A DNA stretch of 64,000 nt from Eukaryota sp. TZLM1-RC (lineage: Eukaryota > Protista > Metamonada: BaSk clade). Below the pieces are notes generated by a model that worked only from the letters and a program-made list of their open reading frames with translations, ran no database searches and was not told the DNA's origin. Positions 1 to 64,000 of this stretch are shown here, one piece after another. Position numbers and translations under genes: made by a program. Location of the stretch: NCBI GenBank assembly GCA_040285825.1, contig JAUPSS010000005.1:496001-560000 (forward strand), written 5' to 3'. How positions within the stretch are numbered: position 1 is the first letter of the stretch; each line of letters opens with the position of its first letter.

Positions 1-2472
1 TGGGTTTGTGCGTGGATTGCTGGGAAGTGATGTGAGATAAGGTGAGGTTGGTTCGGCAATATTGTCAATTGCTTCAGAACGCAAAAGATCTGGCTGAGAT
101 GCAGTGTGCGCGTTCATCAAACCATTCAACTTAGATAAAACATCAGTTGGCTGGGTAGCAGAATGTTGTGAGGATATGCTTGCTACTGATGACGACCTTG
201 ATCGTGATTGGAGGGTAGATAGTCGTTTTTGGAAGGAATCAACACCACCAAGGAGAGCCCTGAAATGTTCGTCAAAGGGCTCTAAAGGAACGGTCTCTGT
301 GGGTTCTTGATCAGAGTGGGTTTCATGTTGTAAGGCTTCATCAGCTGAAACAATAGGTTCCAAGTCATCCAGTGGTATTGGGTCTTCGAATGAACACTCT
401 GTGATATCGGTTGGAGGCTGATTAGGTTCCATAGCTTCCCGCGACACTTCTTCCACATTATCGGGAAGGGATGGTTCTTCCAAAGCTACTGGTTCTTCGG
501 AAACAGGTTCCACAGCTTCTATGACTTCCTGGGATACTTCTTCTACATTATCGGGAAGGGATGGTTCTTCCAAAGCTACTGGTTCTTCGGAAACAGGTTC
601 CACAGCTTCTATGACTTCCTGGGATACTTCTTCTACATTATCGGGAAGGGATGATTCTTCCAAAGCTACTGGTTCTTCGGAAACAGGTTCCACAGCTTCT
701 ATGACTTCCTGGGATACTTCTTCTACATTATCGGGAAGGGATGATTCTTCCAAAGCTACTGGTTCTTCGGAAACAGGTTCCACAGCTTCTATGACTTCCT
801 GGGATACTTCTTCTACATTATCGGGAAGGGATGGTTCTTCCAAAGCTACTGGTTCTTCGGAAACAGGTTCCACAGCTTCTATGACTTCCTGGGATACTTC
901 TTCTACATTATCGGGAAGGGATGGTTCTTCCAAAGCTACTGGTTCTTCGGAAACAGGTTCCACAGCTTCTACGACTTCCTGGGATACTTCTTCTACATTA
1001 TCGGGAAGGGATGGTTCTTCCAAAGCTACTGGTTCTTCGGAAACAGGTTCCACAGCTTCTATGACTTCCTGGGATACTTCTTCTACATTATCGGGAAGGG
1101 ATGGTTCTTCCAAAGCTACTGGTTCTTCGGAAACAGGTTCCACAGCTTCTATGACTTCCTGGGATACTTCTTCCACATAATCGGGAAGGGATGGTTCTTC
1201 CAAAGCTACTGGTTCTTCGGAAACAGGTTCCACAGCTTCTATGACTTCCTGGGATACTTCTTCCACATAATCGGGAAGGGATGGTTCTTCCAAAGCTACT
1301 GGTTCTTCGGAAACAGGTTCCACAGCTTCTACGACTTCCTGGGATACTTCTTCTACATTATCGGGAAGGGATGGTTCTTCCAAAGCTACTGGTTCTTCGG
1401 AAACAGGTTCCACAGCTTCTATGACTTCCTGGGATACTTCTTCCACATTATCGGGAAGGGATGGTTCTTCCAAAGCTACTGGTTCTTCGGAAACAGGTTC
1501 CACAGCTTCTATGACTTCCTGGGATACTTCTTCCACATTATCGGGAAGGGATGGTTCTTCCAAAGCTACTGGTTCTTCGGAAACAGGTTCCACAGCTTCT
1601 ATGACTTCCTGGGATACTTCTTCCACATTATCGGGAAGGGATGGTTCTTCCAAAGCTACTGGTTCTTCGGAAACAGGTTCCACGGCTTCTATGACTTCAT
1701 GGGATACTTCTTCTACATTATCGGTAAGGGACGGTTCTTCTAAAGCTACTGGTTCTTCGGAAACAGGTTCCACAGCTTCTATGACTTCCTGGGATACTTC
1801 TTCTACATTATCGGGAAGGGATGGTTCTTCCAAAGCTACTGGTTCATCGGAGACAGGTTCCACAGCTTCTATGACATCCTGGGATACTTCTTCCACACTA
1901 TCGAGAAGGGATGATTCTTCCAAAGCTACTGGTTCTTCGGAAACAGGTTCCACAGCTTCTATGACTTCCTGGGACACTTCTTCTACATTATCGGGAAGGG
2001 ATGGTTCTTCCAAAGCTACTGGTTCTTCGGAGACAGGTTCCACAGCTTCTGTGACTTCCTGGGAGACGCCGTCTACATTTGGCAAAACAGATGATTCTGA
2101 AACATCCACTGGTTCTTCAACAGCTGGTTCAGAGATCTCTATGACTTTTGGAATAGTTGACTCTAACTGGCTGTCTTCACCCGAATGAACTACATGATCG
2201 TTTGTCTCATTTACATCTACTGCCGACAAAGTTTGTTCAGGTGAAGCCTCTGGAAAACCTTGTTCAACAAAATTGGCCAGAAGGTCTTTAGCACCTGATT
2301 TATTGGCCAAAGACTCAGAACAATCTTCTTCTTCATGTGTAGTAGGGTTTAAAGCGTCTGATTGTGACGGAGCTGGTAGGTGGTCTTTGTTTTTACAGTC
2401 CATGACAGAAGTACTATGTGGTGACTGAGGAGGAAGTTGAGTGTCTATCATTGGAGTGGAGGTGTCTTCCAT
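1..2472 (-). CDS. Acidic Glu/Pro/Val-rich tandem-repeat protein (3' end runs off the window)
   Basis: ATG at 2472 (MEDTSTPMIDTQLPP...). The frame appears open to base 1 (...SLPSNPRTNP). About 18 copies of the 30-aa unit EEPSLPDNVEEVSQEVIEAVEPVSEEPVAL. Absent from the ORF track because no stop lies in the window. Confidence 0.85.
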   Translation of the reverse strand, partial: MEDTSTPMIDTQLPPQSPHSTSVMDCKNKDHLPAPSQSDALNPTTHEEEDCSESLANKSGAKDLLANFVEQGFPEASPEQTLSAVDVNETNDHVVHSGEDSQLESTIPKVIEISEPAVEEPVDVSESSVLPNVDGVSQEVTEAVEPVSEEPVALEEPSLPDNVEEVSQEVIEAVEPVSEEPVALEESSLLDSVEEVSQDVIEAVEPVSDEPVALEEPSLPDNVEEVSQEVIEAVEPVSEEPVALEEPSLTDNVEEVSHEVIEAVEPVSEEPVALEEPSLPDNVEEVSQEVIEAVEPVSEEPVALEEPSLPDNVEEVSQEVIEAVEPVSEEPVALEEPSLPDNVEEVSQEVIEAVEPVSEEPVALEEPSLPDNVEEVSQEVVEAVEPVSEEPVALEEPSLPDYVEEVSQEVIEAVEPVSEEPVALEEPSLPDYVEEVSQEVIEAVEPVSEEPVALEEPSLPDNVEEVSQEVIEAVEPVSEEPVALEEPSLPDNVEEVSQEVVEAVEPVSEEPVALEEPSLPDNVEEVSQEVIEAVEPVSEEPVALEEPSLPDNVEEVSQEVIEAVEPVSEEPVALEESSLPDNVEEVSQEVIEAVEPVSEEPVALEESSLPDNVEEVSQEVIEAVEPVSEEPVALEEPSLPDNVEEVSQEVIEAVEPVSEEPVALEEPSLPDNVEEVSREAMEPNQPPTDITECSFEDPIPLDDLEPIVSADEALQHETHSDQEPTETVPLEPFDEHFRALLGGVDSFQKRLSTLQSRSRSSSVASISSQHSATQPTDVLSKLNGLMNAHTASQPDLLRSEAIDNIAEPTSPYLTSLPSNPRTNP
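445..2065. repeat. 90-bp coding minisatellite, ~18 near-identical units
   Basis: ATCGGGAAGGGATGGTTCTTC or a close variant recurs every 90 nt from 460 to 1990. Confidence 0.97.
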
Positions 2473-2510
2473 TAATTTGCAATGTGAATAAATTAATTAT
2501 TAATAACATC

Positions 2511-3496
2511 TTTTTTTTAAAAAACTGGAATATTTATTGAGATAAAAATAACCATCTAGAATTCAATATCCTCCAGACAAGCGTCACCATTACTGAACCT
2601 ACTCACAGCATTACGTTCATATTCTACACCGACAGCTAAAAGTGCCTTTGAAATCATTGTAGGAATAGACTTGAAAATGCAAAAAACAATTCTATTTAAC
2701 CAGAAAATGGAGTTCATTGTTTTACCAGACCTATTCAGCAACACTTTCTTAAAATTTTCCAAAAAGTGCAACCCTGAAGGTCCAATATTGCCAAAAAGAG
2801 AAATTGCAAACGGCACAAACTGATATTTCACATGTTCCACTCTACCTAACTGTGCCAAAGGTTCATCATATTTTTTTATCTTCTTTTTTTCGGCGTTAGA
2901 TAACGGCGAATCAGCGGAATACACTAAACGAGCAGCAGAATTTTTGCAAACATCAACTGAGACAACATCTACAACATTGAGAACACCATCGATCCCTGGA
3001 GCTACTAAATCTGCCCTTCTTTTACCAAAGGAATCATCAGTTTGATCTGAAGACAGCTTACGACTAGTGGCTCAATAAATGCCTCTATATTGAAACTTTT
3101 GCACATGGCATATAATTGATCACGAACTGAGTCATGAACAATTGAGCGATAAGTTATAAAATAATTACAGTTTAAAATATGGGAAAGCGTAACAACACTC
3201 CTGCGGCGACAAATTAAATCATTTGGTAATGTGCAAGGCCATAGAAAACATCTCATTCTCATTGCAGTGGTCCATTGGTGAACATTAAGTAGAAGGCCAT
3301 AAATGTTGGGAATTTGGGATATTAGGCAACTTGAGCAACTGTCTTCAAGATCAATCAAAAAGTTTGCAAAAACGGGATTTTTTCCTTAGCCAAGCTAAGA
3401 CGTACAATATAATCCAAGTTTTCTAAAACTTTCAAGATTTTTTTCTGCAATTTTGCAAAAGTCAGTGGTAAGGAGAGCAAGCTTCTTGAAGGAAGT
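2511..3496 (-). mobile_element. 5'-truncated CRE-like (RLE) non-LTR retrotransposon, family A
   Basis: Frameshifted C-terminus with Zn knuckle (IC..SVVTLSHILNC) and RLE motif RADL...VVDV. AATAAA plus A8 tail at 2511-2518. Near-identical to 42731-43743. Possible TSD TAATAACATC (2501-2510) / TAATAACTTC (3500-3509). Confidence 0.9.
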
Positions 3497-3576
3497 GAAT
3501 AATAACTTCCACGTCAAACAATAAATGGATTTTGCAATTTTGCTGATTGCCAGTAATATCTTTGTGCTATTAGCCT

Positions 3577-4695
3577 ATGTCTTCCACCTCAATTCTACGT
3601 TCATGGAAAAGCATAAGCTTCCCATCTCTTCTTTCAGAACTGTCAAACACTGTTGCTGAATTGAATTCAAATAAGGAATCATCTTCTCTTTCACGAATAA
3701 AAGATCTTGCTGACGCTACAAAGACCTTTCAACAACTCGATGAATCCTCCAAACTCACTCAAATACAGCCTCTTCTAAAACGTTACCAAGACCTTGTCAG
3801 CAACCTCTTCAAACGTTCAAAATCCAGTGAAAAGGCCATCAAATCATTAGCAAACCGTCTTTCACTTGCCCAGGATCCTGTTCCTTTGCTAGAAGCTCTT
3901 CTTACCAAGCAGGAATATCAACAGGACCAACATGATCATGCAGAAGAACTATCAAGAATGTTAGTGAAGAAGGAAGATGAACTAGTAGAACTGAGTAAGA
4001 AATATGATGAGTTAGTCTTGACTTTACTACCAAGGTCACTAAAACCTGTGGAAAGTCCAAGACCGTCACGTGATAATCAATCACATGATGGTGATGTTTA
4101 CAAGCAGTTATTAACCCTTCAGCGGGAACATGTAGATTTATTAATGAAAATGGAGAATTTTGATAATCAATTGAGGGGAAAAACTGAATTTATTGAAGAA
4201 TTAAATCAAATTAATACAAGTTTATCAAGGGAAAATGAGTCTTTGAAAAATGAAAATGCAGCTCTCAGTAACCAAATTCAATCAATCAAAACATCAACAA
4301 TCAATCAAAAACCATTATCTACAGAAGAAACTCATCGACCGGTTAATAACCCTCAATCATTTTCTAATCAATCAGATGCTTTGATTTCAATCAAAAAACA
4401 TAGAGATCGTTTATATTCAAGGAACAGAAACTTGGAATCTTTGTTAGATCAAGCTAATTCTAAAGTATCTTACTTGGAAAAAGAATTGAGTATGAGAAGG
4501 TCAAATATGCGGTCAGAATATGACGTGGAACATGGTAGTTTAATGATCCCTACTAGTCAGTTCAAGAATTCAAATATTGACATGTTGTTGCTCTCATTTT
4601 CTAAATTTATTAATGAAAATTCGAAAAAAAGAAGATTCTTCTATTTGTATGTTTCAATTCTACATATATTTTTATTTTTGAATTTAATTTTTTGA
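3577..4695 (+). CDS. CASP: CASP/COY1-like golgin (CUX1 N-terminal domain, coiled coil, C-terminal TM)
   Basis: N-terminal ...PLLKRYQ...KRSKSSE...DPVPLL matches the CUX1/CASP N-terminus. C-terminal TM RRFFYLYVSILHIFLFL has the CASP-type Y/H residues. Confidence 0.8.
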   Translation: MSSTSILRSWKSISFPSLLSELSNTVAELNSNKESSSLSRIKDLADATKTFQQLDESSKLTQIQPLLKRYQDLVSNLFKRSKSSEKAIKSLANRLSLAQDPVPLLEALLTKQEYQQDQHDHAEELSRMLVKKEDELVELSKKYDELVLTLLPRSLKPVESPRPSRDNQSHDGDVYKQLLTLQREHVDLLMKMENFDNQLRGKTEFIEELNQINTSLSRENESLKNENAALSNQIQSIKTSTINQKPLSTEETHRPVNNPQSFSNQSDALISIKKHRDRLYSRNRNLESLLDQANSKVSYLEKELSMRRSNMRSEYDVEHGSLMIPTSQFKNSNIDMLLLSFSKFINENSKKRRFFYLYVSILHIFLFLNLIF

Positions 4696-5889
4696 TAATA
4701 ACACATTTTTGTTATCAATGATTTTAGCGATTGAATTAATTAATTCATAATTTACATAATAAGGAATTTCATTTGAAATTGAAATTAGATAATAATTTGA
4801 ATTATTTTCATTTCGTTTTTGAATAAATCTTTGTTCTGAATCTTCATTCAACACTATATAAAATTCATTTTTGATTGATAATAATTTCGAATTAACCCTG
4901 ATTAATTCAATTAAATTAATATTTCCAAATAAATTCACATTATTTTCTGTAAAGGACAAAATAGAATTAACAGGAACAAATTCAGAAGTATCTGTTTTCA
5001 GTGATTTATAGTGAGTTAAAAAATTGTGGAATTTTGCAAGGTCAAAATTAGTCGATATCACGTCAGCAAACTCGTGACACAAAGGCTCAGAATTAGAAGG
5101 AAAAACATTGACTAGGTAGAAATCTTGCAATTTTGACACAAACACTGAATAATTAAAATTTTTGGTATATAAACTGCACTGAAAACTAGAAAATATGCCT
5201 CCTTGTTTAATTACCAAAAAACTCTTAATCACTAGCAACAAACTGCTAAACCCCTCCAAATTCCAAAAGCTCTTACTTCCAAACCAAACTATTGGCCAAG
5301 AAAGTTCTGAAGATAAACATGAAAAACAAGAAAAAACAAATGAAAATAAACAATTATTAGAACCTGTAAAGGAATTCAATTGTTGATTAATTTGTAAATA
5401 CTCTTGCCGGACTTCAGAGCTCATGAAACTGCTGCTTGGGATGCAGAGCCTGGTTGACAATAAAGTGGGTAATAGATCGATTTGAGTGGAAAAGATAAAC
5501 TCCAAGAAGGGTAGAGACTGGGCGAAGCATGTTTTCAAACGTTCCATTTGTGGTGGTGTCAGTGATGGGGTAGCAAGTAGTTTTGGACTTATCATCAGGG
5601 TATAGAGCTTGATGAGAGAGGAGAAAATGGATTGGCAAATAGAGAGCGGAGTGGAGATGTGTTGGGAAAAGATGAGACGAACTCCTTGATTTGAAGAAGA
5701 AAAAAGATGGAAGAATGTGAGAGAATCAGGGGTTTCAATGTAGTTGAGGTTTAGAGCAGAGTCTTCCAGGCTCGCAATGGTGGCATGAAGGAGACCTAAT
5801 CCAGGGAAAACCAAAGGATTGATGTTAGAGCCAAACGAAAACAGTGGTAGCCCATCTGACGTCAGAGCAATAACTCGAGTATGTGTCAT
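4684..5889 (-). CDS. Fuzzy-like longin-domain protein (CPLANE/ciliogenesis)
   Basis: N-terminus IALTSDGLPLFS...LVFPGLGLLHA resembles the first longin domain of Fuzzy. 401 aa. Confidence 0.6.
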   Translation of the reverse strand: MTHTRVIALTSDGLPLFSFGSNINPLVFPGLGLLHATIASLEDSALNLNYIETPDSLTFFHLFSSSNQGVRLIFSQHISTPLSICQSIFSSLIKLYTLMISPKLLATPSLTPPQMERLKTCFAQSLPFLEFIFSTQIDLLPTLLSTRLCIPSSSFMSSEVRQEYLQINQQLNSFTGSNNCLFSFVFSCFSCLSSELSWPIVWFGSKSFWNLEGFSSLLLVIKSFLVIKQGGIFSSFQCSLYTKNFNYSVFVSKLQDFYLVNVFPSNSEPLCHEFADVISTNFDLAKFHNFLTHYKSLKTDTSEFVPVNSILSFTENNVNLFGNINLIELIRVNSKLLSIKNEFYIVLNEDSEQRFIQKRNENNSNYYLISISNEIPYYVNYELINSIAKIIDNKNVLLSKN

Positions 5890-6164
5890 TCCTATAGGTG
5901 TTGCCTATAACAATGAAATAAGTGTCGTTTTTAAACCAATGCAGAGGGATTGAGTTTCAGAGTTTCAATGAGTAATCAATTTCCTGTGGAATATTTAATA
6001 AGTAGGGAACCTTTTGCTAATAAACTAATTGTTCTTTCAGTCATTTGATTAATTATACTGCTGTTTAAATCCATCCTTTGTTGTTGCTCTTCAGATGGTT
6101 GTTAATTGGATAAACCAATTACTCTACCATGAGAGTTACTTATTGTGATAAGAGTGTAATTTCA

Positions 6165-7493
6165 TATGCTGTCTCTTATTCTTTTGAATTTGGAACATTT
6201 GGACTCAAATCTTCGTTGATTTTGGGTGTGCCTGAAATGAACATATTGATTTTTTTCATGTTTTTTTGAATGAGTCATTCCAGTAGCCCAATCTGTAGAA
6301 AAACAGAGTAGATCAGCGGCAGTATGGGTCATATCTTCATATTGAGAATCATTAATGCCAAGTCATCATATATTGTTCTTTTTCTTTGAATTCTTTTGCA
6401 CTTACCTTAGATTGTTTCAAGTTCATTCTTGATTGAATGAATCATACTGCTACTCCATCAGTCTCGATGCTAAACATGATGTTTTTTGAATCTTCTGGTC
6501 AAAGTTTCGTGTTTTGAATTTTCATTATTTTCAAGATGGTGTGCCACAAGAACAAATCAGCAGTGTATCTTAAACATTGATGAGCCGATTTTTTACCAAG
6601 AATGTTTATTTTACCAGCAAAGCACAAATTCAACAAATTTGTCTTGTCAATCTTGATTCAAAATGGTATACAAGATTGTTTCGAAGGTATAGCACATGTG
6701 TTGTTGTTACTGATTAACTAACTTGGTAGACAGATGAGGAATTTACATGATGACGTGGCACTTGTTCAAGAACAAGTATTTCTATTAATAAACCTCGTTT
6801 TCTTCTTTTCTCTTTTTACTTCTTTGATATTTCTGCCTAGCGGCATCGTGTTTCATCATCAATATTTCCGCATCTTTTCTGATTGAGAGACTCAACTTTA
6901 CTAATAAATGATGAAAAGTTTTTCTTACCATGTATTTGCAGATCGTTATTGTTTCTCTTGCCATTATGAGAAATTTCAACAAACCGTTTCAAGTAGAGAA
7001 AAGAATGCTCCTGAATGTTATTTTCGAAATTCACAAGGAATTCGTCAATTGTGTCATACAAAATATTACTGATTTCTATTTTGACAGCACCTTTGGAACA
7101 AGTTTCTTTTAAAAATGTTGGTGGTAGAATTCCACCAATGGTGCACAATGAGGGTTTTATAAAATGAGGGTTTTATAAAATGAGGGGTTTTATAAAAGCT
7201 TTTTATCATTGGGCTAAGGGAACTTTCCTATATGACCACAAGAAAAGCGTTATAAAATGATTACATTTCAAAATTTCAGTAAGGTTTAAGTCAAACAAGT
7301 ACAAATAATAAACACAAATAAATTCCAAACCAATAATCGAAATCTTCGAACACCTCATTACTGCATCATCGAACACGTCAACCATTTTCTGATTTCTAAT
7401 TACATTATTTAAACTGCCCTTATGACCATCATAAGGTTTATGTTTAACCGTTTCCATGAATTCGCCATTGTAACTGCAATTAAATACTTTCAT
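6165..7493 (-). pseudogene. Decayed Fanzor1 (TnpB-derived nuclease), subfamily 1, C-terminally truncated
   Basis: Collinear motifs across frames: KGSLNNVI...DDAVMRCSKISIIGLEF; NILYD...NFENNIQEH..YLKRFV; PSKQSCIP..IKIDKT; FSIETDGVAV (6442-6480); RuvC-I-like DP..DLLC (6325-6330); FRHTQNQRRFESK (6198-6239). Confidence 0.8.
7147..7195. repeat. 16-bp tandem repeat x3 inside the Fanzor pseudogene
   Basis: AATGAGGGTTTTATAA x3; the third copy has an extra G. Confidence 0.95.
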
Positions 7494-8460
7494 GGTTCAC
7501 TATGTATCCCTCGGACAATAAACTGCAACTGGATGTCTTCTTTGGGATAAGGAAAAATCTGAGAAGGGATCATCTTCTTGAACCTTCCAATACTTTGCAA
7601 TATTCTGAGTATCAAGGTCGATTCTTCCCTCGTCTAATAGAATTTAAGAAACTGATTACAATTTGCGTGGTTCACAATAATTTGTGTAAATACCACAAGT
7701 ATCAACAGCAACTCGTCCTGTGATTAAAGGGTTTGAGTGTTCGTAATTCAATTCCACAATATTTGAATTGTCATTCTTATATACGCTGCCTAAAAAAGTC
7801 TTTATAGTGATCAAAACTAACTTGTTTTTTATTTATTCTTCATTTTTTTAACTTTTGTGTGATTTAAAACACGCAGCCATCCAACGTCGCCAATGTCTTC
7901 AACTACAAATCAAAAAAAGGAGAATTGTAGTGAAATCCTAGACTAGAAATTCACCACTAATGTGGATTCTTTGATGAGGACTACAAAGTCAAGACTTATC
8001 CTTGTGGATACATGATCTTCACTTTTGTACTCAATTCTGATCAAGGTATTCGATGAACCAGGTTCAACAAATTTTTATTCCCATTTTTTACATAAACTTA
8101 TGGTGAAACTTTGGAAATTGAAACAAAACGTAAAGCTCAAATTACAATTAAATAAAAAAATGTCATGAAAATCAGAATTCAATGAGAAAAATACACAAAA
8201 CTTTCAACCATTCTTACTAATGCTAGACTTTACAGTTTGCTCTGAAGGACAACGGACGAGGAAGAGACAATATATTTTAATAATTTTTTGTGTTGAGTTT
8301 TGGGCTATTTTCCCAATCAGTGTTTTTATTAGTATGATAGATATTTTTTTTTATTGGCAACTTTCTTGAATGAACAATGAAGCAAGAAATCCTTTGGAAA
8401 TCTGCGAAGGTATGTTTCAAATAGCTTCTTCGCATCTAATGATCACTTATCCAGCTACAA

Positions 8461-8669
8461 ATGCCTGTGGGAATCCTCTACACAATCCTTTTACTAATTG
8501 TTGCAATTATTTTGCCACCAGTATGTGTAGATTTCTCTGCTGACATTAGCTTGCTGTTGCACTGAATGGTGACTTCCTGAATGGAAAGTTTTGGTTAAAC
8601 GTTCTGCTGACGATTCTAGGATGGTTGCCGGGTATTATTCACGCTTGGATTGTTATTCTGATGACTTGA
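8461..8669 (+). CDS. PMP3: PMP3/YqaE (UPF0057) proteolipid, 59 aa, one intron (8521-8549)
   Basis: Spliced product MPVGILYTILLLIVAIILPP|LAVALNGDFLNGKFWLNVLLTILGWLPGIIHAWIVILMT. 29-nt GTATGT...CTGACATTAG intron. Missed by the ORF track. Confidence 0.93.
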
Positions 8670-8989
8670 TTTCTGTGTAGATTGTCAGAAAGGTTTTTAT
8701 GCTGTTCTCTCAATAAATAATGTTGTTTCGTTGTCTCGTGTGGTTCAACAAGCATTTGTAGAAAAGTTACAACAAGATTTGCTAATGAATAATTGTACAC
8801 GATTTAGTTGTCACCTGCGATCCCCATCACCATCACCAGGATTCGTTCAATCATTAATGAAACTTATTTGTTGTTTCTTTCAACTACAAAAGTCGTAGGA
8901 AAGTGAAGTTGAGTGATGAACCGTTGATCAAGAGGATGTTGAACTATTTGATGAAATTATTATTAATTATTAGATTGTAAAACATTTGT

Positions 8990-9133
8990 CTCGGTTTTTC
9001 AATCGAATAAGAGCAGCTTTAGCTAGACAGCAAGCAGATCAAGATTTTGTAGAGGAAATCTTGGTTCAATGTTAGTCGTCCCATTAGTTATGAGTTAACT
9101 TAATTAAGTGTGCAAATTCATTAAACATGTTTA
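8990..9133 (+). mobile_element. Short 5'-truncated CRE-like family B copy
   Basis: Matches the 3' end of the 50127-53467 element (RFFNRIR.ALARQQA.QDFVEEILV plus 3'UTR). 11-bp TSD AAAACATTTGT at 8979-8989 and 9134-9144. Confidence 0.92.
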
Positions 9134-9887
9134 AAAACATTTGTAGTGTATTTCAAAATGAAAAAGGGAACTGAACAAAGAGGACTTCAAAATATCAGTG
9201 AAACAACAATGAAATAGTTGTAGAAAAAGTAAATCATCTTATTGGTGTCCAGCTCTGTTTCGGTAATTATTGTTCTATTTGTTGGATCAAATTGGCTTTA
9301 ACTTATATTTAACAATATTCTTGGAACTTAAACCGTAACAGTAAAATTGGAAAACAGTTAATGAAAATCCATTGTAAATCAGTTTTGATTCACCTCAGCG
9401 ACAAATAGTAACAAATCATAAAATGACGGAGAAGTCAATACTCAACAAAGAAAGGACTTTTATATTTTGTATTTTTCCATTGATGGCTATGTTGTCTACA
9501 TAACTGGTGGATATAGTTTGGGAATTCAAAATTGAATGTTCACACATTTTAAAAGTGAAGACAAATTACCAAATGTTCATGTGTTCAAATTAAATAACTT
9601 TGCTTTACATTTATTTTCCACAATAATTTTAATAATTTTTTTACTTTATTAAATTATTGTAATTGTTTTCATAAGATTAAATTTCTATTTATATCAAATT
9701 TAATGAGTGTTACCGACCTCTTCTAAAGATTGAGTTGAGATACAATGATTAACTTTGACTTTAGTAATCAAATCGTGTACTGAAAATATAGGATGTGTAT
9801 CTTCAACAGACATCTCTGGTGATGATGTCCTTCTGGTATGATCAATCCCAGAGTTTCATCCACTTCTAGTCAATATTATCACCCTCA

Positions 9888-11873
9888 ATGACAGCTATAC
9901 ATCTGTGCATAAGTCCCTTTTCAATCATCATGAGCAACTACGCTCTTCAATTTTGGCCTGTTCCTTCTGTATTCCTGCTTGTCCTATCCACTTTATCCTC
10001 TTCGTACGATCCCAAAACACTGACATCGTTCTGTTTACCCAGAATGGTAAATTCCATTACTTTTGTTTTATCATCATTTTCACTCCTTTACTCCTTCCTT
10101 TTCCTTCCACTCACGATTATTATACCGTTTATACACTTCCTCTCAGCTTCTACTCTAGTTGACATTAAAACAGATCGTTTTTACTTCTCTACATCTTTAA
10201 TTTCGGTCATTTCTTCTCTTCTTCTTTCCTTTCCTTCCATACCAAATAGTGAATTAGTAATTGGTCTATGTTTAATAACAATTTGTTTCTGTTCAGTACA
10301 CTATTCAGCCAGTAATCAAAGCAATAATATGCGCCTTTCACATTCAATTTTCCCTTCGTTTATTCCATTTAATTTCGATATCAATTCAATTTCACCTCTT
10401 TTTATTTTTCTAGTTTCCTTTGCTTTTTTGATATTTGTAGATTGGAATAATTTTATTGAAGGTCCAAGTGATGGTAAATTTTTCATTTTTTCATTGAATT
10501 TAGTGATCCCTGTATTGATAGCATTGAGCTCCTTTCAAAAAATTGGTGACACGTCATCAAACGTCACTACGAGCTCTTCAATGAAATGCAGCATTGTGGT
10601 TTGTGGATTGTTTTTGATTCTCTATCATTTTTCTTTAACATCAATTATTTCTTCTGTTCTATTTGGATTGATTTTTTATTATTTACCTAATTTTTCAGAA
10701 TTCTCTACCCAAAGTAGCATACTGTCTCCACCAGGTTCTCATATTAATCAAGAAAGGTCAAAACTATCACGTGATACGCTCAGAATTATTTTGACTGCCA
10801 TTTTTATTATGATGTCGATTGTTTCCTCTTCGTATAACTACTCCCCTTTAGCGTGGAATCGGGTCTATCTGGATAATCAATCAAATTGCCCATCAAATAA
10901 GATTGAAGGTCGATTATATCCAATAGATGTACTTGGGCGATTTCAGAACATCTTGAGAATTCCTGAGAAGAAGCTCAGAATAAGTACTATTGATGACGTC
11001 AGAAAACACTGTAGACTCGACTGTAAAGTCGATGATTCGATTTATGATGATCAGTTTGCCTACAATCTAATCTACGATAGTATTGATAAGTCACTGAGTT
11101 CGTTTGTTATTCCATTTGATCCAAATTTTATTGAAAATATTATGATTTTGGTTTATTCAATTCAGTTCAGCAAATCTGAATTTCCTATTACTGTAGCTTA
11201 TTCAAAGATCAATCAAATACCCGACCGTTATGTGGCAGTTTTTAACTGTTTGGGTGTGCATTTGATTGAAGTTGATTTAATTGATTGTCCATCAGCTTTT
11301 GCGGATTGCGATTTCCTCTCTTTAATCAAGTTTAGCCTTTTTAAAGCCACTTATTTCGAAAAAATTGTTGTTCTTGATCCCAGGGTTATTTTAATCAAAA
11401 ATATTGATTATCTGTTTCTGACCCCCAATGATGTCATCACAGCTCAATCAGACCCCCAACGTCACGAAATTTCGACATCAATCATGGTAATGTCACCAAA
11501 TGAAGAACTTTTTGGTGATTTAATTCAAGGTTTAAGCTTATTTAATGAGCAAATTTTTGATCAATTTTCTATTTCGATGAAAACATCAGATATTAACTTT
11601 TTGGATAAATTTCTAAACCATTATTCTTATCTTTCAGTCATGAGACTTCCCTTGACTTTTGATGGAAGTCCTAAATTGAATAAACAATTTTGTGGAAAAG
11701 CCAAAAGATATGTCAAAACAAACCATATTAGTTTGGTTTTTTATAATGATATTTATCCATGGAAAATTCCATTAAACAAGAGACTAAAGGGTAGCTATTT
11801 GGACTTTTGGTTCCATTTAAATTTGAAGATGGTGGAAGATTACCGCTATTTGAAGTGTGCACTGGCTCTGTAG
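9888..11873 (+). CDS. Multi-TM protein with a C-terminal glycosyltransferase family 8-like domain
   Basis: Hydrophobic N-terminal half. KFSLFKATYFEKIVVLDPRVILIKNIDYLF and YPW match the GT8 pattern, but DxD reads DPR. Start codon uncertain. Confidence 0.7.
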   Translation: MTAIHLCISPFSIIMSNYALQFWPVPSVFLLVLSTLSSSYDPKTLTSFCLPRMVNSITFVLSSFSLLYSFLFLPLTIIIPFIHFLSASTLVDIKTDRFYFSTSLISVISSLLLSFPSIPNSELVIGLCLITICFCSVHYSASNQSNNMRLSHSIFPSFIPFNFDINSISPLFIFLVSFAFLIFVDWNNFIEGPSDGKFFIFSLNLVIPVLIALSSFQKIGDTSSNVTTSSSMKCSIVVCGLFLILYHFSLTSIISSVLFGLIFYYLPNFSEFSTQSSILSPPGSHINQERSKLSRDTLRIILTAIFIMMSIVSSSYNYSPLAWNRVYLDNQSNCPSNKIEGRLYPIDVLGRFQNILRIPEKKLRISTIDDVRKHCRLDCKVDDSIYDDQFAYNLIYDSIDKSLSSFVIPFDPNFIENIMILVYSIQFSKSEFPITVAYSKINQIPDRYVAVFNCLGVHLIEVDLIDCPSAFADCDFLSLIKFSLFKATYFEKIVVLDPRVILIKNIDYLFLTPNDVITAQSDPQRHEISTSIMVMSPNEELFGDLIQGLSLFNEQIFDQFSISMKTSDINFLDKFLNHYSYLSVMRLPLTFDGSPKLNKQFCGKAKRYVKTNHISLVFYNDIYPWKIPLNKRLKGSYLDFWFHLNLKMVEDYRYLKCALAL

Positions 11874-12468
11874 AGATTACTGGATATAACAAAAACAAAA
11901 GCAATAAATAAGTCTTTAAGAATACTTTTGTCTGATTCAAATTCACCTCTTTTTTTAATTAATAATTAATTAATAATTAATTAATTTGTATTTTTTTATA
12001 TCAACCCTGATTATAATGGCAACATTGGAAAGTGAATTACAATGAAACCACTGAATACAGTGTATACACATAGAGTTGGCTTTGAACCTTCTTGACCTTG
12101 TGTTGGTATTGTTGCAAAAGAAAACCAGAATATATTTGAACCAAACCAACCAAAAATTTTGATTTATTCTATTACAGTATGTTCTTTATTCTACTATTAA
12201 GTAACTATAACAGAGGATGATTAGTTAAGAAGTTAATTGGTTAAAAATTCATTTTCTTCCTTGTTTTCACCAATTGCTTGTTCCCAAAACAGATTGATAA
12301 CTAATGCCAAACAAAAAGTTGAAATGATCTTGGTCAATGAGGAGTGACTTTAAATCAAAACAGAAACAAATCGAGAAAGCAGAAATTGTTCTATCCCCAA
12401 AAAAATAAAAAACATGAAAAATTGATTACAACAACTAAATTATTTCAAAAATTCCAACAATCAAAAAT

Positions 12469-13001
12469 GAGACGACCTCAATATACAAAACTGTCTAAAA
12501 ACACAATTTTTGTGTAGGTCAAAATGTAAGTCCAAAAGAAACGCTCACGTTGCTTTTCTTCTCCTGCAATCTTAATCACCAATCCAGTTGTCAGTGCAGT
12601 CCCCACAAGTAGACCAAGAAGACGACGACAACAGCATTGAAATTGAACTAATAAGTCTGTATTTGAAAGAATAGAATAATTTTCTTAAGTTTCAAAAGCA
12701 AAAGCTACTTGTTCGACTATAAACATTGATAACGGCCATTGGTGAAGCTGCAGCAGAAACTTCTCTACAACTCCGCACTTTGACATGTTCCACGTATAGA
12801 AGATTAGATAGGCGTAGATGTATTGAATCAGTTCAAAATAAAAGAGTTCCCCAGAGGTTCTTATTTGAAGGTGAAAGAACCAAGAAAGCGTAATATATTT
12901 CCCTCTGAAACTCTTTTTTGACCCATACATTTTGATGTTGAGAAGAATTCTCGAACGACAATAAATTGTTGTGTTTGAGTTTTGTATATTGAGATCGTCT
13001 C
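12469..13001. mobile_element. 533-bp non-autonomous TIR element (MITE, possibly MULE-type)
   Basis: 24-bp inverted repeat GAGACGA(C/T)CTCAATATACAAAACT at 12469-12492 and 12978-13001. TSD degenerate (TCAAAAAT/TGAAATAT). Confidence 0.7.
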
Positions 13002-13117
13002 TGAAATATTTGCAAATCCAAAAAAGAAAATAAAAAATTAAAAGTAATGTCATAAATATAAAAAAATTTGGAAATAAAAACCAACCAAAATTGCCACAAT
13101 AAAACCCTAATCAAACC

Positions 13118-15748
13118 CTAATCAATAGGTCTTCGTTGCAAAAGTCCCCTACCAACAGACCTGATATGGGACTCATCCACACCAGCCTTTTTCAAGAATT
13201 CAGATACTAAATCTTCCGTTAATTCCTTCAAGGCACCTTCGGAAAGGTCTTTGATTCCTGAGAGATTATCAGGAGAAATAATTAAATTTTTTATAAACTT
13301 AACACCTTCTTGAATGAATCCAACTTGCTTGCTGTCTTTTAAAGGTTCTAATAGGTTTGGCAAAAATAGCAAAGGTTCATGAACCAGCATGATTCGCATA
13401 GAGGAATTAGTAAAACTTGATGGAATTCCTCTAGCTACACCCTTGAATAATCGTTGAGCTCCTTTTGAGCTGACATCTGTCCACAGAGAATCACTGAAAT
13501 TTTCATTAATCGAATTAACTATTCGTGATAAAGAATCAGAAAACCCTTGTGTAATAGTAACAGTGTTGACACTTTTCCCTGACTGCATTTGGTTAATCAA
13601 TAGTGACGTGGCACCAGCAGCGCAATTTTCAATACCATTCAGAAAAGTTGTAATTAAATCTGACACCTGAAGTTCAATTGCTGAAATTTGACGAACGAGC
13701 AGCAGAATGTCCCTCAACACCTCCTCTTTTGCTCCATTGAACCATCTACTTTTGAAGTCTGAAATACTAGAAAAACAGGCTGAACTAATGGTGATTAGAT
13801 ACCCCAATAAAGAGGGGATAGTGCATACGTGATTAGATGAATCTAATGTAACAGGTTTTTCTATAAATAAACTCAAAATTTTTGAATTAAAAAAAGAAAT
13901 ATGCTTGATTGTGTGGCTTAAGAACATGATTGCATATTTTTGAGCACTTTCCTTTGAAAATAGTTGAAAGGAACGTTCAGTTGCCTTGACCAAGCTTGAC
14001 CAAATTGATTGAAAAGTGTGAATAGGAAAAGAAGACTGTAATTCATTAACAAAATCATAATGATAATTACTGGAATCCTTAAAGGAAACCAATCTTTTTG
14101 ATAGCAAATCAGCAGATAATTTGACCTTTAATATTGACCCAAGTGCTGACAGTTCTAGATCAACATAGCGTTTCAAATGTGGTGAGAGAATAGAATTTGA
14201 AGCATTGCTTAAATGAGTAACCACCACCTCCATATCTTGGGGAGTTAACGGAATATATTTCGAAATAATGTTGGAGATTCTGAGGCATTGTCGCTTTGAA
14301 AATTGACAAATATCCACTAAACGTTCTAAAAAACATTCCGTGGAAATCTTTGGAAATCCATCATTTTTTGATTGATTACCGGTTGTTTGACCCTCGCTTA
14401 CTGACACAGATCTTCCATGCTTAGATCTAAACCTGTGCTTATCCTTCGCTACTTCCTTCTTCAGTCCTTCTTGCTCTATACTCTCCACTTCACAGACCTC
14501 GTAAACATGGTCAATTACTGTCAAAGCAGTTGGGGCTGAGCGCTTGCTTATGAGGGAAACCACGTGCGACACGACTGGGCCCAGGCCTTTCTTCTTCAGA
14601 GGTAGGTCAACTGTAACTAATTCGTCCAATCCATAATTCGAAAACAGTAATAAAACAGGAGTTAAAGCTTCAACTAAGCGTTCACAAGCAGCAAAATACC
14701 TAATCAATGTAGGATCAATTGTTTGAGCTTGGACTGCATTTAAAACAGCTTGTTTTTTAATATCAACTGGTCTTAATGAAGAAAGAGAATATTCAGAGCA
14801 AATATAATCGCCACTATTGTAGTTAAGAGGAGAGATAGATTCTAATTGTAATAAAGTATTTGTGAAAGCTGTAATCAAAGCTAATTCTTCACTGCTAAAC
14901 ATGTCTCCTAATTCCTTTTTGCTACCTCTATCCACAGTCTTCCTTGGCGGTTGAATAAATGTATCACGAGGGGGAGTCACGCATGACGTGATCAGCTGGC
15001 ATAAATGACCCTGACACGTGGCATGGAGTTGGTCTTGTGCAATAGAAATCCTTTTATTGAGTAAAGAGAGATTGTCAATGGGGATTTGGGAAAGAGAGAA
15101 TGAACAAGTGTCCATGCCTTCCGACGTGGGAGAGAGTAATGCAGAAAGAGAGGAAAACGCATCAGCTATTGACAGGACAGACATTGGTGAGAAGGGAGGG
15201 TTAGGGTTAGGGTTAGGAGTTAGTTGTAGGTTTGCCTGCTTTATTGCCTCTTCATCAGCTAGGTCTGGAGACATTAAACAAAGTAAGTTGGATAAGACTT
15301 CTTCATCACTTTTACATGCAGCTAGAGCTTCATAGGCATCACCAAGTTCTGCTCCTGAGCTGATGGTGGATGTAGAGATGGAAGTGTGTGAGAGAAGCTG
15401 GGCGAGGAGCTTCTCAGAGGTTTTGATACCATCATGTGCAGAGACTACAGAAGTAGAGAGGTTCCTTGAGGATTGTTGAAGTTTAGATTCAAAAACAGAG
15501 ATTTCTTGGGAGAATGAGTTGTGTAGAAGGCGAAGATCAGCATAAAGACTTTCTAATCGTTGTTTATAAGGAGTGGTATCAAAGGAAGAGGCATCGCCAC
15601 TTGTTGTGGAGGTGTCCAAGATGGGAAAGCTCACAAGGTGTTTGTTGAGCAAAGCAATGCTATCAAAGGAATCTGAGGCAAATGAGTCAAGCGAGATGTC
15701 TGTTTCCAGGGTTTCCCGACGACCTGAGGGAAGATTGACAGTTACCAT
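13118..15748 (-). CDS. Exocyst Sec10-like CATCHR-family tethering protein
   Basis: 876-aa helical protein. N-terminal F.SDSFD, coiled coil ending ELGDAYE (cf. Sec10 HLGDQLE), internal YVDLELSAL. Confidence 0.5.
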   Translation of the reverse strand: MVTVNLPSGRRETLETDISLDSFASDSFDSIALLNKHLVSFPILDTSTTSGDASSFDTTPYKQRLESLYADLRLLHNSFSQEISVFESKLQQSSRNLSTSVVSAHDGIKTSEKLLAQLLSHTSISTSTISSGAELGDAYEALAACKSDEEVLSNLLCLMSPDLADEEAIKQANLQLTPNPNPNPPFSPMSVLSIADAFSSLSALLSPTSEGMDTCSFSLSQIPIDNLSLLNKRISIAQDQLHATCQGHLCQLITSCVTPPRDTFIQPPRKTVDRGSKKELGDMFSSEELALITAFTNTLLQLESISPLNYNSGDYICSEYSLSSLRPVDIKKQAVLNAVQAQTIDPTLIRYFAACERLVEALTPVLLLFSNYGLDELVTVDLPLKKKGLGPVVSHVVSLISKRSAPTALTVIDHVYEVCEVESIEQEGLKKEVAKDKHRFRSKHGRSVSVSEGQTTGNQSKNDGFPKISTECFLERLVDICQFSKRQCLRISNIISKYIPLTPQDMEVVVTHLSNASNSILSPHLKRYVDLELSALGSILKVKLSADLLSKRLVSFKDSSNYHYDFVNELQSSFPIHTFQSIWSSLVKATERSFQLFSKESAQKYAIMFLSHTIKHISFFNSKILSLFIEKPVTLDSSNHVCTIPSLLGYLITISSACFSSISDFKSRWFNGAKEEVLRDILLLVRQISAIELQVSDLITTFLNGIENCAAGATSLLINQMQSGKSVNTVTITQGFSDSLSRIVNSINENFSDSLWTDVSSKGAQRLFKGVARGIPSSFTNSSMRIMLVHEPLLFLPNLLEPLKDSKQVGFIQEGVKFIKNLIISPDNLSGIKDLSEGALKELTEDLVSEFLKKAGVDESHIRSVGRGLLQRRPID

Positions 15749-16232
15749 GAGAGAAGTTGGAGTGTTTTATAAATAATTATACAAATGGGGTGCAAATTAA
15801 TTTGGATTGTTAATTACCATTTTTGAAACACAACTTATAGTTTATTTTCGGCTTATAGTGACTGATATTTTGATATTTTGAAGGCAATTCAGTTTTTGAG
15901 CAAACGTCATTCTGTAGAGAGCAAATACTGGTGGAAACTAGCAATTGGAACTACCCATTTGTTTAATAAAGTGCTGCTGTTTGAAAATATCTTTTAAAGG
16001 TCTTTTAGTGCAAATTAGTGTGGAATATCATGGCCATTGTATATTGAACCCTCAATAGTTAATATAAACAATGCTTCCGAATGTGGTGATGTTCCACTCA
16101 GTCCGATTCAACAACCTGTCCTCAACAAATTATCACGAGTAGCGAAAACGAAAAATGGAAAATCTGCAGTTTGTCTAAATGAATTAATCAATTCAACCAA
16201 CATTTGACTAAACTTGGCAGTCCACTAGGCCA

Positions 16233-17024
16233 ATGCCACCCACTTCTAAGAAGTCAAAGGCACGAAAATCTTCACCACACAAATGTGTTCTACAGGGAAC
16301 AATTGATTCACTCTTACCTGGCGAAAAGATGAAAGTAGCAAAGCTTGTACAACAGGTTGTTCAACTTACCCGTGACAACGAAAAACTAAGTAAAGATCTT
16401 GAATCTAAAACATCTCTCATACAAGATCTTCAAAACAATCATTCACAACTTACTTCCCGCCACAAATCTCTGTCTCAACGGCACGAGGACGTTCTAGCTT
16501 TATTGTCTATCAAAAATGCCGAGGAAGAAGAACATTGTGATTCAGTTACTCTTTCCACCCAAACCAGGGAAGATTCTCCTATTGTTTGGGATAATTGGAC
16601 CCAAGTTGATGTGGATACCACTTCAGTTGGAGTAGAAACTGACTTTAACCTTGAATCTCAACGTAATGCTTCCACTACTGCAATTGATCTAGTACTAGTG
16701 CATCGGTATTCCAATCAAACACAGACTTTGATTGAGCAATCAACCCCTTTGGTCACGTCATCATGTTGTACAGATAATATTTACACTATTGATCGGGAGG
16801 TGGAATCAATCAATCAATCTAATTTGATCGAACAATCAACCCAAACTTCTTCTTCCTCCCCAGTTAAGGAAGAACCTCCACAGTTTGAATCACCTTTAGC
16901 ATTAAGCTCACCGAGCTCTTTACAACTTTCTCCAAGCCAATCCAGTAGTTTTGGGATTTCGCTGCTGACGGATGGTGACGTGGACAGTCTTTTGGATTTG
17001 ATTAGTAGTATAGATGAAGGGTAA
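16233..17024 (+). CDS. Coiled-coil protein, hinderin (KIAA1328)-like N-terminal motif
   Basis: IDSLLPGEKMKVAKLVQQVVQL resembles the hinderin motif, followed by a coiled coil and a Ser/Thr-rich tail. Confidence 0.4.
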   Translation: MPPTSKKSKARKSSPHKCVLQGTIDSLLPGEKMKVAKLVQQVVQLTRDNEKLSKDLESKTSLIQDLQNNHSQLTSRHKSLSQRHEDVLALLSIKNAEEEEHCDSVTLSTQTREDSPIVWDNWTQVDVDTTSVGVETDFNLESQRNASTTAIDLVLVHRYSNQTQTLIEQSTPLVTSSCCTDNIYTIDREVESINQSNLIEQSTQTSSSSPVKEEPPQFESPLALSSPSSLQLSPSQSSSFGISLLTDGDVDSLLDLISSIDEG

Positions 17025-18699
17025 AAAGATTGATTTCTATGTTTTTACTTTCGATTTGATTATTTTTTTGAAGAGTATTTTTCCTTTTTTTTGTTTTAAT
17101 TCATTTTTCTGAAATTCTATTTTTCTATTTTCACCCTTTCTTTTCCTAATTTTCTTTTTCTGCCAATTCTTTTTGTAATTTTTCCAATTTTTCTGTAATA
17201 TTATGTGTATTTCCAATTCAAAATTAAATAAATTAAATTGTTTAAATAACTTCTGTTACACTTATGTTCACCCCACAATTGAATACTCACCCCACCCCAC
17301 TAAATTCACCAAACAAGAAGACACTATTTGAGATTGAACATTTATTATTATGTGTGGTGAATTATAAAGTATTACACCATTATCCATGGATTGTTGGACT
17401 TGTTGTCCTCTTTGATAGTTTAACGTCTTCACCTTGCTCACACGTTTGTTCTCTACACGACATTCTCTGTGATCAATACCTTGTTCTTGTTAGTTGCTTG
17501 GTTTGGAAACATGTGTCCATCTATATACTCCGCCCTTTCTTTCTTTCATGGTACTTCTTATGGTAAGGACACTTACATCAAGATTACTTACATCACTCTT
17601 TCACTTATACATTTCTGCTTAACAACAGAACATCGCCTCTCCACATTTATCATCTCACACCAATGCTTACACTAACAATTGCCACGTCACATGACGTCAT
17701 TGGTGTTTTTTGCTCAGCTGATAACGTCTGACTTATCTAACTATGATTCTTGGCCTTTCAAAGTAGTTTAATTCATTGAACTTTTTGGTTGGTTCGATCT
17801 GAAAAACTTTTTTTAAAGTGTAGTAGAATGGTAGATATCTTTGTTTTCCATTAGAATCGGGTTTTGTTTTGTATGAATTTCTTTGTGGGTTACTTCAAGA
17901 TCTGAGGTTTCATTTTCTAAATTCCTTAAATTGTACAATTGTATAGCTTTGTTAAAGTGTCATGATGCAATTAATTTGTTTTGATTTATCTCTAGTGCTA
18001 TTTCATTAAGTTTTTTGTTAAATTTCCCGTATCTACCCAATATTGAGAGTAATTCTCTTTATTTCGAGTCTCTAATCATAAGTACATAAACGACTGAGTA
18101 ATCATTAATCATTCAATTTTTTACTGTTTGAAGTTGATTACGGTCAAGAAAGATCTGATTACTTGTTTCTGTATGGTCTACATGTTTTTGGATCTTTGTA
18201 GGTTTAATACTTGCAACAACTTTTTGAATCACGTATTTTTGAGGGTTTTTCAGGGGTTAATGTTCAAAATGCTTCATTGATGTTTTCGTTTTTTTAAGTG
18301 GATGATTAATTAATTTTTCTTTGAAATTTGATCTTTTTATTTCTGCATTTTTACTCAATCAATATTAAAGACAAGCCAGTTCTTAAAATCTGCTGTAGTT
18401 AATTGCAGCATGGTGGATTCTCCACTGGACATTCTTGAAGATAGTTATCAATGCCTTGTTTAGATATACACACTAATATCAGTTCTCTTGAACTACTGGT
18501 GCTTCACTGTCATTCATTTTTGTCATGTCTTGACAGACTCTGGTATCATTTGAACAATAATTTTCAATTTGGAACAATATCTCTGATGTAACACGGTAAA
18601 GTGTGTTCCATCAGCTGAATGTTTTGCTCATCACTCAAACTGTATTGCTAACAGAGAAATTTCCATCCAATACTGTATCTAACAGAACATAACCGTTGG

Positions 18700-20390
18700 T
18701 CATATCGTCTTTCAAGAGCTTAAATTGAAGGTAATCAAAGCCACCACAGAAAAGAAGATGGTGTTGGAATCAATTACCCCAATTAGTCCCAGTTTTTGTG
18801 TAACTGCAACCGTTACAAATTAAGTCTCCTGTTGATTTTACAGAGTTTCCCGCAAGTGCCATATTGGATGAGGACTTTCTCTTCAGTGTCTTAGATTGAA
18901 AAGGAAGAAACAATTGTTGTTGAACGAACCATGTTGACGCAAGCCTACTGTGGACTCCACGTTTGCTGAACTAAGAATACAACCAGTTGTCCTCATAACA
19001 TTCCGTTGTTTAAACGCCGATTCCTTTGAGCATTTGACATACGTGGTAACATCTAGTAAGCCCTCAGGAAGTTTTGGAATTACCATTGACATTTCCTACA
19101 ATTGTCACCGTATTGGTTTTCAAAAATTACGAAAATTTATTAATGCTACATCATCGTCAGCAGAACTCCCAGATACATTTTAATTTGTATTTTAATTTGA
19201 ATTTGAATTTGTATTTGTATTTTAATCCGGGTTAGTACAATGTATTATTGCGTTCAATTGCAAATTCGGTTTATCACCTGAAATTTTTAGGCAGAGATGT
19301 TTATTGATTTTACAATGAAAGAGAAGGTGTTGCTTATCAAAAGATTATTTAAACAAGATAATGTATTTACCTCGATTCAACCGTCAAAAACAAGTGTACA
19401 ACCTGAATTCGTCACGCACGATAGAAAACCATATTCTTTTTGGAGACGGTTCTTGGTTTCTGAAAATACCTTATTCTTGAGATTTGTTTTGCAAGGTATC
19501 TTGTTATGAGACGAGGATATAAAGTCGGAACACTTCTTATATTTAGACAGCTTAACAAAGTGAAAAGCAACCTCAGAGGCATATATATATTTATTGAGAA
19601 GTTGGTATGCATGGTGTTTGAAATCTTTTGTTTCGTAATCTTTTACTGTCATTTGTAATTCGTGCTTGTTTGAGACGAGGAGCAATGCTTTCAACTAATT
19701 CAGTTACGGCAACAGGAAGAGAAGTTTATGCTTCATGAACACAGACATCAATTCTTCACCTTCTTGTTTATTGGGATTCAGTATGTGGAATGCAATTGAT
19801 TCTTTACTCTATTCCACCGATTTAGAAGTAACTCTGCTATAGTTAGCATGTCCCCTTCTTAATGAGACATTTGATTTAAGCAGTTCAATTTGAAAAATCT
19901 CTCTGTACGCTTGTGAAAAAGATCCGTGAAAAACAATGATCCCAATACAGGTTCATCTCAATTGACGTGATTTAACAATTCAAAAAAAAGCAAAAGGCAA
20001 GAAAAATCGTGTACTTCCTGAGCTTGGTCTCAAAATTGTCTTTTTTTAAAAAAAACCTTCGATTAACCTAATATGGTTTTTCTTTTTTCTGGTCTTTTGG
20101 CGAGTTTTTCAACGGTCTTATTCGCTGTTAATTAATAGTATTCTCACGACTTGTTTTGCCTTCAGTAATCGTCCCAATTGAATAAAATTCGTGGAAAAGC
20201 GAGTAACAGCAGGGGTAAGCAGTTCACATCCTTCAGCTAGTTCTAAACAAGTAGATTTGACTTGTTCTTGATTTTTAATAAAGCTCACAACCTTGTTTGT
20301 GATGGCATTGGCTTGCGACACAATTTCCAATTGGTCTAAATCTTCTAGAAAAAGGTCAAGTGTAAGGGAGTAACAAGGTGTCCATTTGAT
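18700..20390 (-). mobile_element. Scrambled remnants of DUF659-type hAT transposase(s)
   Basis: ELLTPAVTRFSTNF (20118-20330); YIYASEVAFHFV...GCTLVFDG (19377-19694); dimerisation-like ILSSANVES (~18950); BED-like CNGC...FQHHLLFC (~18750-18820). Confidence 0.7.
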
Positions 20391-20455
20391 TTTTTAAAAC
20401 TTAGTCATTTACAAGTTGACATCTGGTCATTTCTGACACCCCTATCACTGATTTT

Positions 20456-22681
20456 TAGGGTTGGGCAAAAGTTAACTAAACTACAAAGTACTTTAGTTGC
20501 ACTAAAACTACATTATACACATCTTAGTCGCACTAAGGCTAAACTAATCTTGATGTTAGTGTACTAACGCTCAACTAAGCTCGGACTAACTTGGACTAAA
20601 CTAAGACTAATATTAAACAACAGGAAACAATTTATTGAAAAAACTACTATCAGAAATACTGACAAATAAATAATCATTCCATATTCAAATCAAAATCATT
20701 TTCCAACCATGATTTTAGACACAATTGATTTCTAACCATGTCACCAGACAATCTGTTTCGTTTGGCAGAAACAACATCTCCTGCAATCGAGAACATTCGT
20801 TCACATGGTACTGATGTGGGCTGTATAGCTAAAAAGTCTGTTGCGGTGGAAGCTACTGATGGGAATCTACTTTCATTGGTTTTCCACCACAAAATTGGAT
20901 CTTCACACCAATCAATGGGACCTTCGTTTAGGTACCTCTCCAGTTCATCACTACATTTCATACCTTTCTCGAGTTGCAACTTTTGAAGAAAAGAGACCTT
21001 TTGAGATACATTTCTTGATTGTTGATTCTCCTGATGCTGCTTTTGACACACTAGCGATTTCAACTGCTCTTCAAACTCACTTCTATGAAGTAACGAAGAC
21101 GCATCTGGTCTTTTAAGACGTGGGTCCAGTACTGTGCCTGCATAAGCTGAGAAGTCATACAACAAAGCAATATAACTTTGACATTTGTCACACATACTGT
21201 TCACAGTTGTGACAAGTCATTCAGCGGCGTTTGATGAATAAAAGTTCAGCAAATGTGTATTTAAGTGGTCTAAAATGGTTAAGACCAGGGCAATAGTCGG
21301 ATTGTTATGCTCAGATAAAGTGACAGTCGCGTCATAAAATGGCTTCAAGAGACCGATAATATCGTCCAGGACAACTAGCTCGTTCTCGTCCATAATTAAG
21401 TCAAATCTATTGTTCTCAACCAGAATGTTCGTCACATGCCGGATTTGTTCCTTATATACTTTTATCATTAGATAAGTAGAATTCCACCTGGTGGATATAT
21501 CGTTGAAGAGAGATTTTTCTTCTTCACCATTTTCTATTTGAAGTTCATGGAACATTTGTGTTATTTTTGATGATGATCTGGCTTTGTTGACAAATTCAAT
21601 AACTTTTTTCAATACCGGATTATTAGATTTTAGACCAGACTGGCCGATCAAATTGAGTACATGGGCTATACAACACTTTGGATGACAACCAGGGACTCAT
21701 TCGGCTAATAGAGAAGCGACATTAACAACATTCTTGGCGATATCAGTAGTAATAGAGATCAAGTTTTCAAGCTCTGAAACAGTCTTAGCAACCTCATTGT
21801 ACAGAAGTCTAAAATACTTTCGGAGGGTAGGTTCTGAAATTGAGGAAAGAGAGATGTAGTGTTGAAGGGTCTGGTCGTTGACAAAAGAGAAAGGTCGTTG
21901 ACCGTTGATGAGGAGTTCGAGCCATCCAAACATGTTTTCGACCTTTCCAACTGTTGGTTGCGAAAGGAAACGGTTGAGTGGCCCTTTAGCTCTAGTGGAT
22001 GTGAGCGACTCATCAATAGGAGAATGATGAGCAAGGACATGAGAGGCAGCATTACGGTAACCATGTTTGGAGGAGATCGCGTTTGATACAGTTGTAAGGA
22101 GTTCTTTCGGTACTATATTCGGGATGGTCTGTAGGTGGACTAATATCCTTGGAATCCAATTTTGTGAAATAGAATAGGACAATCTGTTTGTCTGTAACCT
22201 TAGTCATAGAGAAGAGAGATAATGAAATGGATGAAATGGTAAACCTTCTAGTTCATCAGATATTGATATTTATTGCAATAATTGAGTTATTGTCCGGACT
22301 AACAATAAATATATTGTGTGTTTCAGCATGAACAATACAATAACAATATGACAATATATTTTATTGCTAAAATACAGTATATTTTTTTCGGTTGCTGCGA
22401 GGAATTATGTATTTCCCTCAACGTAAGCGCAAAGGCGCAATATTGATAGTACTACAAACTAGATAAACTATAATATAAATACAATATTAAATTTCCAGAA
22501 CTAACAGAAGAACGGATTGACTTTCCAATTCATAGGTTCGGGTTTCATTTGGTTTGAACTTAAAACTTAGGTTTGGTTTGGTTTGAATAAAAATAGGTTT
22601 TGGTTCAGTAGGTTTAGGTTCAGTCAGGTTTTGGAAAATAAAGTTTGGTTTGAAACCTAAACCCGAACTTGCACAATGCTA
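20456..22681 (-). mobile_element. hAT DNA transposon with a broken transposase (ATG ~22207, stop 20674)
   Basis: RPFSFV, SITTD, CIAHVLNL, DISTRWNST and WWKTNESRFP...TSVPCERMFS across three frames. Imperfect TIRs TAGGGTTGGGCAA / TAGCATTGTGCAA. ACTAA and GGTTT subterminal repeats. No TSD seen. Confidence 0.9.
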
Positions 22682-22689
22682 TTCAACAC

Positions 22690-23911
22690 AACTCTACTGA
22701 CAAGGGAGCCAAAGTTTTGTACCTACGAGAGGTTTGTATATCTTAATGAAGTGTTGGAAAAGAATATTGTTAAGAACTTTGAAGAGATTGAAAGATGGTC
22801 TTGTGGGTTTGAGTGTAATTTTCAACTATGTTCGTAAATGATAAGAAGCAATATCTCAACGATTCCTCATCAAACAAATATGATCTACTGATCAACTCCA
22901 GTGATTAAAGATGTGATTCATGAGCGATTGAAAACCGACTGAACCCAATATCTGTGTTTTCTTTTGAGCAGTCTTCATGTTTGCAATGTCTTGTCTTTTC
23001 AAGTGACATCGGGTATCAAATTGTATCGAATAACAAGCCATGTAAAGCCAAGTTACTTGAGGTATTTAATGATACGATCAGGTCCCAGAGAGTCACTACA
23101 ACCTTGATGTGCTTCCGTGTGTATTGATTTTCGTGTAGCTTCCACAGAGTCTTGGGCCACGATGTTCATATTCCTTGAGTACTATAGGGGCTCATGTAAT
23201 GCGGATCAAGTGAGATTTTTCTAGCAACACCTAATTCAATAAACTCGTTCATTGGTCTTATAAAGATAAACAGATGTCTAGGATTGAGGTTTTTTGGATT
23301 GAGTTTCACACGCCTCGATTCATCTTCAACAAATATTTCCATTGGCGTACGTCTAAGCGGTCAGGGTAGGGTCTGTGACCCGACCCTACTGTCGAAAACA
23401 TCATCAAACTTCTGTAGAACATCCTTGACAGCTTGTAAGTGGGTATTGTCAGTAAGTTGATAACAGATTCTAGAGGTATGGTTGGGGCGTTTCGAATGTC
23501 CGGAGGAAATATTTCGGTGGCTTCATTTTATTGTTCGTCATCAATATCCTCCGGTATATGAGGTTGATGGTAAGTCCTTTATTAGGGACATAGAGGCCAG
23601 TGTTAAACAGGATGTCTCGGCCAACTAAGAGCTCGTGTTCGTTGTAGCATGAGGGAAGATAAAGTTACCGGAGGGTTGACCTTGAGTTCGATCGAGGCGT
23701 GGGTCATAACAGTGGCAGATTTCAAGGTACCATTAAAATGCCTTTTATGGCATAATTTCCTCAGGTGATAACGATATTAAGTTTTCCAGCAAGAAAGGAG
23801 TTGATAAGGTTATAATTGGAGCCAAGATCTATCGTATCGGTGACAAAAGTATTATATACTAATGGAGGGATTTGTATTTTTGGGGTTTCGGGTATGGAAA
23901 GTGTTGAGACG
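22690..23911 (-). mobile_element. Decayed Gypsy/Ty3 LTR retrotransposon pol (protease and RT start)
   Basis: Manual translation: IDLGSNYNLI (aspartic protease-like); LQKFDDVFD...PMEI...LNP...EFIELGVAR...SP...PRLCGSYTKIN (Gypsy RT N-terminus). Many stops. Confidence 0.75.
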
Positions 23912-23913
23912 TA

Positions 23914-26120
23914 CACTGTTGGCAGTAATTAGTCTCACTCAGACTAAGTTTGTACTGAATTGTTTGTGCTTTCCGGACAATATTAGTCTCACTCAGACTA
24001 TATTTTGCAGTGAGACTAATTCTGTACTGAGACTAATTTTGCAGTGAGACTAATTTTGTCTCGACCTTATTTCCTTTGACCACCAGACAAACAACATCTT
24101 TATCAATAAAAAACACTCAATCTATTCTAAAATATAACATTCATCCTCTTCTTCATCCTTCAGCTTAGTAATCTTCTGTTGTGTTATGAAATCTTCGGTT
24201 ACTTGAATTTCCTCCTCTGAATTATCGTCGAATCCCTGTACTTCAGTGAAATCATCGTCGTCACTCACATCTTCCCAGATATCTTCATAACAACTGGGAG
24301 GCTTTTCTCCTTTGAAGTTTGCATTGTATTTGGAAATAATTGCTTGAAGTTGGGGACTCAGATATTTAACACTCCATTCACCAACATCGTCCAAACCCAA
24401 TCCACAGCGTATCATCGCTACTCTGGCGTAAGACATGTTATTCTCATTCCTCTTGGAGTTGATTTCAGCCACCACTTCCTTGGCTAAGTTCAAAAAGTAC
24501 CTTTTTCCTGGATTGGGAAGTTTTCCAGATGCACAATACTCATTGTTTTGTATCATCTCTACCTTTTTCCGATCCCATGCCTTTGTCCACGCCCTTTTGA
24601 TCATTGCAATGATGAATGTATCACAGGGTTGCACTAAATGAGTTGAGTTTGGGGGCAAAAAGCAAACAGTAGCATGTAAACGTGTCAGAGCATTCTTCAC
24701 TCTGGCTGTGAGCTTGTGACTTGGAACGTTGTCGCAGAAAAATATTTGCTTTTTGTTTACCATTCTGCAGTTAACTCTTCTTTCTTCTAAATACTCGGCA
24801 AATTTTTGAGAAGTCATAAAGCCTTTTTTTGCCGTTCGATAAGCCACTTGAGTATCACTGTCTTGTAGATTGCGGATGGGATAGCTTTCTGACTGATTTT
24901 GAAATATAAGAAATGGTACATCAATACGAGCATTTGGACCGCCAGTGAGCTTCACCACTAATGTCATTCCCTGGGAACCACTGACGACATCAGTGTATCT
25001 TACTTCCTCATCACCAATAAATCCCAATGTCTTCTTATTATCCATATTGATACGGAAATGAGTCTCATCGAAATTGCAAATTTGACTGTGATCAATCCCT
25101 CGATCTTGAAACATTCTTGCGACATTGCCTAAGTGAAAAGCCACCGCTCTTTCAATTTCTTCCTGTTTAACAGCGCCAACGGAGAGTTTACCTGTTTGAG
25201 TACGAGGAACAATATTAAATCGGGCCATAAATTGTTGAATCCATTTGAACTGAATTCGGTCCATAAGCATCTTACCTGATTTATCTTGAGGATCGATCCA
25301 TTCTGGTCTAAAAATTGGATGATTTCCAGTTCTTAAAACGTGTTTAGCGACATCTCCCAGAATACTGGTGTCGATCTTACATCCCATCTTCTTCATCACG
25401 AGAAACTCCTCCAGCAGTTCTTTGTGTACCCATTCTACCCATTCAGCTCTCTTTCTACCTCTTCCGCTCCTGGCTTTTAAAAGAATTTTCTTCACTGTAC
25501 TGTTTTGTACACGTTCTAGGGACAATTTGTCCTTTTCCAACCTCCTATAAAACTGATGGCGGTTTTTCCACCAGTCTGATGCCTTTTGGATGTTGGCGTT
25601 TGAGGACGATCTGAAGTGCTCGGGAAACTGTTTGACAGTGGCAGCTTTCAACCCCTTTTCGGTGTTTTGTTCTTGTACCCATCTTTCCATCCACTCAAGA
25701 ACCACTTTACGAGTTTGTTTGGTGGAAACTTGTTGAATTCGTCTTTTAGTTCCTGCAGTGGGAGACAACACAGCGTTTTCATCATGGTGTTGTATTTCAG
25801 GAAGTGGTAAGACGATAGGAGTGGAGGTATCCACTTCTGCAGAAGGAGGTGTAGTGTGAGCCGTGCTAGAGCGTTGAGCCCGTGCAAAAGATTGTACGAG
25901 AGGAGAACCCGAGAAAAGACCGTTCATTAGTAAGAGAAAAAATGAATAAAAAATGATTGGTACAAAATTTTATAAGTTTTTGAAAAAAGTACTGGAAAAA
26001 TGTTTATGAAACTCAGGACAAAATTAGTCTCACAAAGACGATTTTGAATGGTCATTGGACAAAATTAGTCTCACTCAGACTAATTTTGCAGTGAGACTAA
26101 TTTGGCAGTGAGACTAATTA
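23914..26120 (-). mobile_element. pogo/Tigger-like DNA transposon inserted in the Gypsy remnant
   Basis: Begins after TA at 23912-13. IR core TAATTAGTCTCACT at 23926-23939 and 26107-26120. About 9 ATTAGTCTCA subterminal motifs in both orientations. Confidence 0.9.
24122..25927 (-). CDS. Intact pogo-family DDD transposase (CENP-B-type HTH + DDE_1), 601 aa
   Basis: NFDETHF, FCDNVPSH and LPPNSTHLVQPCD catalytic motifs; WIQQFMARFNI HTH end. Confidence 0.95.
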   Translation of the reverse strand: MNGLFSGSPLVQSFARAQRSSTAHTTPPSAEVDTSTPIVLPLPEIQHHDENAVLSPTAGTKRRIQQVSTKQTRKVVLEWMERWVQEQNTEKGLKAATVKQFPEHFRSSSNANIQKASDWWKNRHQFYRRLEKDKLSLERVQNSTVKKILLKARSGRGRKRAEWVEWVHKELLEEFLVMKKMGCKIDTSILGDVAKHVLRTGNHPIFRPEWIDPQDKSGKMLMDRIQFKWIQQFMARFNIVPRTQTGKLSVGAVKQEEIERAVAFHLGNVARMFQDRGIDHSQICNFDETHFRINMDNKKTLGFIGDEEVRYTDVVSGSQGMTLVVKLTGGPNARIDVPFLIFQNQSESYPIRNLQDSDTQVAYRTAKKGFMTSQKFAEYLEERRVNCRMVNKKQIFFCDNVPSHKLTARVKNALTRLHATVCFLPPNSTHLVQPCDTFIIAMIKRAWTKAWDRKKVEMIQNNEYCASGKLPNPGKRYFLNLAKEVVAEINSKRNENNMSYARVAMIRCGLGLDDVGEWSVKYLSPQLQAIISKYNANFKGEKPPSCYEDIWEDVSDDDDFTEVQGFDDNSEEEIQVTEDFITQQKITKLKDEEEDECYILE

Positions 26121-26390
26121 GGGCTGCTTGCTGGGTCCGGAAAGAAGGGAAAGCGAGGCAGGTTTCAAAAAAAACTCTGAAGTTCCGCATCAGCGTCTAC
26201 CTCCTCATCTAGTTTGTTGTCGGGGTTGGGCTCCGGTTCATTTAGGGTAGACCCTTTTAGGATGGAGCTGGCGATTTTATCGTTAAGAGTTACATCTGGT
26301 TGACTTTTTTTGGCAATTTCTATGGCTTTTTGGTAGCTCAGTAGAGCTTTAACACTTAGGTTAGTAAGAATTGGAATTGGTGGGACAATG
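26121..26390 (-). mobile_element. Probable gag remnant of the interrupted Gypsy element
   Basis: IPILTNLSVKALLSYQKAIE... lies upstream of, and on the same strand as, the pol remnant across the pogo insertion. Confidence 0.4.
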
Positions 26391-26549
26391 ATTCATAGAA
26401 AAATAATGCTTCAGTGATCACTGTTGCTTGTTCATGTAAAAAGAGGAAACGACATTATTATACTAATAAATAACATTTAAGTGTGTGCCTTGTCATCATG
26501 AATAAAGCTTAATCTAAATTACAAACAATGGTTATCAACTTGTATGTAA

Positions 26550-26740
26550 CAGACGGTCTTTGATTGTTCTTGGTTCACAATCCGCCCTTTTTGCATCTAG
26601 AAGGACCGCTTTTCTCACAAACAAAGAGATAAGAAGAGGAGCGACCTATGATGGAAGCATAGCCACACCGAAAGCATCGTTCTTGAAGAGTTATTATGAC
26701 TTCCCTTCTGGTTTCACCACAGATGTCCATGAAGTCCATT
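26550..26740 (-). mobile_element. MULE transposase N-terminal (FAR1-like) remnant
   Basis: LQERCFRCGYASIIGRSS.YLFVCEKSGPSR...QRPS; adjacent TGGTAC repeats at ~26795-26845. Confidence 0.5.
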
Positions 26741-27299
26741 GAGGTGTAATGAAAAAAATTGTGGTCTGTACCTAATTCATAGTACGTGAAGTAACGTGGT
26801 ACGTAAAAGCAAAATAAATGAAATTATGGTACGTTTTGTGGTACTTTTAATCAGTCTCTTGGCTAATTTCTTCAATGAGAGAAGGTTTAATGCTTATCAT
26901 TTAGACTTGAAAAATTAATCGCAAATGGTTTTCAACCTTACGAAATAAATCAGAAGAGAAACTACCGAAATAGACACCTGTACATTGCAATTACCCCCGT
27001 CTGTCATTACAACATCATTGTTTCAGCGGATTTATTCATTTTTTTATACATACAACATTTGCATTACGATATACAACACATACTATATTCACAACTACTT
27101 CAGGTTGTTATGCTTTTTTTCTTCAGCTGTATCAATTCCGCAGTTCTTAATGTAGTGGTATCTTCAACAAACAAACGTGTGCGGCTGTCTTCGTTCATCT
27201 CCAAATAGTCAGTCACCACTACATTATTGACTTCACCCACATCCTCAACATCCTTTTTTAACCCAAACACCTAACTCCATTGTGACTTCGTTGCTTTGC

Positions 27300-27555
27300 C
27301 CAACATTATTTTGTTCGGGTAGTGGATTGTTGATTTTTATTACTGCCATTGGACAACAATTGCAAAATTTTGGCATGGGGTAAGTTGAGTAGAACAGGTA
27401 AGTTGTATAAAACTTTCAAGGAACCAAAATGTATGGAAGCTTTAACCAATATTGAAAGTATTTCTGTTGGTCATGATTTAAATTTTGACTGTGAAAAAAA
27501 CAATGTATGGGCTTAAGGAAAAAATAATACAGGTCATTTAGGTCCTAGTAGTTCA
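27300..27555 (+). pseudogene. RCC1-repeat fragment
   Basis: KILAWG...EPKCMEALTNIESISVGHD...VWA*GKNNTGHLG. Confidence 0.65.
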
Positions 27556-27564
27556 ATTGATTGA

Positions 27565-27900
27565 CTACAACCTGCCAAAATACCAAAATATTTGGGCCTG
27601 AAATACTTGGCAGTCACAGCATTGTACCTTTGCAGCAAAGAGATGAGTCAAAACAAATTGCTTGAAAATTAATTCTACTTTGTTTAGTAGCACCTCAGTG
27701 TTAACTTTTTCTTGACAAAGAATAGATGTATCATCTAAATAGCTTTTAACTTCGACAGCTTGGTAGTTATTCAGAAATGATGAAACATAAATAGATCCAA
27801 TAGCATACAAGAAAAGAGAGATGGGATCACCTTGCCTAACACCTGTATTTGTTTTAAACGACCTCATAGCAAAGAGATGATTTTGTCCATTTTCTGTGTG
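27565..27900 (-). mobile_element. Non-LTR reverse transcriptase fragment
   Basis: TGVRQGDPISLFLY...SYLDD. Confidence 0.85.
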
Positions 27901-29446
27901 GCACAGTTGCTGAATTACAGGAGAGACAAATGTCAAAAGAGCACTTAAGGTTCTAGACAGAGCAAAAGAGTGGGGAAGTTCTTCTACAAGTATGAAGTCC
28001 TCAATGGGTAAGGTGACATAAATCTGCTGTCTTTGAGATAGTAGAAAATTGAGGAATGATGGATTAGTTTCAACTTTATTACCCTCTAGACCAACTTGTC
28101 GTGTATAATCAGAGGAAAAAAGGATATGGTCAAGAAGTGTCTGCAGTGTTGGCAATTAATGTTCTGTCAAAATTTTGATAGGAACTTCTCGGTCTGTAGA
28201 GTTCGATCCGTTTTCCACAAATGTCACCAATGAAAACTATAATTTGAAGTATAATTTGACTACACACCTAGTTTTGAATGAACAGAAACGGTTTTCAACC
28301 TTTAAGCCATTTGTGACCTATGTGATAAACTATTCTAATGGATTCTATTATATACAAAATATTTCTGTTGAAACACTTCTGCTGAGTAATACTTGAATAA
28401 CACTCAGTGTTTTCAGAAGTGAGTGTAAGTATTACTTGATTATTTGCGTAATTTACTTAAATGATTTATGAATAAAAACATTTTCATTGTAATCGTGCCA
28501 AAGTAATCAATTAGGCGGTATTTTGACTATGTTAATGTTTACTAAGATTCAAAATTATTGACATCATTTCCAAATGTTGAAGTTGCCAGGATACTTGGAG
28601 GGTTGAGGTATGATGAGAATGAAACTGTTATTAATTTGATACATATATCAAAGCTTCAATGTTGGAAATTTGATTGTGAATTGGGATTCTGTTGATATTG
28701 TTATACAATTACCAAACTTGAAAAACTTGACACATCATGGTAATCATCCATTTTCGGTTTCAACAATGAAAATTTATGACGTCTAGCAAACTCAGTTGTC
28801 AATGCTACACATATCTTGAACTGTTTCATTTCTACAACCCAATAATTAATTGATTGGCTAATTGATAGGTTTGTCCAAATGCGACGCATCAAATAATTGT
28901 GTCAATTCGCAACTGTCCAATGTGTACCGAGGATAATTCATTTGAGTTAACATCTTCTGCAAGCATAAATCACGGAACTACTGCTTCTTTTTTGATCATT
29001 GTTGAGCACAAAAATGGAAAGAAAATATAATTTTGAAATTTTAAATAACACCAAATTCATAAATTTCTGTAGTATCAGGAGTTTAGATGCTTGCTCTTGG
29101 CTTACATTTAGCAACAAATGTGTTGGAAACACGACAAATAACATTTTTGCCACTATGAAAACTCGTTGTATTGTAAAGGCAAGAATTTGTCAGAGGGGTA
29201 AGATTTTATTTATAAGGTCGATGAGAAATCATGAAAAAAGAGACAATGGAACACTGTATGATTAGTATCACTGGGTTTTGTATTTACTGAGAACAATATA
29301 GTCATGTGTGAACGCGTCCTTAGAAGAGACGTTGTATCATGTGTCATATTAAAATCTCAAAGTTTGAAATTCTCAGATTCATTTCTATTCTACATCCAAT
29401 AATCTCAACGGGTTACTACTATTTGATATTATTGTGTTATTAACCG

Positions 29447-31157
29447 ATGTCTGATCCTCTTCTCCAATCTCCTCCCTCCATGGGGAGCTTAAAGAAGCAA
29501 AACCTTTTGGTCACTCTTTTGCTGGTGGTCGTTGCTTTATGTATCGCTCAGTTTTTCTTCTCCTTCCTTTTCTCTAACAGTATCAGAGACGAGGTTGACA
29601 GCTTGCGTTCTGAGGAGTTGCCACGTGCATTTACTACGCAGTATCTCACTGCCAACACTGATCAACACAGAAGAGGTACTTGCTGGGCTTTTGCAGCGAT
29701 AAATACCTTGGAATCTTTTTATGTCCGTCATGGTCGCCGTAATGGATGGTTAAAAGAAAAGGAAGCTGTGAAATTGTCAGAGCAGGCGTATATTATATCC
29801 CTTCTTGAGTATTGTAACCATCATCCTAAACGTTGTCCTGATACCCCTAAGGATACGTACCATGGTTCAGATGGTTATATCATGTGGCTTTGGTCGTATG
29901 TTCTTCTTTTACCATTTATCATAGATTCCAAAAGTACTTTTCACCCCGTTTGATTCCTGACCTCGAGACCTGTCCATATCAAGAAGAAGCTGATGATGGA
30001 AAGCGTGACATGGAATGTCCTGGTAGAGACAAGGCCATTCAAACCAATCCTATTCGCTATGAGGCTGATCTCATCAAGACGCTCTACACCGTAGAAGAAG
30101 TCAAGCAAGCTTTGGCAAAGGACAAAATTGTTCCTCTCGTCATTGAACTTGCTTGGACTCCCTATTATCTCAAATGCGAAGGAGCTTATGCTGAACTGGA
30201 TGGTTGCAAGAATTCTGCTGTCCGTTGTCCCATTGATGTTGATCCTCAAGAAGGTGATTGCTTCATTGTCTATGCCATGACTGATGATGTTGGTCACTTC
30301 TTCTTTACTGAGAAGACTGTATGTACTTATCCCATTACATAACTCTAGGGTCACGATCTCGCTCCCGTTGGTGGTCATGCCATTGCTACCGTTGGGTATA
30401 ATGACGATTACGTCTTTTACAACAACGAAGGTGAAAGCTTCAAAGGAGGTTTCATCATCAAGAACAGTATTTATTACTTTCATTGCTAATTATAGGTTGG
30501 GGACCTGATGTTTCCCACTCTGTTCAGCACTTTATGAACGAAGGTACCTACCGCCATGAAGATGAACTCTGTCCTAACGAAAGAGCATTCTCTTCTTGGG
30601 TACCCTGTGGAAATGATGGCCAGGGTGATGATTTCTACAAGATGAAGAATACCACTGAACTCAAATGTCGCGCTGATGGTACCAGACCTGGACATTTACA
30701 CATCAACGGGTGGTCCGATGAGTTGAAGAATCTCATGTGTGATGACCAACATACTTATTGCATCAAAAAGACAAGAACCGCTGCTGATGGTGCTATTGAA
30801 GTCACTGTTTCTAGATGGACTGATGATCCTCAAGAAGCGACTGACGAAACTCTTCCCCCTCTTCCTCCCTTAGCTCTCTCCATGGTTTTTGAACCCGTTG
30901 AAGTCAAGAAGGAAAACTCCGTTCTCCACTGTGGATACAATTGGATGCCTTACAAGGTCTGGGAAGAAACTTACTCTAGATGGTTAGCCTGGGGTATGGA
31001 CTATGAAATTAAGTTTGATCGCTCTTCTTATGCCTCCCAAGGTAAGGACTTTAAGAAATTCGATTACACCCATGTCAAGAAGTCTACCTATAAGATTGAG
31101 GCTCTTGAACGTCCTCTTACTTCTACTCCTTGGATTGCTGAGGTTTATGAAGACTAG
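29447..31157 (+). CDS. Papain-family (C1A) cysteine protease with N-terminal TM anchor, three introns
   Basis: DQHRRGTCWAFA, GGHAIATVGYND and KNSWG are joined in frame by removing introns 29896-29924, 30319-30348 and 30467-30495. Confidence 0.93.
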
Positions 31158-32022
31158 ATTTATTGTATTTATCTCTATTTTATAAATAATTTTATTGGAA
31201 ATTTGTTCCAATTGGATGGGCTTGTAATTTTGATGCTAATTTTACTTTTTCCATGACTTGTTCGCTTTTTCAGAAGTACAGGATAGTAATTCTTGGATTG
31301 AGTAAATCAGATAGAGAACACAAAATCAGTATTACTCTTGACAAAAATCGTGCTTCATTGCCACAGTTTAAAATACATGTGGATATTTATTTGAGTGTAC
31401 CTTTAGGATTAAATTTTCTTTTCTTAATCAGAGAATCATTTGTCACATCACAGAGAACAAGGTCAACAATGATCAGAGTTAAATCAGAAATTATGGCCAC
31501 TCAATGCATAATACATATTTCTTTTAGTAAAACCTTAAACTCTTACAAGCTTTGGGCATTCTTTGCTGTATTTTAAACATTATTTCACACAGAATTTTGA
31601 TAAGAATATCACAAAATTATCAATTTAGAGCAGTCAATAGAAAAAGCTCAGGTACATATATTGTAAATTCACACATCACATTTTTTGACCTGTGACGTGT
31701 GTTTTTGACCTGTGATGTGTGTCTTGGTCAACAATTTTCTGATTCTATGGGCCCCAATCGCCACATAGACATGTCAAAATACATACAGACTTCCAAATGC
31801 CCTTATAACAATCAAATACTGACAATCTTAAAACGATTAATCTTCATCAAACGGAGGTCTTTCTTCTTTTTGGTGAGTTTTTTCCGATACAAAATGCGGT
31901 AATTTCAGATAAGCTTATTTGTACTAAATATCAATGTGTAATAAGCAATTCCTTTATTGAGATATCAGTTGATACATGGGCCAACACAGCACTTTCGCAG
32001 AAAATACCTCATAATATTCAAT

Positions 32023-32300
32023 TTAGAAAGTTGCCACATTAGTAAGATCAGGATACTGACCAAAAGATAACAAAGCAGAAAATATTAAAGGGACAAAACA
32101 TTTAAAAACTGAAAATACAATTTTGTTCTGACAAAACGTCTTGTCAAAACTCTTATTGTACGCCTTTTCACATTTTCTATTAAATGGTCCAAAAAAATCC
32201 AGCAATTAGTCCAAGCTCATACTTGGTGTTACAGTTCAATAAACATGTTCTTTCTACTTTAAACAAATTTTCTTCAGTGTAACACTGATCATAGCCTAAT
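32023..32300 (-). mobile_element. CRE-like 3' fragment, third family
   Basis: KSFDKTFCQNKIVFSVFK..P.IFSAL parallels the family A C-terminus FWLNRIVFCIFKSIP. Confidence 0.6.
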
Positions 32301-32414
32301 TTTCCTCAAACAATTAATGCACAATACTGTATTAAGGATTTGGTCGTTACTATAAACAATTTTAACAGGAAAAACCCATAATTCAGGAAAAGCCCATGAT
32401 TTCTCATTTTACTG

Positions 32415-33066
32415 TCACCTGACAGGTTCCTTATTGGCGTTGATCTGATACAATCAAGATTATGTGGTTACTTCTTAGATGATAATTAAATTGAAGTTAC
32501 CCCTTGTCCAACTGGCAGAAGATACATGACAAATCCTTCACCCAGTAAACACTCTTCCAACCAAAATTATGTTCACAATTTCAACCAGTATTTGAACCAA
32601 TGGAATTTGTCAGGAGGAAAGTGTATTTGGAAATTAATCGCCAGAAATGGAACATAATTATTTGTGATAACCACAAACGAAAAGAGAGACGGTTTCGAGA
32701 AAGTTTCAACAAATTTCAAAGGCTGGCTGAACATCCTGTAAATTTCTACTTTGCTGTGGGTTCTACTAATTTTCCTTCCCATTGCTGAAAAATCAATCAA
32801 TATGAATCAACAGGAACTTTAAAAAATGATTGTGTTGTCAAAAGGACGTGAAGCACTTGTCAATCAGTGAATTGAATACAAGGAAACTATCCAGTTGTTG
32901 TATGGCCAACAATATTGAAGCAGGCTCATGGCAAATGCGTATTTGTACTGAGTGTCAAATAAAATATGACAGAGATATTTAAGCTGCAAAAAATGTTCAA
33001 ATTAAGAAGAAAGCGGAATTGTGGCCGGAAAGATACATTTGCCCAGAAGCTCTTTTGAGACCATGA
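32415..33066 (+). pseudogene. Fanzor RuvC half, subfamily 2 copy A (5'-truncated)
   Basis: FLIGVDL (D 32442); RQKW...FYFAVGSTNF; ISELNTRKLSSCC (E 32869); RICTECQIKYDRDI*AAKNV (D 32974); ends CPEALLRP*. Confidence 0.85.
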
Positions 33067-33395
33067 ATAAGGAAGCTGAGCAAACAAAAACTGAAACTTT
33101 TGAAAAACTTATATTTTATTTTGAGTGTTCACTTCATTTTTAATTTTTTAAAAATTTTTGAGACCGATCTACAAATGCCTTATCAGCATATGATAGATCG
33201 TCTTAGATACCTCAAGTCGCGACGCTTTGTTCTGTGAAATCAGTAGATGTATTTAAGTGAAGTAGCCCATTGATGAGGATGATGACTGTGTCAAATGACA
33301 CTACACGTTTCTTGCAGCCTGTGAGTAGACAGTGAGAAAGATGAATACATGAGTGAATTTCACAGGAGAATGGATGCTGAGTCAAATTCACAGTA
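33067..33395 (+). ncRNA. Conserved structured 3' end of Fanzor subfamily 2 (candidate omegaRNA scaffold/right end)
   Basis: Aligns throughout with the reverse complement of 53479-53537 plus 49852-50126. Stems at 33166-33199 and 33203-33213/33246-33256. Confidence 0.6.
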
Positions 33396-33656
33396 GTAAC
33401 AAGCTTTATACGAACTCATCGAAACTGCAATTGTCCTTGGTAAAATAAACTAATACTGCTGTTTTCAAAAACAACTTTATCAAATTTGAATCTTTGGGAA
33501 ATCAAATAGTTAAAGCAGTTCCAGAATTACGTACTAAAGTGTTTATTTAACTTTTTGTCAACATTCCTCATTTTTGTAGTTGTAAGAAGTTGTATATAGA
33601 CAAAATTATATGGTGAACTGACTGATCTTTCCTCGACTCTCACGCCCACTGTACTG

Positions 33657-35513
33657 ATGACTATAACAGTGGCTGCATTTGTTAAGATTTTCTTCTCTTC
33701 TGTAGTCCAGTCAGAAGTGGAGAGTCAGCTTACGAATAAGCAACGTATTGCAGTACTTGCTACTAGGCTGGCTCGACTTTTTGTTTTACAGTGCCCGGAC
33801 CTGAGCAGTTGGCTCACACAACAGCAGTTCTGGAACTGTGTTGTGATTTTGGGATGTTCTCGGTGCCTCAAAACCGACATCCCTTCCTAATGGAGGCTGT
33901 TGTTTACAACACTCTCTTTATTCTGTCGTCACGCCCGAGCTGGCCATTTCCACCACTGTGTTCATCAAGCCACCGTACTGGAGCCCGACGGGTTCGCCCG
34001 GGGTACTATTTCTCTTTTGTTTCTGCGACAGGCCGTCGCTTTGCGGAAGCACACCGCCGTCTTTTGACAGATTAACGGTAGTGCTGGAAACAAAACTGAT
34101 TTACAACGTGGTTCCGTTGCTTGGCGTGTCCAGGCCCCAAAACCTATGCATCCTGTGTCTTGCGCCGGAAAACAGTCTCACCTAAAGTTGCCGCCTTTGC
34201 CAGCCAGTGACATGAGTTTTCAGCGTCAGATGGGAAACTCTGCTGGACATGAGTGGTGATGTCCTCGACAATAATCACCAGCGCTTCTTTGAGCGTATTC
34301 TTTTAGAACCTGTTATGCAACTCTCCAATGAGGTTGCTGCTTTTGTACTCTGTTGTGGGTTAACTAGCATGTCATTTCCGAGGGGGTCTCGCCCGACAGT
34401 ATGAAAACACAGTCCTTGTTTCCTTTTCGCGGGTTATGTCCCAGGCTTTGTGAACTTAGACAAACAAACACTTGACGCATTTGCTTCTAAAAACCATGGC
34501 GGTCAGCTCCTGGTGTGCCTTTACCGCTATTTCGGCTTATCTCGGGACGAATACCCAGAATACTCTGTCGCCATTTTTTCTTTTTCACAAACCGTCAAGC
34601 TTACTCGTAAAAAGCGCACCAAAAAAGTGATGAAGGAAGGTCGAGCTGCAGGCTTAGTGGAGGACTTTCACGCCTCTGAAATACAGGACAATACAGCAGA
34701 AAGTCACCACGCCCAGAAAACCAGACATGGCTCCAAGTCAGCAACAAAGGCCTCCCCGGAATGCCAACGCTTTCTTTGTGGCCATGGACCCCAATCACAG
34801 TAATCTAGTGGGTTGGACAGCTGGTCAGGCTGGTGGACCACTCAGATCAGGCATTGTCTTATCACCAAGGCCGTGCTGCAAGAGCTCCATGACAACTCCT
34901 CCTCCGTTGAGCCAACTGAGTCCAAATTGTTATTCCGTTCAGGGCTATTATCAGTATCTGAATGCAATGACAGCAGAGTTGGTCGACCTACTGAAATGGA
35001 ACAGTGGCTTAATCTGAATTTTCAAAGAGGAAAAATGAAAAGATGAAGTTTAATGGACCACCATCTACATCCAGGAAAAAGCTATACACCGTAACCGCTT
35101 CGACTATATTATCCGTCGCCAAAAGAGATTCAGCCATTTTGTCCAGAAAATGAAGAACATGGCTGAAAATCGTGAAGTGATCATTTGGTTTGGGAAAGGA
35201 GGTGATGGACCATCCCGTCAAAGAGTGAAAAGGCCAAGAAAGCGTTTTCTGAAGTAAATCAAGGCTGATTTCCAACCATGAAGGATGGCGATGAATACTA
35301 TACATCAGCCAAAGTGAACTGTTGCATGTTTTCCATGAAGACCTTTACTTTATAGAGAATGGAGAAAGGAAAAAGTCTAAAGCCTATTTTGCATGTACAG
35401 AATGTGGGATGGTTTGGTCAAGAGATATCTCTTCATCGAGAAACCAGTGGGAGATTGTAGTAAGTGAGTATTTTTTGAACACAAGACCCCTAGCTTTTAG
35501 AAGACCTCAATAA
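33657..35513 (+). pseudogene. Nearly full-length Fanzor1, subfamily 3 (frameshifted)
   Basis: RIAVLATRLARLFVL; SLFPF..YVPGFVNLDKQTL; RuvC-I VAMDPN (34787); RNRFDYIIRRQK...VIIWFGKG...P; RuvC-II DEYYTSAKVNCC (35293); CTECGMVWSRD (35424) ...RPLAFRR*. Confidence 0.9.
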
Positions 35514-35652
35514 GAATCTTCAAATCCAACGTATTTTGATCTAAGCCAATCATCTCCGGAGGGTCAAGTTTAGACATGTGGATGTGGTTGAAGTATCGGA
35601 AATTGACATTTCAGATAAAGAATCTATTTCCAGTGAAAACCACAGGCAGTAG
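35514..35652 (+). ncRNA. Candidate omegaRNA/right end of Fanzor subfamily 3
   Basis: Nested pairings CTTCAA/TTGAAG, ATCCA/TGGAT, TTGATCT/GGGTCAA (35518-35593); GAAAT-TGAC-ATTTC hairpin; terminal CC.GTG-AAAAC-CAC.GG (35630-35646). Confidence 0.5.
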
Positions 35653-35675
35653 TAACAAAGTTTTGATGTCAATTC

Positions 35676-36890
35676 ATGTTGAATGTTCTCTCAGATCTTC
35701 CATACTCTGAAGAACTCAAAGAAGATGTATCTAATGTTGTCACAGCCCTCACAATTCTTGGCTCTTCTCTTGAACAGCTCTCTTCTGAATGCAAGCAGCG
35801 GCAATTCTCCAGACCTCTTCAAGCCATCCTTGCAGATCTTCAAACCACAAATACTCATCTCGCAAATTCTCTACCCTCCATAGTCAGAATCGCCAACAAG
35901 GGACTCCAATGCCACGAATTCGAAAAGCTTCTCAACAATGCTAATCTGAGAATCAATTCAACAGAAGCCGAATTAGCCGTTCTTAGTGGTTCAATTAAAA
36001 CCTCAATTGAACAGAAACGTCATTCTGACCGGAAGGCGTCACGTGTAGGTCAAAAACTCCAACTGATGAGGTGGCGCCACGTCATAATGACAGCGATACA
36101 GAAACAAGAACTTTTATTATCGAGACGACATTCTTCTGATTTAATTAGACAATTACTAGAATTAAAAGCCAGATTAGACTTTAGAAAAAGATTTGGTGTA
36201 GGCATCGACCCTGACGAGAATTTTGACACGTCATCATCACGTGAAGGATTAAGAAGGTCAAAAATGGGGTCAAAAATGGGGAGAAAGTCCAGGACTGACA
36301 CGTCATGTATTGATCTGAATCATGTTGATTCTAAGTTTTTCAAAGACCTTGGTCAAATTTATTACGATCAATCAAATCAATTTGATTGTCCGGGACCAAT
36401 GACATTAGATGTAGCAATTCAGACAGAAACTCAAACCCAGTCAAGAAGAGAGACCAGAAAACCAAAGTCTGCAAAAGACACTCGTTTACTAAATTCACAT
36501 TCGGATTCCATGAAAAATTCCAAAACTAGACAAACTTTACAATTAAGAATTGTAGATTTGGCTAATAACAAAACCTCAAAGTCTCATAAAGGACTCGAGG
36601 CCTGGGAAAGATTGCTTTGGAGTGTCAATCGGCATGTTTTCCTTACAAAGTTGATAAACTTAAGGAAGCAGCAGAATGTGGCTCTGAGGCTGTACAAAAC
36701 GTCTAACCAAAAAAAGAGAATTTTTGAGAAGAAAAGGAAAGAAATTCAAAGAGAAGAGTTTACCAACACGGCGAGAAGTTTAAATTCAATGTTTAAGCTT
36801 GATGACGGTTATTTTTCACCTGTTAAGCATGGTGATGTGTTGGCTCAGGTCACTAGTAGAGCTAGCCTCGGTCATTCCAAGTTGTTGTAG
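35676..36890 (+). CDS. Hypothetical coiled-coil protein, 404 aa
   Basis: Long ATG-initiated ORF with host-like composition; no family recognised. Confidence 0.7.
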   Translation: MLNVLSDLPYSEELKEDVSNVVTALTILGSSLEQLSSECKQRQFSRPLQAILADLQTTNTHLANSLPSIVRIANKGLQCHEFEKLLNNANLRINSTEAELAVLSGSIKTSIEQKRHSDRKASRVGQKLQLMRWRHVIMTAIQKQELLLSRRHSSDLIRQLLELKARLDFRKRFGVGIDPDENFDTSSSREGLRRSKMGSKMGRKSRTDTSCIDLNHVDSKFFKDLGQIYYDQSNQFDCPGPMTLDVAIQTETQTQSRRETRKPKSAKDTRLLNSHSDSMKNSKTRQTLQLRIVDLANNKTSKSHKGLEAWERLLWSVNRHVFLTKLINLRKQQNVALRLYKTSNQKKRIFEKKRKEIQREEFTNTARSLNSMFKLDDGYFSPVKHGDVLAQVTSRASLGHSKLL

Positions 36891-37948
36891 TGGTAGGATA
36901 ACTTATTAATAAAATGTAGCATATCATTACGTTTTTTCAAACAAATACTTTTGGTGGAGTATTTCCTTACTGAGTAGTTTGTTTTAATTATTTTGGGAAT
37001 AAGTTTTAATCTAGTGTGAGTAGATACTCAGTAATTTTTTCTATAGGCTTGCTGCAATTGGATTTTTCAAATCGGTCGAACAAAACTACCTTCTTGGATC
37101 ATTGAGTCATGATGCAAAACTTTGGAGTGTGTTGTTGGGTAAAATCAGATTATATTTGATTATTGGACACTATAGACAGTTGCTGAATAGAATTTTTGGA
37201 TAACTCTATATTATTTTGACAATCAATAGATATTTTTGTCTAATCGTCTTAGATGAATCAGGAAATCTTCTCCAAGAAACTGTTCGTGCATTCTATTTTT
37301 TGATTTGGAAAAACGGAATTACATTTTCGTTACTGAAAGCCCTGAAATATACTCTGTGTATCTATTTCTCATAGGGTAGTTCTTGCTATAATTCCAGAAG
37401 TTGTTGTTACAAAACCACAAATCAACAACAAATTCATATTTACTGTCAAGTTCTAAAAGGTGACGATTTTACTGAATTGATATTGCAATTTGTTTCTAAA
37501 CAAAGTAGTTGTAGACTTTCTAACAAGTCTGGTTAAAATATACGAAAAATAATCTTTTTTTCATACATGGTCTCAACGGCTAACTACAAATTATCTGGCA
37601 GGAACTTTACCCGCCATGTTCTGCTCTATTGTAAGCAATTCCACGCATCAATTTTTCATGTGCCACTCATTACCGAACTGTTTACCGAACAATTTAAATC
37701 AACTAATGTTTGTTTTGTGATGTGTGGAACACAATGATAATTTGTTCTTCCCGATGCACCAATTCAGTAAGTTCAATCCTCAAATTCTTACTCAACCTAC
37801 TTTCAGGATTTTGAAAAGTTCTCGATTATCATTAGAACAAACCATGAACAGCGAGGACACAATTGTTTGAAACAAGAAAATTGTCTGTTCTCCTGATTTG
37901 ATTAAAGAATATAGAAGAAACTCTTCTCCAAGTCGACCTTACCTAACC

Positions 37949-40041
37949 ATGAAGATTCTGCTTCTTCTCTGTCTAGTGGCCTCAGCATTGTGCTCTTCAT
38001 TGATTTTAGTTGATGGAGTGAATCCTTCGTCTATTCCCAATGGAGCACCATTTTCTGTATCTGTGACACTAGAAGCAGTCGACTATCCTAAATGTACCAA
38101 TGTGACTTTTGAGGTCTTTTCGTCTGATTCTGTTCTCTCATCCACAGATTCATTGATCTGTCCCAACACCACTTTTGCTACCATTCGTTTCCCTCCCATC
38201 ACACTCGAGAAATCCACGCGTCATGCTCTCCTATACGACTGTTCGGACTGTACAGAATCGCTTTCTTCATCCATACTAGTAATCCCAGGCATTCTTACGC
38301 TTCTACCCGCTTGCCTAACCATACTTATCGCAGCCACCACCCAACAAGTTATTCCTGCTCTGTTTGCCGGTGTGTTTTGCTCAGCCATGTTAGCTTCTGG
38401 TAGCCTTAGCCCTTTAAACGCATTCAAACTATCTATTGGCAAGTACTTTGTTGATGCTCTCGCTGATCACTCTCACGCTTCTCTTTCATGTTTTTTTGTC
38501 TTTCTCGGTGCCATCATTGGTCTAATCAGTAAATCAGGAGGCTCTCAAGGTTTAGCCGAGCTAATCTCAAAGTTTGCCAAGACTTCTACACTTGCTCAGT
38601 TTGGGTTACTTGGCATGACGTCATTAATGTGGTTTGATGAATTTACTAATATTTTAATTAGTGGAATGTCGCTCAAACTGTTGCTATCAAAATTAAAAGT
38701 TAGTCCAGCTAAAATGGCTTTTATTCTGGACTCAATGGGTAGCTGTCCAACTGCTATTTTCATCAGTATGTTCTTTTATTAACAGTTATTAACCACAGTC
38801 ACGTCATGGATTGGATTTGAAGTTTCCCTATTAAAAGGAGAAATAGACACTTTAGGTCTTGAACTTGACCCTTTTATGTTGTTTATACGAACAGTTCCTT
38901 ATTGTTTCTACCCTATAGCGGCTATAGCTTTTGTTTTTATTACTGTTGGTATGAAAAAGGATTTCAAGGCAATGGCAGAGGTAGAGACAGAGTATAGAAT
39001 TAGTTGCAATAAAAATAAGAAAAATGACGAATCTCATCAGGATCCAGCAATGGTTCCAGATGCTGATAAGCCTCAACTAGCAAGGAACGCTGTAGTTCCG
39101 ATATTAATTACAATCAGTCTTGTTGTTGTTTTTATAGTATTATCAGGTCGAGAGGCCATATACACACAGCGTGACGAGTTAGAGTCTGCTATACATATTG
39201 CACATTTGAGAGGAGACGTTGAACAAGAAGAAAGGTTGAAAGCTCAACTTGATGAGATATCTCATATCTCTATCGCCCTCATTTTCTCCAACTGTGATCC
39301 GTATGAGTCTCTACTTTATGGTATTGCTTTTGGTGTCATCTCATGCTTTTTCTTGATGATGATCATTGGAATATCCTTTGGAAAATGTGTTGATGCTTTC
39401 ATAGCTGGGTTCAAGGACATCTCTAGCGCACTGCTCATCTTGTGGTTAGCGTGGGCATTGGGTAATGGTGTCGGAGAGGTTGGCACAGCCAAATGGCTGG
39501 GCACCCTTGTACCGGATAACTTTCCCCCAACCCTTCTCATCCTTTCTCTCTTGTTCATATCTTCTCTTGTGTCTTTCGCAGCAGGTTCTGCTTGGGGAAC
39601 ATTTGTTATTACTATTCCTCTTGCTTTTGCCCTGGTACATGGTGCTTATCCGTTTGATGAATACTTGCTCAAACTTGGGTTAGCTGCTGTCATCAGTGGT
39701 AGTCTCATGGGTAATCACTCCAGTATTCTTGCAGTATGTTTTCTTCAGTTTTTATCTGACCTCAGGACACAACTATTGTTTCTTCCATTGCTGCTGGATG
39801 TGATCTCATGGAACATTTCAAAACACAATTACCATACGGATTTGTTCTACTTTTTAGTAGTGCTCTTTTTGGTTTTCTTCCTGCTGTTTGGATTGGCCTC
39901 AACCCTATTATTTGTTCAGTTTTGGTTGTTATTGGTGCAACCCTGGTTTTGTATTTCTTTGGTACAAAGGTGCCTGTATTTAGACTCAACACTGCAAATG
40001 ATTTGGAAGAAGGTCTTTTAGATTCAATTAATAGCGATTAG
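37949..40041 (+). CDS. NhaC-family Na+/H+ antiporter-like transporter with signal peptide, two introns
   Basis: SKSGGSQG, FDEFTN, AFILDS, SFAAGSAWGTF and GNHSSILA|DTTIVSSIAAGCDLMEHFKTQLPY after removing introns 38766-38798 and 39734-39765. Confidence 0.9.
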
Positions 40042-41221
40042 ATTTTTTTGTTAGTTTTAAGGTCCATAAATTTGTCCATTTTTCCTTATCTCAATTAGGG
40101 AATGTTCATAATTATATTTTAAACTGTAAGCAAAAATAAAACTAATAATAATAGCAATTAAAACTTATTTGATTTATTGAATGATTAGTTGAATGATTGG
40201 TATCAATTTTTCTTTCATGACCCTGACTACTATCAAGTTTTTTACGGAACTTAATATCAAATGAACATTAGGTTCACCGTAATAACAAGTAGAAAAACTA
40301 GTAAAAAGGCAAACAAAAATTCCACAATTGTAATGGACACTTCAGTATATTGATGACGTGAAGTTCTGTCTCTACTAGGATGTAAGCCTACAGCTGACTC
40401 AACAACCACTAGATTGACATTACGTTTGCTCATTGACATTACAGTCAAAAGAATCGTATTGATTTTACATTTACTAATCGATACTTCGCAAAGTTAGTAT
40501 TGTGCCATGTAGATGAGTAAATCTGCCACAGTGTACCGTCACAAGTAAAAATTATTCACGATCCTCACTGTTTCTGTAGCTGTGTTATGCTGAAATAACA
40601 ACATTTGTTACAAAGGACATATCTCAATTCCCTTTACCACATACCAATACCACTTCACGTTGTACAAACGATCAGTTCTCGTGTTTGTTTAGTAGACAGG
40701 AAAACATATTTCAAAAAAATGGGCCTTTTCATATAACAATTGTATTGTTTGAGATGCAGATACAAGAAGTTAAAAGGCAATTATTTGGTGGTGAAACATC
40801 CATATCTACCAAGTCAGACTTTGTGAACGAAGGTAAGTTATTACGCTGGAGCCATTAGACCAAGGACAGTTTTAGAATCATTAAATCACGTTGACGGCTG
40901 GAGTAAAACATTTCAATGGGCAATAAAGTCTCAAATGACAAGTTTCAAGTGACTTGATTCAATTGTCGGAAATCTGTTTCGCCAACTCAAGAAACATAAA
41001 TTTTGACACAATAAACAAATGCTAGATTATAACATAATGGAATTATGTACAATTAGCGGGTTGATCGTTTTTACCTCCAAATTTGTTGAATGAGGTCAAT
41101 CTTCGAGTTAAATCACTACTACTAATTAATACTAACTTTTCAGTCTAACGTTAGTAATTTGCGAAGTTTGTTACTAATTCAACCTGGTGAATTAAATTGT
41201 TTCTGTTTTTCTACCATCTAA

Positions 41222-41851
41222 ATGAATCCTTCCAGTCATATTCTGTTAACCTCAATTCTCATTTTGCTTTACAGCTTGCAAAACCGAATAAAGTTTCCAT
41301 TCTGGTACGTATTAATCCTTTCAGTGGTTGCTGGTTGGGGCGTAGACTGGTTTCACCATTGTGGTGGACATTTGGGAAAGCCTCATTATCATCGACGAAT
41401 TTTTGTTGAAGAACCACTTGGAATTATTCTGTTTCTTTTCCCAGTTTGCGGAGCTTTACTTTTAATTATCGGGAAACACACTGCTATCATCACTTTCTTT
41501 GGGGTTATTCTACATATAGTATGTGATTACATATCTGTTCCCCATCAAGTGGCTGTTTTGGATCCCCTCATTGGAAATAATTGGAATATTACCGCTCCCC
41601 TGAATATTTTCCAATCCGTCATGCATACTGGGTCAAAGAAGAAAGAAGCACAAGCATTAATGAGTGAATGGGTCATCGTAATTACTGCTTCTTTTGCAGT
41701 AATTTTGTTACTCATTCATTATTTTTTACACTACCAAGACCTAGAACCTGTCAACGAACACATAACATTTTTTCATCAAGTCATCAAAGAAAAATTTAAA
41801 CAAGAAGAAAGACTAAGAATAGTCGAAATTGTATCAGAAATATCTCAATAG
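41222..41851 (+). CDS. Membrane-bound metal-dependent hydrolase (YdjM-like)
   Basis: N-terminal His, VDWFH, HRR.FVEEP and LHIVCDY metal-ligand pattern between TM helices. Confidence 0.65.
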   Translation: MNPSSHILLTSILILLYSLQNRIKFPFWYVLILSVVAGWGVDWFHHCGGHLGKPHYHRRIFVEEPLGIILFLFPVCGALLLIIGKHTAIITFFGVILHIVCDYISVPHQVAVLDPLIGNNWNITAPLNIFQSVMHTGSKKKEAQALMSEWVIVITASFAVILLLIHYFLHYQDLEPVNEHITFFHQVIKEKFKQEERLRIVEIVSEISQ

Positions 41852-42299
41852 AAATTGTTATTGATTTGTTTTGTATTGAAAATAAGAGATGACTCTGAAG
41901 GACATATTATAAGAAACCAATTTCAAAGTTAAAACAGCTCCTCGGCACCACACAACTAAGATTACATTCGACATTATTGGTTAGCCACTTTGTTATAGGT
42001 TACATTAAGTTGTTGGATCATTATTACAAACATGTATAGCTTTTTTAAAAAAAAATTTTATTCATTTAAGAAGAAACACGTAAACATAAAATAAACAATT
42101 AAAACTCCACATCCTCAAAACAACTGAAAATTTTTTTTCAATAAAGTGAATCCCTCAAATGGTTATGTTTTTGCACATGGCGTAATTGTTTAAAGCCTTG
42201 TTGGTGAAACAATAACAATTTAAGAAGAATTACGTCATCGATCTGATGAAGCAACAGAATCATATATCTGGAAAAGGTGGGTTATGAACAGTGATCACC

Positions 42300-42700
42300 A
42301 CACTCTTCAATATGAGCACTGCTGAATCGTTACTATCATGTTTTGGCAGCAATATGGTTCCTCAGATTCTTGTTTGGTAAATTGCCAATCCATGGACTAT
42401 TCTGTACAATCCATTATTCGACTTTTAATGCCCAAATGTAATCCAATATTATGTGTCAAAACTATCAACTACGGTGGGAGAACGCCATCTTGAGTGCCAT
42501 GATCCAATATCGTATGTAAACTCAATTATTTAGGAATATCATCCTGAGTGTAATCGTTTAATTTACTCGTTGATGCTATTATTGAAACCCATCTATTAAT
42601 ATAATCAATAATTAGAGGTGTTGATCTGCTGTGTATTAAGCTTTCTGAGTAATTCATTTCAAATGTGTGATGATTATCAAAACTTGCCCCACGTTCAAGG
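42300..42700 (-). mobile_element. Possible Helitron PIF1 helicase remnant
   Basis: GVLPP*LIVLTHNI..G...RI...ILLPK loosely follows the PIF1 GLPP..L.RN...G...R..IPR pattern; very degraded. Confidence 0.25.
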
Positions 42701-42730
42701 ATTTTTTAAATAATGTTTTTAAACTAGAAC

Positions 42731-44066
42731 TTTTTTTTAAAAAAACTAAAATATTTATTGAGATAACCAATATGAATATTTATTGAGATAAAAATAACCA
42801 TCTAGAATTCAATATCCTCCAAACAAGCGTCACTGTTACTGAACCTACTCACAGCATTACGTTCATATTCTACACCGATAGCTAAAAGTGCCTTTGAAAT
42901 CATTGTAGGAATAGACTTGAAAATGCAAAACACAATTCTATTTAACCAGAAAGTGGAGTTCATTGTTTTACCAGACCTATTCAGTAACACTTTTTTAAAA
43001 TTTTCAAAAAAGTGCAACCCTGAAGGTCCAATATTGCCAAAAAGAGAAATTGCAAACGGCACAAACTGATATTTCACATGTTCCACTATACCTAACTGTG
43101 CCAAAGGTTCTTCATATTTTTTTATCTTCTTCTTTTCGGCGTTAGATAACGGCGAGTCAGCGGAATACACTAAACGAGCAGCACAATTTTTGCAAACATC
43201 AACTGAGACAACATCTACAACATTAAGAACACCATCGATCCCTGGAGCTACTAAATCTGCCCTTCTTTTATCAAAGGAATCATCAGTTTGATCTGAAGAC
43301 AGCTTACGTACTAGTGGCTCAATAAATGCCTCTATATTGAAACTTTTGCACATGGCATATAATTGATCACGAACTGAGTCATGAACAATTGAGCGATAAG
43401 TTATAAAATACTTACAGTTTAAAATATGGGAAAGCGTAACAACACTCTTGCAGCGACAAATTAAATCATTTGGTAATGAACAAGGCCATAGAAAACATCT
43501 CATTCTCATTGCAGTGGTCCATTGGTGATCATTAAGTAGAAGGCCATAAATGTTGGGAATTTGGGAGATTAGGCAACTTGAACAACTGTCTTCAAGATCA
43601 ATCAAAAAGTTTGCAAAAACGGGATTTTTTTCCTCAGCCAAGCTAAGACGTACAATATAATCCAAGTTTTCTAAAACTTTCAAGATTTTTTCTGCAATTT
43701 TGCAAAAGTCAGTGGTAAGGAGAGCAAGCTTCTTGTAGGAAGTTCCACAATATCAGAGGGGAAACTCTTAGCCCAAATATTGGGTGAAAGAGTTTCAATT
43801 TCCTGTTGCAAAGAAATAAGATAAGAGCTGCCACAATTTTCAATGGGATGAATTTTTTCAGGAAAACGATTCACAAATTCATAAATAAAATTCTTTCCAC
43901 CTCCAATAAAGGCAGCTTTACAAAGGTAGCTGGATTTATGAAAATCAACACCACCAAAATTTGTACCACAAAAAATGTGGCTTCGTAACTGAGATGCATC
44001 AATTTCCAATAATTTTACTAAAAAATTGGTTCTTTGTTCATTTAAAATGCGACAAAACTCCAAAAT
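42731..44066 (-). mobile_element. 5'-truncated CRE-like element, family A (longer copy)
   Basis: CRCKSVVTLSHILNC knuckle, RRADL..VVDV RLE, A8 tail; the AATAAA segment is duplicated in the 3'UTR. Confidence 0.92.
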
Positions 44067-44157
44067 TCATTAAATTCAGTGAAAAAGTAAATAATATTTA
44101 TGTACACAACACATGAACACCTTACACAAATTAAACCATGTTTTTGAATCGAATATA

Positions 44158-47100
44158 TCAAGTTTGAATTAATAGATCATCAGAATCACTATTTGAGTTT
44201 TCAGATAATGTCAAATTGCCCATTTTCTCCTCATCCTCCCCACATTCAGAGTCAGAATTAATGTCAACATCGTCATCAGACACGTCATCGCTGACGTCAT
44301 CAGCTTCCGAATCAACTGCAACATCCAAATATCCAGAAATTGCACTAGAAACAACTGAACAATCAACCTCAGCAACATTCTTTGCGGAAGGTTTAATTAA
44401 AACTCGTAGCTTACTAAGTGGTTTAAATAATTCAAACCTTACATTAGTGGTGGATTCACTTTCAACTACTTTTTCATTATCAAAACCATAATTGTGCTTA
44501 ATCCATTGTTTAGACTTTTGACTTTTCCTTACCTCCAAGACAGGAGGTTGACCTGATAATTTTCTAAATTTATAAAGATCTTTTTTGAATAATTCAGAAT
44601 ACGATAAACGAAGATCCACTGCATATTCGGGAATAAAAATATCGAAATACCGCTCAAAAACATTGATGACGTAAGCATCGACTTCCTTTTGACCCCCATG
44701 ATGTTTCCTTAAATAGTAACCCAGCCAAAGCAAGAATGCATCATCAGAAGCTTTTCTTGATTCATATTTCTTTTCATTACAAAGAATGGCAATTTTGTTC
44801 ATTTCTATTTCTGTTGGAAGACCATGTTGTTCCATAATCAAAAGCACGTCATCATCGGTCAAAACCATACCAGAATCTTGACATTTCTTGACTTCCAACG
44901 CAGCACTCAGTTGTCTGTGCACCATAACATCTGGGTACCTCCTAATAGGAGAAGTGAAATGAGTATAATAATCCATGTTGAGCGCATAGTGAGAAAATGA
45001 AACATCTTCCGATCGATCGGCAATATTTGGGGCAACAACATATTTGGCAAGAGTAAATCCTTTGGTACATAAAATCATAAAAATATCATGAAAATCTTGT
45101 CTTGAAATATTGAACTGATCCTTTCCAACATGGTCAAACCAAGTCAAGACAGATTTGATTGTTCTTCCAAATTCAAGGGAGTTTTCAAAATTTCCTTCCA
45201 GATCAAACTGTTCCATCCAAGATTTCAATGTCTCAATCCCTTCTTCCTTAGGTGGGTCGTGGTACCGAACAAGGGAATATGGTAAAATAGAAGAGATAAA
45301 TTGAGATACTGATGCATTTGCTAGTAGCATAAACTCTTCAATTAACCAATTCGCTTCATAAGTTGTAGATGGTAGAATTGACACTTGCCTGAATCCGTCC
45401 CCATGAAGAATCGAACTCGTTAGGGGTGAGCTTTCGTCTACAATTTCGGAGGGCTCTTCCGATTCCTCCACACGATTTAGGTGAATTTTCATTTTCTTTC
45501 TATTAAATCCTATGCTTCCAGCATCAAATCTTTTGGCTCTCCTCTTCTCAGCCAACTCCCACAACAAAAGCACATCATGCTCAACATCTTCCATAGTGAT
45601 ATCAGTAAAAAACTGTGGTCCATTTGGCAGACAATCTTCTTCTGGAGGTGGTGATACAACCTTGCCATTATTGAAGAGGATAAGCTGTGCGTCTCCATAA
45701 GCTAGCCTAGCTCCAGGAGTAATCATGGACTTTGTGAATTCGCAATCAATCGTGTCACCAGTGTTTCTATTAATAGTAACAAAGCAAGAAAACGAACACT
45801 TTTGGTCTCGTTCCAGTGAACAAGCCAACTCAGAGAGTATTTCAGGTAACATTTTAACAACTCTGTCTGGAAAGTACACAGATGTGGTCCTGGATGAGGC
45901 AAACTTGTCTAGCTCCGTATTAGGTAAAAGATAGTTGGTCACGTCAGCGATATGGATGCCGACCTTGACTGTGGTTTCATCTAAAATTTCAACACTCAAA
46001 GCGTCATCCAAATCACGAGCTGAGACGGGATCAATAGAGATCACTCTCAAATTTTGACGATAATCAACTCTGAGTCCTGATTCAATCTGTTTTTGCCACT
46101 CATTTGCCACGTCATCAACAGCTTTTTCTGTTGACTGTACAAGACTTTCCTGAAACTCCGAGAAATCAAGCGAATGTTTATGCAAAAGCATTAAGGAGCC
46201 TGAATTCACATCCTTTGAATCACCGAAATGCTCGACAATTTCCCCCACAGGCCTATCCGTCCAAAACCATTTAGTCACCTTTACCAAATAAAGGTGATCT
46301 TCAAAGAGGTCAAAATCATTATCATTTGTGACCCTTATCACGTGCTCAAGAGGACCGTATGGTTTAAAAACCCATTCTTTCTGAAGGTCTTCTGATTTCT
46401 TGATTGATTGATTGTTTGGTTTCTTTTTTTGACCCTTTCTGTTTCTTTTTTGAACTACTTCCTGGTAAGCATCACAAACAATCAATCGATTAGATTCCGC
46501 AAGAATCCCAACGACTCGACCAGACGGTTGCTTTTCTTTTTGACCATCGACCGTCTTGTCAGACCAAAATTTTGAATGAAAAAGCTCGACAACCACAACA
46601 TCACCGTTGAGTGAACAATTTCGATCTCTATGACCCGAGAACATAACGTCAATGTCAAAAGTGGGGTACAAAAGGTGATTTTCTTCAATAGTCAAGGGTA
46701 AATCTGATCCATTCTCGCCCATTTCTCTTTGAATTTCTTCCTTATGTCGTTCGAGTATTTCGCACACCTCACTCTTAGCTACACCGACACCATAAGATCT
46801 CATTCCTTCTCTTGGTACTTTGACTTTACAGACGGTGTACTTTACCTTACCTGAATCATTGGTGAGGAGATGATACAGTTGAGAGAGTGGGTAGTGAAAG
46901 CGCGAAGAGGGGTTAGGGTTGGGGTCTTGTGTATTTGGAGTTTTGGACTTTTTGAAAATTCTTTTAGAGCCTTTTTGAACGAGTTCTTGCTCAGTATGAG
47001 GTACGCAATGTCCATGAGGTTGGTGAGGAGAAGAGGGTTGGTGTGGGGACGAAAAGGTGGCATCTGGAGATACAATTGAGAAGGGAGGATGTTGTGAGGT

Positions 47101-47316
47101 ACGTTGAGGTGTTCGCTTCTTGACAGAGGGGGCAGTTCCAAAAAAGGGGTTGGAGGGGGTAGACGCTGGATGCTCAGAGGACTTGTTATTGTTCTTGTTC
47201 TTTTTCCTGTTCCTGAAAGGCTTGGGAGCTATTGGTGTAGAGTCTGGGACAGTTATGGTGACATCTATGTCAAGCGGAGCAAAGGAAGTCTTCTTGTTAC
47301 CTTTCTTCTTACCCAT
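44158..47316 (-). CDS. DIS3L2: DIS3-like exonuclease 2 (RNB domain, no PIN domain)
   Basis: DRNCSLNGDVVVV, ISIDPVSARDLDDALS, LIEEFMLLAN and YTHFTSPIRRYPD. First ATG at 47316. Confidence 0.9.
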   Translation of the reverse strand: MGKKKGNKKTSFAPLDIDVTITVPDSTPIAPKPFRNRKKNKNNNKSSEHPASTPSNPFFGTAPSVKKRTPQRTSQHPPFSIVSPDATFSSPHQPSSPHQPHGHCVPHTEQELVQKGSKRIFKKSKTPNTQDPNPNPSSRFHYPLSQLYHLLTNDSGKVKYTVCKVKVPREGMRSYGVGVAKSEVCEILERHKEEIQREMGENGSDLPLTIEENHLLYPTFDIDVMFSGHRDRNCSLNGDVVVVELFHSKFWSDKTVDGQKEKQPSGRVVGILAESNRLIVCDAYQEVVQKRNRKGQKKKPNNQSIKKSEDLQKEWVFKPYGPLEHVIRVTNDNDFDLFEDHLYLVKVTKWFWTDRPVGEIVEHFGDSKDVNSGSLMLLHKHSLDFSEFQESLVQSTEKAVDDVANEWQKQIESGLRVDYRQNLRVISIDPVSARDLDDALSVEILDETTVKVGIHIADVTNYLLPNTELDKFASSRTTSVYFPDRVVKMLPEILSELACSLERDQKCSFSCFVTINRNTGDTIDCEFTKSMITPGARLAYGDAQLILFNNGKVVSPPPEEDCLPNGPQFFTDITMEDVEHDVLLLWELAEKRRAKRFDAGSIGFNRKKMKIHLNRVEESEEPSEIVDESSPLTSSILHGDGFRQVSILPSTTYEANWLIEEFMLLANASVSQFISSILPYSLVRYHDPPKEEGIETLKSWMEQFDLEGNFENSLEFGRTIKSVLTWFDHVGKDQFNISRQDFHDIFMILCTKGFTLAKYVVAPNIADRSEDVSFSHYALNMDYYTHFTSPIRRYPDVMVHRQLSAALEVKKCQDSGMVLTDDDVLLIMEQHGLPTEIEMNKIAILCNEKKYESRKASDDAFLLWLGYYLRKHHGGQKEVDAYVINVFERYFDIFIPEYAVDLRLSYSELFKKDLYKFRKLSGQPPVLEVRKSQKSKQWIKHNYGFDNEKVVESESTTNVRFELFKPLSKLRVLIKPSAKNVAEVDCSVVSSAISGYLDVAVDSEADDVSDDVSDDDVDINSDSECGEDEEKMGNLTLSENSNSDSDDLLIQT

Positions 47317-47953
47317 TGAAAGTTGTAGGAAAAATAATGGCAAAAATTTGGAAATTTTCAATTTTTGATGATTGTAATGATTGTTCTTTTAATTTCACAT
47401 TTTCCCAGTGGTTGTTCCACAGTTAGTGGCATCAATTGAATTAATTGTTGTATTGAACTGAAGCCTGAATTCTATTCAACACATTGACAGGGTAGATGAG
47501 TTAATGGCACTTAAAGCAGTTTATTCAGTGCTTAGGGCGACGTAACTTCATCATTCTTTCAGACAATAATGCCTCCTTAATCCTTCAATCTGTTCAGCAA
47601 ACTCTGGAGTGTTGCGAATGATGGATGTAATTCCGTGACTTGTTCTTGCGCGTTGTTTAAAGAGATACATGTACAAATCCCTGTGTTGTTTGAAGATGCC
47701 ATGCAGTGGACGGGAGTTACTCTGCTGCAACTACAATGAATAGTACAAATGGGTACTCTCCTATAATTATAAAAGACGTTTATATAAGGTTCTGGCATTT
47801 CAACTAGCCAAAGCTGATGAAAGTTCAGCTATTTTCTTCAATTAACTTGTTATAAAAAACAGATTGAAACAAAAAACCAATGTAAAGTTAAAAAAACAAA
47901 AGAAAACTAATTTTACAACAAAACTAAATATACACAATTAAATTACCAATCAA

Positions 47954-49777
47954 TCAACTCACGTCATAGAATTGATTAGTTTCCGGGTCAAAACAGAGTT
48001 TAGAAAGAGATCCCAAATCATCATAAATATTACTTTCGGACATAAAATCTTGAATTTCAAATCTTTTTTCTTCTATTTTATCAAAATTCTCTTCCTTCTC
48101 GGCAATTTCATTAATAGAATTACTTTCTGGACTGAGACTCAGATTAGAATCCTCCTTTAATAAACTAATTGGAGGAGTAGAAGGACATGGTAAGTTGGTA
48201 TGAACAGGAAAATCATCAGAAACGTCATCAACTGATTGATAATGATCTGATTGGGAGTTAATATCTGCAATATCGGCAACTTCATCGTGAACGGAAACTG
48301 ATTGATAATGATCTGATTGGGAGTTATTATCTGCAATATCGGCAACTTCATCGTGAACGGAAACTGATTGATCGTGATCTGATTGGGAGTTATTAACTGC
48401 AATATCGGCAATTTCATCGTGAACGGAAACTGATTGGTCATGATCTGATTGATCCTGGTAACTTTCATCATGATCAGATCTTTCACTCTGACCATCAGAT
48501 TCTATAATCAAATCATCTTGATTGTGGCTGTCATAATCATCGACACTACTTTCTGTTTCTGTCACACTATCATACTCAGATTTTTGACCTATTGACACGT
48601 CATCAGCCACGTGATCTTTTGTAAAATTCTTTTTAAAACCACTTAATTCAAATAAAGAACGATCTTCAGCTTTCTGGCCAACGTCAATGACATTTTCTTC
48701 GTTCCAGTCACAAATATCTGAAAGTGAAATAGAATCGGAAACTGATTGTTCTGAAACTGATTGATTGAGAGTTGTTAACTGGTTAGAATATCGAGAGGCA
48801 ACTGACGTCGATGTGATTGATTTTTGATTTGATTGTCGAGTTAATACATGAGCTGATTGTGGCTTTGGAATACTTACAGAGGGACTTTCCTTGACCAATG
48901 CACTTTTTGACCTATATTTTTGACCTTGCTCACGTGATTCACTTTCCTTTTCTACTCTAGTCCCAAACGCTATACTAGGTACCACAGTTCTTTCTCTGAT
49001 AGGTGAGACCCTCTGTTGATGACGCGTACCTGAGCTCTTCCTCTCTGTCATCACATGACTAGCAACGTGACCTCTATTCTGCCTACTGGCTACTCCTCTT
49101 CCACTAACTTCAAACCTTTGATTACCCACATCACTAGTGATTCTTGGTGAAGATGGTGTGAAATCATGAGCAGAGTAGATTAATAATGGCCATGAAGAAA
49201 GACACTGCGGGAGAGGTTGGCAGGAGAGCCAAGAGGAAGGGGAATGTGGAAGGTCTGGGGGATGGCGCAGAGAGTAGACAGAGCGAAGGCGGCATGTTGA
49301 ACGGAGAGAGATGGATGTGAGATGACCAAAAGATTGTGAGAAGACGGCTTCACAGAGCGAATCAAGATCAACAATGAGGGTGAAATAAGTGGCCATATTG
49401 AGTAGGAGAGATGGGGAAAGGTTGGGGTCAGGGGTGTGAGAATAAGAACCTGGAAAAGGAAGACGACAGTGAAGTGGAGTTATGGAGGGTTTAGAAACTA
49501 CAGTGGAGAGGATAAGCTTGCGTTTAGCGCGTGTAACATCCGATAGAATGAATTCTAGAGAAAATGGAGCATTGTCACATGCAGATATGATGAGAGCAAT
49601 GAAACGGTCAGTAAGAGAGAGCGTTTTCGGTGGTTTTGGATAAGTAAGTGATGAGTTGGAGGACTTTTCAAGTAAGAAGATGTAACCTTTAGTGTCAGAG
49701 TCATAAACACGTCTAACCTTTGTCACAGCAACCTGTGATAGAGGAGCTGCTCCCGAAGCAGAAAAGATCTGGGACAT
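47954..49777 (-). CDS. CFAP20DC: CFAP20-domain protein (C3orf67-like) with disordered acidic tail
   Basis: IFSASG..P...VRRVYD.DTKGYIFLLE......P...L.LTDRFIAL matches the CFAP20DC N-terminus. Confidence 0.75.
   Translation of the reverse strand: MSQIFSASGAAPLSQVAVTKVRRVYDSDTKGYIFLLEKSSNSSLTYPKPPKTLSLTDRFIALIISACDNAPFSLEFILSDVTRAKRKLILSTVVSKPSITPLHCRLPFPGSYSHTPDPNLSPSLLLNMATYFTLIVDLDSLCEAVFSQSFGHLTSISLRSTCRLRSVYSLRHPPDLPHSPSSWLSCQPLPQCLSSWPLLIYSAHDFTPSSPRITSDVGNQRFEVSGRGVASRQNRGHVASHVMTERKSSGTRHQQRVSPIRERTVVPSIAFGTRVEKESESREQGQKYRSKSALVKESPSVSIPKPQSAHVLTRQSNQKSITSTSVASRYSNQLTTLNQSVSEQSVSDSISLSDICDWNEENVIDVGQKAEDRSLFELSGFKKNFTKDHVADDVSIGQKSEYDSVTETESSVDDYDSHNQDDLIIESDGQSERSDHDESYQDQSDHDQSVSVHDEIADIAVNNSQSDHDQSVSVHDEVADIADNNSQSDHYQSVSVHDEVADIADINSQSDHYQSVDDVSDDFPVHTNLPCPSTPPISLLKEDSNLSLSPESNSINEIAEKEENFDKIEEKRFEIQDFMSESNIYDDLGSLSKLCFDPETNQFYDVS
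48231..48451. repeat. 66-bp coding tandem repeat x3.3
   Basis: Units start at 48231, 48297, 48363 and 48429; encode SVHDE(I/V)ADIA..NSQSDH.QSV. Confidence 0.95.
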
Positions 49778-49851
49778 TTGTTATGCAAATGATTTTTCTT
49801 TCTTATTTTCTTTCTTTATTTTGTTTCTTTCTTTTTTGTTTTTTTCTTCTT

Positions 49852-50126
49852 TACTGTGAGTTTCACTTATCATACATTCCTCTGTGAAATTCACTCCTGT
49901 TTTCAACTTTCTCAATGTCTACTCACAGGCTGTAAGAGACATGTAGCGTCATTTGACAAAGACAATCATGATCCTCTTCAATGGGCTACTTTACTTAAAT
50001 ACACCTACTGCTTTCACAGAACAAAGCCTCGCGACCTGATGTATCTAATTGGATCTACCAAATGCTACCAAGGCTTTTGTAGATCGGTCTTAAAAGTTTT
50101 TAAAAAATTAAAAATAAGATGAAAAC
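49852..50126 (-). ncRNA. Distal conserved 3' end of Fanzor subfamily 2 copy B (candidate omegaRNA)
   Basis: Reverse complement aligns with ~33125-33395; similarity stops after CACAGTA in both copies. Confidence 0.6.
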
Positions 50127-53100
50127 GAATATGATAATTTATTGAATTTGCACACTTGATTAAATTAAATCATAACTAATGGGACGACTATCATTAAACC
50201 AAGATTTCCTCTACAAAATCTTGATTTGCTTGCTGTCTAGCTAAAGCTTCTCTAATTCGATTGAAAAACCGCGGTAATCTATTAATAATGGCAAATTGAA
50301 TCCGTGAACGCCATAAAAAAATATCAAATCTTTTCATTGTTTTTTCTTTCACCATTTTTTGGAAGTCATCCAAAAAAGTTTCTGCTTCAACTGATAATCT
50401 TCCATTTATCGAAAATGGAAAAGCAATAAAAACCAGCTGTGTATTTCTATCGATATTTGCATCTTCAATTTCTTTATCATATTTTCTATGTTTTTCTTTT
50501 GCTTTAAAATCCAGAGCAGCCACAGGATTAAGTTTTCTTCTGTGAACCAAAGTATCGTTTGCAACATTACATGAGACAAAGTCAACAATAGCTTCAGAAT
50601 TATCAATCCAATCACAGTATACATCACCTCTATCATCAGAACCAAAATTATTCAGAGAAAGTGTTTCTTTCAGCAGGGGCTCTTTGATACACGATATCCT
50701 TGCAGTTTGTGCCATATTGAAAACAGTGTCTCTAACAGCATCATGTAATGAAGAACGATAAGTTATCAATTTAGAGCAATTTAGAGCATGGCGCAAAGTG
50801 AGTTGAGGTGAATTCGAACAAATACATTTTTCTTTTGATAATAATTGGTTAATGGGGATGTTCAAATATAATCTCATTTTTGTTACAAATGCTTCATTAG
50901 TAGCACACAATCCAAATCTTCGTGGTACAATGGTTACAAAAAGTGAAGAATCTGACACCTTGTTTTCACAAACACCCTTTTCCAATAACAATGAGTGAAG
51001 ATCTTGATTTAAAACAGCCGAGCTGCAAATATTATTATAAAGATCTTTTTCATACATTCCAGTCAATCTTTTCTGTAATGTTCGAAGAGTGTACTTCAAA
51101 TTTAAAACATTTTTTTCTGGAATATTGCCATTGAATGATTGGGGAAAACATCGACCCCATTTTTCTACATCAATTCTTGAAATTTCTTCATTTAATGCAA
51201 AAACAGTGGAACTTTGCGTTGTCATCAATAAATCTTCCCAATCTGCAAATCTTTCGGAGAACTCAAAGATTGCATTTCTGCATCCACCAACAAAAGCACA
51301 CGAGGTAAGAATAGAAGCCTTCGTCCACCCTAAACCACCATATTGTGGACTAAGGTAAGCATGATCTGGAATTTGAAACATTTTACATCCCAGTAATTGA
51401 GACAGAACTTTTGCACGTAACTCATTAAACTTTTGAGCCAAAGGTCTAGTGACGAGAGGACTTGTAGATCGAAATATATGATTAAAATTGGAACTAAAAC
51501 ACAGTCTTATAATGGTAAATTTGATGTGTTTTTTTATATCTAAATTCATCATTCGGTCAATTTTGTCAGAAATTGAGTTCAACTTTTCAAACAATTTTTG
51601 GTAATTTCATCATTATTTCCTAAAAACGAACCCAAATGACGAATAGCATCAATTGAATATAATTTGGCTTGAATTTCAATATCATCAATTATTGTGGAAA
51701 CTGGAGAATTCGAAAACAAAACACATTTAAGTAAATTAAGTCGGAGACCAATTTTGGTAAATAATTCTTTAAAACATACAGTTGCTTTTTTTCACAATAT
51801 TTAATTCACCAATAAGCACAACATCATCCATATATGCAATCATTTTTAGTGAAGGAAACATCTCTTGAATTTGCAGTAGAATAGGATGAATGGCCAAACA
51901 AAACAAAAAGAGGTCCTAACGGATCTCCTTGCTTTACGCCACTTGATGAAATCAAAATGTTGTTACCAAAATGTAAATTAGAATATGTGCAATATGTTGA
52001 TTGAAAATATGGTATTAATTCTGGCATATATTGCAATAGAGCACCATGGATACTGCGACGACTTAGCGAATTGAAAGCATTACTAAAATCCAATGACATG
52101 CAAACATTGGATTCATTTTGACGAAATAAGACATCAGTAGCAAAAATCGCTGAAGAGACTCCATCTGTAGTATTTATACCATATTGAAAGGGTAATAAAA
52201 TCTTTTTAGCTTTTTCATTGAACCTGCTTAAGCAACACGCAGAAAAAATATTATGTAAGTTCTCAGAGACTGCAATAGGACGAACATCCATTTTTGAATT
52301 TTTGACAAGTGCAGTCAAACGAGAACTTCTTAATTCTTCTGGGTACTTGCGTAGACCAGATAATATTTGGTTGAAAAATTTGGTCAATAAACCAAGGCAA
52401 TCTTCTGAAGAAATAATCGCGGCTTTTACATGATCAATAGTAATACCAGAAAGTCCGGCAGACTTACCACGAGGTCTCTTTTTGATAACCGAAAAAACTT
52501 CTGATGGCATCAATGGATAATTTTCCCAGTATGTGCCGTAAAAATTTTGATCCATAACAGGGTCTTCATAAGGATGAAGTATTTTCAGTTTATCTACTGT
52601 ATTTTCATTGTTCGGTGCTTTGACTCCGGGACTTAAAGCTGACAAAGCCTTGGACCATTTGTTGTCAAAGCATTTGTCTTCAAAAATTTTACTTAATTTC
52701 TCGGATGACTGATTTCTCGGTGCTATATTGGTTAAATCTTCGGAAATATTAACGAAATTTTGTTCAAAAGGAGGACAAAAGAACCAAAAAATTCCCAAAT
52801 AATATTGATAGCATACTTTCCTTTACATAATTGATCCAAAAATCTTTGAAAAACGAAAGCAAATTCATTGCATTTGGTCGGATGAATTTCTTGAGGTATT
52901 CTTATAGGAGGATGGTAGTTATCAACTATGCGGCATTTCAAGCAGCGATCAGAAGTTTTTCCTTTGCATTTTTTCTAAAAGAAATACCACAAGTGTTGCA
53001 AGTTTTGTGCTTCAATCGATTGCTAACTGGTTTTGCAACAACTTGTGGAGCATTATTTATGGGTTCTACCTTAGACTCTTTCCTTCTAATAAATTTTCTT

Positions 53101-53467
53101 TTACATTTTGTTTCAGAATTTGCCGCATCATTTTTTTCCAACATTGGGGCATGTTCGAGCATTATGTCCCTGTTGTCGACACTTTGAGCATCTGTAGGAG
53201 CGTGGCTTTGTTTTTGAACAAACTTTTTTTTCATCGTGATTGTCTAAAAATTCTTGATCAGAATTTTTTTTGTCCAAAAATGAAGAGAGAAGAGGTTGAG
53301 GAGGAGAGGTGGAAAGGACGTCTTGAGCATCTTGTTGACTATCGTTCATTCTTTTGACTCCATTAGAATCAGAAACTGATTCAGACATCAACAAGAAAGA
53401 ATAGAAGCAATGATCTCGGTTCAGCCAGGTTTTAAGTTAAACGGTTATATGTAGAGGAAGAAAAAAA
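50127..53467 (-). mobile_element. Full-length CRE-like non-LTR retrotransposon, family B (3341 bp)
   Basis: CCHC knuckle CSKCRQQGHNARTC; RT motifs VRPIAV, LDFSNAFN, GVKQGDPLGP, YMDD; CICS...HALNC; RLE RGDV...VDF. 11-bp TSD AAGATGAAAAC at 50116-50126 and 53468-53478. Confidence 0.95.
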
Positions 53468-53478
53468 AAGATGAAAAC

Positions 53479-53725
53479 TCAAAATAAAATGTAAGTTTTT
53501 CAAAAGTTTTAGTTTCTGTTTGCTCAGGTTTTTCATTCATGTTCTTAACAGAGCTTTTGGGCAAATGAATCTTTCTGGTGACAATTCCGCTTCTTAATTT
53601 GAATATTTTTTGCAGCGGAAATATCTCTGTCATATACTATTTGACACTCAGTACAAATACGCATCTGCTATTAGCCTGTGTGAACATTCTCGGTCATCTT
53701 TAAAAATTTTCTACTCAATTCATCA
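53479..53725 (-). pseudogene. Fanzor C-terminus, subfamily 2 copy B
   Basis: QMRICTECQIVYDRDISAAKNIQIK; aligns with ~32870-33125. Confidence 0.85.
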
Positions 53726-53757
53726 TTATTTAAAACAACAACAACATATATGTTTTT

Positions 53758-53935
53758 TTATTGAACTACAACACTTAATAAAATAGAATCAGAACTAATA
53801 AGACTAAATTCAATCAAAAATCTCTTCATTGTTTTTTCTTGAACAAGTTTTTGGAAATCATTCAAAAAATTGCCTGTAGCTACTGATAGACTTTCGTTTA
53901 TGGACAATGGAAAAGTGATAAAAACAAGGGGTAAG
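53758..53935 (-). mobile_element. Diverged CRE family B 3' fragment
   Basis: LVFITFPLSINESLSV...FLNDFQKLVQEKTMKRF versus LVFIAFPFSINGRLSV...FLDDFQKMVKEKTMKRF. Confidence 0.85.
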
Positions 53936-54455
53936 TTTCTATCTGGTTTCCATCTGCCACAACAACCCCTTTTGGAGGTCAATAAACAAAACAGCTTATG
54001 TAGAAATCATGTTGTACAGCTGATCCACGTGTACATTTTTAGTGCTCAAAAAATTAATGATCATTTTATTCTAAAATTTCCGGGACGAAATCCCCGAACA
54101 AACATCTAAAAAAATGATTCACAGTTTAGATGAAGAATGTCTTTACAGTAAAACAGGTTCGCTGAGACCATTGTATCAAACTAGACCGATTGGTGGACTA
54201 ATCTTCGAAAAAAGAAGTGTTTCAGCTAGCGAGATATAGTAAATTGTGACAGAACATTGTACAAAGTGGAAAATGTCAGTGAAAGGAGACACCAACAATA
54301 GTTAATGGAAGGAGAGCGGCATAGGTTGATGAGAAAAGGGAATTGACAGAAAGATCCACGACTGGAGCAACAGAAATTGAAAGAATGACCAAGGGGATTA
54401 CTATTCAACCAAACAGATCACCACACCATATTACCCCCCAAATCTCCACATCCAC

Positions 54456-55229
54456 ATGTTTGGACAGCTTGTTACAGGTCCTCCAGGATGTGGTAAGAGT
54501 ACTTATGCTCATGCAGTTCAGCAGTTCTTGTCGGAATTTGATCGTAAAGTTACAGTTGTTAACCTTGATCCTGCCAATGAAAACATTCTGTATGACTGTA
54601 CCATAGACATCCGTGACTTAATTGATATTGATCAAATAATGGATGATCAAGATCTTGGTCCTAATGGTGCCCTATTGTTTGCATTTGACACTCTTGAGAA
54701 TAACTTTGACTGGTTAAAAGACAAGCTTTTAGCACATAGGGATACCTATTTTTTATTTGATCTGCCAGGACAGATAGAACTTTTCACTGTCTATCCAGCC
54801 CTACAACGCATTGTAGGAATACTCGAGAAATGGGGTTTCAGACTAGTTTGTGTTAACCTAGTTGATTCTTTTTGTTGTACTGATATCAGTAAGTTTATCT
54901 CTGCAGTTTTGATTTCATTGACAGAAATGTTAAATTTAGAACTTCCGCACGTGAATGTACTTTCCAAAATGGATCTCGCAGAGGCGTATGGCAAGTTACC
55001 AGCACCTCTGGAGACTTATACTGGGTTTATTGATACTGAGATGCTCATATCATTACTACAAGAACGGGAAACTCGCTCAAAGTTCCAGAAACTTAACCAA
55101 ATGCTTGCAGAGTTGCTTGATGAGTTTTCCTTGGTGACGTTTCTTCCATTAGATGTTTCTGATAAACAAATGATGTATGAAGTACAAAAGAAGTGTGATG
55201 TTGCTATTTGTTATCCTTATCCTATCTGA
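54456..55229 (+). CDS. GPN2: GPN-loop GTPase 2
   Basis: FGQLVTGPPGCGKSTY, NLDPAN, LGPNG, FDLPGQIEL and LPHVNVLSKMD. Confidence 0.92.
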   Translation: MFGQLVTGPPGCGKSTYAHAVQQFLSEFDRKVTVVNLDPANENILYDCTIDIRDLIDIDQIMDDQDLGPNGALLFAFDTLENNFDWLKDKLLAHRDTYFLFDLPGQIELFTVYPALQRIVGILEKWGFRLVCVNLVDSFCCTDISKFISAVLISLTEMLNLELPHVNVLSKMDLAEAYGKLPAPLETYTGFIDTEMLISLLQERETRSKFQKLNQMLAELLDEFSLVTFLPLDVSDKQMMYEVQKKCDVAICYPYPI

Positions 55230-55898
55230 TTTTTTTCTATTGTTCATAGTAATTATTTGGAAGTTTTCTTCTTTTCTATGGTTGCAATTCGGTAGGATTT
55301 ACGTTTAAACTAATTATTTCATGACCGACCAGTCACCTCTAATATAACAATGAATCACTTTCATCAAATCGCGTTTGCTAATCATGAAAAAATAAAACAA
55401 TTTTATTGATTTAAACTATTTACATTCATATATTGAATGGCGAAAAACAGTGCTCAAAGCATTTGAAGTCAAGAATGGAATTGTTATTGAAATTTCCAAT
55501 TCATTCATATTTTTGAATTCCATTACTGAATTGTTTCGAAAAGGAAAATGATTCTGCCAAAAGGAAGTTGAATCAAAACTTACAAATTAATGGTATTATA
55601 CTTTGTCAACCACAAACAAACAAACAAAGGAGAAACATTCGTAGCAGAACCAAGAGTTATTGTTTTCAACAGATATAATGTAGTAAAACAGAAAATTTTC
55701 TGTTCAAGGTTCCGGAGTTGGACCTGTTCTCTGAGCATCCTATAGGTTGTGTTCGTTTCCTCAAGTCAGTAATATGGTAAGTTCATTGAGCAACACTTGA
55801 TCAAAAAAACAATTATTCCTCAAAAAGGCATGAAATTGAAAGTTAAGGAGAGGCTTGAGATTTGCATTGTGTGAGAGAATTGCATTATACAATACCAC

Positions 55899-56725
55899 TG
55901 TTGTTGTTGAACTCATATTGAATTAGTAGGTTTCTTTGTATTTCGACTGATGACGTGATACTCATTTATGAATCAGTTTTATTAATAAACTTAGATTTCT
56001 CTCTCTCCTTCGTGTGTTCATCTGCCTAACGGCATCAATAATTATTGGCCCTTCTTATTTCAGATGACTGATCCCTCTGTTAACCTGACGTCTCTTTCTT
56101 CCATGAAAGTTGTAAGTGTTCTTCTGTTCCTATAGGAGTGAAAGATTTATTCTTCGGTGACTCCTAAGAAAGAGCTTGTTCCAGCAAGACTCTTGGTCGA
56201 TTCTTTTCTGTTAGAGTCCTATCTCTCCAGAAATCCGACGTCTCATCCAGTGACGATGTTCTTCTCAGACATCTACAATCTGTCGTATCGTTCGCCATGT
56301 ACGAAGATTTTAGTCTGGCTATGTCAGAACTGAAGCTTGATGTCCGTATTGGTGACGTCCGAGAACGCATGTCCTGTTACCTGCGACGTTTCCTCCAGGT
56401 AAAGAGTAGGGCTTCCGGACTGAAGTTGCCAGACATAGCTTTTCTGAACCGATTTGCCAGAGGAATTCTTCCCGTAGGTCTCCAACGTTCTCATACCAAC
56501 GATGCACCGGAGAATTTAACAAACCCCATATCTTCCCTCTATTGAGCCAGTACTGTATTTGTCCTCAGAAAAGTGGAAAAAAGTAGTGTTGTTGTTGAAC
56601 TCATATTGAATTAGTAGGTTTCTTTGTATTTCGACTGATGACGTGATACTCATTTATGAATCAGTTTTATTAATAAACTTAGATTTCTCTCTCTCCTTCG
56701 TGTGTTCATCTGCCTAACGGCATCA
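55899..56725 (+). mobile_element. TRIM-like miniature LTR retrotransposon (827 bp)
   Basis: Identical 139-bp TG...CA LTRs (55899-56037, 56587-56725), CCAC TSD, purine tract before the 3' LTR, gag-like remnant inside. Confidence 0.93.
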
Positions 56726-56795
56726 CCACGAAGAAAACAAATTTATCCAAAATCAAAAAATATTTACACCAAAAAGCCCTCAAAAACAAAAAAAT

Positions 56796-57341
56796 CTACA
56801 ACTCTTCTAAATTCACATCATCTAAATCAACTAAATCATTTTCGCCAGTCAAGGCAGAAAGACTAAACCTATTCAAATCAATACAACAACTTAAACACTT
56901 TACACACCTCGCTAATCTGTTGATAGAACGAGGAATCTGAACACCACATAGCGCATAAGCAAGGGCAGAGGAGAAGTGGTTGCAATTGAAAGCAACAACG
57001 TTGTAGGCTTGACCAGCAAAATCTCCTCCAAGACTACAGACAATTTGTTCAACTTCTTCAGGATTGAGATCTGTTCGGGCCAATGGTATGCATCGTTTGA
57101 ACCTGGCTCCTGCAAAGGGAGCTACTCTCGATTCTGTACGGACAATACCAATGCCACCAACAAAATTGTAGTCGTTTCCATAGACTTCTATGGAAGTGTG
57201 AAGAATTTGCAGACCTAGAAAACGTAGGTACTTGTTGAGTGGGGAGAGGTCATAAATGTTGAGAAACACTATTGGTAGGGATGACCTCATTTGTGGTGAA
57301 GAGTTTTGCAGCTGACGACGTTGAGAACGTGACAGTTTCAT
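56796..57341 (-). CDS. DESI2: PPPDE/DeSI2 peptidase
   Basis: VFLNIYDL, LHTSIEVYG and YNVVAFNCNHFS (His-Cys dyad). Confidence 0.9.
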   Translation of the reverse strand: MKLSRSQRRQLQNSSPQMRSSLPIVFLNIYDLSPLNKYLRFLGLQILHTSIEVYGNDYNFVGGIGIVRTESRVAPFAGARFKRCIPLARTDLNPEEVEQIVCSLGGDFAGQAYNVVAFNCNHFSSALAYALCGVQIPRSINRLARCVKCLSCCIDLNRFSLSALTGENDLVDLDDVNLEEL

Positions 57342-57475
57342 TATGCCCCGTTGGTTCTGCAACCAGGGTCTAAGCTGTTTAGGATTTCAAAACCTGTTCT
57401 TGAATAAAGGAATACCTAAAGTATTGTTTTAGTTTTTCTCATTACTTACTTTAAGAATTATTTTTTACAATGTAG

Positions 57476-57542
57476 TAGACCTTTGCAATTGACACAAAAT
57501 GTTGACTTGAGTCGAGTCAATTGAGTCGACTGCACAGGTCTA
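57476..57542. mobile_element. 67-bp hAT-type micro-MITE
   Basis: TIR TAGACCT(T/G)TGCA, internal GAGTC repeats, degenerate 8-bp TSD CAATGTAG/CAATGCAC. Confidence 0.55.
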
Positions 57543-57744
57543 CAATGCACTACATTGAATGAAGTGACGTTATTTTAGTTTCGATAACAACATTGTTACT
57601 GGCTTATGCCAGATTTGTTAATCTTAAATTGTTGTATTGATACAAAAGAACACTTTCAATGTCGTTATTGTTCATTTACAACAAAAAGCAATCTATTCGT
57701 TAACCCAGAGACTCATCAAAAATACTAAAAATCACACAAAAAAC

Positions 57745-58300
57745 ACCAACCTTCTTCCTTACACTGATCTACTCATAGATTTCTAAAGCTATGCGTTTTT
57801 TGGAAGTATGTCAGGAACGTAGTGTTCCTCGTTAACCCAACGATTAACGGATTATGTTACGTTGCATAGTTTGTAGCGAAACCTGACGCAAGTTTTGGAT
57901 ACGATTTCAGTGGTCTCACACACATTCTTTCAGGCATCACATGCCAGTGGGGTCATTGAATAGGGAAATATTAATGAAACATTGAAGACAGAAAACGACT
58001 GAGATGAAACATTCGACAGCGACTTTAACCTTCATGGCTAAAAAGCCAAGATTTTGTCAAGGCCACCTGACGTTTTCATAAAAAAAGATGTTATTACTAT
58101 TATCTCAGTAATTAACGCAGAGTTTGACCCGAATCTAATGCAGTTGGTTCGGAAACAAAAACATATTTTTGTGGCTTCTACTAATCATAATGCCTCTTCT
58201 GTTGTCAGTGATGATTATCAACGGATTTTTGTCCATTTGTTTCCAAATAAACTATCAATGATCTTCAATTTCGATAAAGGCTTAAATAAGTATCACCCGG
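57745..58300 (+). mobile_element. Possible Helitron Rep (HUH) remnants
   Basis: NLLPYTDLL...YVA*FVAKPD; ETF...LHG*; IISVINAEFDPNLMQLVRKQKH...LFP. Pieces resemble Rep motifs but are out of order. Confidence 0.4.
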
Positions 58301-58939
58301 ACAATGTGGCTGAACACAGCATTAAAACCCTTGACGTGTCCTTTTTGAAAAACTCGCTCTGTCCTTTATGCGGAGACTTTATTCAAAAGAGACTATGAGT
58401 CTACACCATTAAATGACAATTTAAATCCGTTTAATAAAGAAGATCAAATATTCATAATTGTGTAACAAATTTCATTTTTGTACAGCTGAAAATAATTTAG
58501 CTGATGCTGCTCCATGTTTGCTTATCAACAAGGCAAGCATGAATTGATTGAGCGAGAAAGGGCAAGAAAAAACCCAATCCAGCCTTGAGATTGAAAATAC
58601 TAGAGGAAATTGTGAGTACATGGAAGAATTATTTCCTGACCTAAATGTTCAACAAGTTAAAAAACAGGTTGACAATAGTGACAAGATTGTACGAAGAACG
58701 TATTTGTTACTCAAAGTTCATTGCTTTCAGTGTCATAAGCATTAGTTGTGCTTTCCAAAGACTTATTGAAGCAATTATATGGGTGGACAAGAAATTTGGC
58801 AAAAGATAATAAGATTTAAAACAAGATGAATAAGCAAGTCTAAATGGTGATGACTATCTTAAGCAGCACTATTAGGAGGTAAAAGGTAATCAACCAAATA
58901 AAAGATCTCAAACTCTCAGATTAATAATCATCATCATTT

Positions 58940-60360
58940 ATATTGAACACTATTACCCTCAATCACACTCAATCTATACCCATGTCACTGATGAAGCAGT
59001 GACTCAAATATTAGACCAATGGGCGTCCTATATTCACACGTCCTATGAGGTCTGTATTGAGCAACATTTCTTTGAACATTGTTGATAATTTTCTAAAAGA
59101 GTTGGATCTCATTCAAAAAATATTGACATTTAAAATGTCAGTTTTGCAAATATTTGCTCAACACTTCAAAAATTCATCAATGTCATCAACACCTAATTTG
59201 CAATTCATGTAGGGGTTGGAGAAGATGCTGAGCAAGATCTGTAGGATGAACATCAGGAGTCAAATTTACAAGTGGAAAAATGGAACTCATTTCTTTCTGA
59301 TATTTATGCTACTCATTGTGATGTCAAATTAACAGAATTTTCATCAACCAATAAAAAGGATATTTTAATACTTTTGTTAGTTATGTCAAAAATAAAATCA
59401 TAACAAATGCTGTGGTGAAGAAATTTTGACAACACTAAATAGGTCAAAAATTTAGTCGCCTTTGGAAAAATTCAAAAGTACATCTTTGAAACTGTTAAGC
59501 GGCACTTAAAGCACCAGTTTTTGGCAAGGTACAAAGCTATGAAATCATTTTTCATCTATAATCAAAGACTTTATGAAGGCTTTTTCACTGCAAAAGAATG
59601 ATAATTTGTCATTGTTATGCTTGGTAAAATGGACTTTAAGTTCGTCAAACCAATTCCAAAACAAAGAATGGAAAGTTCAATTTGCCAAACATCTTTTATG
59701 ATTTTCGTGCACAATGGTTTTTATATCTTAATAAATAAAAATAAATAATAAATAAAAATAATAAATAATAAATCTTTCCTATCAATGGCCGATATCAGTC
59801 GTATTTCTGAAAAGAGAATTCAACATGCTACAGAAGGAAGACCTAATCCGTTACTTTTTTACCATGTTTTTCCTTTTAGAACATCACTCTCCCCAGCATA
59901 TGTGCACATTGAAATTAGGGGTACTGAAATTATTCTTAAACAAAAAGATTGATTGGTGAATTTATTGAAATTCCATATAGTCAGTTTGATGAAGCTGAAG
60001 AAAGTGAAGATGAAACCACTGATATCGATGAAAGAAATACCAAAATTTGGAAAAAGGTGCTCAACACGCAGCATAGTGCCATGACCAAAAATTATCAATG
60101 GGTACTTTTCGACGGTAGTATTCTGACAGCTGCGTTTGATGTTTCAGTTCAAAACAAGATGAACGATTTAAGAAAATGTAAAGATAAGCAAAATGAAAAA
60201 GATGAATTATATATTAATGAACTCAGTTAATGATTTTCGTCCCATTAGATATGAATTAATTTTATTAAGTGTGCATGTTCAATAAATACCTTAAGTGAAC
60301 TCAGTACAGATGAAATGAATTCATTAAAAGGTAAGGTTATTGTTGGAATAGACACAAAAG
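58940..60360 (+). pseudogene. Decayed Fanzor1, subfamily 4, truncated after RuvC-I
   Basis: GYFNTFVSYVKNKIITN; HVFPFRTSLSPAYVHIE (59863-59913); IWKKVLN...FDGSILT..FDVSV; YINELS|TDEMNSLKGKVIVGID (D 60351) after removing an insertion. Confidence 0.8.
60228..60295 (+). mobile_element. 68-bp CRE family B 3'UTR insertion
   Basis: Matches the family B 3'UTR (TCGTCCCATTAG...AAGTGTGCA...AATAAA). 10-bp TSD TGAACTCAGT at 60218-60227 and 60296-60305. Confidence 0.9.
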
Positions 60361-61893
60361 AACATGGTGCAAAGCTAGTAACGGGCTCTGGTACTCTTAA
60401 TCTAGAGGTAATACTATACCATATTGGTCAATCTTTTGCTGTTGAATAATAATGAGGCCTATTGAATAAATATCCCTGAATCAGAAAGATGAATATTAGA
60501 AGAAATCATAAATAATAAGATTTGCGTCAACACAATAAGGAAGAATAGAGAAAAATAATGAGTACTGAAAAAAAGACAGTTTGAAACACAATATAGATTA
60601 TTAGCATGGAAAAATTATTATCATTACATTATTAGAAAAATGCATTTTTGAGTTACCAGAATTCAAGTTGTTTACGATTTCAAAATTATAATTTATTAAC
60701 CCTTGAATTCCTCTACATATATTGATATGCTTGCTGCCTTGACGTAACTTCACCTATACTATTTGTGATATTAGGGACTTTACAGTTGAAAAATTTCTGA
60801 AATTAATTAGAATTTTTGATTAATTTCGACTCTATCGTCTTGTTACTGTGTTGATTCATCTCAATCTGCTGACTATACCACAGTTTTTGTTTCATGAATA
60901 GTTGATCATTGATGGTGCAGAGAACGAAGTATAGGAAATAACTGTACAGTGATTTTAACCTCACAAAGTTGTTTGAATCACCATACCTTCGATCAGTGTA
61001 CGTCTTTGGAGAGGGAAGTCATTAACATATACAAGGCCGAAAGATTGAATGTTTTGATGTTTGGACCAAGGAGACTCCACTAGTGAGGTGCTTTAACTTT
61101 AGGAAATTTCTCTTTTCAATTGATCATGTGCTTCTATCCACGTTTGTTATGGACTTATTCACCCATGTTCGAACACTAAATTGAAGCAATATCTGTTCCG
61201 CTGTCATTTCTGGATGTAGAGCTATCTGTCTACATCGCTTGATTCAGAACTACACTTATCTCATTCAACAACAGTTCATTTGGCTTCTATCCATGCCGAT
61301 TATGGAGTTATTTCCCCGTGTTGGGCACTGAAACGAAGCATTATATGTTCTTGTTTTCGTTTCTCCATGTAATGGCATCGGTCTACATCTCTTCATTCAG
61401 AAGTTTTCATATTTTATGCAACAAGTGGTTTTGGTCCGTAAGTATGACACTTATCATCCTTTCCACATTGTTAGAACATTGTTTCCAATTACCTTAGCCT
61501 TCGTTCATTGGATCATGTTACGTGATTTGACCTTATTTTGCACAGCTGCCAGTCTATTGTCGGTTACGCTTTGAACCATTGGAACTTGGAATTAGAACAT
61601 GTCACTTTATTAAACTTTGTGCATGAAATACTATTGTTGACTTTAAGTGATACCTTTTCTCAGGTAACATACTGCAAATTTGCACTGTCAAAACTGTGGT
61701 TGTGGTGACTGCATATAAACAGTACCTTGAACATCTATAGAATTAGTCACTCACATGATTTGAAGTGCAGGTTAATGATGTTCTGTGATATTTATTGATT
61801 TTATGAAACGACACCCTTGAAATATCAGCAAGTATTTGAGTTACCAATAATTTTATCTCAATATAACCTCCAATAAATTGCACAGATGGTAAA

Positions 61894-64000
61894 TCATAGC
61901 GATCCTATTATTGTGCTGTAGAAGGAATTATCTGTAGTTAGAAATGTTTTAAAGTCGGCATTTCTAGCTCCATCTTGGTCAATACTATAATCTAAGGAAA
62001 ATGGAATACTTGGTAAACGTTGCAAATTCTCGGTATCTTTCAATAAATGAACAAATGCTTCTGGACATGGTATAAATATGTCAATAAATGTTGATAATTT
62101 TGAAGAACAGTCTGCATTAAATGTACCATTGAGAAAGGTACAGGTCATCATTGAATACTTTGCAAGCGTGGAAGCTCTTTCAATTCCACTATTTGATGTA
62201 TTAGATGAATTTGAAAAATCTCTATACGATATTCTCAGACTACCTGTGTTGTTCACTGCATCATAAACATTCCATACAGTCATTCGTCTAAAGTAAGTTA
62301 ATAATTCTGGACAACACATACATTTTGCTATCTAGAGCACTGAAATGCAGACCATCAATGATCATTGAAACAATTAAATCAACCACAACACTTGGACAAA
62401 CAATAGAATCAGCTTGAAAAGTGTCAGTGGAACTTCCGTTACTGATGGTGGAAGTTATTATATCTTCTGGTGTTGACGTTAAATCATTACCACTGCTTGA
62501 TTCACTACTGAAAGAATCACTACCCATTGAAAATTCTTGTTCTCCAATATCAACAAAAATCGTATGTGCAGAATAATTCTTAATTGGACAAAGAACTTTC
62601 TTCCCATTTACATATAATACAACAGATGATTGGCTACTTGGATTATTACAGCATGCAGATACAGGGCCCTTGATCAGGGAAGTCACACGTTTGATGCTGA
62701 ATGGTTTCCATTTGGTAATTGTATCAGAATTTTGATTGACAAGAGTATCTTCCAGCTGATCAACTCGGGACACTAGGAGGGGAATCACATCCCTTTTCAT
62801 AAACTTCTTATGTTTTTGGGTTAGGGGACAATTGTCACCAAAAGGGTTAGCATCGATTTCTTCCTTTAAAACAGCCACGTATTCTTTGAGAACAGCAACA
62901 AACTGAGCTTCAGAACCAGGAAGGGCTTCGGGTGACTTTATAAAGTTCTGCACGTCCTGAAGCAGTTGAGTATATCTCGTACTAGGAGAGTGATCCCCGT
63001 CAAGTTGAAGGACCCTGACACACATCATGATGAGAGAAATGACGCCATCAGTAAGAAGTAGCGTTTGTTCTGGCTGGGCGAGGTTGGTTTTGGTGTCCAC
63101 CATATCAGAACCTTGACGAGTTTCAAAGACCAAGTTTGAGATGATTGAAACAGCATTGTCTAGTTCCTCCTGGGTAAATTCTTCCAACTCGCTGCCATCA
63201 CTCTGCTCAGAGCAGGAGGTATACATCGAAGAATTGTCAGATTGAAGCCAAGGATGACGGCTGGCTTCTTCAAGTGTAATGCGTTTTTTTGGATCCGGAT
63301 GCATAAGTTGCCGTATAAGATCCTCTAGATCAACATCAACATACAAAGGAATATCAAGAGAACGATTTCCAGCAGCATATTCTTTCACTCTAGCAAAAAC
63401 TTCGTCTCTATCAGTACAGTCACCAAATGGGAAAGACCCAAATGCAAGAATAAAAAGTGTAACACCAAGAGAATATACATCATTTACAGGATTGTTTCGA
63501 AACTCATTCGGACAGTTAGGCGACAATAGACATGGTGCGACAAACATAGGTGAACCAGCTAGCATCTTGCTGTCATCTGATGTATCAGTCGATATTGAAA
63601 GATCACTAATGACAATTCTTTTACCATCAGCATCTCTAATACAAAGAATATTGCTTGGCTTGATGTCCTAAATTGAGTATTATCTTAAAAAACATACACG
63701 GTGAACGATCTTTTTTCTGTGAAGATAGCGTAAGCCTGAAATGACTTGTTGCATAACATTTTTCAGAAGTGGAATAGACAGAGGTTTAGAGTGTCCAAGC
63801 TTATCATCAGGGACAAGTGGTCCGAAGTCAGCATACTCTATTATCAGAAAGAGCTCATCTGAAGAGCTCAGAGTGATGACGTCATGAAGCTTAAGTATAT
63901 TGGGATGGTCTAACTTTCTCAGAAATGCTACTTCACGGCTCAGTGTATCAAAACAACGATGCCTAGATGATTTCCTAACAGTCTTTATCGCAACCTCCTT
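61894..64000 (-). CDS. CAMKK-like Ser/Thr kinase with long C-terminal extension (5' end outside the window), two introns
   Basis: VAIK, LDHPNI and HR|DIKPSN joined by intron 63668-63697. Intron 62288-62321 joins the 61894 ORF in frame. Confidence 0.88.

Follow-up and report, generated by a model that had tools for sequence, protein, structure and literature searches.

The window analysed here, a stretch of 64,000 nucleotides from the TZLM1-RC genome, contains a GC-richer island at 33600-35520, in which no long ORF exists. The part 33657-35513 has a G + C content of 46.1%, compared to 36.4% for the whole window and 33-41% for the host and neighbouring ORFs. Single 60-nt lines within it reach 55-57%, which confirms the lines of this composition above AT-rich flanks reported in the original prediction. 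The following features were annotated at the locus:

32902-33391, + strand: right end of a different, older Fanzor relic (relic X) that abuts the element, 84% identical to a second copy and ending ...AAATTCACAG
33392-33407, no strand: left copy of a direct repeat of 16-17 nt (TAGTAACAAGCTTT type), directly after the right end of relic X and identical to 35647-35663 at 15 of 17 positions
33408-33656, + strand: putative short, 5′-truncated non-coding leader with 32% G + C, its presumed left boundary set by the direct repeat in a part that no comparator covers
33657-35513, + strand: pseudogene classed as Fanzor1-like, full length from ATG to native stop, delimited by frameshift-aware alignments to four intact relatives, profile matches and tblastn
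35514-35645, + strand: non-coding 3′ tail up to the right end, with the final bases ...GTGAAAACCACAG (possibly another 4 nt, GCAG), delimited by the end of similarity to the paralog L001 and with a terminal hairpin at about 35584-35643
35647-35663, no strand: right copy of the direct repeat, directly after the right end of the element
35676-36890, + strand: downstream host ORF of 404 aa without a Pfam family, for which a protein of identical sequence is recorded from the same 1.86-Mb contig

The repeat at 32902-33395 was considered as the leader of the element and rejected, since its second copy lies in front of another host gene and the sequence is thus the right end of a different relic. This second copy of relic X is found on the minus strand (53697-53461 and 50126-49852, 84% identical); a reverse-transcriptase element splits it, and the next gene encodes a CFA20 domain. 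Relic X itself carries a CxxC..RD tail at 32944-32994 and a weak tblastn match of a RuvC-III piece, and the family profile described below matches it with E-values of 0.03-0.4 only. In the public DNA run X1, the contig depth is high at 33300-33383 and a loose end is located at 33395.

The direct repeat that flanks the element is probably a target duplication, which would place the left edge of the element near 33408, with the 16-nt repeat as the sole marker. The same pattern was found in two other 5′-truncated copies (L004, repeat of 13 nt; L006, repeat of 11 nt), and it is absent from five full-length copies. An interpretation of the 11-nt repeat of L006 as the target duplication of a full-length element was rejected, because L006 is 5′-truncated and the full-length copies have no such repeat.

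The original prediction had joined small ORFs in different frames into a protein of about 600 aa with motifs in Fanzor1 order. All eight motifs were recovered on the + strand in the stated order, split among three frames, which is far above chance. The motif readings and their assignments are:

34413-34427, + strand: SLFPF
34438-34461, + strand: VPGFVNLD
34772-34825, + strand: RuvC-I motif FFVAMDPNHSNLVGWTAG (FFVAMDPN...), aligned to the invariant AIDPN block of the family alignment A1
35096-35131, + strand: motif RFDYIIRRQKRF
35177-35221, + strand: VIIWFGKGG..., of which 35177-35203 (VIIWFGKGG) is the strand with the canonical RuvC-II Glu site of TnpB, occupied by Gly here and reading WFG[SNK]GG in the family alignment
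35287-35325, + strand: GDEYYTSAKVNCC (GDEYYTS...) with the alternative, relocated RuvC-II Glu, followed by a non-canonical first zinc knuckle
35394-35456, + strand: second zinc knuckle CTEC and RuvC-III motif WSRDISSSRNQWEI (WSRD)
35484-35513, + strand: RPLAFRRPQ-stop, the native stop

As had been claimed, the codons of all three RuvC acidic residues are readable in the relic, namely Asp at 34787-34789 (VAMDPN), Glu at 35293-35295 (GDEYYTS) and Asp at 35424-35426 (WSRD).

For the comparison with the family, A1 was built as an alignment of 11 intact relatives from other genomes, with the window copy left out and was used as the source of a family HMM. Applied to the six-frame pieces of the 64-kb window, this HMM gave seven collinear matches in the relic region, covering HMM positions 1-62 (E 1e-15), 137-167 (8e-4), 237-343 (2e-15), 329-429 (5e-24), 451-510 (4e-22), 519-537 (4e-4) and 535-590 (9e-18). 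Elsewhere in the window, no score of the A1 HMM was better than E 0.03. A frameshift-aware alignment was run against intact relatives. It connects 33657 to about 35510-35528 of the window with residues 1-597 of the 604-aa protein P0010, with 235 of 573 residues identical (~41%) and the motifs collinear, and similar alignments were obtained with P0004, P0009 and P0020 as references. The tblastn matches of the relatives are likewise collinear from 33648 to 35510. The relic aligns end to end with intact relatives of 592-605 aa from the sister strains.

Relatives were searched by phmmer with the stop-free 119-aa piece at 34658-35014 against 1.84 billion cluster representatives. In total, 17 matches were obtained, four of them with E <1e-10 and several being full-length proteins of 548-604 aa; another of the 17, a repeat protein of 1195 aa, looks spurious. 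Every relative for which the source was looked up derives from one of three Skoliomonas assemblies, and homologue searches with P0010 and with the family alignment returned Skoliomonas proteins only, so that an outgroup was not obtained. Among the protein collections searched, the family was found in three Skoliomonas genomes only. The genome paper describes S. litria alongside the sister strains GEM-RC and TZLM3-RCL; the name TZLM1-RC does not occur in it.

The TZLM1-RC genome contains annotated family fragments and one copy, L002, which consists of two long ORFs with a single frameshift between them that is bridged by an intron in the annotation. The TZLM3-RCL sequences fall into three subfamilies, which at an identity of at least 90% comprise 10, 14 and 41 members. 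Many of these members are uninterrupted full-length ORFs of 592-605 aa on different contigs, and the dozens of near-identical intact copies point to a recent amplification. GEM-RC1 encodes a full-length member of 596 aa. The expectation that intact copies may exist elsewhere in the genome is supported with regard to better copies: the better copy in TZLM1-RC is L002 with its single frameshift, and the intact ones are those of TZLM3-RCL, along with the full-length member of GEM-RC1. A horizontal acquisition, which had been suggested as possible, is not supported, as the relic is GC-rich but the intact TZLM3-RCL relatives have 40-42% G + C like their neighbours, and the family occurs in all three Skoliomonas genomes.

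In a tree inside the family, the window copy forms its own deep branch, the order of which is not resolved against the L002, GEM and RCL-B/C lineages. The closest copy is the paralog L001 on another contig, with 78% identity over 34334-35092 and 90.6% over 35092-35645. L001 is split by a 4-kb insertion, and its 3′ part is free of the stops and gaps of the window copy and carries lesions of its own, with Lys in place of the catalytic Glu and a lost CxxC. Since no frameshift or stop is common to the window copy and this 3′ part of L001, both copies decayed independently after insertion.

The TZLM3-RCL copies represent a multi-copy element with sharp common ends. In full-length copies of family A (P0009 type), the ORF is preceded by about 1.4 kb of non-coding leader and followed by a tail of 106 nt that terminates in GAAAAACACAGA. 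The leader of family B (P0010 type) is likewise extended, and the tail of this family measures 74-79 nt and terminates in GAAATCCACAGTA; shorter leaders belong to truncated copies. No second sizeable ORF was found in the family-A copy L011, including its leader of about 1.4 kb, and the gene calls inside the mapped elements comprise the Fanzor gene and no other, hence no transposase gene. Terminal inverted repeats were not seen at the ends compared by eye. The family encodes a plain Fanzor with a single domain set, without an exonuclease, protease or 2A module.

The right end of the family has a signature of the GAAAnCACAG type. In the window copy it was placed at 35645, where the 90.6% identity to L001 stops, and it was confirmed by one contig of the public run X1 (related short contigs) that fits 35453-35645 and then diverges. 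Beyond the right end and into the host gene, the comparison of the window with L001 gave a score of 20, which was reached by 13 of 500 shuffles, and the sequences are unrelated. The tails form a hairpin at their terminus, which is closed by the bases of the right end and differs in sequence between the subfamilies. Compared to shuffled sequences, the z values of the tail fold are -7.0 and -3.4 for the intact relatives L008 and L006, -3.6 for L001 and -0.8 for the decayed window copy. In the solved Fanzor and TnpB systems, the scaffold of the omega-RNA is encoded by the last part of the ORF and the right end of the element. By its position and hairpin, 35514-35645 is a candidate for the omega-RNA scaffold region of the ancestor.

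The ATG of the 404-aa host ORF lies 30 nt past the right end of the element on the same strand, and the right end of L001 lies 29 nt ahead of a ferlin-like gene. In all 12 copies examined, some of them from another strain, the next gene is on the same strand; its ATG follows the right end at 0-48 nt in 10 copies, while two copies have larger distances of 295 and 548 nt. This placement raises the question of whether the relic was kept because its 3′ part came to serve the 404-aa gene as promoter and 5′ leader, which would be compatible with a decayed Fanzor1-like gene. Besides the distances, the identity of 90.6% over the 3′ 550 nt between two old copies, against 78% further upstream, speaks for such a takeover. 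This difference could, however, also reflect a chimeric L001, given its insertion, and gene prediction after repeat masking could bias the annotated starts toward the first ATG past an element. A takeover is therefore regarded as possible but rather doubtful.

The assignment to Fanzor was examined by sequence profiles and by fold. The only Pfam match is PF07282 (Cas12f1-like TNB zinc ribbon), with 28.1 bits for the intact P0009 against a cut-off of 26.3; P0004, P0010 and P0006 stay under the cut-off, and the piece at 35394-35456 of the window matches weakly (E 0.011). Pfam and NCBIfam searches with the separate relic pieces gave only sub-threshold PF07282 and chance matches, and the Pfam OrfB_IS605 and RuvC models matched neither the relic pieces nor the intact relatives. 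The A1 profile found nothing among the PDB sequences even at E 10, and phmmer of two relic pieces against the same sequences returned C2H2 zinc fingers and an amine oxidase, which is noise. The look-alikes proposed by a language model, with a score of 0.98, belong to 'transposase' clusters (PF07282/DUF8286) from giant viruses and eukaryotes.

Within the family, the full-length members of A1 conserve the blocks AIDPN, GDE[YF]xTS and SRDISAS, that is Asp, Glu and Asp in order. The canonical RuvC-II strand reads WFG[SNK]GG, and the conserved Glu of GDE is located about 34 residues downstream, before the zinc ribbon, whose first knuckle is C[CH]xxxH and whose second is CxxC. In Fanzors, Gly or Pro takes the place of the canonical RuvC-II Glu (Jiang et al., 2023, PMC10530073), which is compensated by a Glu some tens of residues further on, directly ahead of the zinc finger (PMC10530073; PMC10711439). 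The relocated Glu together with Gly at the canonical site is thus the Fanzor pattern, though it is also present in some TnpBs (PMC10530073). The regular expression published for Fanzors by Yoon et al. (2023, PMC10711439) has DPG at RuvC-I and also allows a D-nonP-G variant. The family matches neither, as A1 has DPN invariantly, and it has 8 residues from the Glu to the first Cys versus 6 in the published pattern. DPG at RuvC-I is a search heuristic and not a catalytic requirement.

An AlphaFold2 model of the intact relative P0010 was built on A1, with a mean pLDDT of 62, corresponding to moderate confidence. In a Foldseek search with this model, the top seven matches are all Fanzor1 structures (SpuFz, PpFz, GtFz) with E-values of 1.9e-10 to 3.6e-5, ahead of Cas12f. 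The structural comparison with SpuFz1, which had been suggested as a check, favours Fanzor1. With VIA-align, Fanzor1 reached Z 15.4-16.4 with 424-467 residues aligned over 1..591, followed by RuvC-only folds (Z 11.8) and ISDra2 TnpB (Z 10.2, 247 residues). The RuvC fold was recovered with Z 10-12 to the RuvC domains of RuvC, Tex and Cas12. The whole-chain TM-scores are low (0.31-0.38), and the identity to the solved Fanzor1 proteins is 10-15%. Neither structural search had a Fanzor2 structure in its top 50, and the model has an enlarged REC lobe as in Fanzor1, unlike the compact, TnpB-like Fanzor2.

By this architecture, the family is filed as Fanzor1-like and divergent. The original reading as a relic of a Fanzor1-type RuvC nuclease is accordingly supported by the predicted fold of an intact relative and not by sequence. 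The divergence postulated for the family agrees with the fact that the Pfam RuvC models and the PDB sequence profile miss it, whereas it is recognised by its fold and by the TNB zinc ribbon.

With the known Fanzor1 systems (SpuFz1, GtFz1, PpFz; PDB 8GKH, 9CEU-9CF1, 9CER) the family shares a size of about 600 aa, a bilobed layout (large helical REC lobe, split RuvC), Gly at canonical RuvC-II with the relocated Glu just before the zinc ribbon, and a RuvC-III of the type ..RD..A..N. Further common features are the multi-copy mobile element in a eukaryote and a structured 3′ tail, the end of which coincides with that of the element. In contrast to Fanzor1, the family has DPN instead of DPG at RuvC-I, C[CH]xxxH as first knuckle and no Pfam DUF8286 match; its element lacks terminal inverted repeats and a companion transposase, and its copies all point the same way, directly ahead of the start codons of host genes, the window copy being dead. 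Prokaryotic TnpB of the IS200/IS605 and IS607 elements (ISDra2 TnpB, PDB 8H1J) resembles the family in the RuvC fold, the TNB zinc ribbon (PF07282), the asymmetric ends without inverted repeats and the right-end hairpin. It is smaller, however, with about 400 aa and a small REC; the family has no TnpA partner, and all of its copies are situated on eukaryotic contigs beside eukaryotic genes, in a host genome with megabase contigs. Fanzor2 differs as well, being compact and close to IS607 TnpB.

The low identity to the solved Fanzor1 proteins and the missing link by sequence profiles could also be explained by a nuclease relic that goes back to an independent transfer of TnpB to eukaryotes, with the Fanzor1-like architecture as a parallel elaboration. 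The deviations from the Fanzor signature (DPN, the longer distance from the Glu to the first Cys, the C..H knuckle) would fit such an origin, and other TnpB branches are also reported to contain eukaryotic leaves (Saito et al., 2023). However, the structural matches to Fanzor1 cover the REC lobe as well as RuvC, and for TnpB and Cas12f the aligned part is about half as long, at Z ~10. Furthermore, the relocated Glu and the Gly at the canonical site follow the Fanzor pattern, even if some TnpBs share it. An independent transfer is thus considered unlikely, and the classification as Fanzor1-like is preferred.

The window copy of this Fanzor1-like gene is heavily decayed. The frameshift-aware alignments revealed about 8-10 frameshifts and 7-9 in-frame stops, the numbers varying with the reference protein:

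33834-33858, 33973-33986, 34214-34247, 34348-34378, 34419-34433, 34663-34735, 34976-35085, 35273-35276 and 35323-35326, + strand: positions near which frameshifts occur
34073, 34079, 34097, 34208, 35015, 35036/35051 and 35255, + strand: in-frame stops

In comparison with both the paralog L001 and the contigs of run X1, the breaks near 35266 and 35325 each amount to a single-base gap, and these two could in principle be assembly errors, which the stops made by substitutions cannot be. The relic is a dead pseudogene without a nuclease product today. The original prediction of a nearly complete cryptic nuclease was right with regard to the length, which is complete; a cryptic nuclease that is still able to be made does not agree with this number of frameshifts and stops. 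A live gene, with its changes of frame due to introns, programmed frameshifting, a variant code or errors of the assembly, is hardly credible: NCBI annotates a spliced 148-aa gene model (P0001) that joins relic fragments, and single-base gaps like the two described are the error type of long-read assemblies, but the alignment to the intact relatives runs straight over the break points without extra sequence, which speaks against introns, frameshifts would persist under any genetic code, 7-9 stops created by substitution come on top of the 8-10 frameshifts, the neighbouring genes of the window keep clean ORFs of 400-1067 aa, and L001 has different lesions, including the loss of the catalytic Glu and the CxxC.

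Taken together, 33657-35513 is most probably (probability about 0.9) the decayed single gene of a 5′-truncated, Skoliomonas-specific element of about 2.2 kb, which encoded a Fanzor1-like, TnpB-derived RNA-guided nuclease of about 600 aa. The only protein of the element would have been this nuclease with the RuvC-I Asp, the relocated RuvC-II Glu, the RuvC-III Asp and the zinc ribbon. While the element was live, an omega-RNA may have arisen from the hairpin-rich tail and the adjoining 3′ end of the ORF, with a guide from the flanking host sequence, as in the solved Fanzor1. Because the element has no transposase gene, it would have relied on functions supplied in trans. Today, the copy would act at most as the upstream region of the adjacent 404-aa gene.

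Regarding the insertion itself, the right end is constant, the 5′ truncation is variable and duplications of 11-16 nt start at the right end in three truncated copies. This pattern suggests, speculatively, a copying of the element that is anchored at the 3′ end. If true, it would fit omega-RNA-guided nicking followed by target-primed or break-repair copying, and not a peel-and-paste mechanism of the IS200/605 type. The wider proposition that a Skoliomonas-specific Fanzor1-like clade inserts in one orientation 0-48 nt before start codons by such copying appears improbable at present.

A search of the accessible literature found no Fanzor report for Skoliomonas or Metamonada, and the Skoliomonas genome paper does not mention Fanzor or TnpB. 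Of interest are the intact copies in the sister strain and the placement pattern. The relic itself is ordinary genomic debris, and its value is that of a pointer to an undescribed, divergent Fanzor family. Due to the DPN, the 8-residue spacing, the C[CH]xxxH knuckle and the absence of a Pfam RuvC match, motif and HMM screens could miss this family, and screens tuned to DPG, CxxC or OrfB_IS605 would probably do so. The compact TZLM3-RCL members of 592-605 aa are intact and recently amplified, and they are directly testable as RNA-guided nucleases without reconstruction. Finally, the consistent position and orientation of the copies before start codons bears on the target choice of Fanzors and on their tolerance or use by the host.

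Three context genes in the window are intact, which speaks for a good assembly quality around the dead Fanzor1-like copy, and the copy itself is overlapped by an annotated gene model:

24122-25927, minus strand: 601-aa ORF, putative pogo transposase
44158-47361, minus strand: DIS3-like RNB exoribonuclease
54456-55229, plus strand: GPN-loop ATP_bind_1 protein
34249-34803: P9112_009271, an NCBI gene model of 148 aa with one intron

This gene model was assembled from two fragments of the relic that lie out of register and is almost certainly spurious.

Two further copies from the same genome were compared, the first being a paralog on another contig (L001) and the second a member of a sister subfamily (L002):

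L001, 5933-6724 and 10714-11269: paralog of the window copy, in two parts
L002 (contig JAUPSS010000004.1), 4905-6867: sister-subfamily copy

A 4-kb insertion divides the paralog. Its identity to the window copy reaches 90.6% in the 3′ part and only 78% in the middle part. The position of the relocated catalytic Glu is occupied by Lys in this paralog, and its second CxxC is gone. The L002 copy is open except for a single frameshift near position 5795, which is masked in the NCBI model P0004 (548 aa) by an intron that deletes part of the WED region. A partial duplicate of this copy lies inverted at 459-1319 of the same locus.

Another Fanzor relic (X), distinct from the window copy, is represented twice in the window by its right end, and direct repeats flank the 5′-truncated window copy as well as two truncated copies of strain TZLM3-RCL (L004 and L006):

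Window, 32902-33395: right end of X
Window, 49852-50126 and 53461-53697, minus strand: other occurrence of the right end of X
Window, 33392-33407 and 35647-35663: direct repeat, 16 nt
L004, 4387-4399 and 6890-6902: direct repeat, 13 nt
L006, 3262-3275 and 5884-5894: direct repeat, 11 nt

The two right ends of X share 84% identity. The one on the minus strand is interrupted by a 3.3-kb insertion with a reverse-transcriptase ORF (51824-52798) and terminates about 80 nt upstream of the start codon (49777) of a gene with a CFA20 domain. In contigs of the public DNA sequencing run X1, the depth over 33300-33383 is about 10-fold above that over the window copy, so this right end is highly repeated.

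In all three truncated copies the direct repeats start exactly at the right end. For two of them, those of the window and of L004, the left repeat comes after the right end of an older relic. None of five full-length copies has such flanking repeats.

Flanking an intact copy of the P0010-type subfamily (family B) at L004 (1-3733 and 9935-10966) are genes for DUF8286 with a Cas12f1-like TNB, for a 991-aa Peptidase_C48-like protein and for a DNA_pol_B_exo1 protein; they are probably parts of other Fanzor element types.

In strain TZLM3-RCL, the next gene lies on the same strand in all ten intact copies examined (L003-L012). At L006 the ATG of RtcB directly adjoins the right end of the element, falling within the direct repeat; a PDCD2_C gene follows 4 nt past the right end at L003, a kinase gene 10 nt past it at L012 and CRM1 43 nt past it at L008.
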